DNA of 64,000 bases, from NCBI GenBank assembly GCA_004022145.1, contig RCNU01000010.1; one strand, given 5' to 3'. The notes under the pieces were generated by a model. That model searched no databases, had not been told where the DNA came from, and worked only from the letters and a program-made list of their open reading frames with translations. Numbering within the stretch: the stretch's first letter is position 1; the number at the start of each line of letters is the position of its first letter. This stretch comes from Paecilomyces variotii (Eukaryota). The translations under genes and the position numbers were made by a program. Below, one piece after another: positions 1 to 64,000 of this stretch.

Positions 1-3000
1 CCGATAATCTAACACTGGAAATACAGACCGGTCAGGACTCTTGCTGGAAAACACACTTCTATCACAAGAACGCCTGTTTCTTGTAGAAAAGAGACGACGA
101 GACAACCCAGGATAGATATATGAACCCAACGCGTGGCAGCCAAGGCAAAGGAAAAGGAAACGAATATCAAAAAGGACCCAAGAGGAAGGCCGTTATGCAA
201 CGGCAGTATCCGAGATCAGAAGAATGATGCCGGTAGAGAGTCCTGAAGCCGACAGTGGGTGGACAAAGAAAAGAGGACTAGCGAGCGGAAATCTTATCCC
301 ACGGAGCGAGGCTCACGCCAGACAAGAACCCGGTCAACCTTCTTTTCAGTTGTTTAGCCTCCCTAGACCACGTCGAGCGGGGACGTGCCGGCTACGAGTC
401 GGGGGTTATTCTCAAGAGGCGGAGTGGAGCTGGACTGTGAGGGGAGTGAAACGGTTTTAAAGGGGATCAAGAGGCAGCAGACAAAATGCAGAGAGGGATG
501 AATGAGGCAATAAGTCGATTGGGGATGGAGAACAAGCGACGGGGGCAGGGAATCAGTGGCGGACTGCCCTGGCCAGACGCTTCTTTGCTCGCTATCTCTC
601 TGTCTGTCTGTCTGTCTGTCTCTGCGATTCTGGTGCTATCCTCTGTTTTCTCCTCCAATCGCCCGACAAGGCCAATATCGGAGATGACCCCCAAAAAGGA
701 CGGTGGTATAGGCGGGAAAGGATAACGAAGAGGGACGTGGAAAGAAGATGAAAAGAAAAGAGGCACAGTGGCCGGTGGAACGGTGGAGGGATCCCTTACT
801 ACAATCCTACGCCGCAAATGTCGGGTGCCGACCTGAGAGGTCGTTATTTTGCCCTTCTAGATTGGTCAAGTAACGATCACTTGAGTCGATGAGATGTTGG
901 TGATTGTCGAGCTCCCAACAGAGATGACCTTTTTTTTAAGATATCTCAGGATTCGCAGCTCCAATGCTCCAATGGAAGTTTCCGGAAGTTACCCGTATGG
1001 AGGAGAAACCACCACGGGTTCTTTAATGGGAGGCTACTTCCGGTTTCTGGCTCCGTCAGTGTCTCTGGTATATCCAAGACCTTTCAGATTGCAATCAGCT
1101 TTTCCATCAGCTCTCTGGATTGTCCCGTGAGGAAGCGATTAATATTGGTAGCAGGCGAGACGGAATAAATAAGAGATGAGATGAGCGAGAGTCGACGTCA
1201 ACAAATCACCGTTATCATTTGACAAGTCCAGAAAACGTCAAAGCCACGCGCATACAAGTCGTGCAAGATGTGGAGAAGCTCGTCAGGTAAAGATTGAGGG
1301 AGTTGGAGGGACAGGCACTGCTCGTTTTGCATACATGCCACGCTCGCAAAGAAAAAGAGACGCCGCTGGGTGGCGGAGTTCCCTACCGCTCTGGAGGATC
1401 TGCGTGGGCAAGCGACAGGAACGTTGCCTCGCCGAGCTATTGCCAGATGACAATTATGCGTGCTCGAATGGGGTACGCACCAGAGATCCGCAGCTGTTCG
1501 GTGGCCTCTCGTGTTTTTTTGCTTTCTCTGTTGCGTGGTCAAGCTAGCGGGACCGGGTCAATGCCCGGACGAGATTTTGGCGATATGGGGAAGGCCAGTG
1601 GTTGCGCCTAGGGATGAACGGCTGTGGCTGGAGCAGAGTAGCAACGGGGTCAAGACCAATGCACACCTCGTTCTCTTTTTTCCTTCAGAATGCCTAGAAT
1701 CTCCCAAGGGCTTTTGTCTTCCAGATTGCAATTGGCCGGGGACTCTACCGTTCGTGACCAGAAGACAGGAATTAATGGGTGGATAAGTTATCTGGGGCTA
1801 AAGAAGGAATGGAAAGAAGCAAAATTCGGTTCAGCCCCGTTGAAGATGAGCGACAAGACTCGAGGATTATTGGGTGATACCATGTAGCTTTGTTCTGGGG
1901 TGCATTGCGGATACGGTTGAGCAGTTCAATTTAAGCCCCCGTCTATAGGAGTATACCATACTCCCAGGAACGGAACGGGCCAGCCGAGAAGGCAAGAGAG
2001 AGACATGGGGGGAGGTGGCAAATGGGAACCATGCGTGGTAGAGTAGAGTACCAATGTATGTGGTGATGCGCTTACTCCATAAGAACCCTGCAAGTGGGAT
2101 CACCATGCACCTTTTTCTCTCTGTCTTCTCTTCCCCCTTTTGCCAGTCTGACGACACCGGTCTTTATCCCAAAGAAAAGGACCGATCTGAAGTTCGGTAG
2201 GATTTCACGATACAGAATTCGAGATTACTGTTCAGTGGCGGAGGAATTGATATCCAGCTGCCCCGTCGTACCATACATACTCGATTGGAAACTGCCCGGA
2301 AAACGAAACACACATGGCTTCGTTGGAAGCCTTCTCAGACAACAACATAATAGAGTGAGTTGAGTTGACTGAGTTGAGTGAGAGAGCGTGTGTGCGCGGC
2401 AGCGTTGAGTATCAGATCGCCCTTTTTGCCACAGCACAGCACAGCCTCGGCCTGAAACCGAAACCGCTGCATGCTGATGTCGTAGAGTAAGTAGGTACCA
2501 TACTCTAGTAGAGTAATAACGAGTAATATGGCTAAGCTAGCGGTGGGAGCGAAGCCCGGGCAGCAGAGTAGCGTTCGAGAAAATACCATTGGCGGCGTTC
2601 CGAGCCGCGGCGATAGATGATTGCATCGACCGTTTTCCAGGCTGATGGATGGATGGAGTTGGCTGGGTACATTCCCACTAGGCCGACGCTTAGTGACCCC
2701 CGGGATGCTGCGCCAAAACCGGTTTTACGGGAGAGAGAGGAGAGCGAGTGCGCGCAAGAAGAACACTGCTCGCTCGCTGTCATATTATGCTTTGGGTCTC
2801 CTTTTAAAGAGGCGGGGATTTCCCCGGTTGTCTGGCCTTCCTGCGTTCTTCCTCTTTCTCGTCCTGAAAATGGCCGTCAAGATGGCCTGGTCGCCATCAG
2901 CTCGACTTCCACCCACGCACCTCGTGCGCCCTCTCGTCCGGTAGCTTCTCCCCCGTCAGCAAAACCCCCCACCGCCAGAACGCCAGGAGAGAACGAGATG

Positions 3001-6000
3001 AGATGAGGTCGACCGCAAGAGAGCCTGATTGGCGGGATCGGCTGCCGGGCGCTTTCTCCTCCCTCGAGATATTCATAGTCGTATCCACTGGCCTGGGATG
3101 ATCGCGACAATCACTGGTTGACTGGTGGTGCCCCTCAAAAGAGCCGATGACCGGCGGTGGCAGATCTAGGGCCTCTAGTAGGGACCTCACGGTTTCATTT
3201 CATTTTCTCCCTAACCAGGTTTAGATACTATAGACTGCGGTAGATTACGAGCCTTGCCGAACCCGAAAGCTAGAGTACGACACTCATCCAAGAGAGAACG
3301 ATTGGTTTCAACTTACACTACAGTTCTAGACCCGTCTGGATGCTGTCCAGCACGTTTTTATCCCCTTTTTTCAATACTGTCGTGCTAAGGGAACCACGGA
3401 AACTAGTGGAGCGCAGCACTACTGCCTCGTACGGTTGTCTTCTAAGTTCTGAACGAGGGCTTTGTTTTAGAAGACTCAGCGGTTTCGGACGAGAGACTGG
3501 ATGATGAGCTAAGAGGCTCACTAGTCACTTTGGGTCGAAGAGGATCTTCTTGTTTCAATAATGGCGCGCCATGTGGAAAAAAGTAAAAACAAAATTAGTT
3601 AAATGAAAATAAAAATATGATACCTAGGTAGTTAACTAACTAGTTAACAGCCAGAACGGATGTGATTAGTCAGCAGACCTGAGGCAAACAGGTCATGACT
3701 AATCACTCAAAAAGTTTAGGAAATTCATCCTGTTATTATTATTATTGTTGTTATTATTATTATTATTACCATTACTTGTGGCAGAAAATGTAATAATAAT
3801 AGTTAGCTAGTTAGCTAACTAACTATATCCGATAGTCAGCAGACACTACTTGCATCTTCTCTGCATGGTCTTTGCGGATTTTTGATCGCCCGTCTGCCCC
3901 GCCTGGTCCACCAGCGGGCATCTAGTACCATAGTAGTATTCTTACAAAAGTCTACACATTCCGAAGTATTAATACTCTTACTATGTTACAGAGTAGAGAC
4001 TCCTAACTACAGTAGTAAGCTTGTATGCATCCTTGTATATACCAATCAATGAAAGCTCTCATCCCTGCGTCCCCTCGCCACGATCGTCTTGGCCCGTTAC
4101 GCGCTCGTTTGCGCGGAGACTCCAACCGGTGGCGCTGATTGCCCCGGTACGTATCTCGATCTCAGCCAAGTTCCGGGGACGGGAGAGACGATGGCAGCGG
4201 AGAGTTCTTGACGTCAAAGGGTCCAATAGGGCTGACCTTCCACTGGGTATCCCGCCGTTTCGATGAGGATCCCGCTTGGTGGTGATGCATCGAACTGTCA
4301 TGTCAACACGAGGGACCCTCAGCTATGAAAACAGCACTCTGTCTCTAGAGCAGTGATGGTGAACATCTGTGTGCATCTCCACTGATCACTCCCCTCAAGC
4401 CTTTCTGTTCACTGAAACGGAGTATGTACACCCCCGACTGGGCCCTGGGGACGTTCCAGATCTTCGTCTCAGCTTCATCCGAACTTCTATAGGGCTATTA
4501 TTATCAAAGTGCCACGGTCTCAATTTTGCGTCAATGACTCTGTACCATAAACTCGAGCCACTGTGTCCCGCATCACTAGAATGGGCGACTCAACCCGTCC
4601 AGACCGGCGGGAGCGCCAAAATTAGCCTGGGGCTGCCACGCCGTCGGGAGAAAACAACATAACAAGCATCAACAGGGACTACTCGAGATTTTCACTCGAT
4701 TCTCCAATCATATTATGCGGGCTGAGGATTTCCGCAGGGCCCTCTTAGCTTCTTCGTATTGTTCCCTCGGTCCAGACTCCGCTGTACCCGGACAGGGCAA
4801 CGTTGCCATCGCCGAACTGCTCAGGTTTCACGGGCAATTGACCTGGAGATAGGACCACCGGAGACCACTCACTTCTTTCTCCTAAGCCTCACTCTTCGAC
4901 CATGGAGGAACCCTCCGGGGCCAATTCCGCCCCACGATTTGACGGCATCGCAGTCCACAGCTATCTGCCGGACTGCCTGAGATGCCCAGAGCGGACGTGA
5001 TAGCCATCTGCAGTGTGGCGTGCACAGCAGCGAGCGCCACATGGGCCTACCGGTACGTTCCTTTGGATCGACGTCCTAAGTTTCAGAAAAGAATAGTCTA
5101 CCAGGGTCTCCGTGGACTCCGAGAGTATGGTATACTCTACTCCGTAGAGTCCTGCGCCTATTCTATCTTTGTTCGAGACCTTGTTCGACCTGTTCCACAG
5201 CCGCGGGTGCTGCTAGGCCATTAAACCCGGGTCTGATGGCTTTGACGTATCGCCACACGATCGATCGTAGGTGCTAACTACTATTCTTGGGTTCTTTAGA
5301 GCGCGTTGTAGACTCCCATTCATCTACGCCCGCTACTGCAAGCGGGTTCCTCTGAACGGCGATGCGGAGCTCGTCGATGCTAGAATAGGACGATACAGCC
5401 GATGGCCGGACTCAGCCCGGTGGCGAATATCGTGTCTCTGACTGGGAGAGACGAACTTTTCGAGGCTCGCGAAAAGCCGGCAAGTAAGTACGGTATAGAT
5501 AGAGACGATCACAGCCTTTCCGATGCCAGCCCAGGCGTCTCGTGACCGCGTCAGCTGATTGGCCGGAACGCAGCGGTTGAGCGTGGTGGCAAAACGACGT
5601 CGAGTCGATCTGCTCTGCTCATATCCCAGTCATGATGTGCATGCTTAATTCGACGAAAAAAGAACAAAAAGAACTCATTCCACGGAGTCTTCCTTCCGTT
5701 GCGTGCGAATGATCGTCGACACTTGCAGTCATCAGAGCGTCCCAATGCGTCCCCCCTTGCGTCCCTTGCGCCATGCCGCCCTCCGCCGGAGATCTCGAAC
5801 TCTCGTCTAGTCAGTTAAGTATGTACGTACTGTAGTTACTCTACTACGTACTGACGTCTGATTAAAGATTACGGAGTAAACAAAACGGATAGAATCCGGT
5901 TCTGTTTCGAAGATCCCGCGCTACAGTACTTAGCGTTGCGTCGCCACCCAGACCCTAGTAGATCTACGAGTACATCATCCATGAACTATGCTAAAAACTC

Positions 6001-7991
6001 GAGTAGATACCAGAACTCCATGCTCGTGCTTATGGTACATTGCATAGCAGCCTAGTTAGTTATAATTAGTTATCAGCACTCAATGCCATAATGAGTAATC
6101 AACGCTATCAAAACCGCCCGACGCGGTTCTCTAATAGACTCCGCTCCAATCGCCTTCCGCCATAGAAAGCGTACAGAGTAGTACATACATCGGATGCTAA
6201 ATCGGTTAGGCGGAATGAGCGGAACAAGAGCATTGTTCCTCGGGCTCCACCGCACTGCGCCATGCAATATACTCTGCACCATTGACCTGTCAAGGATTAG
6301 TCTAGTCTAGCATAGGAGAAAAAAGAAAGAAAAACCAATACATACCATACTCAACTATCAGACCCTAGTCAGCAAAAGTCGGGGAATATTCGGTAGGGCA
6401 CCTAGTTATTATTCTACGTATAGGTATACGTCTTAGCCGGTGGCCTAGTTAATTAGTTAGTCTGGTCAATTCGATATGAGTCAAAGTACCGTAGACCATG
6501 GTAGAGTATTATCTATCGTTAACTATGAGATACTCGAAAGCAGACATGGCATACTTGCGGAATTAGCAATTAATCAGTCTAGTATTTTTCTTTTCTAAAG
6601 GTATGAACTATGGAAGTCGATTTTTTTTCCCCCTGATTTAAGTAACCAGTATTATAGCCAGGAGTAGTAGAGTAGTAGTATACTTGAGTATGAGAATGGC
6701 AAGAAGAAAAGGAAAGGTAACTCGAGTCCTTTCCTTTTTTTTTCTTCTTGTTCTTTTCTTTTCTATAGTGTTTTAAAATTTAAAGAGTCCTGTTACAAGT
6801 TTGTTTGTGTACAAATGGCGATAATTTATTATATTGACACTATGTATTACAGTAATTAGTATGTACATCTGGTTACTTAATAGCCAAGTAGATATGTAGG
6901 AAATGAGACAATACATAAGATAGATATATTTACCAGATCCCCGTTCCACATCCTAAGGAAAGAATTAATTATATCCGTCCCTACTATAAAAGTTCACATA
7001 GGTATATTCTAGCATATACCTAATTAGGTAGCTGCCCCCCTCCGCCAGAGGATAGGGATTTAGCTTCCCTTCTACCTTCACTTCGTCAAAGACTCAATCT
7101 TCCCTATCACCCAGCATCTAACTAATTCTATCGAATCCCAACAAACAGAAGCCAAATAAACTATACTGAATTTTTATCTCTAGCAGATATCTAGTCGAAT
7201 ACGGTCCAATTAATTACTTTCTTGAATCTGAAATTACTAACAACTGCTGCATATAACAAGCAATATGAACAAATTAACTAAGTTAACTACCCTACCCTGC
7301 GCATCAGTTAGTTAGTTAGTTAGTCTTCGGGTACCGACGGTATGGTATAATTGAATGAGTTCTGCGCGTGGATAGTACCATATAGGTTTCATTCATGTTA
7401 TCTCGCTATTTATTTATTTTGACTGATTTATTCTCACTAAGTAAGCGTACCGATATCCCCGAAGAAAGTCAAAACAATAGCACTCGTTAGCGATCACCAT
7501 TGATTGCGCAATTAGCTGTACCCCAATCTGCAGCGATATGATCCTTTAAGAAAGCCATTTACAAGAAGAAAAGGAACTACCCTCTTCGAAGATGAGTATA
7601 ATGGACTATATTTTAAGTGAAACAGGCCAGTCAATTACACGCCTCCCCTTATTACCATATACATGAACTCGTCTCCATCGCGACCTTGAGACATCACGAT
7701 CAGAAAAGAAAACGGGATATTCCCATATTTAGTCGACACAGATAAGTGGGAAAGAAGTTGAAAAGGAAGCGGGGAGAAGTAAGAGGGAGGAAGAAAAAGA
7801 GAAAGTAGACTGGTAGGGAGACATGTCATAACACCCTATGAAGTGGGAAAAAGGTAAACACCAAGTAAAACGATATAGAGAAAAGAAAAGGGAATGCAAG
7901 TACAAGTAAAGACAATGAATTATGTCACAGAAGACACATTAAGTAGAAGTTAGGTATAATTACTTGCGCCGAGGCTACGCTGCCTGTGGCC

Positions 7992-10900
7992 TTAACGATC
8001 AACAGTAAGAGATGCGACCTTGCCCGCAAACCTGGCGCCTGCGCTGCCTCGCTTGTGCAACTTTTCGCGCTCCTTTCCGTCTAGCGGAGCTAGCGCCTGA
8101 GATGCTGAGTGATCCGACTGTTCGCTTACGGAACCTTTGCGAGTTAGAGGCAATGAACTCATCGTCTGGGCTCCGTCTTTGCCGTTCGGCGATACAGTTG
8201 GAGGCATGATGCTGGGCGCCCTAGCCGTCCTCTGGTTGAGATAGAGCTGGGCAGCAGGCGACAACAAGATGGGGGGAGGTGTAGAGGGCACCTCTGCTCC
8301 ATTTTGGACCAGAAGCTCGGCGATGGGGAAGGGAATCGCCTTTGGAGGTGCCTGCTTAGCCGATAAGGCGTTTGGGGTCGAGCCAGGAGCTGCAGGATCG
8401 GCTGCTGCCAATGCAAGAAAAACAGCGTGAGTGTTACGAGAGCGATCCGTCACATTGACATTCGCCCGCAGCGCGATGCCGTATAACACGCCCTGGATGT
8501 CATTCTTCTTGATTGACGCAAGCAGTGTTTCGTCAGGAGTGGCGTAGCGTGACTGGCCCGCAGTCAACGGCTGAACATAAGCCCTGTCACTGTATTTCGC
8601 AGTGATGAACTTCAGTCGCTGCTCACGAGTCGAGAGTGCCGTCGGCTTGGTAGATTGATCCAACGTCGCCTCCCACACCATGTTGCTCACACGGTTGCCG
8701 ATCTGAAGAAGTATCTCCACAATGTCGTTCGAGAATGAGTTGACATCCAGCGTAAGCGACCGAACCTTCGATATATGTGTACCGAGAGACCGGTGAATGC
8801 CGCTGCATTCGATACAAAGAATAATACCGAGATTGATAGAAACCCACTCTACCTTGGACGTTGAGCCACAATCCGCACACCAATTGTTACCTTGATCGGC
8901 TTCCTGAATGGTCTGCAGTAGCTTTGCTGGGTTCTCTTCATAGCTGTTGCTGTCACTGCGGATGTAGCTTGGTCGCGCCCCAACAGTGGTTCGGCGACCG
9001 ACCGAATTATTATTATTATGATGATTCGATGCGGAAGAATGAGAGTGCTGGCCAGAGAAAGAGGAACTCTTGCCGGTAAGCACAGAGCCTATATCGTGGC
9101 GGATAGAGGAGCTCTCTGATCTTGATGAGGGCGGCGCCGCTGGAGGTATGCCACGACCTTCGACTGCGCTTTGCAAAGCGTTATTAATCGCTGTAATCCA
9201 GTTGCTCATATCCTCTTCCGACGTCGCCTGGTATATGCGCTTGAAGTAAGGAGTGATGACTTCAAAGCAGAATCGGCGTTCTGCGTTTCGCGCCTCCCGC
9301 ACAGATGCCATGCGCAGATCTATAGGATCCATATGCAAGTCGAGCTTTTGTTTCCAATTACTATACTCGGAAAGCTTGCCCTGATCAAGGACAATCCAAA
9401 ACCTGGTCACGAGTCAGCCACTATCTTCATATCCAGCGGAAGGATTTCCTTACTTATGCCAAGCCTGTTTATTGATCCCCTTGGGATCGATATGTGACCC
9501 GGGCCGAGACAGTGCCCAGAGTAGCCCTTCTTTCCTTTGCGCGCCCCCACACTTGTCGGAACCTGCAACCACTGGCTCTTCCAAATCGCGGATGCCTTTG
9601 AATCGATTCTGGCCTGGTGATACTATTGAACCAACGGGTGAAGTTAAGGAGCTGCCGGACGGTGCTCCCAGATTCACGTTTTGCGCTGAGTTCGAGGAGT
9701 TGTTACTAGGAACATGCCGCAGTTGGGAGCCCGTACTATCTGCGCGACCAAGATCCGAATCCGAAACTTGGGCGCCGCTGCCATTGCCCGCTGCTGGAAC
9801 ACTTGCACCGGGATTGGAGAAACTGTCAGGCTCGACGTACATCTTTGTACTTTTCTCCAGAACTCTGCGTTTTTCCTCTCTCTCAGTTCTCTGGAACTGG
9901 AACTCTTTGTCCGCCTGATCGACTTCATGGATGAGAGCCTTCAACTGCGGGATCATTTCCTCGATCTTTTTGGCGGTTTCAAGGTAAGTCCTTGCCTGCG
10001 TGTCGGCATATTTTGTCAGATGGGAGAGCACCTCTTGCTCCTTTCTTCCTCCATGCAAATCTTGCATGAATGAAGAGTAGTCGAATCGCTTCAGCTCGAA
10101 ATTCCGACGTTTGATCTGATACTTTGAATCACTCTCCGCGCGTTTCTTCTCCTTCAAAGAATCCTGCCGTTGGCCGAGATATCGACCAACATACGCGTAG
10201 TAATCTCTACTCTCTTCCTCGAAATCCTTCTTCTTAGCCTCCGCTTGCTTGATATCGTAGTTGTAGAGCTTCGTCAGGGGGTCGATGATGAGTTTCTGTA
10301 GATTAACGGTGTTGGATTGCTCGTAGTGCAGGATTTCCTTGGCGATCTTCTCGAAATAATGCTCCAGGGCCGGCTGGATCGCATTCGCATTGGACGTCGA
10401 GGCATCGTTTAAAGCCGTAATAAATGCGCCTACGGCTTCGTTGCAAGAGACTTGTGCTTGCTGTGCCGCTTCGGCTTTCTTGAGTACTTTCTTGATCTTC
10501 TGCCGCATGCTGCCTGTTTTCTGTTCGAGAGCCTTCATCGTAGCTCTGAACAACGGGCCATCTTCAACTACACTCATGTCCTCTGCAGGGCGAGGGCAAG
10601 GAAGATCAACTTTCACAGGGGGTGGAGGGGGAGGAGCGGACATAGGAGGAGGGGGGACGCTCTCATTGGCGTCCGGAGGCGTGTTGGGAGGAGGTACACG
10701 AGATTGCGACCATCCACTATCGGGTTCACTGATCTGAGAGAAGATAGACTGTGAGGATGGCATACGATTTCGACCAGGGACGGTCAGTTCGAAATTGGGT
10801 GACGGTAACAGCGGGCTGGGCAGTGGACGTTGAACACTGTGGACCCAAAATGTGAAGTTCGCCAGCGTATTCAGACGATTCGCTCTCTGATCATATTCGA

Positions 10901-11648
10901 GAAAGCTGCAGCTGTTTCGCCAGCCACCACCTTTGTCTTCCGTTGTCTTCGGCGGCTTCCACTTCCACGACCATTCGAACTGCACCGACGGACTTCCCGC
11001 CGTCGAGAAGTCACCCACATGCTGGACGTTTGAATTATTCTGTAGGTTCGGGTTTGCGTGAAATTCCCTCGTAATCAGATTATCGAGTTCCTTCGAATTC
11101 GACGCATGCGCGAACGTGAGGCCCGTCAGCTGCGTGTCGACGGCTCCAGGCAACGAGGTAGAGACACCATTGACTGTAGCATTAGCCACCTGGCCCGTCT
11201 GCACCTGTCTCATCACAAAGGAGAATTGGAAGTTGAGCTCATCCTCGTTCGTCAGGCGCAGTAGAAAATGTGGCACTGGTGCTGCCGCGGGGGGCTCGGG
11301 GTCCTGAGAAAACGCGAAAAGTAGATCAGCCTCCGCGAGTCGCAATCAATTGTCAGTCTGGTCTGATGGATGCATTGCGCACCTGCACATATTCGATCGG
11401 ACTGTCGTCGCCCGCATCCCGCCTCGCGTTGTACCGTGCTGCGGGAAAAGAATTCGGCGCAATATGCAGCAAGACTCGACCACGGGAGTTCGTGATGGTG
11501 ACGCCTGAGATAGTAACTGTGGCCATATCAGCATCCACCGCACTTGAAGATCGACGACTGAGGGCATCATCGCGCTGCACTGACATTTGTTCTGATCTTT
11601 GAGGAATAGGTTCCCGGAATCGTCCAGACGACTCCCGACGTTCCCCAT
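7992..11648 (-). CDS. ACAP/centaurin-type ARF GTPase-activating protein (BAR-PH-ArfGAP; Csx2/Age1-like), ~1152 aa
   Basis: Exons 11648-11585, 11516-11383, 11303-9454, 9402-7992 (GT-AG, frame intact). N-terminal MGNVGS (possible myristoylation), BAR start DGPLFRATMKALE, PH (RKEGLLW...RRFCFEV...WITAIN), ArfGAP zinc finger CADC...WVSINLGIILCIECSGIHRSLGTHISKVRSL. Confidence 0.93.
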
Positions 11649-13350
11649 GTCTACAGCACGCAATCAGGTTTCAGATCAGCCGTTCGAAAGAGAGTCCGGA
11701 GTGCCGTTGGGAAATATAGAGGCCGTCATCGACGAGGAGCGATGGCAGCGTCCTATGCGAAGACAGCTCCGACTCGAGGCGCGGACGAACAGCGTGCGGC
11801 TGAGGCAACTGGCAGAGAGAGAGTCGACGATGATCGGTCATCCAGCCCGCGTTCCGGCGTGGACGAAGAAGAGAGGTGATCGCTCGGACGCTGTGCAACA
11901 GCAGCGTGCAGGAAGAGTCAACAAGCCAGATAGATAAATAAAAGATCTGTCTCACGACCCAGCAGGATCGAAGGAATCAGTCATCGCCGGGCGTTTTGGC
12001 TTGTGACGAGGAGAAGATCCAGTGGCAGTGGGGGGAAGCCTGAACCCTCGGACTAACAATTAATTAGCCTCTCAATGCGCAGATCTCAGCGCTTCGCATG
12101 TTGTCGAGGGGAAACTGATCTTGCGGGGTCTCAAGGCACAGAGGAACTGCCTATGATCTTCTCTCTCTTCCCCTTTGACCGCAGTAGCGCTGCGCTTAAT
12201 CCCTAACTAGAGTACCTGAACGCAGTCCCCGATCAAATTCATTATTGCAACATACTACATTTGGCATCGCTTGTCGGAACCACTGGTGAACAGCAACAGC
12301 AGCAGCAACAACAACAACAAAGCTATCTAGCCCAAACAAAAGAAAAGCCCCAGTGATGGGATCCGTCTATTCTATCAAAGCGCTTTCATATTGCTGCACC
12401 CATGGGACGCTGAGCTAGTATTCTTAGTACGTAGTGGATTTTCTTTCTCAGGTCCGTCCGCTGACATCTCCAATAATAAAAATAATAAATACAGAGTCAA
12501 AACCAGCCACCTCAAATAAACAAACCAATCACCACATCTTTCATCATTATTATTATTATCAGCATCTATCATAAATATAGAAACAGCACATCCCAGCCAC
12601 TTCACTACTTGGTACTCTTGTTTCAAGGCCATCGTCAGAAGGAATTCGTTGCGCATGCAACTAAAAAGAGTACGGCGCATAGTTGCACAGACAACCGCCT
12701 GACTTGTTCTGTTTTTAGCATCAGATACTAACATTGATTAAGTACCTAATCAATCGTCAACTAGCCAACCAGCAAATACTCTATATAACTAACTAGCTCA
12801 GTTCAGAGCTAGACAGGATGCATTCCGGTTTAGAATTATGCAGGGAAAGGAAAAGGGAAATGGGAATATAAGCGGCGAGAATAGAGCACTGGAATACCGA
12901 TTACGATATGCAGTGGTTCTACAAAATATCACGGCAGGTATTAATCAACTATTTAATGTCCTGGATGACTGTGAAAATTGCAATGCGTTTCTAGAACAGG
13001 CTTCTGAAAGAACAAAAAATTTGTCAAGGGGGTATAATCACACAAAGTAAATAAACAAACAGAGTCCGCTGGCATAGAGGCTCGCTCATCGAAGAAATTA
13101 GACATGGTTATACCAAACTAACGACAAGAACATGAATATCAGGGGATCGAAGCTTAAATAATGACAAGAATGAAAACCTCAGGCAGTATCGCTGTGCTGC
13201 AACGAGTAAGATCGAGGGGTATATGGGGGTATTAATAATTATGGCATGAGGAAATAGTTGAGAATGATAAGGCAGGTCCATCTGCATGATGGTGTTCCCT
13301 GCCGTTGTCCTGCGGTGCTGGTGAAGCCTCGATTCATCAGAAACAGAGCC

Positions 13351-15136
13351 TCAATGCTCCGTTGGGGGCTTGCTGGGACCATCAGGATGATCTCCCTCCA
13401 TGGCCCAGTCCCTGACATTTTTCTTGACATCTTTCATATCGTGAAATCTCTGTGAAATGCCGCTTCTGTGCTTGGGATGTCCGTTAACACGTTCGTCAAG
13501 TTCTGACTCGTCCGAACTGGACAGACTAGAATCTGAGCCACTGGACGGCTGCATGTAGGCAAAGTTTCCTTGGGCGCTCTTCTTCTTGATTTCTCGTTGT
13601 TCCTCCTTGAGATGGTTCATTCTGTCTGCATCCTTCTGGCAGTCCAATGTTATCACTCGGAGACGCGGGAAGTTATTTGATAGAAACTCTCTGAGCAGAG
13701 GAAGCAACTCTGCATTGGGCCGATATGTGCCGCTGTCATTATCGATGAAGAGTTCATAATCAGCGGGATCATGGGATGGATCTGAGGACGTCGAAGCTCG
13801 ACGTCGATCTTCCGTCGGATCACCAGCTACCGCCTGAGATGACCCAGAACCAGGTCGATGATGTCGATGCTTGGCGCGACGGACGAAAAACTCGCCAGAG
13901 AATGCAATATAGATCGAGACATCACTGTGCATGGTGTGCTTGCTCAACAAGTCAATTCCAAACTCCTTGCCTGTTTCAGTAAAGCGAAGAAGCCCGTCGA
14001 GTGTGAGCACATAGGTAAAGATACGCCCTCCCTGGCCGTAGTGAGCAAACTCGAGAAACTTTTGCGCCATTTCAGTGCAGGGCCCATTGAACAATCCGTG
14101 CTCGGTGGTTCTATCGAAATTGTAAATGCGCGCATGCTGGTGATGCAGAGCTCTGTTCAGAATGCGGCCTCGGAGACTGTGCGATGTGAACATGCCGGCT
14201 ACAAACGGTCTGAACTCAACGTAGCGATGGTACAGTTGTGACGGCACCGGGCCTTTCAGCTGCATTTGGATAGCTTGGAAACTAAGAGAATTATAACCAT
14301 CAGCCTTTTGTATGTATAGAGTCGGGTTCAGGGGAGAGAGAGACAACGCACTTGTACCGTGTGATTTCTTTCTTACCATCCGCACTTGGGACCGAGTCTT
14401 TAGTCCCAGTCAATCTCCCGATGAGAGGAGAGTAATGTTTGAACCAGTAGTTCGGACCAATAGTGTACATATGCGCACCCTCATCCCCTGGGGTCTTCCC
14501 CAGACACTCGACACTCACAACTAGCTGCGCATCCATGGCGCGAAGATGGCAAGCAGCCACCGCTAGAGTTCGAAAGAAGTACGCGCGCTTGCTTGCCATG
14601 CGCTTCTTGATTGTAAACGATTGTTCCTTGATCCCCTCCCATGATTCCGAGATGGATGATGCCGTTACATATGCATTTCCGAGTCGGTCGTCATGGTCGG
14701 CAGGATCCTCGTCGTAGACGCGGCATTTGAGCTCAAATCCAGAGGCAGGCACATTGGCAACAATCCATTCCGCATCCCACACCGGATTAGTGCTCCTTCT
14801 TATGGTAGGGGTGCGGAAGATGGGAATGGGATCCTGCTTATGCCGGCGGGGCAGATCAACCTTGAGCTGCGCGGTAACGAACGGATCAGACGATAATGTA
14901 CTGAAGTCTGCGAATGGCAGATTGACGGCGCGATGCAGCACAAATCGCAACGTGTAACCGGACGGCGCGTCAGGAAATGGAGTGCTGTCGAACCCTCCAG
15001 CGGGCTGATGCTCGCCCGCACCGTTCGTCAGCCCCATCGCGCGGTCATGTATCTTCTCTGCTTTGTCGACGAATTTCGGGCCATATTTTTCGGTGGGATG
15101 CTGGGGTCGCACTTGGGGTTTCACTTGTTCGTCCAT
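13351..15136 (-). CDS. C2-domain protein with uncharacterised conserved C-terminal domain, ~571 aa
   Basis: Exons 15136-14352 and 14281-13351 (intron GTGCGT...CTGAT...TAG). C2 motifs LHRAVNLP..D..TLSSDPFV, TNPVWDAEW, VYDED...DDRLG. Confidence 0.88.
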
Positions 15137-15952
15137 GGTCGATATTTGATATCGCGGGTTTCTGTGCCGCTCAGAACCAAAAGACCGTCCTCGGGATGAT
15201 GTAGGTTGGAGATACTGTGTTTCTGGCGCATGGCACACCGTATGACACTGTCGCAGAGAGAGTTTCTTCCGACTCAGGAGAAGGGAATTCAGGTGGCCTG
15301 TCCTGATCGTATTATTATTATGATTGAATGGGGTGATCTCGAGGGCTAGCGGCGAGCTAAGACCGCCTGTGAAGATCGAAATTCCGCGACTTTTAACTTT
15401 TGCTAAACACAGAGAAATGACGAGGCCTGGCGGCGAAGTGGGATGTCTGACCTTGGCGACACGCTGCTACACAAAGAGGACCATTAATATTGATTAACAA
15501 TTTAACCGCCACATGTGGAGGCGGATAGGGCTGCACGTTGACGTCCTCACAATGGGTTTATCGATTTTGGCCTAGAGTTACTACTAATTACAGGTCGAAT
15601 ATTCTCTATGTATCACGGCCAACGGAAGTCATGGTCTCCACTCACGGGGCTGATAGCGCTGTGGATTCTATGCACGAGCGAGATGTCGTAGTTATACACT
15701 CGATTACATGCATACGCTGATCCCGTCGGTTACTGACTGCTTGGCTCAACGCTCTCGATAAAATAGTTTACTTCTAGAAATATTTATTAGCTAGCTGTCG
15801 TTAATTGATAGACTTTAAAAAAGACATGTCTGGTGAAATAAGAAAGAGCCCGCAGCCTGCGGACCTGCTGCTATGGTAAGCCGGATAGGCACCCATGTTG
15901 CGTGAGCTGGCCAGTAGTACCTCCTCCTGGCAGATGTCCGGTCAGCAATAAA

Positions 15953-18900
15953 CTAAGATCCCCGGAATAAGAACTGCATGTCTTCCGGAGTCAACTTCTC
16001 CAAGGCCTCGCCTTGGTCCTTGTTGATCGTTCCATTGATCATGTTTGCTTTCTTCTCCTGCAACAACACCATCCGAGACTCGACAGAATCCTCGATGCAC
16101 AGTCTTGTGATCACGCAGGGGCGTCTTTGGCCGATGCGATGGCAACGGTCTGCACTCTGCCATTCAGCTGCAGGGTTCCACCATCTAGCAAATCATGTTA
16201 GCACCTAACAGACAACCGGCGGGGGACAAGAAGGAACCACGTACGGATCCACGATGAAGACTCGAGAGGCTTCCGTCAAATTCAGAGCTACACCACCTGC
16301 TTTGAGAGAGACGAGGAATACCTCAACGTCCACATTTTTCATGAAATACTCGATTGAGTTCTGACGTTGCGCTGGAGTCATGCTGCCATCAAGCATGACA
16401 GTATTGAAGCCAGCCCGACGGAGACGCCATTCGACAAGCTGTAGCATAGAGGTAAACTGGGAGAAAACAATCGATTTGTGGGTTTGTTTCTTGCTTCTGA
16501 GCTTGTACAGGTCGTAGACAAGCATTTCGATCTTGGTCGAGGACGTCCATTCCTCCATACGGATCCGGTTGATGATCGAGTTCTTCTTCACGTTCTCCTC
16601 TTCCTGTTCTATATCAGGCTGTTCAAAATCAATAGAAAGCGGAATGTGGCACCTGGGGCAGTCCACAGTCGTGCCGGCATCGAACGAATTGATATAATTC
16701 TTCGCGCACTGGCGGCAGAATTCGTGATGACAGCGAGACCGGATTGCTTCTTCTGCTGGTTCATCACAGATGCAGCAGACGAGGACATTCTGACCTCCCT
16801 CCGCATGTTTCTTGAGGATCAAATCCGGATGATTCGCAACCTGGCGCATCTGCATGATGAGACCGAAAATGTTGGCGTAATTATTAAGCATAACACCCCT
16901 GCTCACATATGTGTCGAACTGCCTGGTGGTGTTGGTCATGATGCTACTAGAGAAGTCTCGTTCAATCTCCCCGAAAAATTCATTATGGATGATCACACTA
17001 AACAAGTCAGCTACAGGCTAAGACAAGGAACTAGCAAGTGGACAAGAACTTACCGCTTGGGTGGGAGCTCCATCGATGATGTGTGGTCTTTCTTCACCCG
17101 CCTCAGCATAATCCTATCCGTTATCAGGCGCAGCTTTTGCAGAGCTTCTTTCCTAGCGGTAGGGCTGTTCCGTTCCGTGACTGCGATAATATTAACAACG
17201 ACCCAAATATACCTAGAGTACAGCAGTGGACATACTAGGGTTGAGGATTTCCTGGTTGAAGATCGAAACGTGACTAAACCCACTGCAAGGAGGTCAGAAG
17301 TTGAAATGAGGCGCCTTGTGATGAGGAGCCATACCTGTGCTTGCAGTGAGTGCATCTCTTCTCCTTATCCTGGGACCAGTGCAGCTCCTGGCATGGGCAT
17401 AGCTTGCAGAAGTAACAGGCAAATGGACGAATTTCGAGAAACCTGAGAAGAGAGAAGAATTCTCCAATACGGTTCTGCACCGGGGTACCAGACAAGCACC
17501 ATTTGTAATTCGCCTTCAAGGCAAAGCAGGCGCGGGCCACACTTGTGGTGCGTTGCTGTCTACGGGTCAACTCGCGGAAATCAAAAAACTGCCAGGGGAT
17601 GATCTCACCTTAATACTGTGTGCCTCGTCTAGAATAAGACGATGGAAATGGATCGAATGTATGACGCCTGAGCGATGAACGTTAATAGCAGATATGGAGC
17701 CATGAAAGCCAGGACGACCCACTATCTTCCTTCAAAATACCGTCATTTCGATTCCATCCTTTGAGTTCCTTTCGATGCATAGATTCAAGGCCCGAGTCTA
17801 GATGACTATGGTCAGACAATGGCTCTTTTACGTTGAGAATTTGGCACCGTACATGAGATCATAATCACATCGTATTCTTCCAGCTCGGACTTGCTCAACA
17901 GCTTCACCTTCGGGTTCGAATTATGGTAGACAAGGACCTTCAACTTGCCATCGGTATATGCCTGGTAAAAGTTAACATCACTGATCATAGTGTAACCGTA
18001 CTACCAGAGAGTTGACCTTGATTTCTGACTGCCACTGCATCAATGCAACTGGGGGCACGATGACTAGAGACGGCCGGCCAGCGGGGTAATCCGACATCAG
18101 CAGCGATACCGCCTGAATAGTCTTTCCCATTCCCATTTCATCGCCGAGCAAACCGCCCTTGTACTGCGTCTTTTCCTGCCGGATCATCCAATCCAAACCT
18201 TCAAGCTGGAAAGACTTCAGTTGTCGAGAGATCCCGGCAGGCTGTTGCGCTGGAACCGGTGTGATGGGAGGGTCCTTCTTCAAGTCATCCCACATTGTAA
18301 CAACAGATGGATGCTGCTTCTCGAGCTTTTTGCGTTCCCTCAGAGCCTATCCCAGTGTTAGAGGCATACAGGACACGAGAATAAAGTACGTTCTCTCTTA
18401 CCCGACGACTCATCCATGATGGCGCAGAAGTCCGCTCAGAAGCTGCGCCAGCCCTCGCACCTCTTGCTCTAGTCTGTCTAGCCGCCTGTCGCCTGGTTCC
18501 AGGCGAGCGGGATGCCAATGGAACTTCATCATCCGCAGAAGCCGAAGACGACTCATCATCGTCACTTGCTTCAGAGGAATCCTCGTAGGTATCTTCTAAC
18601 TCGTCCTCGAGATCAGGTCCAAGACGAGCAGCTACGTCATCTAGGTCTGAGAGCGATGAATCTTCACTATCTGGGATGACCCTAGATCGAAGGGCTCGTT
18701 TCTCGCCGCTGCTCCGTGCCAGCGACTCGTGAGAATCCATTATCTCCAGAGCCGATGTATCATTGGTACGGGAGGTCTTCCTCCGCTTCACGTCGGGTGC
18801 CTGATACTCCTCGAGCTGTAGGGAACGGGCTAGTGCTGCATCCGAGCTTTCTATCGTAGAGTGATCATCCAGGAGGCTAGCAGCATCTCGCTTCAAGTTC

Positions 18901-19433
18901 TTCGCTGCATTCTGCAGGGAAAATGTACTTGATCGAAGCTCTCGAGCACGGGCTGAGGCACTGACACGCTTTTTGGTCTCATTATTCGTGACTGGAAATC
19001 CGGGTGTCCCAGTAACGCTGGTAGCCGGCGTGTCGTATCCATTCGTCCCAGCTCCAGAGGTCTCGCCTGCAGAGACTGGAGATGAGTCGCCAGAGGAAGG
19101 CATCTTCTTGACAGGAATCGCGACCTCGATTTGCGTACCATCCCTGGCAGCCTGAGCCGTGCTCATACCCATTCTTACACCAGCGTCATAATCTTGCCAA
19201 TTCCCATCAGGGGGCGGAGGTATACCACTTCCATAGGTGGCTCTGTTCGTGGCAGCATTTGCTATTCTTGAGGATGTACGTCTGGTGCGCGACTCGACAG
19301 CGCCTGAGGAAGAAAAAGAACATGATGGCGTCAGTTTATCAATTTACGATTTGAAGGGATGGGAGAAAACAGTCAGCTTACTGCTTGTGTTTCGGGCAGA
19401 CGAAACTGCTCTCTTCACCGGTTTCCTCGCCAT
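15953..19433 (-). CDS. RAD16: DNA repair protein Rad16 (SNF2 helicase-like ATPase with RING finger), ~968 aa
   Basis: 11 exons: 19433-19382, 19303-18402, 18346-18017, 17961-17853, 17797-17723, 17667-17609, 17555-17335, 17282-17236, 17180-17054, 16997-16245, 16184-15953. Motifs [70 protein letters not shown]; ends MQFLFRGS*. Confidence 0.96.
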
Positions 19434-19926
19434 TATTTCAGCGCTTACTCGGACTCTGCCCGTAGATAGCTCCTGATGCTTGAATTTGAATTGAGAGAAC
19501 AAGAGCTGTAAAGAAAGGAAATCGCCAAGATTGGTGCCTGGCGAATCGACAGGCTTATCAGCCAACCTTGATCTCCGATAACGAGCGACTGAAGCTTAAT
19601 CAGCTAAAAAGAAGGCAGCAAAGGGGAAAATTTTCGACGCCACAAGTCGATCGTCGCCTGGATTCCCAGCTCAGATCGGCTGTGTTGCCTAGATAAACGC
19701 CGAGTGAAAGGCGACTGGATGCTGACTTTTTTCCCTGGAGTATGGTACTGTTCGATTGCCGATAAAAGCACTGATTGGCATCGCCACCGGCTGGGACCGC
19801 GTAAAGTGGAACGCGAAACTGTCACGGGATCCTGTGATCTCGAAGCCTCGCAACCTCAAGTCTGCTTACATCCTCGACAACATCTTGCTGGTGCTCAAAT
19901 CTGAAGTCAGAGAATCGTACAGGATA
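19434..19926. promoter_or_regulatory. Putative bidirectional promoter shared by RAD16 and RAD7
   Basis: 493 bp between divergent start codons; contains ACGCGAAA (MCB/SCB-like, 19811-19818) and inverted CCAAT boxes. Function inferred. Confidence 0.6.
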
Positions 19927-21997
19927 ATGTAAGTCATCTACTGATCTACGTGATTTCAGTCTTCTCTGGGGTTTTACTCACAAGCATACTAGGGCGGGAA
20001 GAAGACAGGCGGGGAACCAGATTCGGGGCCCGTATGTGAGCGCTCTTATGTTCTGAGAGCTTGAGCTAACAGAAATTTTGTGCAGACATTCTGCTCTTAC
20101 TGATTTCCTGGCCGTAAGTAGAGCTTCTGCTACATAATGAGCTATTATACTGATATTGGGAAATGGAGTCCAACAATATCTCCGCTGCCCAGATTGCCAA
20201 CGACTACCAGCAGCGTGTGAGGGAGGCGGAACGCCAGGCGGAACTAGAGAGGGCTAATAGCAGAAACGACGAAGAAGAATATGAAGAAAGCGTGTCTGAA
20301 ACTCCAGAGGAGCGCAAAAAACGGAAGAGAAAGGAAGCAGCTACCCTAAACAAGATCAAGCAGAGCAAAGCGTTCGCTCGTCGCAAGTCTCGCTATGGCG
20401 ACGATGACCCTGACTACGATGATGAACTCGCACGGGATATGATGTACCAGAAGTCCCGGCCTCTGCCCGGTCAGTTCGATAACTGCGAGAATTGCAGTAA
20501 ACGTTTCACCGTCACTGCCTACAGTAAAACCGGTCCAAATGGCGGTCTTCTCTGTGCCAAATGTTCCAAGGAACTCGCAGATGAAGAAAAGAAAACGATA
20601 CCGAAGAAACGCGGGCCTAAGAATAGCCGCCGTCAGAATCGAAGCAATCTCCTCGATGGAATTGTCCAGACCGGCGCTTTAAGCCTTGCTGAAATGTGTA
20701 CCAAGGTGAGGAGGCGTCGGTTATGTGTCCAGTTAAGGCCATGTCCTAATTCACGTGCAGAAAGTTGCCGACAATATAAACGATGTGGAAGAGTTTGGGG
20801 ATCTTCCCCATCAGCTCCTTCATCGGCTCAGTCAAATCTTATCAAAAAGGAGAGTTCTCACTCCCAGGACGCTCAATCTTTTCTTACGTCCTGATCTAGA
20901 CTCCATTAACATATATGACTGCGGCAGTGAGTTTATTCCATGCTAAAAGATTATTGTCGAGCAAGCCACTAATGGTTTCAGAACTTGAGACGGACGACTT
21001 CCGGAAGATCTTCACGTTTATGCCTTCTCTAGTTGACGTCAATCTCCGCTTTGCCGGTCAGATGAAAGACCCAGTCCTTGACTATGTCATGGATCGCAAC
21101 CTGAAGATCAAAAGACTTCAATTGGATGCTGCTAATCTCATTTCTGATGATTGCTGGCGGCGGTTCTTCCAGAAAATGGGACCGCACCTTGAGAGCCTCA
21201 AGCTGTCTAACCTTGATTCATCCCTGGACGATGAGACGGTGAAGGAGATCTGCACGCACTGCACTGGTCTGCATCGTCTGAAGCTAAAGGAGTGCTGGAA
21301 GACAGGTGATGACTCACTACGTGCGATCACCAACTTGAAAAGCCTCGAGCATCTGTCATTGGACTTCCTCCAGGATACGCAGGCTGAAACCATAGCCAAT
21401 CTGGTCGATCAGCTGGGGCCTAATCTGCGGACATTATCCTTGCATGGATTCCGCAACGCCAATGACACCCTTCTCGAGTGCATTCATCGCCGGTGTAGTA
21501 AACTGTCAAAGCTTCGCTTATCAGACAACGCAGTATGCACCGACAAGGGCTATGCGAATCTTTTCACGAACTGGCCAAACCCGCCATTGACCTTTGTTGA
21601 CTTGTCTTCGACGCGAGATGTCGACAATGCAAACCCCAGCGGCCCTCCAGAACCGATAGGTCTTGCTTCTGAGGGATTCGTCGCCTTGATGGAGCATTCA
21701 GGACTCAAAATCCGGTCTTTGAATATCAGCTCTTGTCGGCACATATCTCGCGACGCATTCGAGCAAGTCTTTGGCAAGAACAACACATATCCACACCTGG
21801 AAGAGCTGGATATTTCTTTCCACACTGTCGTAGATGACTACCTTGTCAATTGCATTTTCAAAGCCTGTCCTGCGATGAAGAAGCTGGTTGCATTTGCATG
21901 CTTCAATGTCAGGGACGTGCGTGTTCCTGCCGGTGTCGCGCTGATTGGAGGCTTGAATGCACAAGACTCTATTGTCTTGGAAGGCGGCTTCCAGTAA
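19927..21997 (+). CDS. RAD7: DNA repair protein Rad7 (LRR protein, Rad16 partner), ~595 aa
   Basis: Exons 19927-19928, 19993-20031, 20086-20113, 20169-20705, 20761-20926, 20982-21997. Spliced N-terminus gives IRGPHSALTDFLA (Rad7-type motif); CxxC..CxxC (CENC/CAKC); SOCS/BC-box-like SLAEMCTKKVADNI; C-terminal leucine-rich repeats. Confidence 0.92.
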
Positions 21998-24900
21998 ATG
22001 CACGTCAACTGCAATAAATCGGCTTTTTCCCTGTATTAAATAAACGGCCCGTGGCTAACTTTTACTTTCGATCGGCGTGGCTGGTGGGATTATTCTCCGG
22101 GGAGGCGCTGAATCCTGGTTTCTTATTATTTCTGTGTTTCTCACGGAGCTACTGTACGTACACAGGTTTGATACTGCAGCTGGCCGTCTCAGCTAATTCA
22201 AGATATCAACGCTCTGCTATTCACCAATATAATCCTCATGGTTACCGTAAATTCACAGTCTAAATACATAAAGCATCAAGCCAAGTCCCTAAACTTTACC
22301 ACTATTGTTTTCCAACGCTCAAGCCTAAGACAACGCCACAATTTCCTAACAATCACATTCAAGATTTAAGCTCAAAACAATACACTCGCAACCGTTATCC
22401 GAAATAAGGTCAACTGAACCGATCGGTCGCTCATTGACACTAATATACACACACAAAAAGCACCCCAAGCACTGGCGATATAGTGTACACAACCAGCCCG
22501 TCTCCAACTCACATTATCTGCGACGATCTCCGCATACGCCTAAACAACGCACAATCCAGCGATCATCAGCTTTGAATTTCTTTTTTTCTTACCGTTGCTT
22601 GCTTGGGTAGACCAGGTCAGATTCATCACCCAGTTAACTGTCAGGCAACGCTGGAATGCGGCGTGTGTGTATGTTGTTGTATTTCCGTTCCTGGGAAAAG
22701 AAGATAGATCTATATTATTACTTGTTTGACGAAATGCAAAATGTTCCACCTTCTTCTGCCGAGTACGAAGCTCAATCTGCTCTAAACCAGCTATCGATTC
22801 GTTGATGAATCTTTGCAGAATAACCTACACCTCCGGAATGCTACGGTTGTTGCGACACGCTTGACAGTCGCTGCGGAGACATCGTGCCAAGCTCGATGGC
22901 TCCGCTGGAATTGACATTCCAATCGATAATAATTTTTCTTCCTCGTTGCCTGCCTGGAGCCTTAGATTGTCTCCATATTTCCATTGTTCATATCTTTGCC
23001 GTCATATTGAAGGCCTGTGTGTTGTGTCGACGTCAATATCGGGGGGTGATGAAGCTTACAGTAACTGTCCCACTTGAGTTTGGATATTTCGAGTTGTTTT
23101 TTTTTTTCTCTCTGGAGAATAAAACACGCCTATGGCAATGAGCAAAATAGTGAAGGCTGGTCAATATGAGCGACCAGAGTGTGTGGTTGAAAAGTGTCAA
23201 CATTGTGTACTTTGTGCTCTGCTCCATCGCATGGCTTCTCTTACGCCTGGTCAGGAGATACGATTAAAATGAGCTTTATGATATCTCAGGAGCTGTCAAA
23301 CCTTACAGTGTACGCTAGTAGTACTAAGTAGTAATGACCCATCCAATTTCCAAACTTTCGTCCCTTTTTGTCTGAAATGGGAGCGGCTAAACACTGATAG
23401 TAGACCTCGCATGATAAGCGCGGAGTTGCGCCATCCGGAGTTTCCCATAAGAGCGGTCTGCTTTCCACTTGCAATTGGGGAATTCAATCATAGAGTATAC
23501 CTGTCTGCAGGAGTATAAAATGCAATAACCGCTAGGGTTACGTTGCAAACGTAGTCATGGCGCATGTTGATGTACGCCTACGGACAGAGCGCAGTGTGCT
23601 GTGCACCGGCTGCTCCCGGAATATGTTCAGTCACTTCAGTGAGATATCCAATCCAATCATCCTGGAATCCCATAAGCTTTGTAGACTTCTCATAGTTGCG
23701 GGGTCCAATATGTACTAATTCGCAACCGATGTGATGGGGATCGAAAAGGAAAGCCACGTTCCCCGATCGCTTACGGGTCCATTTCCGACGATCTGCTGAT
23801 TTAGCGCTGCGGCTGGGAGATCAGCCCACGGAAACGGAAAGTTGTTGTGGCTTTCGTTCCGTCACAGCACGAACAGCGGTTGGGATGCGGAACGCACAGT
23901 GTTTATGCCGTCCCTGACGACAGGATGCTCCCGCCAAGGAGAATTTTGCCTTCAGCTGTAGAGTAGGTACCTGAAGCAGTTCGAGATGCTCCTAGAAACA
24001 CAGTCTAGACCCAGAGCACCGGCCTCCTGTCAGGAGAGAAGAAACAGACGCGCAAGAAGCGCAACAGGGAAACTTGACGAGAGGTGGATCTGGACCATCC
24101 GTCAGAAGCAAGCTCGACGAACTGATCTTTCGTTCGGGATCTGCAGGGCTGCAAGTGCAGGGCCAGCAACGAGCGGAAACTGGAATAATAATAGCGAGCT
24201 TGATCGACTTCGTCGGGTCAAATCCACACATGCTCAAAGCTGGTGTCTCGGACGCCCACGGGTCATCCGAGTCTCCAGACGGCACGCCATTCTTCTGTGG
24301 TTCAGTTCTTGTTGTGTCCGTCTGCGTCCAAGCTCTTCCCCTCTCTGGTGGAGCATGATTCTCCAGTGTCCGAGTCCTGATAGCATGACGAACTGGTTTA
24401 TCGTTCCCAGGCCGTCGAGGGACCGTCCCAGCCGCCGTGAGGCTGGATGTGTCGGTATGCTCTGACCATTGGCTCTCAGTAGTGCCCGGGTGCAGTAAAC
24501 AGCAACAGGAACAAGCAGAATTCGGCGTTGGTACGGATGCTGGGGCTATGTGGCTTTGCTGGCTATGCTGGGTGGGATTGGTGCACAGTAGAGTAGGTCG
24601 CACTAGTAGCAGAGCGCAAGCCCAGAAGCCCCCAGAAGACTCCCACTCGATGATGTTTCTGTTTCTCCTGGCCGTAGTCTGCTAAGACATTCTTCCTCTT
24701 GGTGCGGTCAGAAACGTCCGGGAAGGAGGAAGATTGTCTTTTTTTTCTGCTTTTTTGTCTTTGTCTCCTGGTTTGTGCTTTCTGAACTGCTGACGGGGCC
24801 CGTCTGTGTTTGTCGCAGCAACCACAGCTTCGCCTCCTGTGTCCGTCTTCACATCAACCCTTTTTTTCTCACTCTAGCGTGCTGTCGAGGAGTCAAGCCA

Positions 24901-25590
24901 CAGCTTGCAGTGGGTAAGCAAGTTCTCCGACCCTGGAAATCCCTCCCCTTCTGCGGTTCTTGTCTGTCCCTGAAGGCCAGCACTTCTATATTTGGATTTC
25001 TCGGTCTTCACTGCACACTGCAAGCGCGCCAGACTGCTACCGAGTCTGCACGTCGTTGCTCACTTGCTTGCTTGTTCATCCATGCTTGCAGTTGTGCATG
25101 AGGACATTCTCTCTCTAGCAGTTTGGTCGAATTCTGTGCTGTTGCGTGCTTCGTCCCAGGTTTGAGACATAGTTTACCACTGTCTATCCTCGAGCGAGCG
25201 AGCCCGTAACCTCTGCACCCCGCTCATCGATCACACTGCATCTACGCTGCACTACGTGTTTCTCATTTTCATTCCTGCTTTAATCTGGTCTCTGGCAGCA
25301 GAAGCGTCTTGTCACTCTGTGTTACTATTCTGCAGGACCGTGGCATTGACTCTAGATCTCGGACAGACCTCCGCTTCGATTCGTCTTCGGCACTCGCTCA
25401 TGCGTTATTGATCCCCACCTGCGAGTATCGCTGCCGTCCTTCTCTTGCGGAGATCTTTTTATCAACAGAAGAACCAGACGGATTTGGGAACCTAGTCGCT
25501 TGCTAGACACGGTCGCCGTCGGTTGCTCGAGCTTCCTGTCCAGTGTCCCCTTGTAACGGGGCGTTCTCGAATATCTAGAAATCGAACTCG

Positions 25591-28513
25591 ATGCCTATCA
25601 AGATTCCGAAAGGATTCGCTCGCCGGAAGTCGTCCGGTAATGCCCTGGAGGAAGTGGAAACCCCCCGGGAGCCCTCTTTTCGGGTGTTTGAACGGCCCTC
25701 TGCTGGGGGAGTCGACGGGGTCAACGCAAAGAGAGCCAGTGAATCGAATCTATTAAATCCGGCTTCTGATGACTCTGATAATATCTTCGCGGACCTCGAG
25801 AAACGCCAAGGGAAAGATCGGTAGGGCTTCTGGAAAGCCCTCATGGTTTGTCTGTATGCTGACTGAAACCAGTGGTAGTGGTGCGACCAACAACTCCGAC
25901 TCCACAGCTCCCTACGATAGCTCCTCCTCTGCTCGATACAGCTCATCCTCTACACTGCCGTCGACGGACGCACCTATCCACAAGGAACAGGGGAACGGGC
26001 ACTCGAGGCCCTTCCATGACATTCCTCTACCTCCAGTGATTGGGTCGCAGTTCTCTTTTCGTGCAGCCGGACGAACGTTCTCCTTCGGCAGCAAGGCTCC
26101 TAGGGTATCAACGCCCCCATCACGAGGCTCTGCGGTTGCATCTGGCGCACGTGATCGGGCCATGACCGCCAGCACCGCCAGTACAGCCACGCCCCCTCGA
26201 CTGCTGGACTCCGATTTGAAGCTGGAGAAAGTGGAAGATGATGACTTTGGAAACATGTTCCAGGACTTCGGGAAGTCCGAGCAGGCGTCTTCGAATGTGC
26301 AAAATGCGGTATGACTCTCGATGCCGTGCTTACTATTGCGATGCTAATTGACGTTGTAGGACGTGACAGATCACCCCCCGCCAATGCCAGCCAAGGGATC
26401 TCGATCCTCTCAGCTACCTCCCATCGAGGTCGACAGATCGAAAGAAGTGGAGCCGTCTCCGTACTCGTGGGAGAGCCGTAACTCTCAGGACGGCCTGCTA
26501 GGACAAGAAGATAACATGTTCGCCAGCAGAAGCTTGACCCAATCCAATACCATGCCGCTCACCGGAGGACGGCGATCTTTGACTCCATCCAGCTCCATGC
26601 CACTACCCACAACTTCTCATCGAGCTTTGGACAAGCCTAGTCGCGACTCGACACTACGAAGGAGCACTGCTTATACCGGCAGACGTGGCTCGACTCCCGC
26701 AGACGAGCTGGATGTGAGACTGGTGATGGAGGCGGTCTCGTTGAACTCCCGGAGTCAGACTCCAGCAGTGCTGGAAGAGGACAACGACGAAACGTCATCT
26801 CTGTTCGACAGCAGAGACGCCGATTTCACGAGCACTTGGCATCACGGGAAATCTAGCCAGGCTGTCGATGGTCCTAACGAGTCCTCTATAGCCGATCATG
26901 CACGGTTGGCGTCACAATACGAGGATAAGGAGTCCACCACCCCCCAAGCGACACCTAAAGTTATGACGCCGGCCCAGTTCGAGCGGTACCGACAGCAGCG
27001 AGAGCTCACAAGGACGAAGAGTGATGCCTCCATGAGTGACGCATCCGATGCTAGCAATGATTATGACGACGAAGATGAAGCAGAGAAGAACATGGAGGCT
27101 GCAAGACAAAGGCGCAAGCAAGAAGCTCACCTTTCCATCTATCGCCAGCAGATGATGAAGGTGACCGGGGAGCAAGCTCCTGGTCCCTCTCTCCGTCCGA
27201 ATATGGACCGATTGAGCAGCAGTACTCCTAACCTCATGAACCGCATGTCCTCGTTGGGACTTCCTGCCGACAAATCAGGCAGTGGCAAGACTAGCGAGGC
27301 TGACGACGACGATGACATTCCTCTGGGAATTTTAGCGGCACACGGATTTCCTAACAAGAACCGCCCTCCGACACGCCTGGGCACGTCGAGTTCGATTCCT
27401 AATCTTCGAGCCTCATTCGTTGGTCAACCTGCATCACCTGGCTCCGTAGCTGGGGATGGCTCTGGCAATAGAGGAAGCTTGCCTCCCTTTGCACGGAACC
27501 TACCACGAGACCCTTATTTTGGTGCTAGTATAGTCACCCCTGCGAATAGGGAACCGCTTGAAATTCGAGGAGGAGCATCTGTTTATGGCGGACCCTCCCC
27601 AGCATTACCACCCGGGGGCCTTGTGGGAGTCATTGCAACCGAAGAGAGGGCGAGAGCGATGAGGCGAGGCAGTCCGAACACGCAGGCATTTGCACCATCT
27701 CTTGGAACGTCACCCGGAGGGTTACCGAGACCTCATACAATGATGCATATGGGACCAACTTTGGCTCCTCCTCAGCAGGGAATCTCCCCCGCAGAACAGG
27801 CGCAACTCCAGATGTCTCAGCAGATGACCCAAATGATGCAGATGCAGATGAATTGGATGCAGTCCATGATGCAAATGCAAGCTATGCAGAGTGGAGTGCA
27901 ACCGCCGATGAACAATGCTAACCTTGCTCCTCCCATGCCACCTGTTAATATGCGCCCGATGTCTATGCCCGCAGCGGCGGCTCTAAACAACCCTCCTTCT
28001 CGACTGGCAGATCAGCGCACACTCAGCATGCTAGATCCAAGCATGTCTGCTCGCTGGAATAACAGCACATTTTTGTCCCCCAACGGCGTTAACGGCCTGA
28101 ATGTGCCTCAAGGGCAAGGTTATGCTCCATCCATCGCCCCTTCGGAGCGTAGCAACGTCGGATTAGCCCCGCGATATCGACCAGTATCCACGATTCAGCC
28201 TGACCAGAAACCGGCGAATCGCGCGTCCACTTTTACATCCTCAACCTTGAAGCCCTGGAACGATGAGAACCAGAGGCCCGGATTTTCGCCCCGTTCAAAG
28301 TCGGCCAAGCCCACCTCCATGGCAACTGTTACTGTCCGGCCGATCAGTAGTACAGACAGGACGTCCACTCCTAGCAGAAACGCCGCGTCTGATGACGATG
28401 ATGAGGAAGGCTGGGCGGAAATGATGAAGCAGCGCGAAAAGAAGAAGAGCGGTTGGAAGCTGAAGAGAGGAACAACCGGTAACTTGGGGGAACTCTTGCA
28501 CGCGGTGCACTAA
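25591..28513 (+). CDS. Hypothetical protein, largely disordered and S/P/Q-rich, ~939 aa
   Basis: Exons 25591-25820, 25873-26308, 26360-28513 join in frame through canonical introns; the last exon is a 716-aa ORF. No catalytic domain recognised. Confidence 0.85.
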
Positions 28514-29031
28514 TTACAGACACTGATATTTCTGCGATTTCGGCGGATGTACGAATTTTGTGGCAACAATTCTCTTGATACGATTTCAATTCTCCGCTTT
28601 TCAGCCCCGAATGCTTTCCGAGGCATTTCACAGCACGATAACCGATAACGCCTTCCTTTCGCCTGTTCATTCATCTGGCATTCAGTAGCCAATGAGATTG
28701 CATGGCGTCTTGTTTCTTTTGAGTTTCAAAAAAGAACATCGAACGCAGCATTGAGAACTTTAGACTTCTTTTTCTCTCTTAATCTTAACTTTAATCAAAG
28801 TCCGACACTGGCGAACGAAGACGGCGTACGGATTGACATGGTGGCATTCTGGAAACAGGGTCTTTCTTTTTCATCTTTGAACATGCAGCTTGGCGGTTGT
28901 TTCTTGTAACTAGTACGCCCATACGAAATAATATCTACATGGTAATCATACATTCGACATTTCTCTTTTTATTAGAATGGCCTTCAAAACTATTATCATA
29001 GTGAAATAATATCGGATTGCCGACTTCCAAC

Positions 29032-30111
29032 TTAATTGTCGTACTGTTCGGCAGCTAGATTCTTAGTCGTCCGCTCAGCTTCAAGTCGCGTATTCCTAAC
29101 AATCTCCCCAGCCGGTAGGATATCCTTCAGAAGCCCGACCCCCGTACCGGCGTAGGTCGTCATCCTCCCATCCGGACCCCATCCCGCATCTCCCTTCTTG
29201 ACCTCTTCCTCGTATAATCTCCTATTCTCCTCATCGGGCGTGCCTTTCTCTACCGCATCTACGTAGGTCCGATTAATGACTCCCCGTCCATTATACCGTT
29301 CAGGCCAAGACGTAAAACCTCTAACTTTGTCGTAAATCTTGGTACGGACCGTGCTGATACCCCCATCTGAAGCGCGGAGGAGTTCCATCTGATATCCATG
29401 TGAGATGTTGGCTTCCTTCGACGCAAGGAAACGAGTGCCCATGACGACTCCCGAAGCACCTAGGGCGAGCGACGCGGCTAAGCCGCGTCCATCTGTGATT
29501 CCACCGGCCGCGATCAAAGGAATATGGCCCTGATTGCGTTCCCGGAGTGTATCCTTGACTTCTGGCAGGAGGGCCATGACCGAGGAGGAGCGGGCGAGGC
29601 CATGTCCGCCAGCGTCGGAGCCCTGAATGACCAGGACGTCGGGCTGGAAGGACTCTGCCACTGAAACAGCCTCAGATACGCTGCCGACTTGTACCCATAT
29701 TTTGGTCCTGTTGTTAGTGGCAGAGCGGATTGCTTCAGCCCATGGGATGAGATCACCAGGTAGTGACGCCGGAGCGAAGAACCATACGGCGCAAGGTGTG
29801 TATCGTTTAATGGCGGCAACTGCTGTCGCTAAGTCTGCGCCCCAGTTGATGAAGCCGACACCGATGGGGAGGACATCTTTCTTGTCTCTCTGGTCAATTG
29901 GGGGATCTATTTTCGCGAGCAATTCCGCAGAGTGCTTTAGATTCGCTTCCAGATCTGAGAGGTCGAACCCCGCAGCTAGGAACCCCAGGCCGCCTGCTCG
30001 AGAGACTGCGACAGCTAATGGTGCTGTTGCGATGCGAAGCATCGGAGCGCAGGCGATCAGTGGTGTTTTGACCCATGGGTAGGCTGAGCGTAGTGCCGAT
30101 AGTGAAGCCAT
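29032..30111 (-). CDS. Nitronate monooxygenase / 2-nitropropane dioxygenase family FMN oxidoreductase, 359 aa
   Basis: Intronless ORF with PLIACAPM, LAVAVSRAGGLGFL, QGSDAGGHG (catalytic His region), IAAGGITDGRG, GVVMGTRFLAS. Confidence 0.93.
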   Translation of the reverse strand: MASLSALRSAYPWVKTPLIACAPMLRIATAPLAVAVSRAGGLGFLAAGFDLSDLEANLKHSAELLAKIDPPIDQRDKKDVLPIGVGFINWGADLATAVAAIKRYTPCAVWFFAPASLPGDLIPWAEAIRSATNNRTKIWVQVGSVSEAVSVAESFQPDVLVIQGSDAGGHGLARSSSVMALLPEVKDTLRERNQGHIPLIAAGGITDGRGLAASLALGASGVVMGTRFLASKEANISHGYQMELLRASDGGISTVRTKIYDKVRGFTSWPERYNGRGVINRTYVDAVEKGTPDEENRRLYEEEVKKGDAGWGPDGRMTTYAGTGVGLLKDILPAGEIVRNTRLEAERTTKNLAAEQYDN

Positions 30112-31025
30112 TGTGAGTTATGAGTTTCGCGGGGGTCTCTTAATAAGTGTTCTCTATAGAAAACGTATACATAGACACATGTTCCCTCAGGGGCGAAAGA
30201 GAGGATGAGAGTTGATCAGATCAAGACACTTTGCAAATCTCTTGGAGGGGTTCCAACTTGATTCTACCTAGGCTGAGTCACGGGTAAACACGGACAACGA
30301 GGTCGACCGGTGGAGCTTCAAGTTGACGTGCTGTGTTACCTTTTTCCGAGGAGCAAGAATAATACAGGCAGCGTTGCAACCCACAATGATGGCATGCTAG
30401 TGTCAGTGGATATCCAATAGTGATTCTCCAGTTAGACAATGGAAATGAAGATTTCCATCACCCAGGTTAGATATTCAGGGTTATTATTATTATCTCCTCG
30501 TCGAGAGTTCAAGTGTTCAAGATGATGACTGTTGTGCACCGCCTCAACCCCGGATCAAGAGGAAAGTTCGCTGTGGCTGAGAAGGTCACGTGGTGATTGT
30601 GATAGCGTCGGGAACAATCGTGCACTTATTTCCAGACTACAACTGTCGCCTGGATGAAAGAATGGTCCCGAGGCATCACAGTCAGTGACAGTTAGGGAGA
30701 TAAATCAATACTGTTCACTGGAGAAACCCTGTATATTGTGTATACTTCCTTATCACCGCCCACTTTATCCTATATCACTTGCATCTCTCAGTTTTGATCT
30801 TTTTTCCCGGTGCTCTTTTGCTCTACCAACGCCACCTTGAGGAGTCATCTGTTATTTGAGAATCTTCGCTATATACGACTTGTTATATCCCTTCTTCTTT
30901 TTGGTTATTTAAGGACTGAAAGATAGCGTCTTTTGGTTATCAGGGGGGTCATAGTCTCGTCCCGGCCCTGAGCAGCAGGCCCCTGGATTTGGAGGAGCTC
31001 CGACTCTGAAGAAGAAGCAGACAGA

Positions 31026-32182
31026 ATGAACGCCCCAGACAGGTAAGGAATCTAGTCTGGATTTTGTGCTAAGGCATTTTCATGTTATAACATCTTGATG
31101 AAGTCCGGAGCTCTTTCCCTTCTAATACTTTGTCGGTGTTCTGCCCTGGTTGGCTTGCACAGGATGGACTGTCCGCCTTTGGGGGAAATCACCTGTCTGG
31201 CAGGCGGGCGTTGCATGTCATGATATTGAGTCGTCGTTCTGCGTGATGGTGTTTGCAGATGTCAACTCTAACCTGCTCTCCGTTTCCCCCATCCTCTTCC
31301 AATCTTGTTTTGTACCCAGCTTCTTCCAAGCACAGTTCTTCCTATCCCCAAAGGAATAAGCACCTCTGCATCATTCACCATGTCGCCCAAGACCCCACCC
31401 AGTGGCTCTGGTCAGCAGTATATCATGCCTACTGACCAGGCTTATGCCCGCTACAAATGGCGCGTCCCTCCAACCTACCCTCCTGGCTCGAGCATCAAAG
31501 AAGTGGGCCGCGATGAGCAGCAGAGGTGGGCTCTCCATCTGGAGGGGTCTCCTGCCCTCTACATTTCTTCAGAGAGTGGATTTCTGGTTCTTGCGTTGAT
31601 TGCCATCTATCATCAATCTGTTTTCTACAACACCAAAGGTCCCAGAAAGACTGACGATGATGAAATCATAGGTTCGAGTCGTTCGTTCTGGGGAACGGTG
31701 AGAAGAAGGTCGAGGTTGAAACAGATACTCGTAAGGGTTCACTGTGGTCATCTAGCTAAACCCGAGGGCTGATGGTAACTCTTCTAGGTATTCCTTCGTC
31801 TGCCATCTTCACCTTTAACAAGGAAGATCATACTCTGGGTAACCTTATTCGCTCCCGTCTCCTCCAGAGTTCTCACGTCCTCTTTGCCGGTTACAAGGTC
31901 AGTAGATCCCGCACATTAATTCTCATGCTTGGCCCTCGCATGCTAGTGAAGTGGGCTGCTTGGCTAACTCGCACATCATAGGTGCCGCATCCCTTGGTCC
32001 CTAAGTTTGAGCTCCGCGTCCAGACTGATGGCGAGATCACCCCGAAGGAGGCGGTAATCACCGCCTGCCATGAGCTGGTCAAGGACCTCGGTATCTTCTC
32101 GCGTGAATTCACCAAGGAATACGAGCTGCGCAAGATGGTGGGTACCAGTCAGGGACAGAACGGCGCCCCGGATGGCATCTGA
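31026..32182 (+). CDS. RPB11: RNA polymerase II subunit Rpb11, 128 aa
   Basis: Exons 31026-31042, 31672-31730, 31788-31897, 31982-32182 give MNAPDRFESFVL...[17 protein letters not shown]...FAGYKVPHPL. Confidence 0.95.
31380..31525 (+). other. Candidate alternative coding exon of RPB11 inside intron 1
   Basis: CACC-ATG at 31380, open frame to a phase-2 donor AG|GTGGGC at 31525/31526, same phase and same junction Arg as canonical exon 1. Confidence 0.5.
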
Positions 32183-32993
32183 GTTTCTGGGAGCTTTGTT
32201 AATCACCAAGTACTCATAACGATACGGGGTTCTTGCTTCTTGCATGTATTTCTCACGGGGTGATTTGATCCGGCGTCTTCGCTTGTCTTCATTCAGCTTT
32301 AATCCTTGCGGTGGCCTCGTTGGATCTAAGCCTTGTCATCACCTCTTCTGGCGCTCTCGTGGCGTTTCTGGCTGAGGAAACCGATCCGGAGACAGAGGAC
32401 GAGTCAAGCCACTCTGGGAGCTGCTTGTTTTTTACACATTAGGCCAGACTACTCACCACCCCTACGTTCTATGGGGTTGATAATATGGGAGATCCAGGCC
32501 ATGTATGGTTGCTACAAGCAGATAGAGTACAGCTAGATACCTTTGCAGATAAGACATGCTTCTTGATAATTATAATTATCGCATGGTTAAATTCCGCGAA
32601 CAAGTGTGGTGCCTCATTGCCCCCCCGTTATTATATGTAGCTTAGGATTCTGGTCAACTCCAGTCCAGACAAACGACATCCCTACAAACATTGTAGAGTA
32701 TTTTCAGAAAGACTGCAAGTTCCCATAGTCTCCCAAAAGCATCTCATCAATACTATCAACCGTTAATATAATATAATAAATAATAAATAACCCATGGATT
32801 CCGCCGGCCGAACGAGCACGGACTCGGGAGCCCAAACCGGCTAGCGTGACACTCCCAGCTCGTTCCTGGACCTCCGCGTCGTCACCATCTGCCACCTTCT
32901 GCTTAACCTGCTTTCGCTCCACGGGTGATTCTGCTCACTGTTGTCTCTCCTTCATTGTTATATGTCGTTCTCCATGCAACTGCTCGTTCTGTG

Positions 32994-35900
32994 ATGTACT
33001 CTTCATCCAACTCCTTCCTGGGCGGCGCAAGTGGCGCTCGCCCAGGATCCTCGCCGTTCGGTCAGCAGCAACAGCCGATGTACTCTCAGTTCCCTCAGGG
33101 GCAGCAGCCGCAACAGCAGCAGACGCCATTCGCACCACAACCCACGGGCTTTGCTGGTGGACAACTCCAGCCTCAACCGACTGGATTCCCTGGAGGACAG
33201 TTGCAACCACAATTTACCGGTTTCCCAGGGGCTGCGTCCCAGCAGAACTTCCAACCAGCTCCGCTACAGCCCCAGTTCACAGCCTTCCCGCAACGACCTC
33301 AGACGCAGCCGTCGTTGCAGCCGCCCAATGTACAGATACAGGCTCCGCAGCAGTTTCCTGCTGCCACGGGCGCGCCAGCTCCCCTGGCCCCCCAGAAGAC
33401 CTCGGCCCAGATGGCGCAGTCGTTTCAAGATCTGAACCAGTCTTCCGTTACACAGTCAGCTCCGAAGAAGACCGGTTCCAGGATTCCCAATATCAGACTT
33501 TCGTTTATCACGGTGCAGGATCAGGCCAAGTTCGAGCAGCTCTTCAAGTCAGCTGCGGGTGATAGCCAGACACTGGACGGTTAGTCGTTGGAAACCTTGG
33601 AGGTCCAAGACGGACATGGATTGCTGATGGATGGTTTACAGGAGAGAAAGCTAAGGATCTTTTATTGCGATCGAAGCTTCCAGGCAGCGACCTATCCAAG
33701 ATATGGTAAGTGTAGCCAGCTTGAATGGGCAAATATCTTTCTACAGTACAGTTGACGTGGGCTGACTGCCTTCAGGACGCTTTCGGATACCACCAAGTCG
33801 GGACAGCTGTTCTTTCCCGAATTCGCCCTGGCGATGTATCTCTGCAACATCAGACTAACAAATAGGGATCTCCCTTCTGAACTTCCGGAGCGTATAAAGA
33901 ATGAAGTGTCAAGTATGGTGGACATAATCTCTTTTGGCGTCCCAGACGATCAGCCCGTGTCGCAGAGGACGAATGTGCCCAATTTCGATGCGCCATTGAT
34001 GCAGAATAGCCTGGCCCCTCCGGCACCCCAGCAGCCGCAACCGCAGCAGCCATCGAATAGCCAGCTTTTAAACCAACTCACAGCGCAGCCGACGGGATTC
34101 TATAACCAGAACACCGGATTCCAGCCGCAACCGACGGGGATGCCAAATCAAAACTTAGGCCCGCAGCCGACGGGCTTTCCAGGACAGAACCAGCAGCATC
34201 TTCAGCCGCAGCCGACTGGTTTTATGAATCCCCAGCCCGCTGGTTATACTGGACCTCGTCCCCCGATGCCACCGATGCCTACCGGCTTTGGATCGAACCT
34301 GTCCCCGGCCCAAACAGGATTAACTGCACAGCCCACTGGACTTGTCGCGCAACCCACTGGACTTCCCGGACAGTGGGGTTTTGTTAATGCTCCCGCCACG
34401 GGTCTACCCAACATAGAAGCCCTTAAACAGCAACTGATGCCCCAGCCTGGCCGTGAAGGAGGATTTACCACCGCAGGACTCTCTGGAAACGCGACCATCC
34501 CGTGGGCAGTCACCAAGGAGGAAAAGAACATCTACGACCAGCTATTCAGAGCCTGGGATGGCCTCAAGAAGGGCTACATTGGCGGTGACACGGCCATTGA
34601 GATCATGGGCCAGAGTGGACTCGACCGTCAGGACTTGGAGCGGATCTGGACCTTGGCCGATCCGCACAATAGAGGAAGGCTCAATATGGATGAATTTGCA
34701 GTGGCTATGCATCTGATCTATAGAAGATTGAACGGTTATCCTGTGCCTAACCGTCTCCCACCGGAGCTGATTCCTCCCTCCACAAGGAACTTGAATGACT
34801 CTATCGGAACGGTAAAGTCTCTCCTCTCCCAGGACGCTGAGAGCCGTAAATCTTCCGGTGCTTTCCTGCAGCCGCAAAGGACGGGTGTCAGCTATCTGAA
34901 AGATCATTCTTTCCGCGGCGGTAATACAACTTCAGGGTATGGTCGTAAGGATGCGACCATGTTCAAGAATAATGACGAAGCCGGAGGCTACAGGTCCAGT
35001 GCCCGTCGCCGCGCTGGAAATGGCAGGCCCCAGTCTCCCGCGCAACAGCCAGCAAAAGGCAATGACGAATTGTCTGTCGAGCAGCTCAAGAAGAAGATCC
35101 GTGAAACCAAGGTTATGCTGGATGCCGTGGATTTCCAGGACCAGAACCAGGCCGAAGAAGAGGAAGCTCTGGACCGACGAGACCGGAAGGAAGCAGAGAG
35201 CCTTATGGACAGAATTCGACGTGTGCAGGATGACATCGATACCGATCCAAACGCCGCTCTCCACAGCCTTGATTCCGGCGCCGAACGCCGGGCCCTGCGC
35301 CGCCAGCTCCAAACCTACCAGGATCAAGTTCCTGAGCTAGCATCTAACGTCCGCAGGGTTGAACGGGCTATCGCAGATGCTAGGCTTGAGCTCTTCCGAT
35401 TGAAAGATGCAAAGGCCCATCCGAACAGCGCTGCGAACATCGTCGGCACCGGCCCCGGTGGTGCTGTTACCGAGGCTGACCGTATCAAAGCCCGCGCTCG
35501 AGCGAGAATGCAGGCTCGCGCTGCTGAACTTGCCGGACGCCCTCCGCCAAGCACTGACGACGATCCCACAGCAGCAGCCCGCCGCTTGGAAGAAGAGAAT
35601 GCTAACATCAAGGCGGAGAGAGAGCGGAATGATAATATGACTCGGGACGTCGAGGAGAGTGTGAAGGAGTTCGCTAGGAGTCTTGAAGACAGCCTTCGTG
35701 ATGAGGGTGAGAGCTCTGTCCATGAGCACGAGAAACGTAGATGGGAGGATGCCCTGGGCGTCGAGGATACAATCAGGGATTTCATCTATGATCTGCAGCG
35801 GAGCAGCAGAACTGCCCGCGTTCGCAAGGAAGAGTATGCTCGAATTTACCTATATAGCAGAATACCATTGGCTAACAGTGACGCAGTCGGCAGAGGCCGC

Positions 35901-37680
35901 CTTCCAGGGAACAGCCTCCGGCCAGATTCGATGGCCACGCAGAGCTTCAATATCGGCCGTCTCCCGCCCCGTCAGCTTCTTCCACGGGATCACTCACCGG
36001 AAATACGCATGAGGACCGTGTGGCAGCAGCAAAGGCACGTGCTCAACAGCGCATTGCTGAGCGCATGGCTGCTGCCGGCCTTAAGCCTCACACGGATGCT
36101 GGGGAGACCTTGCTTCAACGTCAAGAACGCGAGAAGAGGGAGCGTGAAGAGAGACTTAGGAAGGCGGAAGAAGAAGATGCACAGCGAGAGAAAGAGAGAC
36201 AGCGCCGTCTGGCTGATGAGCGTTCTCCAGCTCCCTCGGCAGCGAAGCCAGTAGGCAAGAAGCCGCCTCCGGCTCCCCCATCACGCAAGGGCAGGACGGA
36301 CAGTACAGGGCATGCCGATGCCCAGGCTGCCAGAGCGGCCCAGGCAGAGCAGGAGGGCAAGGAACGAGCCATCAAGGAAGAACAACAAGCTCAGGAAGCC
36401 GAGAGGAAACAGCTTGAGTATGTTACGGGTTTCCATTCTGAGGGTAAATGTAATAATGCTGACTTTGGTTTAGGGAGGAAGCCAGACGCCAGGAAGAGGA
36501 GATTGAGAGGGAGAAACAGGCCCAGGAGGCTCGTCTGCGTGCCCTCGAAGAACAAGTCAAGCAGGGCAAGATCAAGAAGCAGGAAGAGAAGCGTCGGAAA
36601 GAAGCAGCTGAGCGGGAGGCCAAGGAGAGAGAAGCTAAACTGCAGGCCCAGCGGGCAGAGCTCGAGGCTGCAAGGGAGAGAGAACGCCAATTGCAGCGTG
36701 AACTGGAAGGTCTCGGGGATGAGAGCTCCTCTGACGATGAGGGTCCGATCAACATGACTCCCCAAGACAGCACGCCGACGCAGAGCCAGGTGTTGCCGAC
36801 AACTACAGCAGCCTCACCGCCGCCTCCCCCTCCGCCGCCACCTGCTCCAGCTCCAGCTGTACCGCAGGAACCGGAACATGTCGAGCAGCCTGCCGCTCCC
36901 ATTGTTGGATCGCCTTCCAGCAGCCGGGCCGATGCATCGGAGTCTAAGAACCCCTTTTTCCGGAAAACTAGCCAAAGCGCGGATGTGCCGACCATATCTG
37001 TACCTCAGATGGCCGTCAGCTCACCTCCAGTTGAGGTGCAGTCTACCAACCCGTTCCACCGTCTTGCGCAGCAGGAGGCATCAAAGTCGACATACACTGT
37101 CCCTGGACCTATTGAGCGCAAGTCCCGTGCTCGTCCAGAGGATGACGACGACTGGTCCGTAGCTGAATCAGATAATGATTCTTCTGATGAGGACGACCAT
37201 CCTGGTGGTGGCAGCGCAAAACAGCTTGCCAGTATCTTGTTCGGTACCATGGGACCGCCTCGACCTCTGAGCGCCATGGACGACAAGTCTCCTTCGAAGT
37301 CCGCTACCCCCGTCCAGGATAGCCCGGCGTCCCCTGCGCCTCCTCCACCACCACCACCCCCTCCTCCAGCTGCTCCGGAGACAAATGGTACTTTTGAGGC
37401 ACCGTCCGCGCCTCCGCCTCCTCCTCCTCCCCCGCCAGGTGCGGCGCCTACTGGTGCTCCACCTCCACCCCCTCCGCCCCCAGGACCTCCCGGTCCTCCT
37501 CCGCCGCCTCCCTCTGCAGCTCCGGCTCCTCCACCGCCGCCCGCTGCAGGCCCGCCCGGTGGTGGAGCTATGCCGGACCGCAGTGCCTTGCTGGCATCTA
37601 TCCAAGCCGGTAAGGGCCTGAGGAAAGTTGAGACGAAGGACCGCAGCACCAGTTCAGTGGCAGGTCGAGTGTTGGATTAG
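32994..37680 (+). CDS. PAN1: Actin cytoskeleton-regulatory/endocytic scaffold Pan1, ~1481 aa
   Basis: Exons 32994-33579, 33642-33705, 33776-35833, 35887-36417, 36474-37680. QPTG repeats, two EH domains ([21 protein letters not shown]), coiled coil, NPF motifs, acidic DDDDW, polyproline, C-terminal WH2 ([17 protein letters not shown]). Confidence 0.96.
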
Positions 37681-37862
37681 AGGGACATCAGCACATGGGG
37701 AGATATAGGGGGTTTTCTGTTCCATGTTTCTTCATTACGGAGTGGTCTGTTTTGATATAACTCGTCTCTCCGTGGGCGAGATTCTACTATCTGTTTATTA
37801 TTACATTTAACTTGCTGTCACAACTTGTAAACCGTTGTAAATTGAGCGACCAATATAGGGTC

Positions 37863-37865
<3 letters not shown>

Positions 37866-37911
<46 letters not shown>
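37866..37911. repeat. (AG)23 microsatellite
   Basis: Perfect dinucleotide run downstream of PAN1. Confidence 0.97.
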
Positions 37912-37915
<4 letters not shown>

Positions 37916-38291
37916 ATTATCTCCGGTATCCTAATTATTCTTCCCAATTTATAGATTATCTTGTACACAGGCGTTAGAAATAGTATTGGCGGACTGGTGA
38001 ACTACAATATACCTACCACCTTGAACTGGGTTTTATACAATACATACCAACGAGGAAAAACATTAGCAAAAGGCTCAGCTGAGCCGACCCTAGAGTATTA
38101 ATTACCAAAAGACAGTGATCTATCTATTCTGATCCCCTAAAAAGCCCAAATGACATCTAATCAATCGATAAAAAAAACCCCAATTCAGCGACGGTGCCAA
38201 GTTCCGTGGTAATAGAGATTGTGAGCGCAGAAAATGGTGAAAAGAACGTCGATAGGAAAACGAGCGAGGTGGTATACTCGATAGTCAGTTC

Positions 38292-52000: not shown

Positions 52001-54746
52001 TCGTATCGAGAATAATTAGAATAATAACACAAGGTTATCTCCTACCAGTTTATCTTATCCCATCCCCATCCGTATTAAGAAACATATTTCGTTAATTAAT
52101 TAGTTAACTATGTACATATATACATAGTCAACAAGCCAGCCTAGAAATCGAAATACGTAGCGTTAAGCCACACTTATCTTCCTAACTCGGTGTCTAGTCC
52201 CGATTCCCGAATCTATACCAATTTAAGGGTCCAGGGTCCTGCCCAACGGTCTGGTCTGTCTGCCTGACTAACTGGAGACAAGATAGACTAATTGACAAAC
52301 TAGTTGACTGGTTGGCTGGGCTGCGGCGTTGCGGCGTTGCGGCGGCGTTGCGGGGCACAGAAGCAAGAAATCAGAGGGGTCAAGAATAATAATGTACCTA
52401 GTTAGTTAGACTAGTAAGATATTTTAGTTGGGGCAAGATTCAGCCAGCCCAAGCTGCCACTTACATACTCTAGTTGAACTACTAAGTAAGTTACTTGCTG
52501 GCTTGGAACAACAGTAACAGGAGAGGAAGGAGGGTTTTAGTTTGGCTGCTCTCTGTAATACATCGACATTCTCTAAATTTACTGTGATCGTTCGCTGATA
52601 TTGTTCGGTTCGGGGTCCATGTTTGTAGAGTACAGGAACCAAAAGATAACTATTAAATAAGCCCCGAGTTCGTGTCTGATCTACAAAGGTGGATATAGCG
52701 GTTCCTTTTGCCACCGAGTAGCAATTTAGTTGTCAGATTGATTGCCGTCAGCAAGGAAGGGGATCCAGTTATTGTATTCCTGGATGGGGTGCATAAGAAA
52801 GATTTTTCTCTTCTTGATGTGTAATGTTGTTCATTAGATAATTTATGATCGCGGTTTATGAGAGTCGAAGATGATTGGATGTTTAATGGAGGAGGTCGGG
52901 GAAAAAAAAAAGCAAGTTGACGGGTTCCTGTGTATTATTATTGAGATGCAATTCGACAGCTTAAGATATGCATGGCGGACGTCAGCAAGAACGGGATCTC
53001 CGCCCACATACCTATACTTCGTACATGACTTGGTATATAGGGGGATAGATGTGATAGATCCTGTTATATGCAGCTTGTCCCTGGATGCTTTGCCCTTTGA
53101 AGGATGGCGAAAAAGAAAACCAAGCTCGAATCCAATTATCATGACAACAACAGATACTTACTGGATAGCGGGACCATGTGCCTGGTTACTACTACGGGGA
53201 AGAATTGGCCTCCCGGAAGTGAAGGCCGGGAAGAGCATGGGTCTGGATCAAGGAACTCCATCACCTTCCCATAAAACAAAGCCCAAGTCGCATGCCTTAC
53301 GCTGAGCTAGAGGAAGCCTAGAGGAGCTGAGTAGTTTAGTATTGCCGCCATGCAGATTGTTCAATAGATCTGATCTCAAACTAGGATTGTTGGGGGTCCT
53401 GGAGTTCAGGTCGCTGCACAACATCGCCCTCTTTGGTGCGTTGATCTACGGTCTGTGCCATTCCAGGTTGCTATGACTCGGCCAGATCGACGGGTTCAGC
53501 CATCCCCCAGGGATCGAGAACAGACGCGGACGAGAATGAACTGGACGAAGAAGGCCCTTGACGGATCTAGCACCCTGCCTGACAATCATAGTCCAGGGGA
53601 AAGAGAAAAACGATGCCTGGATGGGCGTTGATTCGTTGTGTGCGCCGACAGAGTCTGACGACAGTGACGACAAAGTGGATAACAGGGAACTCTTAGAGTC
53701 TTGAGTTTGATCGAATCATGACGGACAATATGAGAAGATGAGGCGAAAAAGGGAAAAGAGGTCAGGCCAGGGTCGCTGATTAAGGTGTTTTAGCTGGAAT
53801 GGATGAATGAATGAGTGAATGCGTCGCCAGCTCTGTCTGCCTTGCGTGCCGATACGGAGCCCTCTGTTCTTTTTGACTTCTTCTGATTCCCTTGACTCTA
53901 TCCAACTATCCAACTATCCAACTGTCCCTTTCCCCCAGGGAGAGAGACGTTTCAGCCTATCAAGGGTTCCGTTCGGGGCGGGTTCGATCGCGGTCCGACA
54001 GTGTGGCGGCCATGTCTCCTCCGTCTGCGCCTCATAGCCTACCTAAGCCGGTATGCGGGCTTGTTTTCGGTTGAACTTGAACACAACCAGAAATAAGCAA
54101 GAGAAAACCGCTACTAGCCTGGCCCGTGACCCCGTTCCATCATGGTGCGCCGTCGGGACCCCCTGGGGAGTGGGCCAAGACACCGTGCGATCTGCTGGTC
54201 CAGGCGGTTGAGCTTCGAGTCAGGAGGCATCATTATTATTGATTGATTCATTATTTCACTGGATTTGTGCTGGACCAGCCACAGAGACGATTTGTCCGCC
54301 GCAAGCACACAGCCTCATCCGTCCGTGTCGTTCGTCCATCCGATGGCAACCAGATGGAGCCCGCGGCCGAAGTCTGCCTGCTCCTTGAAACAGGTTGTGG
54401 TTTTGCTGAGCGGTGGCGTTGCGCAAGCCTCTCTTCCAGAAGGGTTACTGCGTACTCCTAGGTTATTCTTATTCATGGTTCATGTTCAATCATCAATAGT
54501 ATGACTCGTCCAGCGTCCGCCGCGGTGGACCAACCACGTCTGCAGGAACTGCCGCAGCAATTAGTTATTGCTGTCTGCTGTCTGTCAGACAGTCAGCAAT
54601 CTTAATCTGAGTTAGTTAACTAACTTAGCTAGTAGTCAGTTGGGGATCGATATTATTCTCCGTTGGCAGAGTGGCGTAGGTAAAGACAGGCGGCTCTAGT
54701 GTAGGCGACTATTGTCGAGGAGATTTCAATAATAAAGGCCCGAGTC

Positions 54747-54820
54747 GGTATTGTATGTATTGCATGGTACTGTATGGTACTGTATGGTATTATATGGTAT
54801 TATATGATATTATATGGTGT
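54747..54820. repeat. Degenerate 10-bp tandem repeat (GGTA[CT]T[GA]TAT, ~7 units)
   Basis: ggtactgtat x2, ggtattatat x2, gatattatat plus flanking variants. Confidence 0.85.
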
Positions 54821-55021
54821 CGTATCATACACACGTGACCAGCCAGGCTACGCGAGGCTGCGTCCGTCGCGTCATGCCGCTGTCAGCAGCGTGAAATCGA
54901 ATTACCATACATACCGTACGCCAAGCCCGGGCATCGACCCGAACCAGAAAGAGAAAGAGAAACGTCCAGCCACCCGATTCCAATTGAATTGAATTGCAAT
55001 AATCCTCATCGCTGCCAGAGA

Positions 55022-55051
55022 AGAAGCAGAAGCAGAAGCAGAAGCAGAAGC
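55022..55051. repeat. (AGAAGC)5 repeat
   Basis: Perfect hexanucleotide tandem. Confidence 0.93.
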
Positions 55052-56018
55052 AGAGTCTGGAAAGATCAGATCACTCCTACTCCACCAGAGAGTCAACGGG
55101 GAATCAATCTGAGAGTCGCTCTTTTCTCCTTCGCTTACAGACGAGGCGTCGTGAACATCTCTCCACTACTAGTTACTACTGGCCTCTCTCTGGCGGCTCT
55201 TGTTACATTCTGCGCAACCACCTTCTCCGCCCATTGTCCCCTCCCTTACCCAATTCTGGCTTGTGCCACGCCCTCGCTCTCTCCTCTCTCTTCTCTCTTT
55301 CAACTCGCCCTTTCGGGTGCCATCTCTGGTGCTCCCCTCGCAGAGAAAAAAAAAAAAAAAAACATCGTGCCCTCGTTCCCGGGTTGTCCCGCCCAGGAAT
55401 CGAAGCAACCGTTGTCGCGTTTGTTTCGTTTTCCTTTTTCCCCTGCCCGACGACCTAGGTGAAACCGCTATCACGTCCTTTTTACTACTATTTACAGTAC
55501 TGCTACTACTGCGACGACGACGACGACCACGACAGAAACGAACACCCGCTCTTGTTCGCCCAGCAACCTTATCCCGGTGCCCGCCGCCGCCTTTGCACCG
55601 CCTGATGGCCCAGCGCATCTAGCGGAGCCTCAGTTCCAGCGCTTGATCGCGTTTCGCCAGCAGGCTGACTAGCTATTTTTGTTCCGGCATCTCCCAAGTG
55701 TCGCGAAGAGAGCCTCGTCGGCAAAAAAGCTGCAAAAAAACGGGGGGGAAGAGGAAATCAGAAAAAGGTGATCAAACTTGAGCGAAGCTGAGCCGTCAGC
55801 TTGCGCCACACTCGGTTCCAGGCGCACGCCCCACGCCCCGGGTCGTTACCAGTATGTCGCTCGTCCATTTCTCTTAGACTCTCTTCCATCCATGTCTCTC
55901 GCGGGAGGTGATCAATCTGTAACTCGACTATCTATTCATCTCCCGTCCTCCCCCTCAAGTTCAACGGCTGCGATCGCGTCTGCAGCTGTCTTGTGTTGCT
56001 AGATCCCCCTCGACTGAC

Positions 56019-58034
56019 ATGACATTGGGTCTAGCTTCTCACTACCATCGCCAACCCTTCCAGGCTGGCCCCCGATACAACAGTCCGTTCATGGCTGGGC
56101 CAATGCAGTCCAGTAAGGATCCCGTCGCCATTTCGAATCCCCTGCCCGGGAATTCCACCTCGATCCTGACGAATCCTCCCGATCCACTCTCCTATCTGAA
56201 GCATTCGACCTCGAAACCAGAGTCCCATCTCAGCTCCATTGCCAGCGCCGGATTGCGCACATCGCCTTCCCCAGGCCTCTCGAACCATCAGAGACAGACG
56301 TCCCCGCGGATGGCTTCGACGACAGCAGCTGCCGGTCCGGCGGAACGGCCGCTGGACCAAGAGAAAGAGACCGACCAGAGTCGCTCCCAGGCTCCCAAGG
56401 ACGCTCCAGCTCCCGGCGACAAATCCCACGAGTCGACGTATTCTTCGCATACCGTGAATGAATCCATGGATAGTGCAAGTAAACCAATGCACGTGCCCTC
56501 CGAGGACATGCAGGTAGACCCTCAGTCGAACGTGCAGGACACGTTCGGGACGGGCGACGGTCAAAACACATTGATGAACAATGCCACAGTCGCTAGCCCT
56601 GGCCCCATTGAAGACTCCGCGTCCCAGGATGGCGATCGACCCCATCACCGCGGTGAAGCCGACATTCGAGAAGAAGCTAACAAAGCCTTTTCGTATCCAA
56701 TGCCTGCTGCAGGCCTATCAGACCCACGTCGTGGCCTCAGCTTGCCTCATTCGGGATTCCATAGGGGTAGTCCACGCTCGCCGTCAGCGAAAAAACATCG
56801 GTGCCCGTACTGCGCGACTGAATTCACAAGACATCACAACCTCAAGAGCCACCTGCTCACCCACAGCCAGGAAAAGCCCTACGTCTGCCAGACATGCCAG
56901 TCCCGCTTCCGCAGACTGCACGATCTGAAGCGACATACCAAGCTCCATACTGGAGAGCGGCCACACATTTGCCCGAAATGCGGGCGCAGATTCGCTCGTG
57001 GAGACGCTCTGGCACGCCATAACAAGGGCCAGGGCGGCTGCGCTGGGCGGAGATCCAGCATGGGTAGCTACGGAGGAGAGGAGGAATACGGCGAGGGCCA
57101 TCCTGGTGGTCCGGAAGATGCTATGGATGGTCTCATGTACACGGCAGAGCCCGAGCGGATGGACGAGGAGGATGAGCGACGACTGAGTATACCCGGCATC
57201 AAGAAGTACGATGCGCCCTCAGACTCGCTTCCGCGCTCTACGGTCCCTCCGGCGAGCTACCAGGCTCGCCAGCCCAGCACGTATCCCCCAATTGCTGCCG
57301 GTCGACCTTCTCCCGGCGGTCTCTTCCCTCCTCCTCCGAGCCACGGCGGGTCGAGTTCGTCGACTTCCCCAATCTCCCAGAGCGGCAACATGACGTTCCC
57401 GCCGCCGGGACAGCACTCTGGCGCTGTCTTCCCTCCGTCAAGCATCACAGAAAGCCCGAAGCCTCTGTCGCCTAATGCGATGTCATCGCATCAGCTAGGC
57501 CATGGCCCTGAGGCTATGCATCTCCACCGTCCACACTCTCCCGGTCCCGCGCAACCGTACCAGCAGCAGCAACAACATTACAGAGCGCCTACACAACCTC
57601 CGCCAACGACACTAGGCCTTCCTCCGCCGCAGCCCGGTGCTCCGCAGCTCCCTCTACCTCCCGGTCTCACGCCGCCCGATGCTCGGTATACATTGCATAG
57701 TCAAGCCCCTGTTCAGCCACCCTCTTCGATACCCTCGAAGCACGCTCCAACGCAGAGCCACTCCAGCAATCACGGTGCTCCCGCAGCGAAGGAGCCGGTT
57801 CAGAATAGCGGCAGCTCGTACCCGGGGATTCACGATACCAATGGCGGCGATCAGTCTCGGGAAGACCTGTGGGCGTACATCCGGTCCGTGCACGAGGAGG
57901 TTGCCGGATTGAAGGCTGAAGTAGCGGCCTTGAGGGCACAGATTTCTGCCAATTCGAATGCAACCACCAGCTCCACAATGGTCCGTCCTCAGCAAGTGCA
58001 AGGAGAAGGGGTTGGCGGGAGTAATCAGCGATGA
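56019..58034 (+). CDS. C2H2 zinc-finger transcription factor (three fingers, C-terminal coiled coil); true start uncertain
   Basis: HRCPYC..FTRHHNLKSHLLTH-SQEKPY-VCQTC..FRRLHDLKRHTKLH-TGERPH-ICPKC..FARGDALARH...C; C-terminal heptads VHEEVAGLKAEVAALRAQI. Confidence 0.92.
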   Translation: MTLGLASHYHRQPFQAGPRYNSPFMAGPMQSSKDPVAISNPLPGNSTSILTNPPDPLSYLKHSTSKPESHLSSIASAGLRTSPSPGLSNHQRQTSPRMASTTAAAGPAERPLDQEKETDQSRSQAPKDAPAPGDKSHESTYSSHTVNESMDSASKPMHVPSEDMQVDPQSNVQDTFGTGDGQNTLMNNATVASPGPIEDSASQDGDRPHHRGEADIREEANKAFSYPMPAAGLSDPRRGLSLPHSGFHRGSPRSPSAKKHRCPYCATEFTRHHNLKSHLLTHSQEKPYVCQTCQSRFRRLHDLKRHTKLHTGERPHICPKCGRRFARGDALARHNKGQGGCAGRRSSMGSYGGEEEYGEGHPGGPEDAMDGLMYTAEPERMDEEDERRLSIPGIKKYDAPSDSLPRSTVPPASYQARQPSTYPPIAAGRPSPGGLFPPPPSHGGSSSSTSPISQSGNMTFPPPGQHSGAVFPPSSITESPKPLSPNAMSSHQLGHGPEAMHLHRPHSPGPAQPYQQQQQHYRAPTQPPPTTLGLPPPQPGAPQLPLPPGLTPPDARYTLHSQAPVQPPSSIPSKHAPTQSHSSNHGAPAAKEPVQNSGSSYPGIHDTNGGDQSREDLWAYIRSVHEEVAGLKAEVAALRAQISANSNATTSSTMVRPQQVQGEGVGGSNQR

Positions 58035-59445
58035 AATGGCGTCCTAATCGGTCATCTATCCATCGTGGAGCTACTTCCCATATTCATTCTTCGCACATGG
58101 TCGCTCTGACCAGTTCTTGTGATCAGACGTGCTTGTGACATTAGCCTCGACTTCATACCCTAATCCGTGACGGTCCATTAGCCTCTAGGACGCTCGTACT
58201 CTGTGATGAGATACGTCGTCTGAAGCTTGTCGAACGACCTTGCGTGCGTTATACCACTTGTCTATACCCCGCTCTTTCTAAAACTATTTCTCCTTAACTT
58301 TTATATTTCTTCCTGTGTCGAGTTCTAGATATGAGAACGGCGGCGCCCGTGTCATATTTCGTGTCGTGTCCACAGGGTTTGATATCGTGTTGTTACGTTT
58401 TAAATGTGTCTGATGTGATGTCCACCTAGCTAGGCGTTTTCCGTGTCGTCCATCTTATCCACGTGCTGGTTGATGTTGTTTATTCTCTTCTAACTTCAGG
58501 TACTTTCTTCTATTCTTTGCTCTAGGTGCCAGGTGGTAACCGGAGGGCGGGGTTTTACGGAGCGTTAAAATATGGCAGTTTGATTCTTGATCATGTCGGT
58601 TGGTATTCTTTTTTTCTGTTTGTTTACTTTCTTGAGTCTAAAGGACTACCACTACACTATTACTTTAAGCCGGATGGGTTGGCATAGGTCTTTGTTGAGT
58701 TGATACGATATTAGCACTTGGAGCAGCAAATTCATTTTCTTGCGACGTGGTCAAAAAGTTACTATGTATACTGTCGCATCATCATTAACCGCAAGTACCA
58801 AACCGCTACATTTCCGCATTAGGCTACCAGACTATCTTGAAGCAAACGATCGGGAGCCAGAATATGATATAAACTTTTTAACTCTGGATATGACGCCCGT
58901 CTTCCAAGTCATTGCCTCCTAATTATCTCGCCACCCGACCAGAAACCAAGAAGCCACATATAGCTTAACTGAAGTGTATACTGTCCAGATTCCCGACTCC
59001 AGAATATCGGGAAGAACGTCAGAAAAGAAAAAAAAAGGAACATGTCCCAATCAATAGAAACCCTCGCCTTCGAAACGATAGTTAGTGACAATAACAACGA
59101 CAGACTAGATCCAGACCAGACCAGATTATTCCTGTTATTCAGTGGCAAGTACTGGTAGTAGGAATTCGCCTATATTCTGATTTCGCTTAGTAGCGTAGCT
59201 AATAAAAAAAATAAAAATAAAAATTAGATCCCAGATCCAGATCTAGATCCATATTTGTCTGGACTTCTTCTAATATATGACGTTCTTTGTGTGGCTGGTT
59301 TCCTTTCTTCCCGCGGAAAGTTCAAAGCCACGAGGGAACGAACGGACGGACGGACGGGTTAGGTTGGGTTAGGTTGGGTTCGATCGATCGATCCCATGAA
59401 ACGAAACGAAAGGAAGCGCGGAACCAACGGAGATGGGAAAGATTA

Positions 59446-59484
<39 letters not shown>
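59446..59484. repeat. (ATT)13 microsatellite within a compound simple-repeat tract
   Basis: Perfect trinucleotide run preceded by GAAC/GGAC/GGGTTAGGTT/CGAT short repeats (59336-59410). Confidence 0.95.
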
Positions 59485-59488
<4 letters not shown>

Positions 59489-60119
59489 AATGAACAGTAG
59501 AAACGAGGGGGTGTTGTATAGTATAATACAGTATGGTTACAGTATAGTAACTATAGAATAGGATAGGATACTGTATACTGTATTATTGTATGACTTGCAT
59601 AGTAGACATAAGATTTTTATGATCGATTCCATTCCTTAACCGTTCCGAGGTCAAAGAAGGGGGATAGTTTAGTTCAGTTCAGTTCAGTTCGTTGCTTTCT
59701 TAGTAATAACCATAGTTGATATGTAATTGATATATTCTATCATATATTCTATCATATTTTACTTTGCCGTTTTGGGTTCGATTTTGCAAATCGTTTTCGC
59801 CCCAGTTTGCCAGCCTCACTTTTTTTTTACAAGGGCGGGGTTGAGTCTTTACTTCACTACTACTAATCGATCTATGTATTATTATGGAGTAAAAGACGGT
59901 TAACTATTTAGGTTCGTTTACTTAGTTGCTTAGTTGGCTGGTTGGCTGACTAGGTCTGGGGAAGGGATGGTGTTTTTTATAGAGTAGTATATACATGTAT
60001 GGTAGTTATAGATTGGGTGTATGTGACGATGGGTCAGATGATAAGATAATATTGAAAACATATTATTATTAGCCACTTTATGGTACTGCGTTCTGGCGAT
60101 TTTATTATTACGGTATTCA

Positions 60120-61540
60120 TCACAACTCCCGCAATTCTTCCTCCTGTCTCTTCCTCGCAACCCATCCCAAGAATAACCCCACATCCGCCACCACGGCCTT
60201 CGGCACCCCGCCCATCGTCCAGCTCCGTTGGACCCAGGAAGGGATGAGCCCGCCGGCATCTGACGTGGTTGCCATTGTCCATTCGATGATCGCCGAGCGG
60301 GGATTTGACGTCGGCTGGGCCGATCCAGCTGCGGAGATGGGCCTAGTAGTGTTTGAGATAGACGGCCGGGAACTGAACATGGATCCGGCGCGGCTGCGAG
60401 AGACGTCAGCGCTAGGGCGCGGGCTCTTGATGATGTTGATGTTGGAAGGCAGTGAGAGGACCCGCTCGACACTGGCGTAGTTGGCGAAGATGGTGTTCTT
60501 TGGAGGCGTGGAGACGAACTTGGAGACGATGGCAGCGTCGGTAATTTCCGAGGAGGGATTCGAGGGTGGTTCAATGGGGATTTGGATCGTGACGAATTCC
60601 TTCTCTTCGGGATCGAGTCCGTCGTGGGAAGATGCGCCGTCAGAAATGTCGTTGTTCCTCGTGGAATCGGAGCGGAACGCGGAGATGACGCATGTGGTGA
60701 ATGTTCGTGGGGAGATTAGGATCGAAGGGTGAAATGTATGGGTGATCATATTTACTATGAATAAGTTAGCATTTGGTCTCTATATTTCTTCTTCTTCTTT
60801 CTTTCTTTCTTTTTTTTTGGCGTTTCTTTGTTTTTTGGACGATAAACAAATACACACTCCATGGAGATGGTATCAATAAGACATAACAACACCAGAATCC
60901 ATAACAGGGTATTCATATGCACGATCGAGCAAAACAAAGAAAAGAAAAGAATAATATACTAACCATGCATCTCAACCCCACTCCAACCACTACCACTTGT
61001 CTGCTGTCCTAGATCGATATCCTTCCACTCCAACAACGTGACCACGCTCGACACACTGGGCGTATACTCCATCTCATGCTGCGAATGATCGAACCTCAAC
61101 CCATTCTCAAACTCCTTCCACGACGCCGTCCCTTCCTCAGGCGCGTCGACATGGATGCTTTTTCGACACACCCAGTACTCTTCCTCATCGGGAGTCTTGC
61201 GCTTGTCGCCCTTCGCTCCCGTTTCCGTTGAGACGGGTATCACCCGCGACGAGAGCTGGACCTTCGCGTTCGAAGGCGGCGAGGAGCGCAGCTTCTTGTC
61301 GACTTTGAAGGTCAGCGGGATTGTATCGGATAGAAGAGTCTGCGCTTCGTCGAGCGCCTGTTTGATAAACGCAGCAAGAGGTGGGCGCGTTGTTGTAGTT
61401 GTAGTTGTGTTATTATTGTTATTATTACTCTCGCCATTCTGTCGCGGTCGCTCCGCGAGCGCCGGGTGAGATGGAAGCTCAGACAATGACAGCGGAGTGA
61501 GGCGGATGAGACGTTTCTGTCGCGTCTCTGGCGATGACAT
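60120..61540 (-). CDS. DUF3074 (START/SRPBCC-like) domain protein, ~403 aa
   Basis: Exons 61540-60964 and 60754-60120 (209-nt intron GTTAGT...GCTAAC...TAG). Motifs EYWVCRKSIH, ASWKEFENGL..HSQHEMEYTP, YASVERV, IEWTMATTSDAGGLIPSWVQ. Confidence 0.85.
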
Positions 61541-62551
61541 GATTATGACTATCTATGGATTAGTGATCGATTTAGCTTAAGCTTCTGGCACGGCCCAAAA
61601 CTCCTGGTTGATGGATTTTTAGTTATGCTTCCGAAGATAAAAGATCAAAAGAAGAAATAAAATGTGGGGTTTAGCGGGGGGGAGGAAGGGGGAATGGAGG
61701 GAATGGAAAAGAATCAGAGTTATAAGCAAAAAGTAAGATTGGATACTGGTGATACAATAATAATAATAATACGCGGTTCGCGGTTGCTGGGAACCAAGGG
61801 GCCGTTTCAGAGTTCAATCCTAATAATGTTGTGCACCGAGTTTCAAGGTTTCCTGGCGACGATCCATCCACGATTTGGGGGCGGTAGTTCGTCCCTGGGA
61901 TGAAATGCCGACTGGGGGAGTTGTTCAGCAGCTCAGGAACGCTGTGGCGTTAGTTAGGTATCTAATTATTATTATTATTACTTTAATACTAATACTGTGG
62001 CGCGTTCTAACTGGAATGGGTATTATGATTGCCTTTATTTCGACTCCAGTCTGGTTGCTGATCTATTTTTTTTTTTTTTTTTTCAGAGACCTAGCTGCAA
62101 GATGGACTTTTATCGCGTTGAAATGAACAGATCGATAAATAATATAAATATACAGGGTATCTTGAATCTATGCAAATCCCTCGACTCCAACTGCTGTATC
62201 TCAGCTGTCACTAGGTGTGACTTTATATAGTAACCACCGCTTAGATGTGGAGTGTAATCGACGATGCCCCAAAAGCTGCGACGACTCAGCTCATCAGATG
62301 ACGAGACGTCTCTATAATTCTAGAGTAAACCGGCTTCGAACTGATCATCATGTTGACGACCTAGTCCGTGTTCTGTTCGCGCCATGGAGGCGCTTAAAGC
62401 TCCACGAGTCCGTCCCCGGACCAGCTTCGCAGTTCTTTGATGAGGATACATACGTAGTTGATGCGGGCAGATGATCTACGGCTCCATGCAGGCAGGTCTC
62501 TGCTCGATCGTGCTCGATCGGTTGATCGTCCCCGCTTGTGGACATGTTCGC

Positions 62552-63754
62552 TTAGAGACAGCGTACGCCAGGACCGACACTGCCTGTGTCAAACAGCTCG
62601 ATCAGGCCAGCGCCTACGGCTTCCTCCAGTACCCAGTCAAAGTGCATGCCGTAGAGCTGCTTCCATTTCTTTGTCCGCCCCGGCAAGACGCCTGTCGACT
62701 CTCCTCGTGCCCTCTTGGCCAGAGCAGATCGGGTGTCTGACTCGACCGCCCCATCCCAGCGGTCCCGGAGCAGATAGAGCGGCGTTTCGTGGAATTTGGA
62801 CTTCTTCAGCAGATCCACCAGATGGGACCGTCCCTGGCCCAGAAGACGGAGATAGGTGCCTGTGTTTGGGAGGGAAAGGAACATGGTGGCGCTGCGAAAC
62901 TGGCTGTCACTAGGCTGCGCTGCCTGGAGTGGCTGAGTGCCAGCATCACTTCGACTGGCGGAGGAAGCACCCAGCGACGCCGGCACCGCGGGCAGTGAAG
63001 CCACGTTCAACGATCCCTTGGCCAGTGAGGACGATGAGACGAGAAAGCCGGCGCGGACGAGAGCCATCGAATCACCAGATGAGAAGACGCCCGCTGGCAC
63101 TGCTGACGCCGTTCCCATGAGGCGCAAGAGGTCCAGGAACCTATCTGTATGCAAGTCAGCACAGTCTCCAGCGATGACACCGGACAAAGCAACCATACCT
63201 TTGAGGGACTGGTCCAGCACAGCACTACGCCTTACGAGCTCCTCCCAGTCCTCCGTCAAGACCAGACAGTCCCCCAGCCCCGCCGCATCACTTCCTCGTC
63301 CGGGGACGATCAGACGTCGAACCCGGCCTGCGTTGACCAGATCCACGATTTCTTTTTCCACCCTGGTGGGCGCATGCAGCAGCGTATGGACATGCGCCAC
63401 AGAAACCAGCGGTGGCAGCGACCGGCGCAGGTTGAGGACCTCTGCGATGCGCGTGCTGTTCATCCCCGCGCGCACTGGCAGCTCTTCGAACATGGTCTTG
63501 TGAATGTGCCTGATGGCATCTTCGACGCTCTCCACTCGCGCATTCTCCGGGATATATTGTGATAGTCCCTGGTCCGGGAGCTGTTCCTCGTCCTCAAACA
63601 TACCAGTGTCTCTGTCCACCTTGTCGCGCGCGGCAGGCCGCGAACCGGGCTTTTGGCGGGCATGCTTTGCAAAGGGAGAGTTGCGAGGGCGAGGCACGGA
63701 GGCCTTTGTCTTGCGGATACCGGCAGTCGGCGCGGAAGTGACACGGAGGGGCAT
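62552..63754 (-). CDS. STK19: STK19-family (winged-helix) protein, ~382 aa after splicing
   Basis: ORF with probable 54-nt intron 63198-63145 (GTATGG...GCTGAC...CAG). Motifs LPPLVSVAHVH, LVRAGFL, LSLPNTGTYLRLL..GR, LYGMHFDWVLEEAVGAGLIELFDTGSVG. Confidence 0.8.
   Translation of the reverse strand: MPLRVTSAPTAGIRKTKASVPRPRNSPFAKHARQKPGSRPAARDKVDRDTGMFEDEEQLPDQGLSQYIPENARVESVEDAIRHIHKTMFEELPVRAGMNSTRIAEVLNLRRSLPPLVSVAHVHTLLHAPTRVEKEIVDLVNAGRVRRLIVPGRGSDAAGLGDCLVLTEDWEELVRRSAVLDQSLKGMVALSGVIAGDCADLHTDRFLDLLRLMGTASAVPAGVFSSGDSMALVRAGFLVSSSSLAKGSLNVASLPAVPASLGASSASRSDAGTQPLQAAQPSDSQFRSATMFLSLPNTGTYLRLLGQGRSHLVDLLKKSKFHETPLYLLRDRWDGAVESDTRSALAKRARGESTGVLPGRTKKWKQLYGMHFDWVLEEAVGAGLIELFDTGSVGPGVRCL

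Positions 63755-64000: not shown

What the first reader, a model, noticed from the sequence alone, without database searches (positions are those of the whole stretch)
31043..31671. Hidden phase-compatible coding exon in the unusually long first intron of RPB11
Seen: intron 1 is 629 nt, whereas most introns in this window are 50-110 nt. It holds an ATG in strong context (TCATTCACC-ATG, 31380) opening [56 protein letters not shown]. The donor has the same phase (2) and the same junction Arg as canonical exon 1 (MNAPD-AG|GTAAGG), so splicing to 31672 gives a 171-aa Rpb11 whose conserved MNAPD is replaced by 48 residues. A CT-rich tract upstream (31270-31350) could be an internal promoter. Inference: a second Pol II subunit isoform made from an alternative first exon.
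Basis: partly seen in the sequence, partly recalled or inferred. Interest (0 to 1): 0.72.

Follow-up and report, generated by a model that had tools for sequence, protein, structure and literature searches.

The report
Conserved alternative first exon of RPB11
The long first intron of this fungus's RNA polymerase II subunit gene RPB11 holds a second protein-coding start exon that is kept across many Aspergillus-type moulds and would give a longer form of the subunit, though nobody has yet shown the longer form is made.

Summary
Exon 1a (ATG 31026, MNAPD, donor after 31042), a 629-nt intron (31043-31671), and an internal ATG at 31380 opening 48 codons to an in-phase AG|GT donor after 31525.

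Alone this is unremarkable: 260 of 2000 shuffled introns give as much. Comparison makes it real.
- **Not hidden.** The spliced 171-aa form is the GenBank model "RPB11a, putative" of Paecilomyces variotii No. 5.
- **Conserved.** A homologous peptide is the annotated N-terminus in 16 of 26 named Aspergillus/Monascus/Paecilomyces/Thermoascus species among the best 120 hits.
- **Independent homology.** A profile built only from the Aspergillus and Monascus peptides picks this intronic frame out of the whole six-frame window (E 9e-5, next 0.12).
- **Sharp boundary.** In a sister lineage 52 of 53 residues match, then identity collapses five codons past the donor.
- **Codon usage** is coding-like.

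Most likely RPB11 has two mutually exclusive first coding exons, giving 128-aa and 171-aa Rpb11. No transcript data were available. All 10 transcript-like contigs that show an MNAP-type start are canonical. The internal promoter is inferred only.

The parts
30760..30839 (+). CT-rich tract upstream of exon 1a; a possible core-promoter or transcription-start region for the canonical transcript (inferred)
   Evidence: 74% pyrimidine in an 80-nt window. It lies about 190-270 nt upstream of ATG 31026.
31026..31042 (+). Exon 1a coding part: ATG plus MNAPD plus 2 nt (phase 2), followed by donor GTAAGG
   Evidence: Sequence read. MNAPD|R(F/Y)ES is the start of many fungal RPB11 proteins, including those from transcript-like short contigs.
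31043..31671 (+). Intron 1 of the canonical transcript (629 nt); it contains exon 1b
   Evidence: GT at 31043 and AG at 31670-31671. No Rfam family matches inside it.
31270..31350 (+). CT-rich tract 30-110 nt upstream of the internal ATG; candidate internal promoter or start region (inferred, untested)
   Evidence: 75% pyrimidine, top 0.2% of 80-nt windows. There is no ATG between 31262 and 31380.
31380..31525 (+). Exon 1b coding part: ATG plus 48 codons plus 2 nt (phase 2)
   Evidence: 47 of 48 residues match the P. variotii No. 5 'RPB11a' protein. Homologous to the Aspergillus/Monascus N-termini (profile E 9e-5). Codon-usage score is 0.208 bits per codon against a coding mean of 0.129, and only 1.1-1.9% of open non-coding chunks reach it.
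31526..31531 (+). Exon 1b donor GTGGGC (AG|GT)
   Evidence: The read-through translation of a sister lineage (P0002) is identical through five codons past the donor and then diverges. How well it fits the usual fungal donor consensus is judged only from recall.
31650..31655 (+). Branch-site-like ACTGAC, 17 nt before the shared acceptor
   Evidence: Sequence read. Recognising it as a fungal branch-site consensus is recalled knowledge.
31672..31730 (+). Exon 2, the common acceptor exon for both first exons
   Evidence: tblastn of P0004 onto the window matches 122 of 123 core residues.
31788..31897 (+). Exon 3
31982..32182 (+). Exon 4, including the stop codon
   Evidence: The Pfam RNA_pol_L_2 and RNA_pol_L domains cover the core of P0004.

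Best explanation
RPB11 of this Paecilomyces-type fungus has two mutually exclusive first coding exons that splice to the same exon 2 in the same phase.
- Exon 1a (31026-31042) gives the universal 128-aa Rpb11 that starts MNAPD.
- Exon 1b (31380-31525) lies inside the exon-1a intron. It has its own ATG and replaces those 5 residues with a 48-residue tail, giving a 171-aa Rpb11.
- The tail is mostly disordered and carries one short conserved helix motif (...P-x-D/E-x-A-Y-A-R-W/Y).

Shown here: the exon geometry, the homology and the maintained open frame of exon 1b across Aspergillus, Monascus and Paecilomyces, the conservation boundary at its donor, and its coding-like codon usage.

Inferred: that exon 1b is transcribed from its own start region in the CT-rich tract 31270-31350, that the long protein is made, and that it enters Pol II. 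The canonical short form is probably the major one.
For: 1. **Database match.** The 48-residue peptide matched three proteins: a 171-aa NCBI protein 'RPB11a, putative [Paecilomyces variotii No. 5]' (P0004), and two read-through frames from unnamed contigs (P0001, P0002). P0004 is exactly exon 1b joined to exons 2-4.
2. **Species spread.** Searching with P0004 gave 1167 proteins at E<=1e-10, of which the best 120 were listed. Among the 26 named Aspergillus/Monascus/Paecilomyces/Thermoascus species in that list:
   - 16 carry a homologous N-terminal peptide joined at the same place;
   - 3 carry only its first half;
   - 7 are annotated with MNAPD.
3. **Independent homology.** An HMM built from 15 Aspergillus/Monascus peptides, with no exon-2 residues and no Paecilomyces sequence, was run against all 1955 six-frame pieces of the window. 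The intron frame 31272-31769 was the top hit at E 9e-5; the next hit was at 0.12.
4. **Open frame maintained.** Identity of the window peptide to the Aspergillus and Monascus peptides is only 19-39%. Neutral substitution to about 30% identity leaves 48 codons stop-free in only about 16% of simulations.
5. **Boundary at the donor.** P0002 matches the window at 52 of 53 residues up to five codons past the donor, then 3 of 9. After that it aligns only in another frame, 8 of 15.
6. **Codon usage.** The score is 0.208 bits per codon. True coding chunks average 0.129 (sd 0.119). Only 1.9% of 257 open off-frame or antisense chunks, and 1.1% of 266 open chunks outside long ORFs, reach it.
7. **Parallel layout.** Both first exons are preceded by a strong pyrimidine tract.
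8. **Hint of a spliced transcript.** The A. fumigatus 167-aa long form (P0022, P0023) is also listed under the source 'lgn'. For Paecilomyces the same source gave only unspliced read-through frames. That suggests, but does not prove, a spliced cDNA-derived contig.
Against: - No RNA-seq, CAGE or proteomic data could be consulted for any species.
- Of 13 short-contig (under 2 kb, transcript-like) relatives in the best 120, 10 show an MNAP-type start (9 begin with it; one has MNAPD after an in-frame 5' leader). Two begin in other, apparently unspliced sequence. One has a long N-terminus of a different, lichen type. None carries the Eurotiales exon 1b.
- The P. variotii No. 5 model comes from Augustus plus BLAST without RNA (passages read). 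Gene finders are expected to miss a 17-nt first exon, so an annotated long form is not itself evidence of expression.
- Survivorship bias: only species whose frame is intact would be annotated this way. Three Fumigati species (A. udagawae, A. lentulus, A. thermomutatus) have models that leave the exon half-way.
- The donor GTGGGC is not a strong match to the usual fungal consensus (recalled).
- The geometry alone arises in 13% of shuffles.
- Without relatives' DNA, synonymous and non-synonymous change could not be separated.
Confidence: 0.6

Rival explanations
1. The segment is a conserved non-coding element of the intron, such as an intronic promoter, an enhancer or an RNA element. It happens to be open, and ab initio gene finders adopt it because they cannot model the 17-nt MNAPD exon. 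Under this reading no long Rpb11 exists.
For: The No. 5 model is Augustus-only. All 10 transcript-like contigs that show an MNAP-type start are canonical. Other gene models invent unrelated starts from the same intron, for example P0032 and P0050, so the artefact mechanism is real. The geometry alone is common in shuffles.
Against: The frame stays open with in-frame length changes in 16 species of about ten lineages at 19-39% identity, against about 16% expected per lineage by neutral change. Substitutions in the motif are conservative: I/M/L/F, D/E, Y/F, W/Y. Codon usage sits in the top 1-2% of open non-coding chunks. No Rfam family matches.
Confidence: 0.2
2. Exon 1b is coding but has no promoter of its own. 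Transcripts from the upstream promoter sometimes splice exon 1a to an acceptor in the CT-rich tract. Exon 1b then becomes an internal exon, and MNAPD either continues in frame or ends as a short upstream ORF before ATG 31380.
For: The tract 31270-31350 also looks like a polypyrimidine tract, with a CTAAC-type motif at about 31267-31271 and AG dinucleotides at 31318-31319, 31329-31330 and 31334-31335. The frame upstream of the ATG is open from 31272.
Against: By my own reading, the two CAG acceptors (31319 and 31335) put MNAPD out of frame and into early stops. Only a weak AAG acceptor (31330) is in frame. Every annotated relative starts at a Met inside exon 1b, and the MSP start is shared by several lineages.
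Confidence: 0.1
3. In this lineage exon 1b is the main or only first exon, and the MNAPD micro-exon is an unused relic.
For: Most listed Aspergillus reference annotations use the long form (16 of 26 species).
Against: In the window MNAPD has an intact ATG, an A at -3 and a GTAAGG donor. Transcript-like contigs from close relatives start with MNAPD (P0018, P0020, P0028, P0051). Thermoascus thermophilus, the named relative with the most similar core, is annotated with MNAPD (P0007). All nine solved Pol II Rpb11 sequences have only 3-5 residues before the aligned core.
Confidence: 0.07
4. The ATG at 31380 opens an independent 130-aa protein read straight through the intron into exon 2 in another frame (31380-31772).
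For: The frame is open for 130 codons. ORF callers list it from unnamed contigs (P0001, 99% identical).
Against: Conservation ends right after the donor. P0002 shifts frame and ends after 91 residues. No Pfam family matches. An ATG frame of 97 or more codons inside the intron arises in 232 of 2000 shuffles.
Confidence: 0.03

Closest known systems
GenBank/UniRef protein 'DNA-directed RNA polymerase II subunit RPB11a, putative [Paecilomyces variotii No. 5]', 171 aa (P0004)
   Same: It is exactly exon 1b joined to exons 2-4. 47 of 48 residues match in the peptide and 122 of 123 in the core.
   Different: It is an Augustus/BLAST prediction without RNA support and omits the MNAPD exon, so it presents the long form as the only product. 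One paper's table reassigns the strain to P. formosus, so it is a sister species rather than the same organism.
Annotated 154-168-aa RPB11 of Aspergillus species and Monascus purpureus, for example A. fumigatus Af293 at 167 aa (P0023)
   Same: A homologous N-terminal peptide (MSP...P-x-E-x-AYARW...DQ-Q/P) joins at the same point before (F/Y)ESFVL.
   Different: Identity to the window peptide is only 19-39% and the lengths differ (29-45 residues). The junction residue can be S instead of R, and some models start at internal Mets. I found no statement that these species also keep an MNAPD exon, and their DNA could not be read here.
Human POLR2J gene family isoforms (hRPB11a, b-alpha and others)
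   Same: More than one Rpb11 protein form exists for one polymerase. One isoform is reported to have its own partner, ATF4 (PMC6981380; title and abstract seen in the listing, and cited in PMC13374769).
   Different: According to that abstract the human forms come from several genes and differ mainly in short C-terminal regions. Here one gene would give two N-termini through alternative first exons.
AC19/RPAC2, the Rpb11 paralogue of Pol I and Pol III
   Same: The layout is similar. The solved chain 4c2m_K is 142 aa and aligns to the Rpb11 core only from its residue 43, so about 40 residues precede the dimerisation domain.
   Different: It is a separate gene and a constitutive tail. No sequence similarity between the tails was tested, so this is a resemblance of layout only.
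Alternative first exons or alternative promoters that give N-terminal isoforms in filamentous fungi (a general class)
   Same: Two start exons, each with its own ATG, share the downstream exons.
   Different: The class is documented from transcriptomes. I saw only the search listing, for example the Aspergillus oryzae RNA-seq survey PMC2926611. None of the listed titles or abstracts concerns RPB11.

Membership tests
Rpb11/RpoL subunit family (Pfam RNA_pol_L_2 PF13656, RNA_pol_L PF01193) | The dimerisation domain scores above Pfam's curated cut-off | tested here: met
   P0004, which matches 122 of 123 residues of the window's exons 2-4, scores 102 bits against a cut-off of 27 for PF13656 and 42.4 against 24 for PF01193. 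Nine solved Pol II Rpb11 sequences match at E 2.8e-31 to 5.2e-22.
Rpb11/RpoL subunit family | A canonical short N-terminus (MNAP-type, only a few residues before the core) | tested here: met
   Exon 1a encodes MNAPD with a consensus-like donor. Solved chains align from their residue 4-6.
Alternative first coding exon (alternative-promoter N-terminal isoform) | Two separate first exons, each with its own ATG, and donors in the same phase onto one acceptor | tested here: met
   Exons 31026-31042 and 31380-31525 are both phase 2, and the acceptor is at 31671.
Alternative first coding exon (alternative-promoter N-terminal isoform) | The coding capacity of the second exon is kept by selection | tested here: met
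   16 of 26 named species have an intact homologous frame. Profile E is 9e-5. There is a conservation boundary at the donor and coding-like codon usage. Nucleotide-level dN/dS was not possible.
Alternative first coding exon (alternative-promoter N-terminal isoform) | Transcripts carry each junction (31042^31672 and 31525^31672) | not testable with these tools
   No read or transcript data were available. Indirectly, canonical starts appear in 10 of 13 short-contig relatives. The 'lgn' source tag on the A. fumigatus long form is only a hint.
Alternative first coding exon (alternative-promoter N-terminal isoform) | A separate transcription start or promoter for the second exon | not testable with these tools
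   There is only a 75% pyrimidine tract at 31270-31350, and no ATG between 31262 and 31380.
Intron-hosted small RNA (snoRNA and similar), a usual reason for a long fungal intron | A match to a described RNA family inside the intron | tested here: not met
   No Rfam match lies in 31043-31671 at E<=5, and none in the whole window at gathering scores. Undescribed families cannot be excluded.

The most novel reading that the evidence does not exclude
Pol II of Eurotiales moulds exists in two flavours that differ at the Rpb11 N-terminus and are made from two promoters of one gene. The long form's conserved short helix (P-x-E-x-AYARW) would be a docking site for a lineage-specific regulator or assembly factor, used in particular conditions or developmental stages. 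Onygenales, Talaromyces, Penicillium, Dothideomycetes and lichen fungi each show their own conserved long N-termini, so the same arrangement may hold across most Pezizomycotina.
Probability: 0.25. Interest if true: 0.7.

Novelty: new member of a known kind. Interest (0 to 1): 0.5.

Why it matters
Rpb11 is a core assembly subunit of RNA polymerase II and is usually treated as invariant. If the long form is made, filamentous fungi would carry a conserved second version of a core Pol II subunit, including industrial species and the opportunistic pathogen Aspergillus fumigatus. That would open the question of polymerase heterogeneity in a tractable system.

It also matters for annotation. Reference proteomes currently split between a 126-129-aa and a 154-171-aa RPB11 for closely related species, and sometimes for the same species (A. 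terreus). The split probably arises because each gene model can show only one of the two first exons. Knowing that both exist would correct orthology tables and N-terminal tagging designs.

Tried and rejected
- **Intronic RNA gene.** Rfam found nothing in the intron.
- **Independent 130-aa ORF.** Rejected, because conservation stops at the donor and the frame shifts in P0002.
- **Origin by tandem duplication of the exon-1/exon-2 start.** A 15-nt similarity (31228-31241 against 31676-31690, found) is reached by 37 of 500 shuffles, so it is not significant.
- **Deep homology to other lineages' long N-termini.** hhalign of the Aspergillus/Paecilomyces peptide against those of Onygenales, Talaromyces, Penicillium, Dothideomycetes and lichen fungi gave probabilities of 0.1-1.9% (E 0.025-0.57). 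Homology is not shown.
- **Known protein family for the peptide.** Pfam gave only a sub-threshold chance hit (E 0.19).
- **Relatives' DNA.** No fungal genome collection was available.
- **Cluster membership.** The sources and contigs behind the clusters of P0004, P0007, P0022 and P0023 therefore stayed unchecked.
- **Short proteins.** A search for proteins of 26-84 aa matching the peptide found none.
- **Structure.** AlphaFold2 on the 171-aa form gave a confident core and a low-confidence tail (pLDDT under 50 for residues 1-14 and 28-56, and a weak helix at 17-26). This fits disorder but says nothing about function. No fold search was run.
- **Literature.** Searches with 'RPB11 + Aspergillus + alternative', 'Rpb11 + N-terminal extension', 'alternative first exon + filamentous fungi' and 'RPB11a' found no description of a fungal long Rpb11. 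In the one review read by passages (PMC13374769), the phrase 'N-terminal extension' occurs once, for AC40, and 'fungi' does not occur.
Full report
**1. The observation**

The sequence is as described.
- The canonical start ATG is at 31026. Its coding part (31026-31042) reads MNAPD plus two bases and is followed by the donor GTAAGG.
- The intron runs 31043-31671 (629 nt). It has an ACTGAC branch-site-like motif at 31650-31655 and the acceptor AG at 31670-31671.
- Exon 2 starts at 31672, so the split codon is AG|G (Arg), followed by FESFVLG.
- The remaining exons are 31672-31730, 31788-31897 and 31982-32182. The other two introns are 57 and 84 nt.
- Inside the long intron an ATG at 31380 (context CACC-ATG) opens 48 codons plus two bases. 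Then comes AG|GTGGGC, in the same phase.
- The exon sums give 128 aa for the canonical protein and 171 aa for the alternative one.
- The tract 31270-31350 is 75% pyrimidine, a level reached by 0.2% of 80-nt windows. A similar tract (74%) lies at 30760-30839 ahead of the canonical start.

**2. Is the geometry beyond chance?**

No.
- The real intron holds 22 combinations of an ATG with an in-phase GT.
- Of 2000 dinucleotide-preserving shuffles, 260 hold an ATG frame of at least 48 codons ending at an in-phase GTRNG donor. With any GT the count is 1146.
- 145 shuffles hold an open frame as long as the real one (133 codons inside the intron), and 232 hold an ATG frame of 97 or more codons.

**3. 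What relatives show**

*The read-through frame.* I searched the read-through frame from the ATG (31380-31772, 130 aa) against 1.84 billion cluster representatives. There were three hits:
- P0001: 130 aa, 99% identical, the same read-through frame from an unnamed contig.
- P0002: 91 aa.
- P0003: a 1775-aa protein that matches only the hydrophobic read-through part in ten stretches. I disregard it.

P0002 is informative. It equals the window at 52 of 53 residues, up to five codons past the predicted donor. It then drops to 3 of 9, and its last 15 residues align only in a different frame (8 of 15). Conservation therefore stops just past the proposed donor, and the rest of the intron has diverged, with at least one frame shift.

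*The 48-residue peptide.* A word-based search with the peptide among longer proteins returned P0001, P0002 and P0004. P0004 is a 171-aa NCBI/UniRef protein named 'DNA-directed RNA polymerase II subunit RPB11a, putative [Paecilomyces variotii No. 5]'.
- It is exactly exon 1b joined to exons 2-4, so the 'hidden' isoform is already a database protein.
- It matches the window at 47 of 48 residues in the peptide and 122 of 123 in the core.
- That genome was annotated with Augustus plus BLAST, and RNA is not mentioned in the announcement (passages read). The model is therefore a prediction.
- A later paper's table reassigns the strain to P. formosus (passages read). The comparison is thus between sister species.

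*The wider family.* Searching with P0004 gave 1167 proteins at E<=1e-10 among 1241 candidates, with the best 120 listed. I cut all 120 at the conserved start of exon 2. Among the 26 named species of Aspergillus, Monascus, Paecilomyces and Thermoascus:

| Annotated N-terminus | Species | Which |
|---|---|---|
| Peptide homologous to exon 1b, joined at the same point | 16 | P. variotii No. 5, M. purpureus, A. heteromorphus, ibericus, rambellii, campestris, egyptiacus, clavatus, hiratsukae, tanneri, tubingensis, fumigatus, felis, fischeri, nanangensis, terreus |
| Only the first half of the peptide, then other intron-derived sequence | 3 | A. thermomutatus, udagawae, lentulus |
| MNAPD | 7 | T. 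thermophilus, A. wentii, melleus, floccosus, ruber, chevalieri, glaucus |

A. terreus has both a long model and a third, unrelated start.

The aligned peptides share several features:
- a start M-S-P in several lineages;
- a core (Y/F)(I/M)(M/L)P-x-(D/E)-x-A-Y-A-R-(W/Y);
- a G-G-S-R stretch;
- an end S-(T/S)-(I/V)-N-V-x-H-D-Q-Q-P before the junction residue.

Length differences are all in frame, and the substitutions are conservative.

**4. Is that homology real and independent of the conserved core?**

Yes for the first half. A profile was built only from the 15 Aspergillus and Monascus peptides, with no exon-2 residues and no Paecilomyces sequence. It was run against all 1955 stop-to-stop pieces of the six-frame window. 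The intron frame 31272-31769 was the best hit at E 9e-5, aligned over S-P...[13 protein letters not shown]. The next hit had E 0.12.

Identity of the window peptide to the Aspergillus and Monascus peptides is 19-39%. In a substitution-only neutral simulation, reaching about 30% identity leaves the 48 codons stop-free in about 16% of runs. Indels, the start codon and the donor are not even considered there. Keeping the frame in some ten separate lineages is therefore hard to explain without selection on the reading frame.

The caveat is survivorship. A species with a broken frame would be annotated differently, and I could not read the DNA of the 7 canonical and 3 half-model species.

**5. Signals within the window**

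A codon-usage log-likelihood was trained on eleven long ORFs of the window and normalised over sense codons, so that mere openness earns nothing.

| Sequence class | n | Score (bits per codon) or share reaching 0.208 |
|---|---|---|
| Exon 1b, in frame | 1 | 0.208 |
| Exon 1b, other two frames | 1 each | -0.10 and -0.17 |
| Real coding chunks of 48 codons | 130 | mean 0.129 (sd 0.119) |
| Open off-frame or antisense chunks | 257 | 1.9% reach 0.208 |
| Open chunks outside long ORFs | 266 | 1.1% reach 0.208 |

Other checks gave little.
- No Rfam family lies in the intron, and Pfam knows no family for the peptide.
- AlphaFold2 on the 171-aa form gives a confident core and a low-confidence tail, with one weak helix at residues 17-26, the conserved motif.
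- All nine solved Pol II Rpb11 sequences are 115-123 aa and align from their residue 4-6, so none has such a tail. The Pol I/III paralogue RPAC2 has about 40 residues before the core.

**6. Evidence on expression**

This is the weak point. Thirteen entries among the best 120 come from contigs under 2 kb and are probably transcripts.

| N-terminus | Count | Entries |
|---|---|---|
| Begins with an MNAP-type start | 9 | P0018, P0020, P0043, P0051, P0061, P0062, P0072, P0113, P0123 |
| MNAPD after an in-frame leader | 1 | P0028 |
| Begins in other, apparently unspliced sequence | 2 | P0054, P0078 |
| Long N-terminus of the lichen type, ending A-E-D-N-V-P-N-R | 1 | P0066 |
| Eurotiales exon 1b | 0 | none |

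The lichen-type ending looks like an extended version of the canonical exon rather than a second exon.

The canonical exon is thus the one seen in transcripts and is probably the major form. One hint points the other way. The A. fumigatus 167-aa long form (P0022, P0023) lists the assembled-reads source 'lgn'. For Paecilomyces that source produced only unspliced read-through frames, so a spliced long form there suggests a cDNA-derived contig.

**7. Most likely mechanism**

RPB11 has two mutually exclusive first coding exons, 1a and 1b. Each is preceded by a pyrimidine-rich tract, and both splice in phase 2 to exon 2.
- Exon 1a gives the universal short Rpb11.
- Exon 1b gives a form with a 48-residue, mostly disordered tail that carries one conserved helix.

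I put 0.6 on this and about 0.8 on exon 1b being under coding constraint at all. The rivals:

| Rival | Confidence |
|---|---|
| A conserved non-coding element adopted by gene finders | 0.2 |
| Inclusion of exon 1b from the upstream promoter rather than from its own promoter. By my reading the two CAG acceptors put MNAPD out of frame, and only a weak AAG acceptor is in frame | 0.1 |
| Exon 1b as the sole first exon | 0.07 |
| An independent 130-aa protein | 0.03 |

**8. Comparison with what is known, and novelty**

- The long protein is already in GenBank for the sister species and for many aspergilli, so the exon is not new as a sequence.
- I did not find it described that the long and short annotations are two first exons of one gene, or that the second is conserved as coding. 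The four literature searches and the passages of one review of alpha-like subunits do not mention it.
- According to one abstract (listing), human Rpb11 isoforms come from a gene family and differ at the C-terminus.
- I class this as a new member of a known kind, the alternative first exon.
- Other orders have their own conserved long N-termini: Onygenales, Talaromyces, Penicillium, Dothideomycetes and lichen fungi. Homology to the Aspergillus/Paecilomyces peptide was not shown (hhalign probability at most 1.9%).

**9. What stayed unchecked**

- Nucleotide alignments and dN/dS, because no fungal genome collection was available. The single scan of prokaryotic genomes gave only L001.
- Metagenome and viral contigs, which were closed.
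- Any RNA-seq, CAGE or proteome data.

Noticed in passing
window 30517-30582 (+): A C/D-box-snoRNA-like stretch in the divergent promoter region upstream of RPB11. It has a GATGATGA C-box-like motif at its 5' end and CTGA at its 3' end. The Rfam hits are weak and sub-threshold: sR23 at 15 bits (E 1.5) and sR1 at 13.1 bits (E 3.7), against a gathering score of 45. I saw no convincing terminal stem by eye.
   Followed up: partly
window 31655-31662 (+): A GATGATGA (C-box-like) motif lies 9 nt before the shared acceptor of intron 1, just after the ACTGAC branch-site-like motif. No D box follows within the intron, so it is probably coincidence.
   Followed up: no
proteins P0039-P0041, P0044-P0046, P0048, P0053: RPB11 models of Onygenales (Trichophyton, Nannizzia, Microsporum, Histoplasma, Emergomyces, Emmonsia, Polytolypa, Myotisia) share their own strongly conserved long N-terminus (F-F-D-S-S-x-A-S-Y-R-Q-N-P-C-x-T-x-V-R-P-H-x-D) before the same junction. 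Other Onygenales and a transcript-like contig start with MNAP. A parallel two-exon arrangement may exist there.
   Followed up: partly
proteins P0066, P0084, P0088 and other lichen-fungus models: Lichen-forming fungi have long RPB11 N-termini ending A-E-(E/D)-N-V-P-N-R before FELFLLG. This resembles the canonical MNAPDR with the Met replaced, so the canonical first exon seems to be extended upstream rather than replaced. P0066 comes from a 1129-nt, transcript-like contig.
   Followed up: partly
proteins P0033, P0035, P0042, P0050: Models for A. thermomutatus, A. udagawae and A. lentulus follow the exon-1b peptide only to about ...W-I-H-A-A-G-G and then switch to other intron-derived sequence. 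Either exon 1b is disrupted in these three Fumigati species or the gene finder chose another path. This is worth checking at the DNA level.
   Followed up: no
L001 3001-3141 (contig RGCF01000032.1, labelled a Bacteroidetes MAG): A eukaryote-type RPB11 fragment (49% identity to residues 76-118 of P0004) sits on a 26-kb contig of a bacterial metagenome-assembled genome. It probably reflects eukaryotic contamination of the bin.
   Followed up: no
window 29035-30117 (-): A 361-codon open frame lies on the opposite strand, about 900 nt upstream of RPB11, so the two genes may share a divergent promoter region. I did not identify the protein.
   Followed up: no
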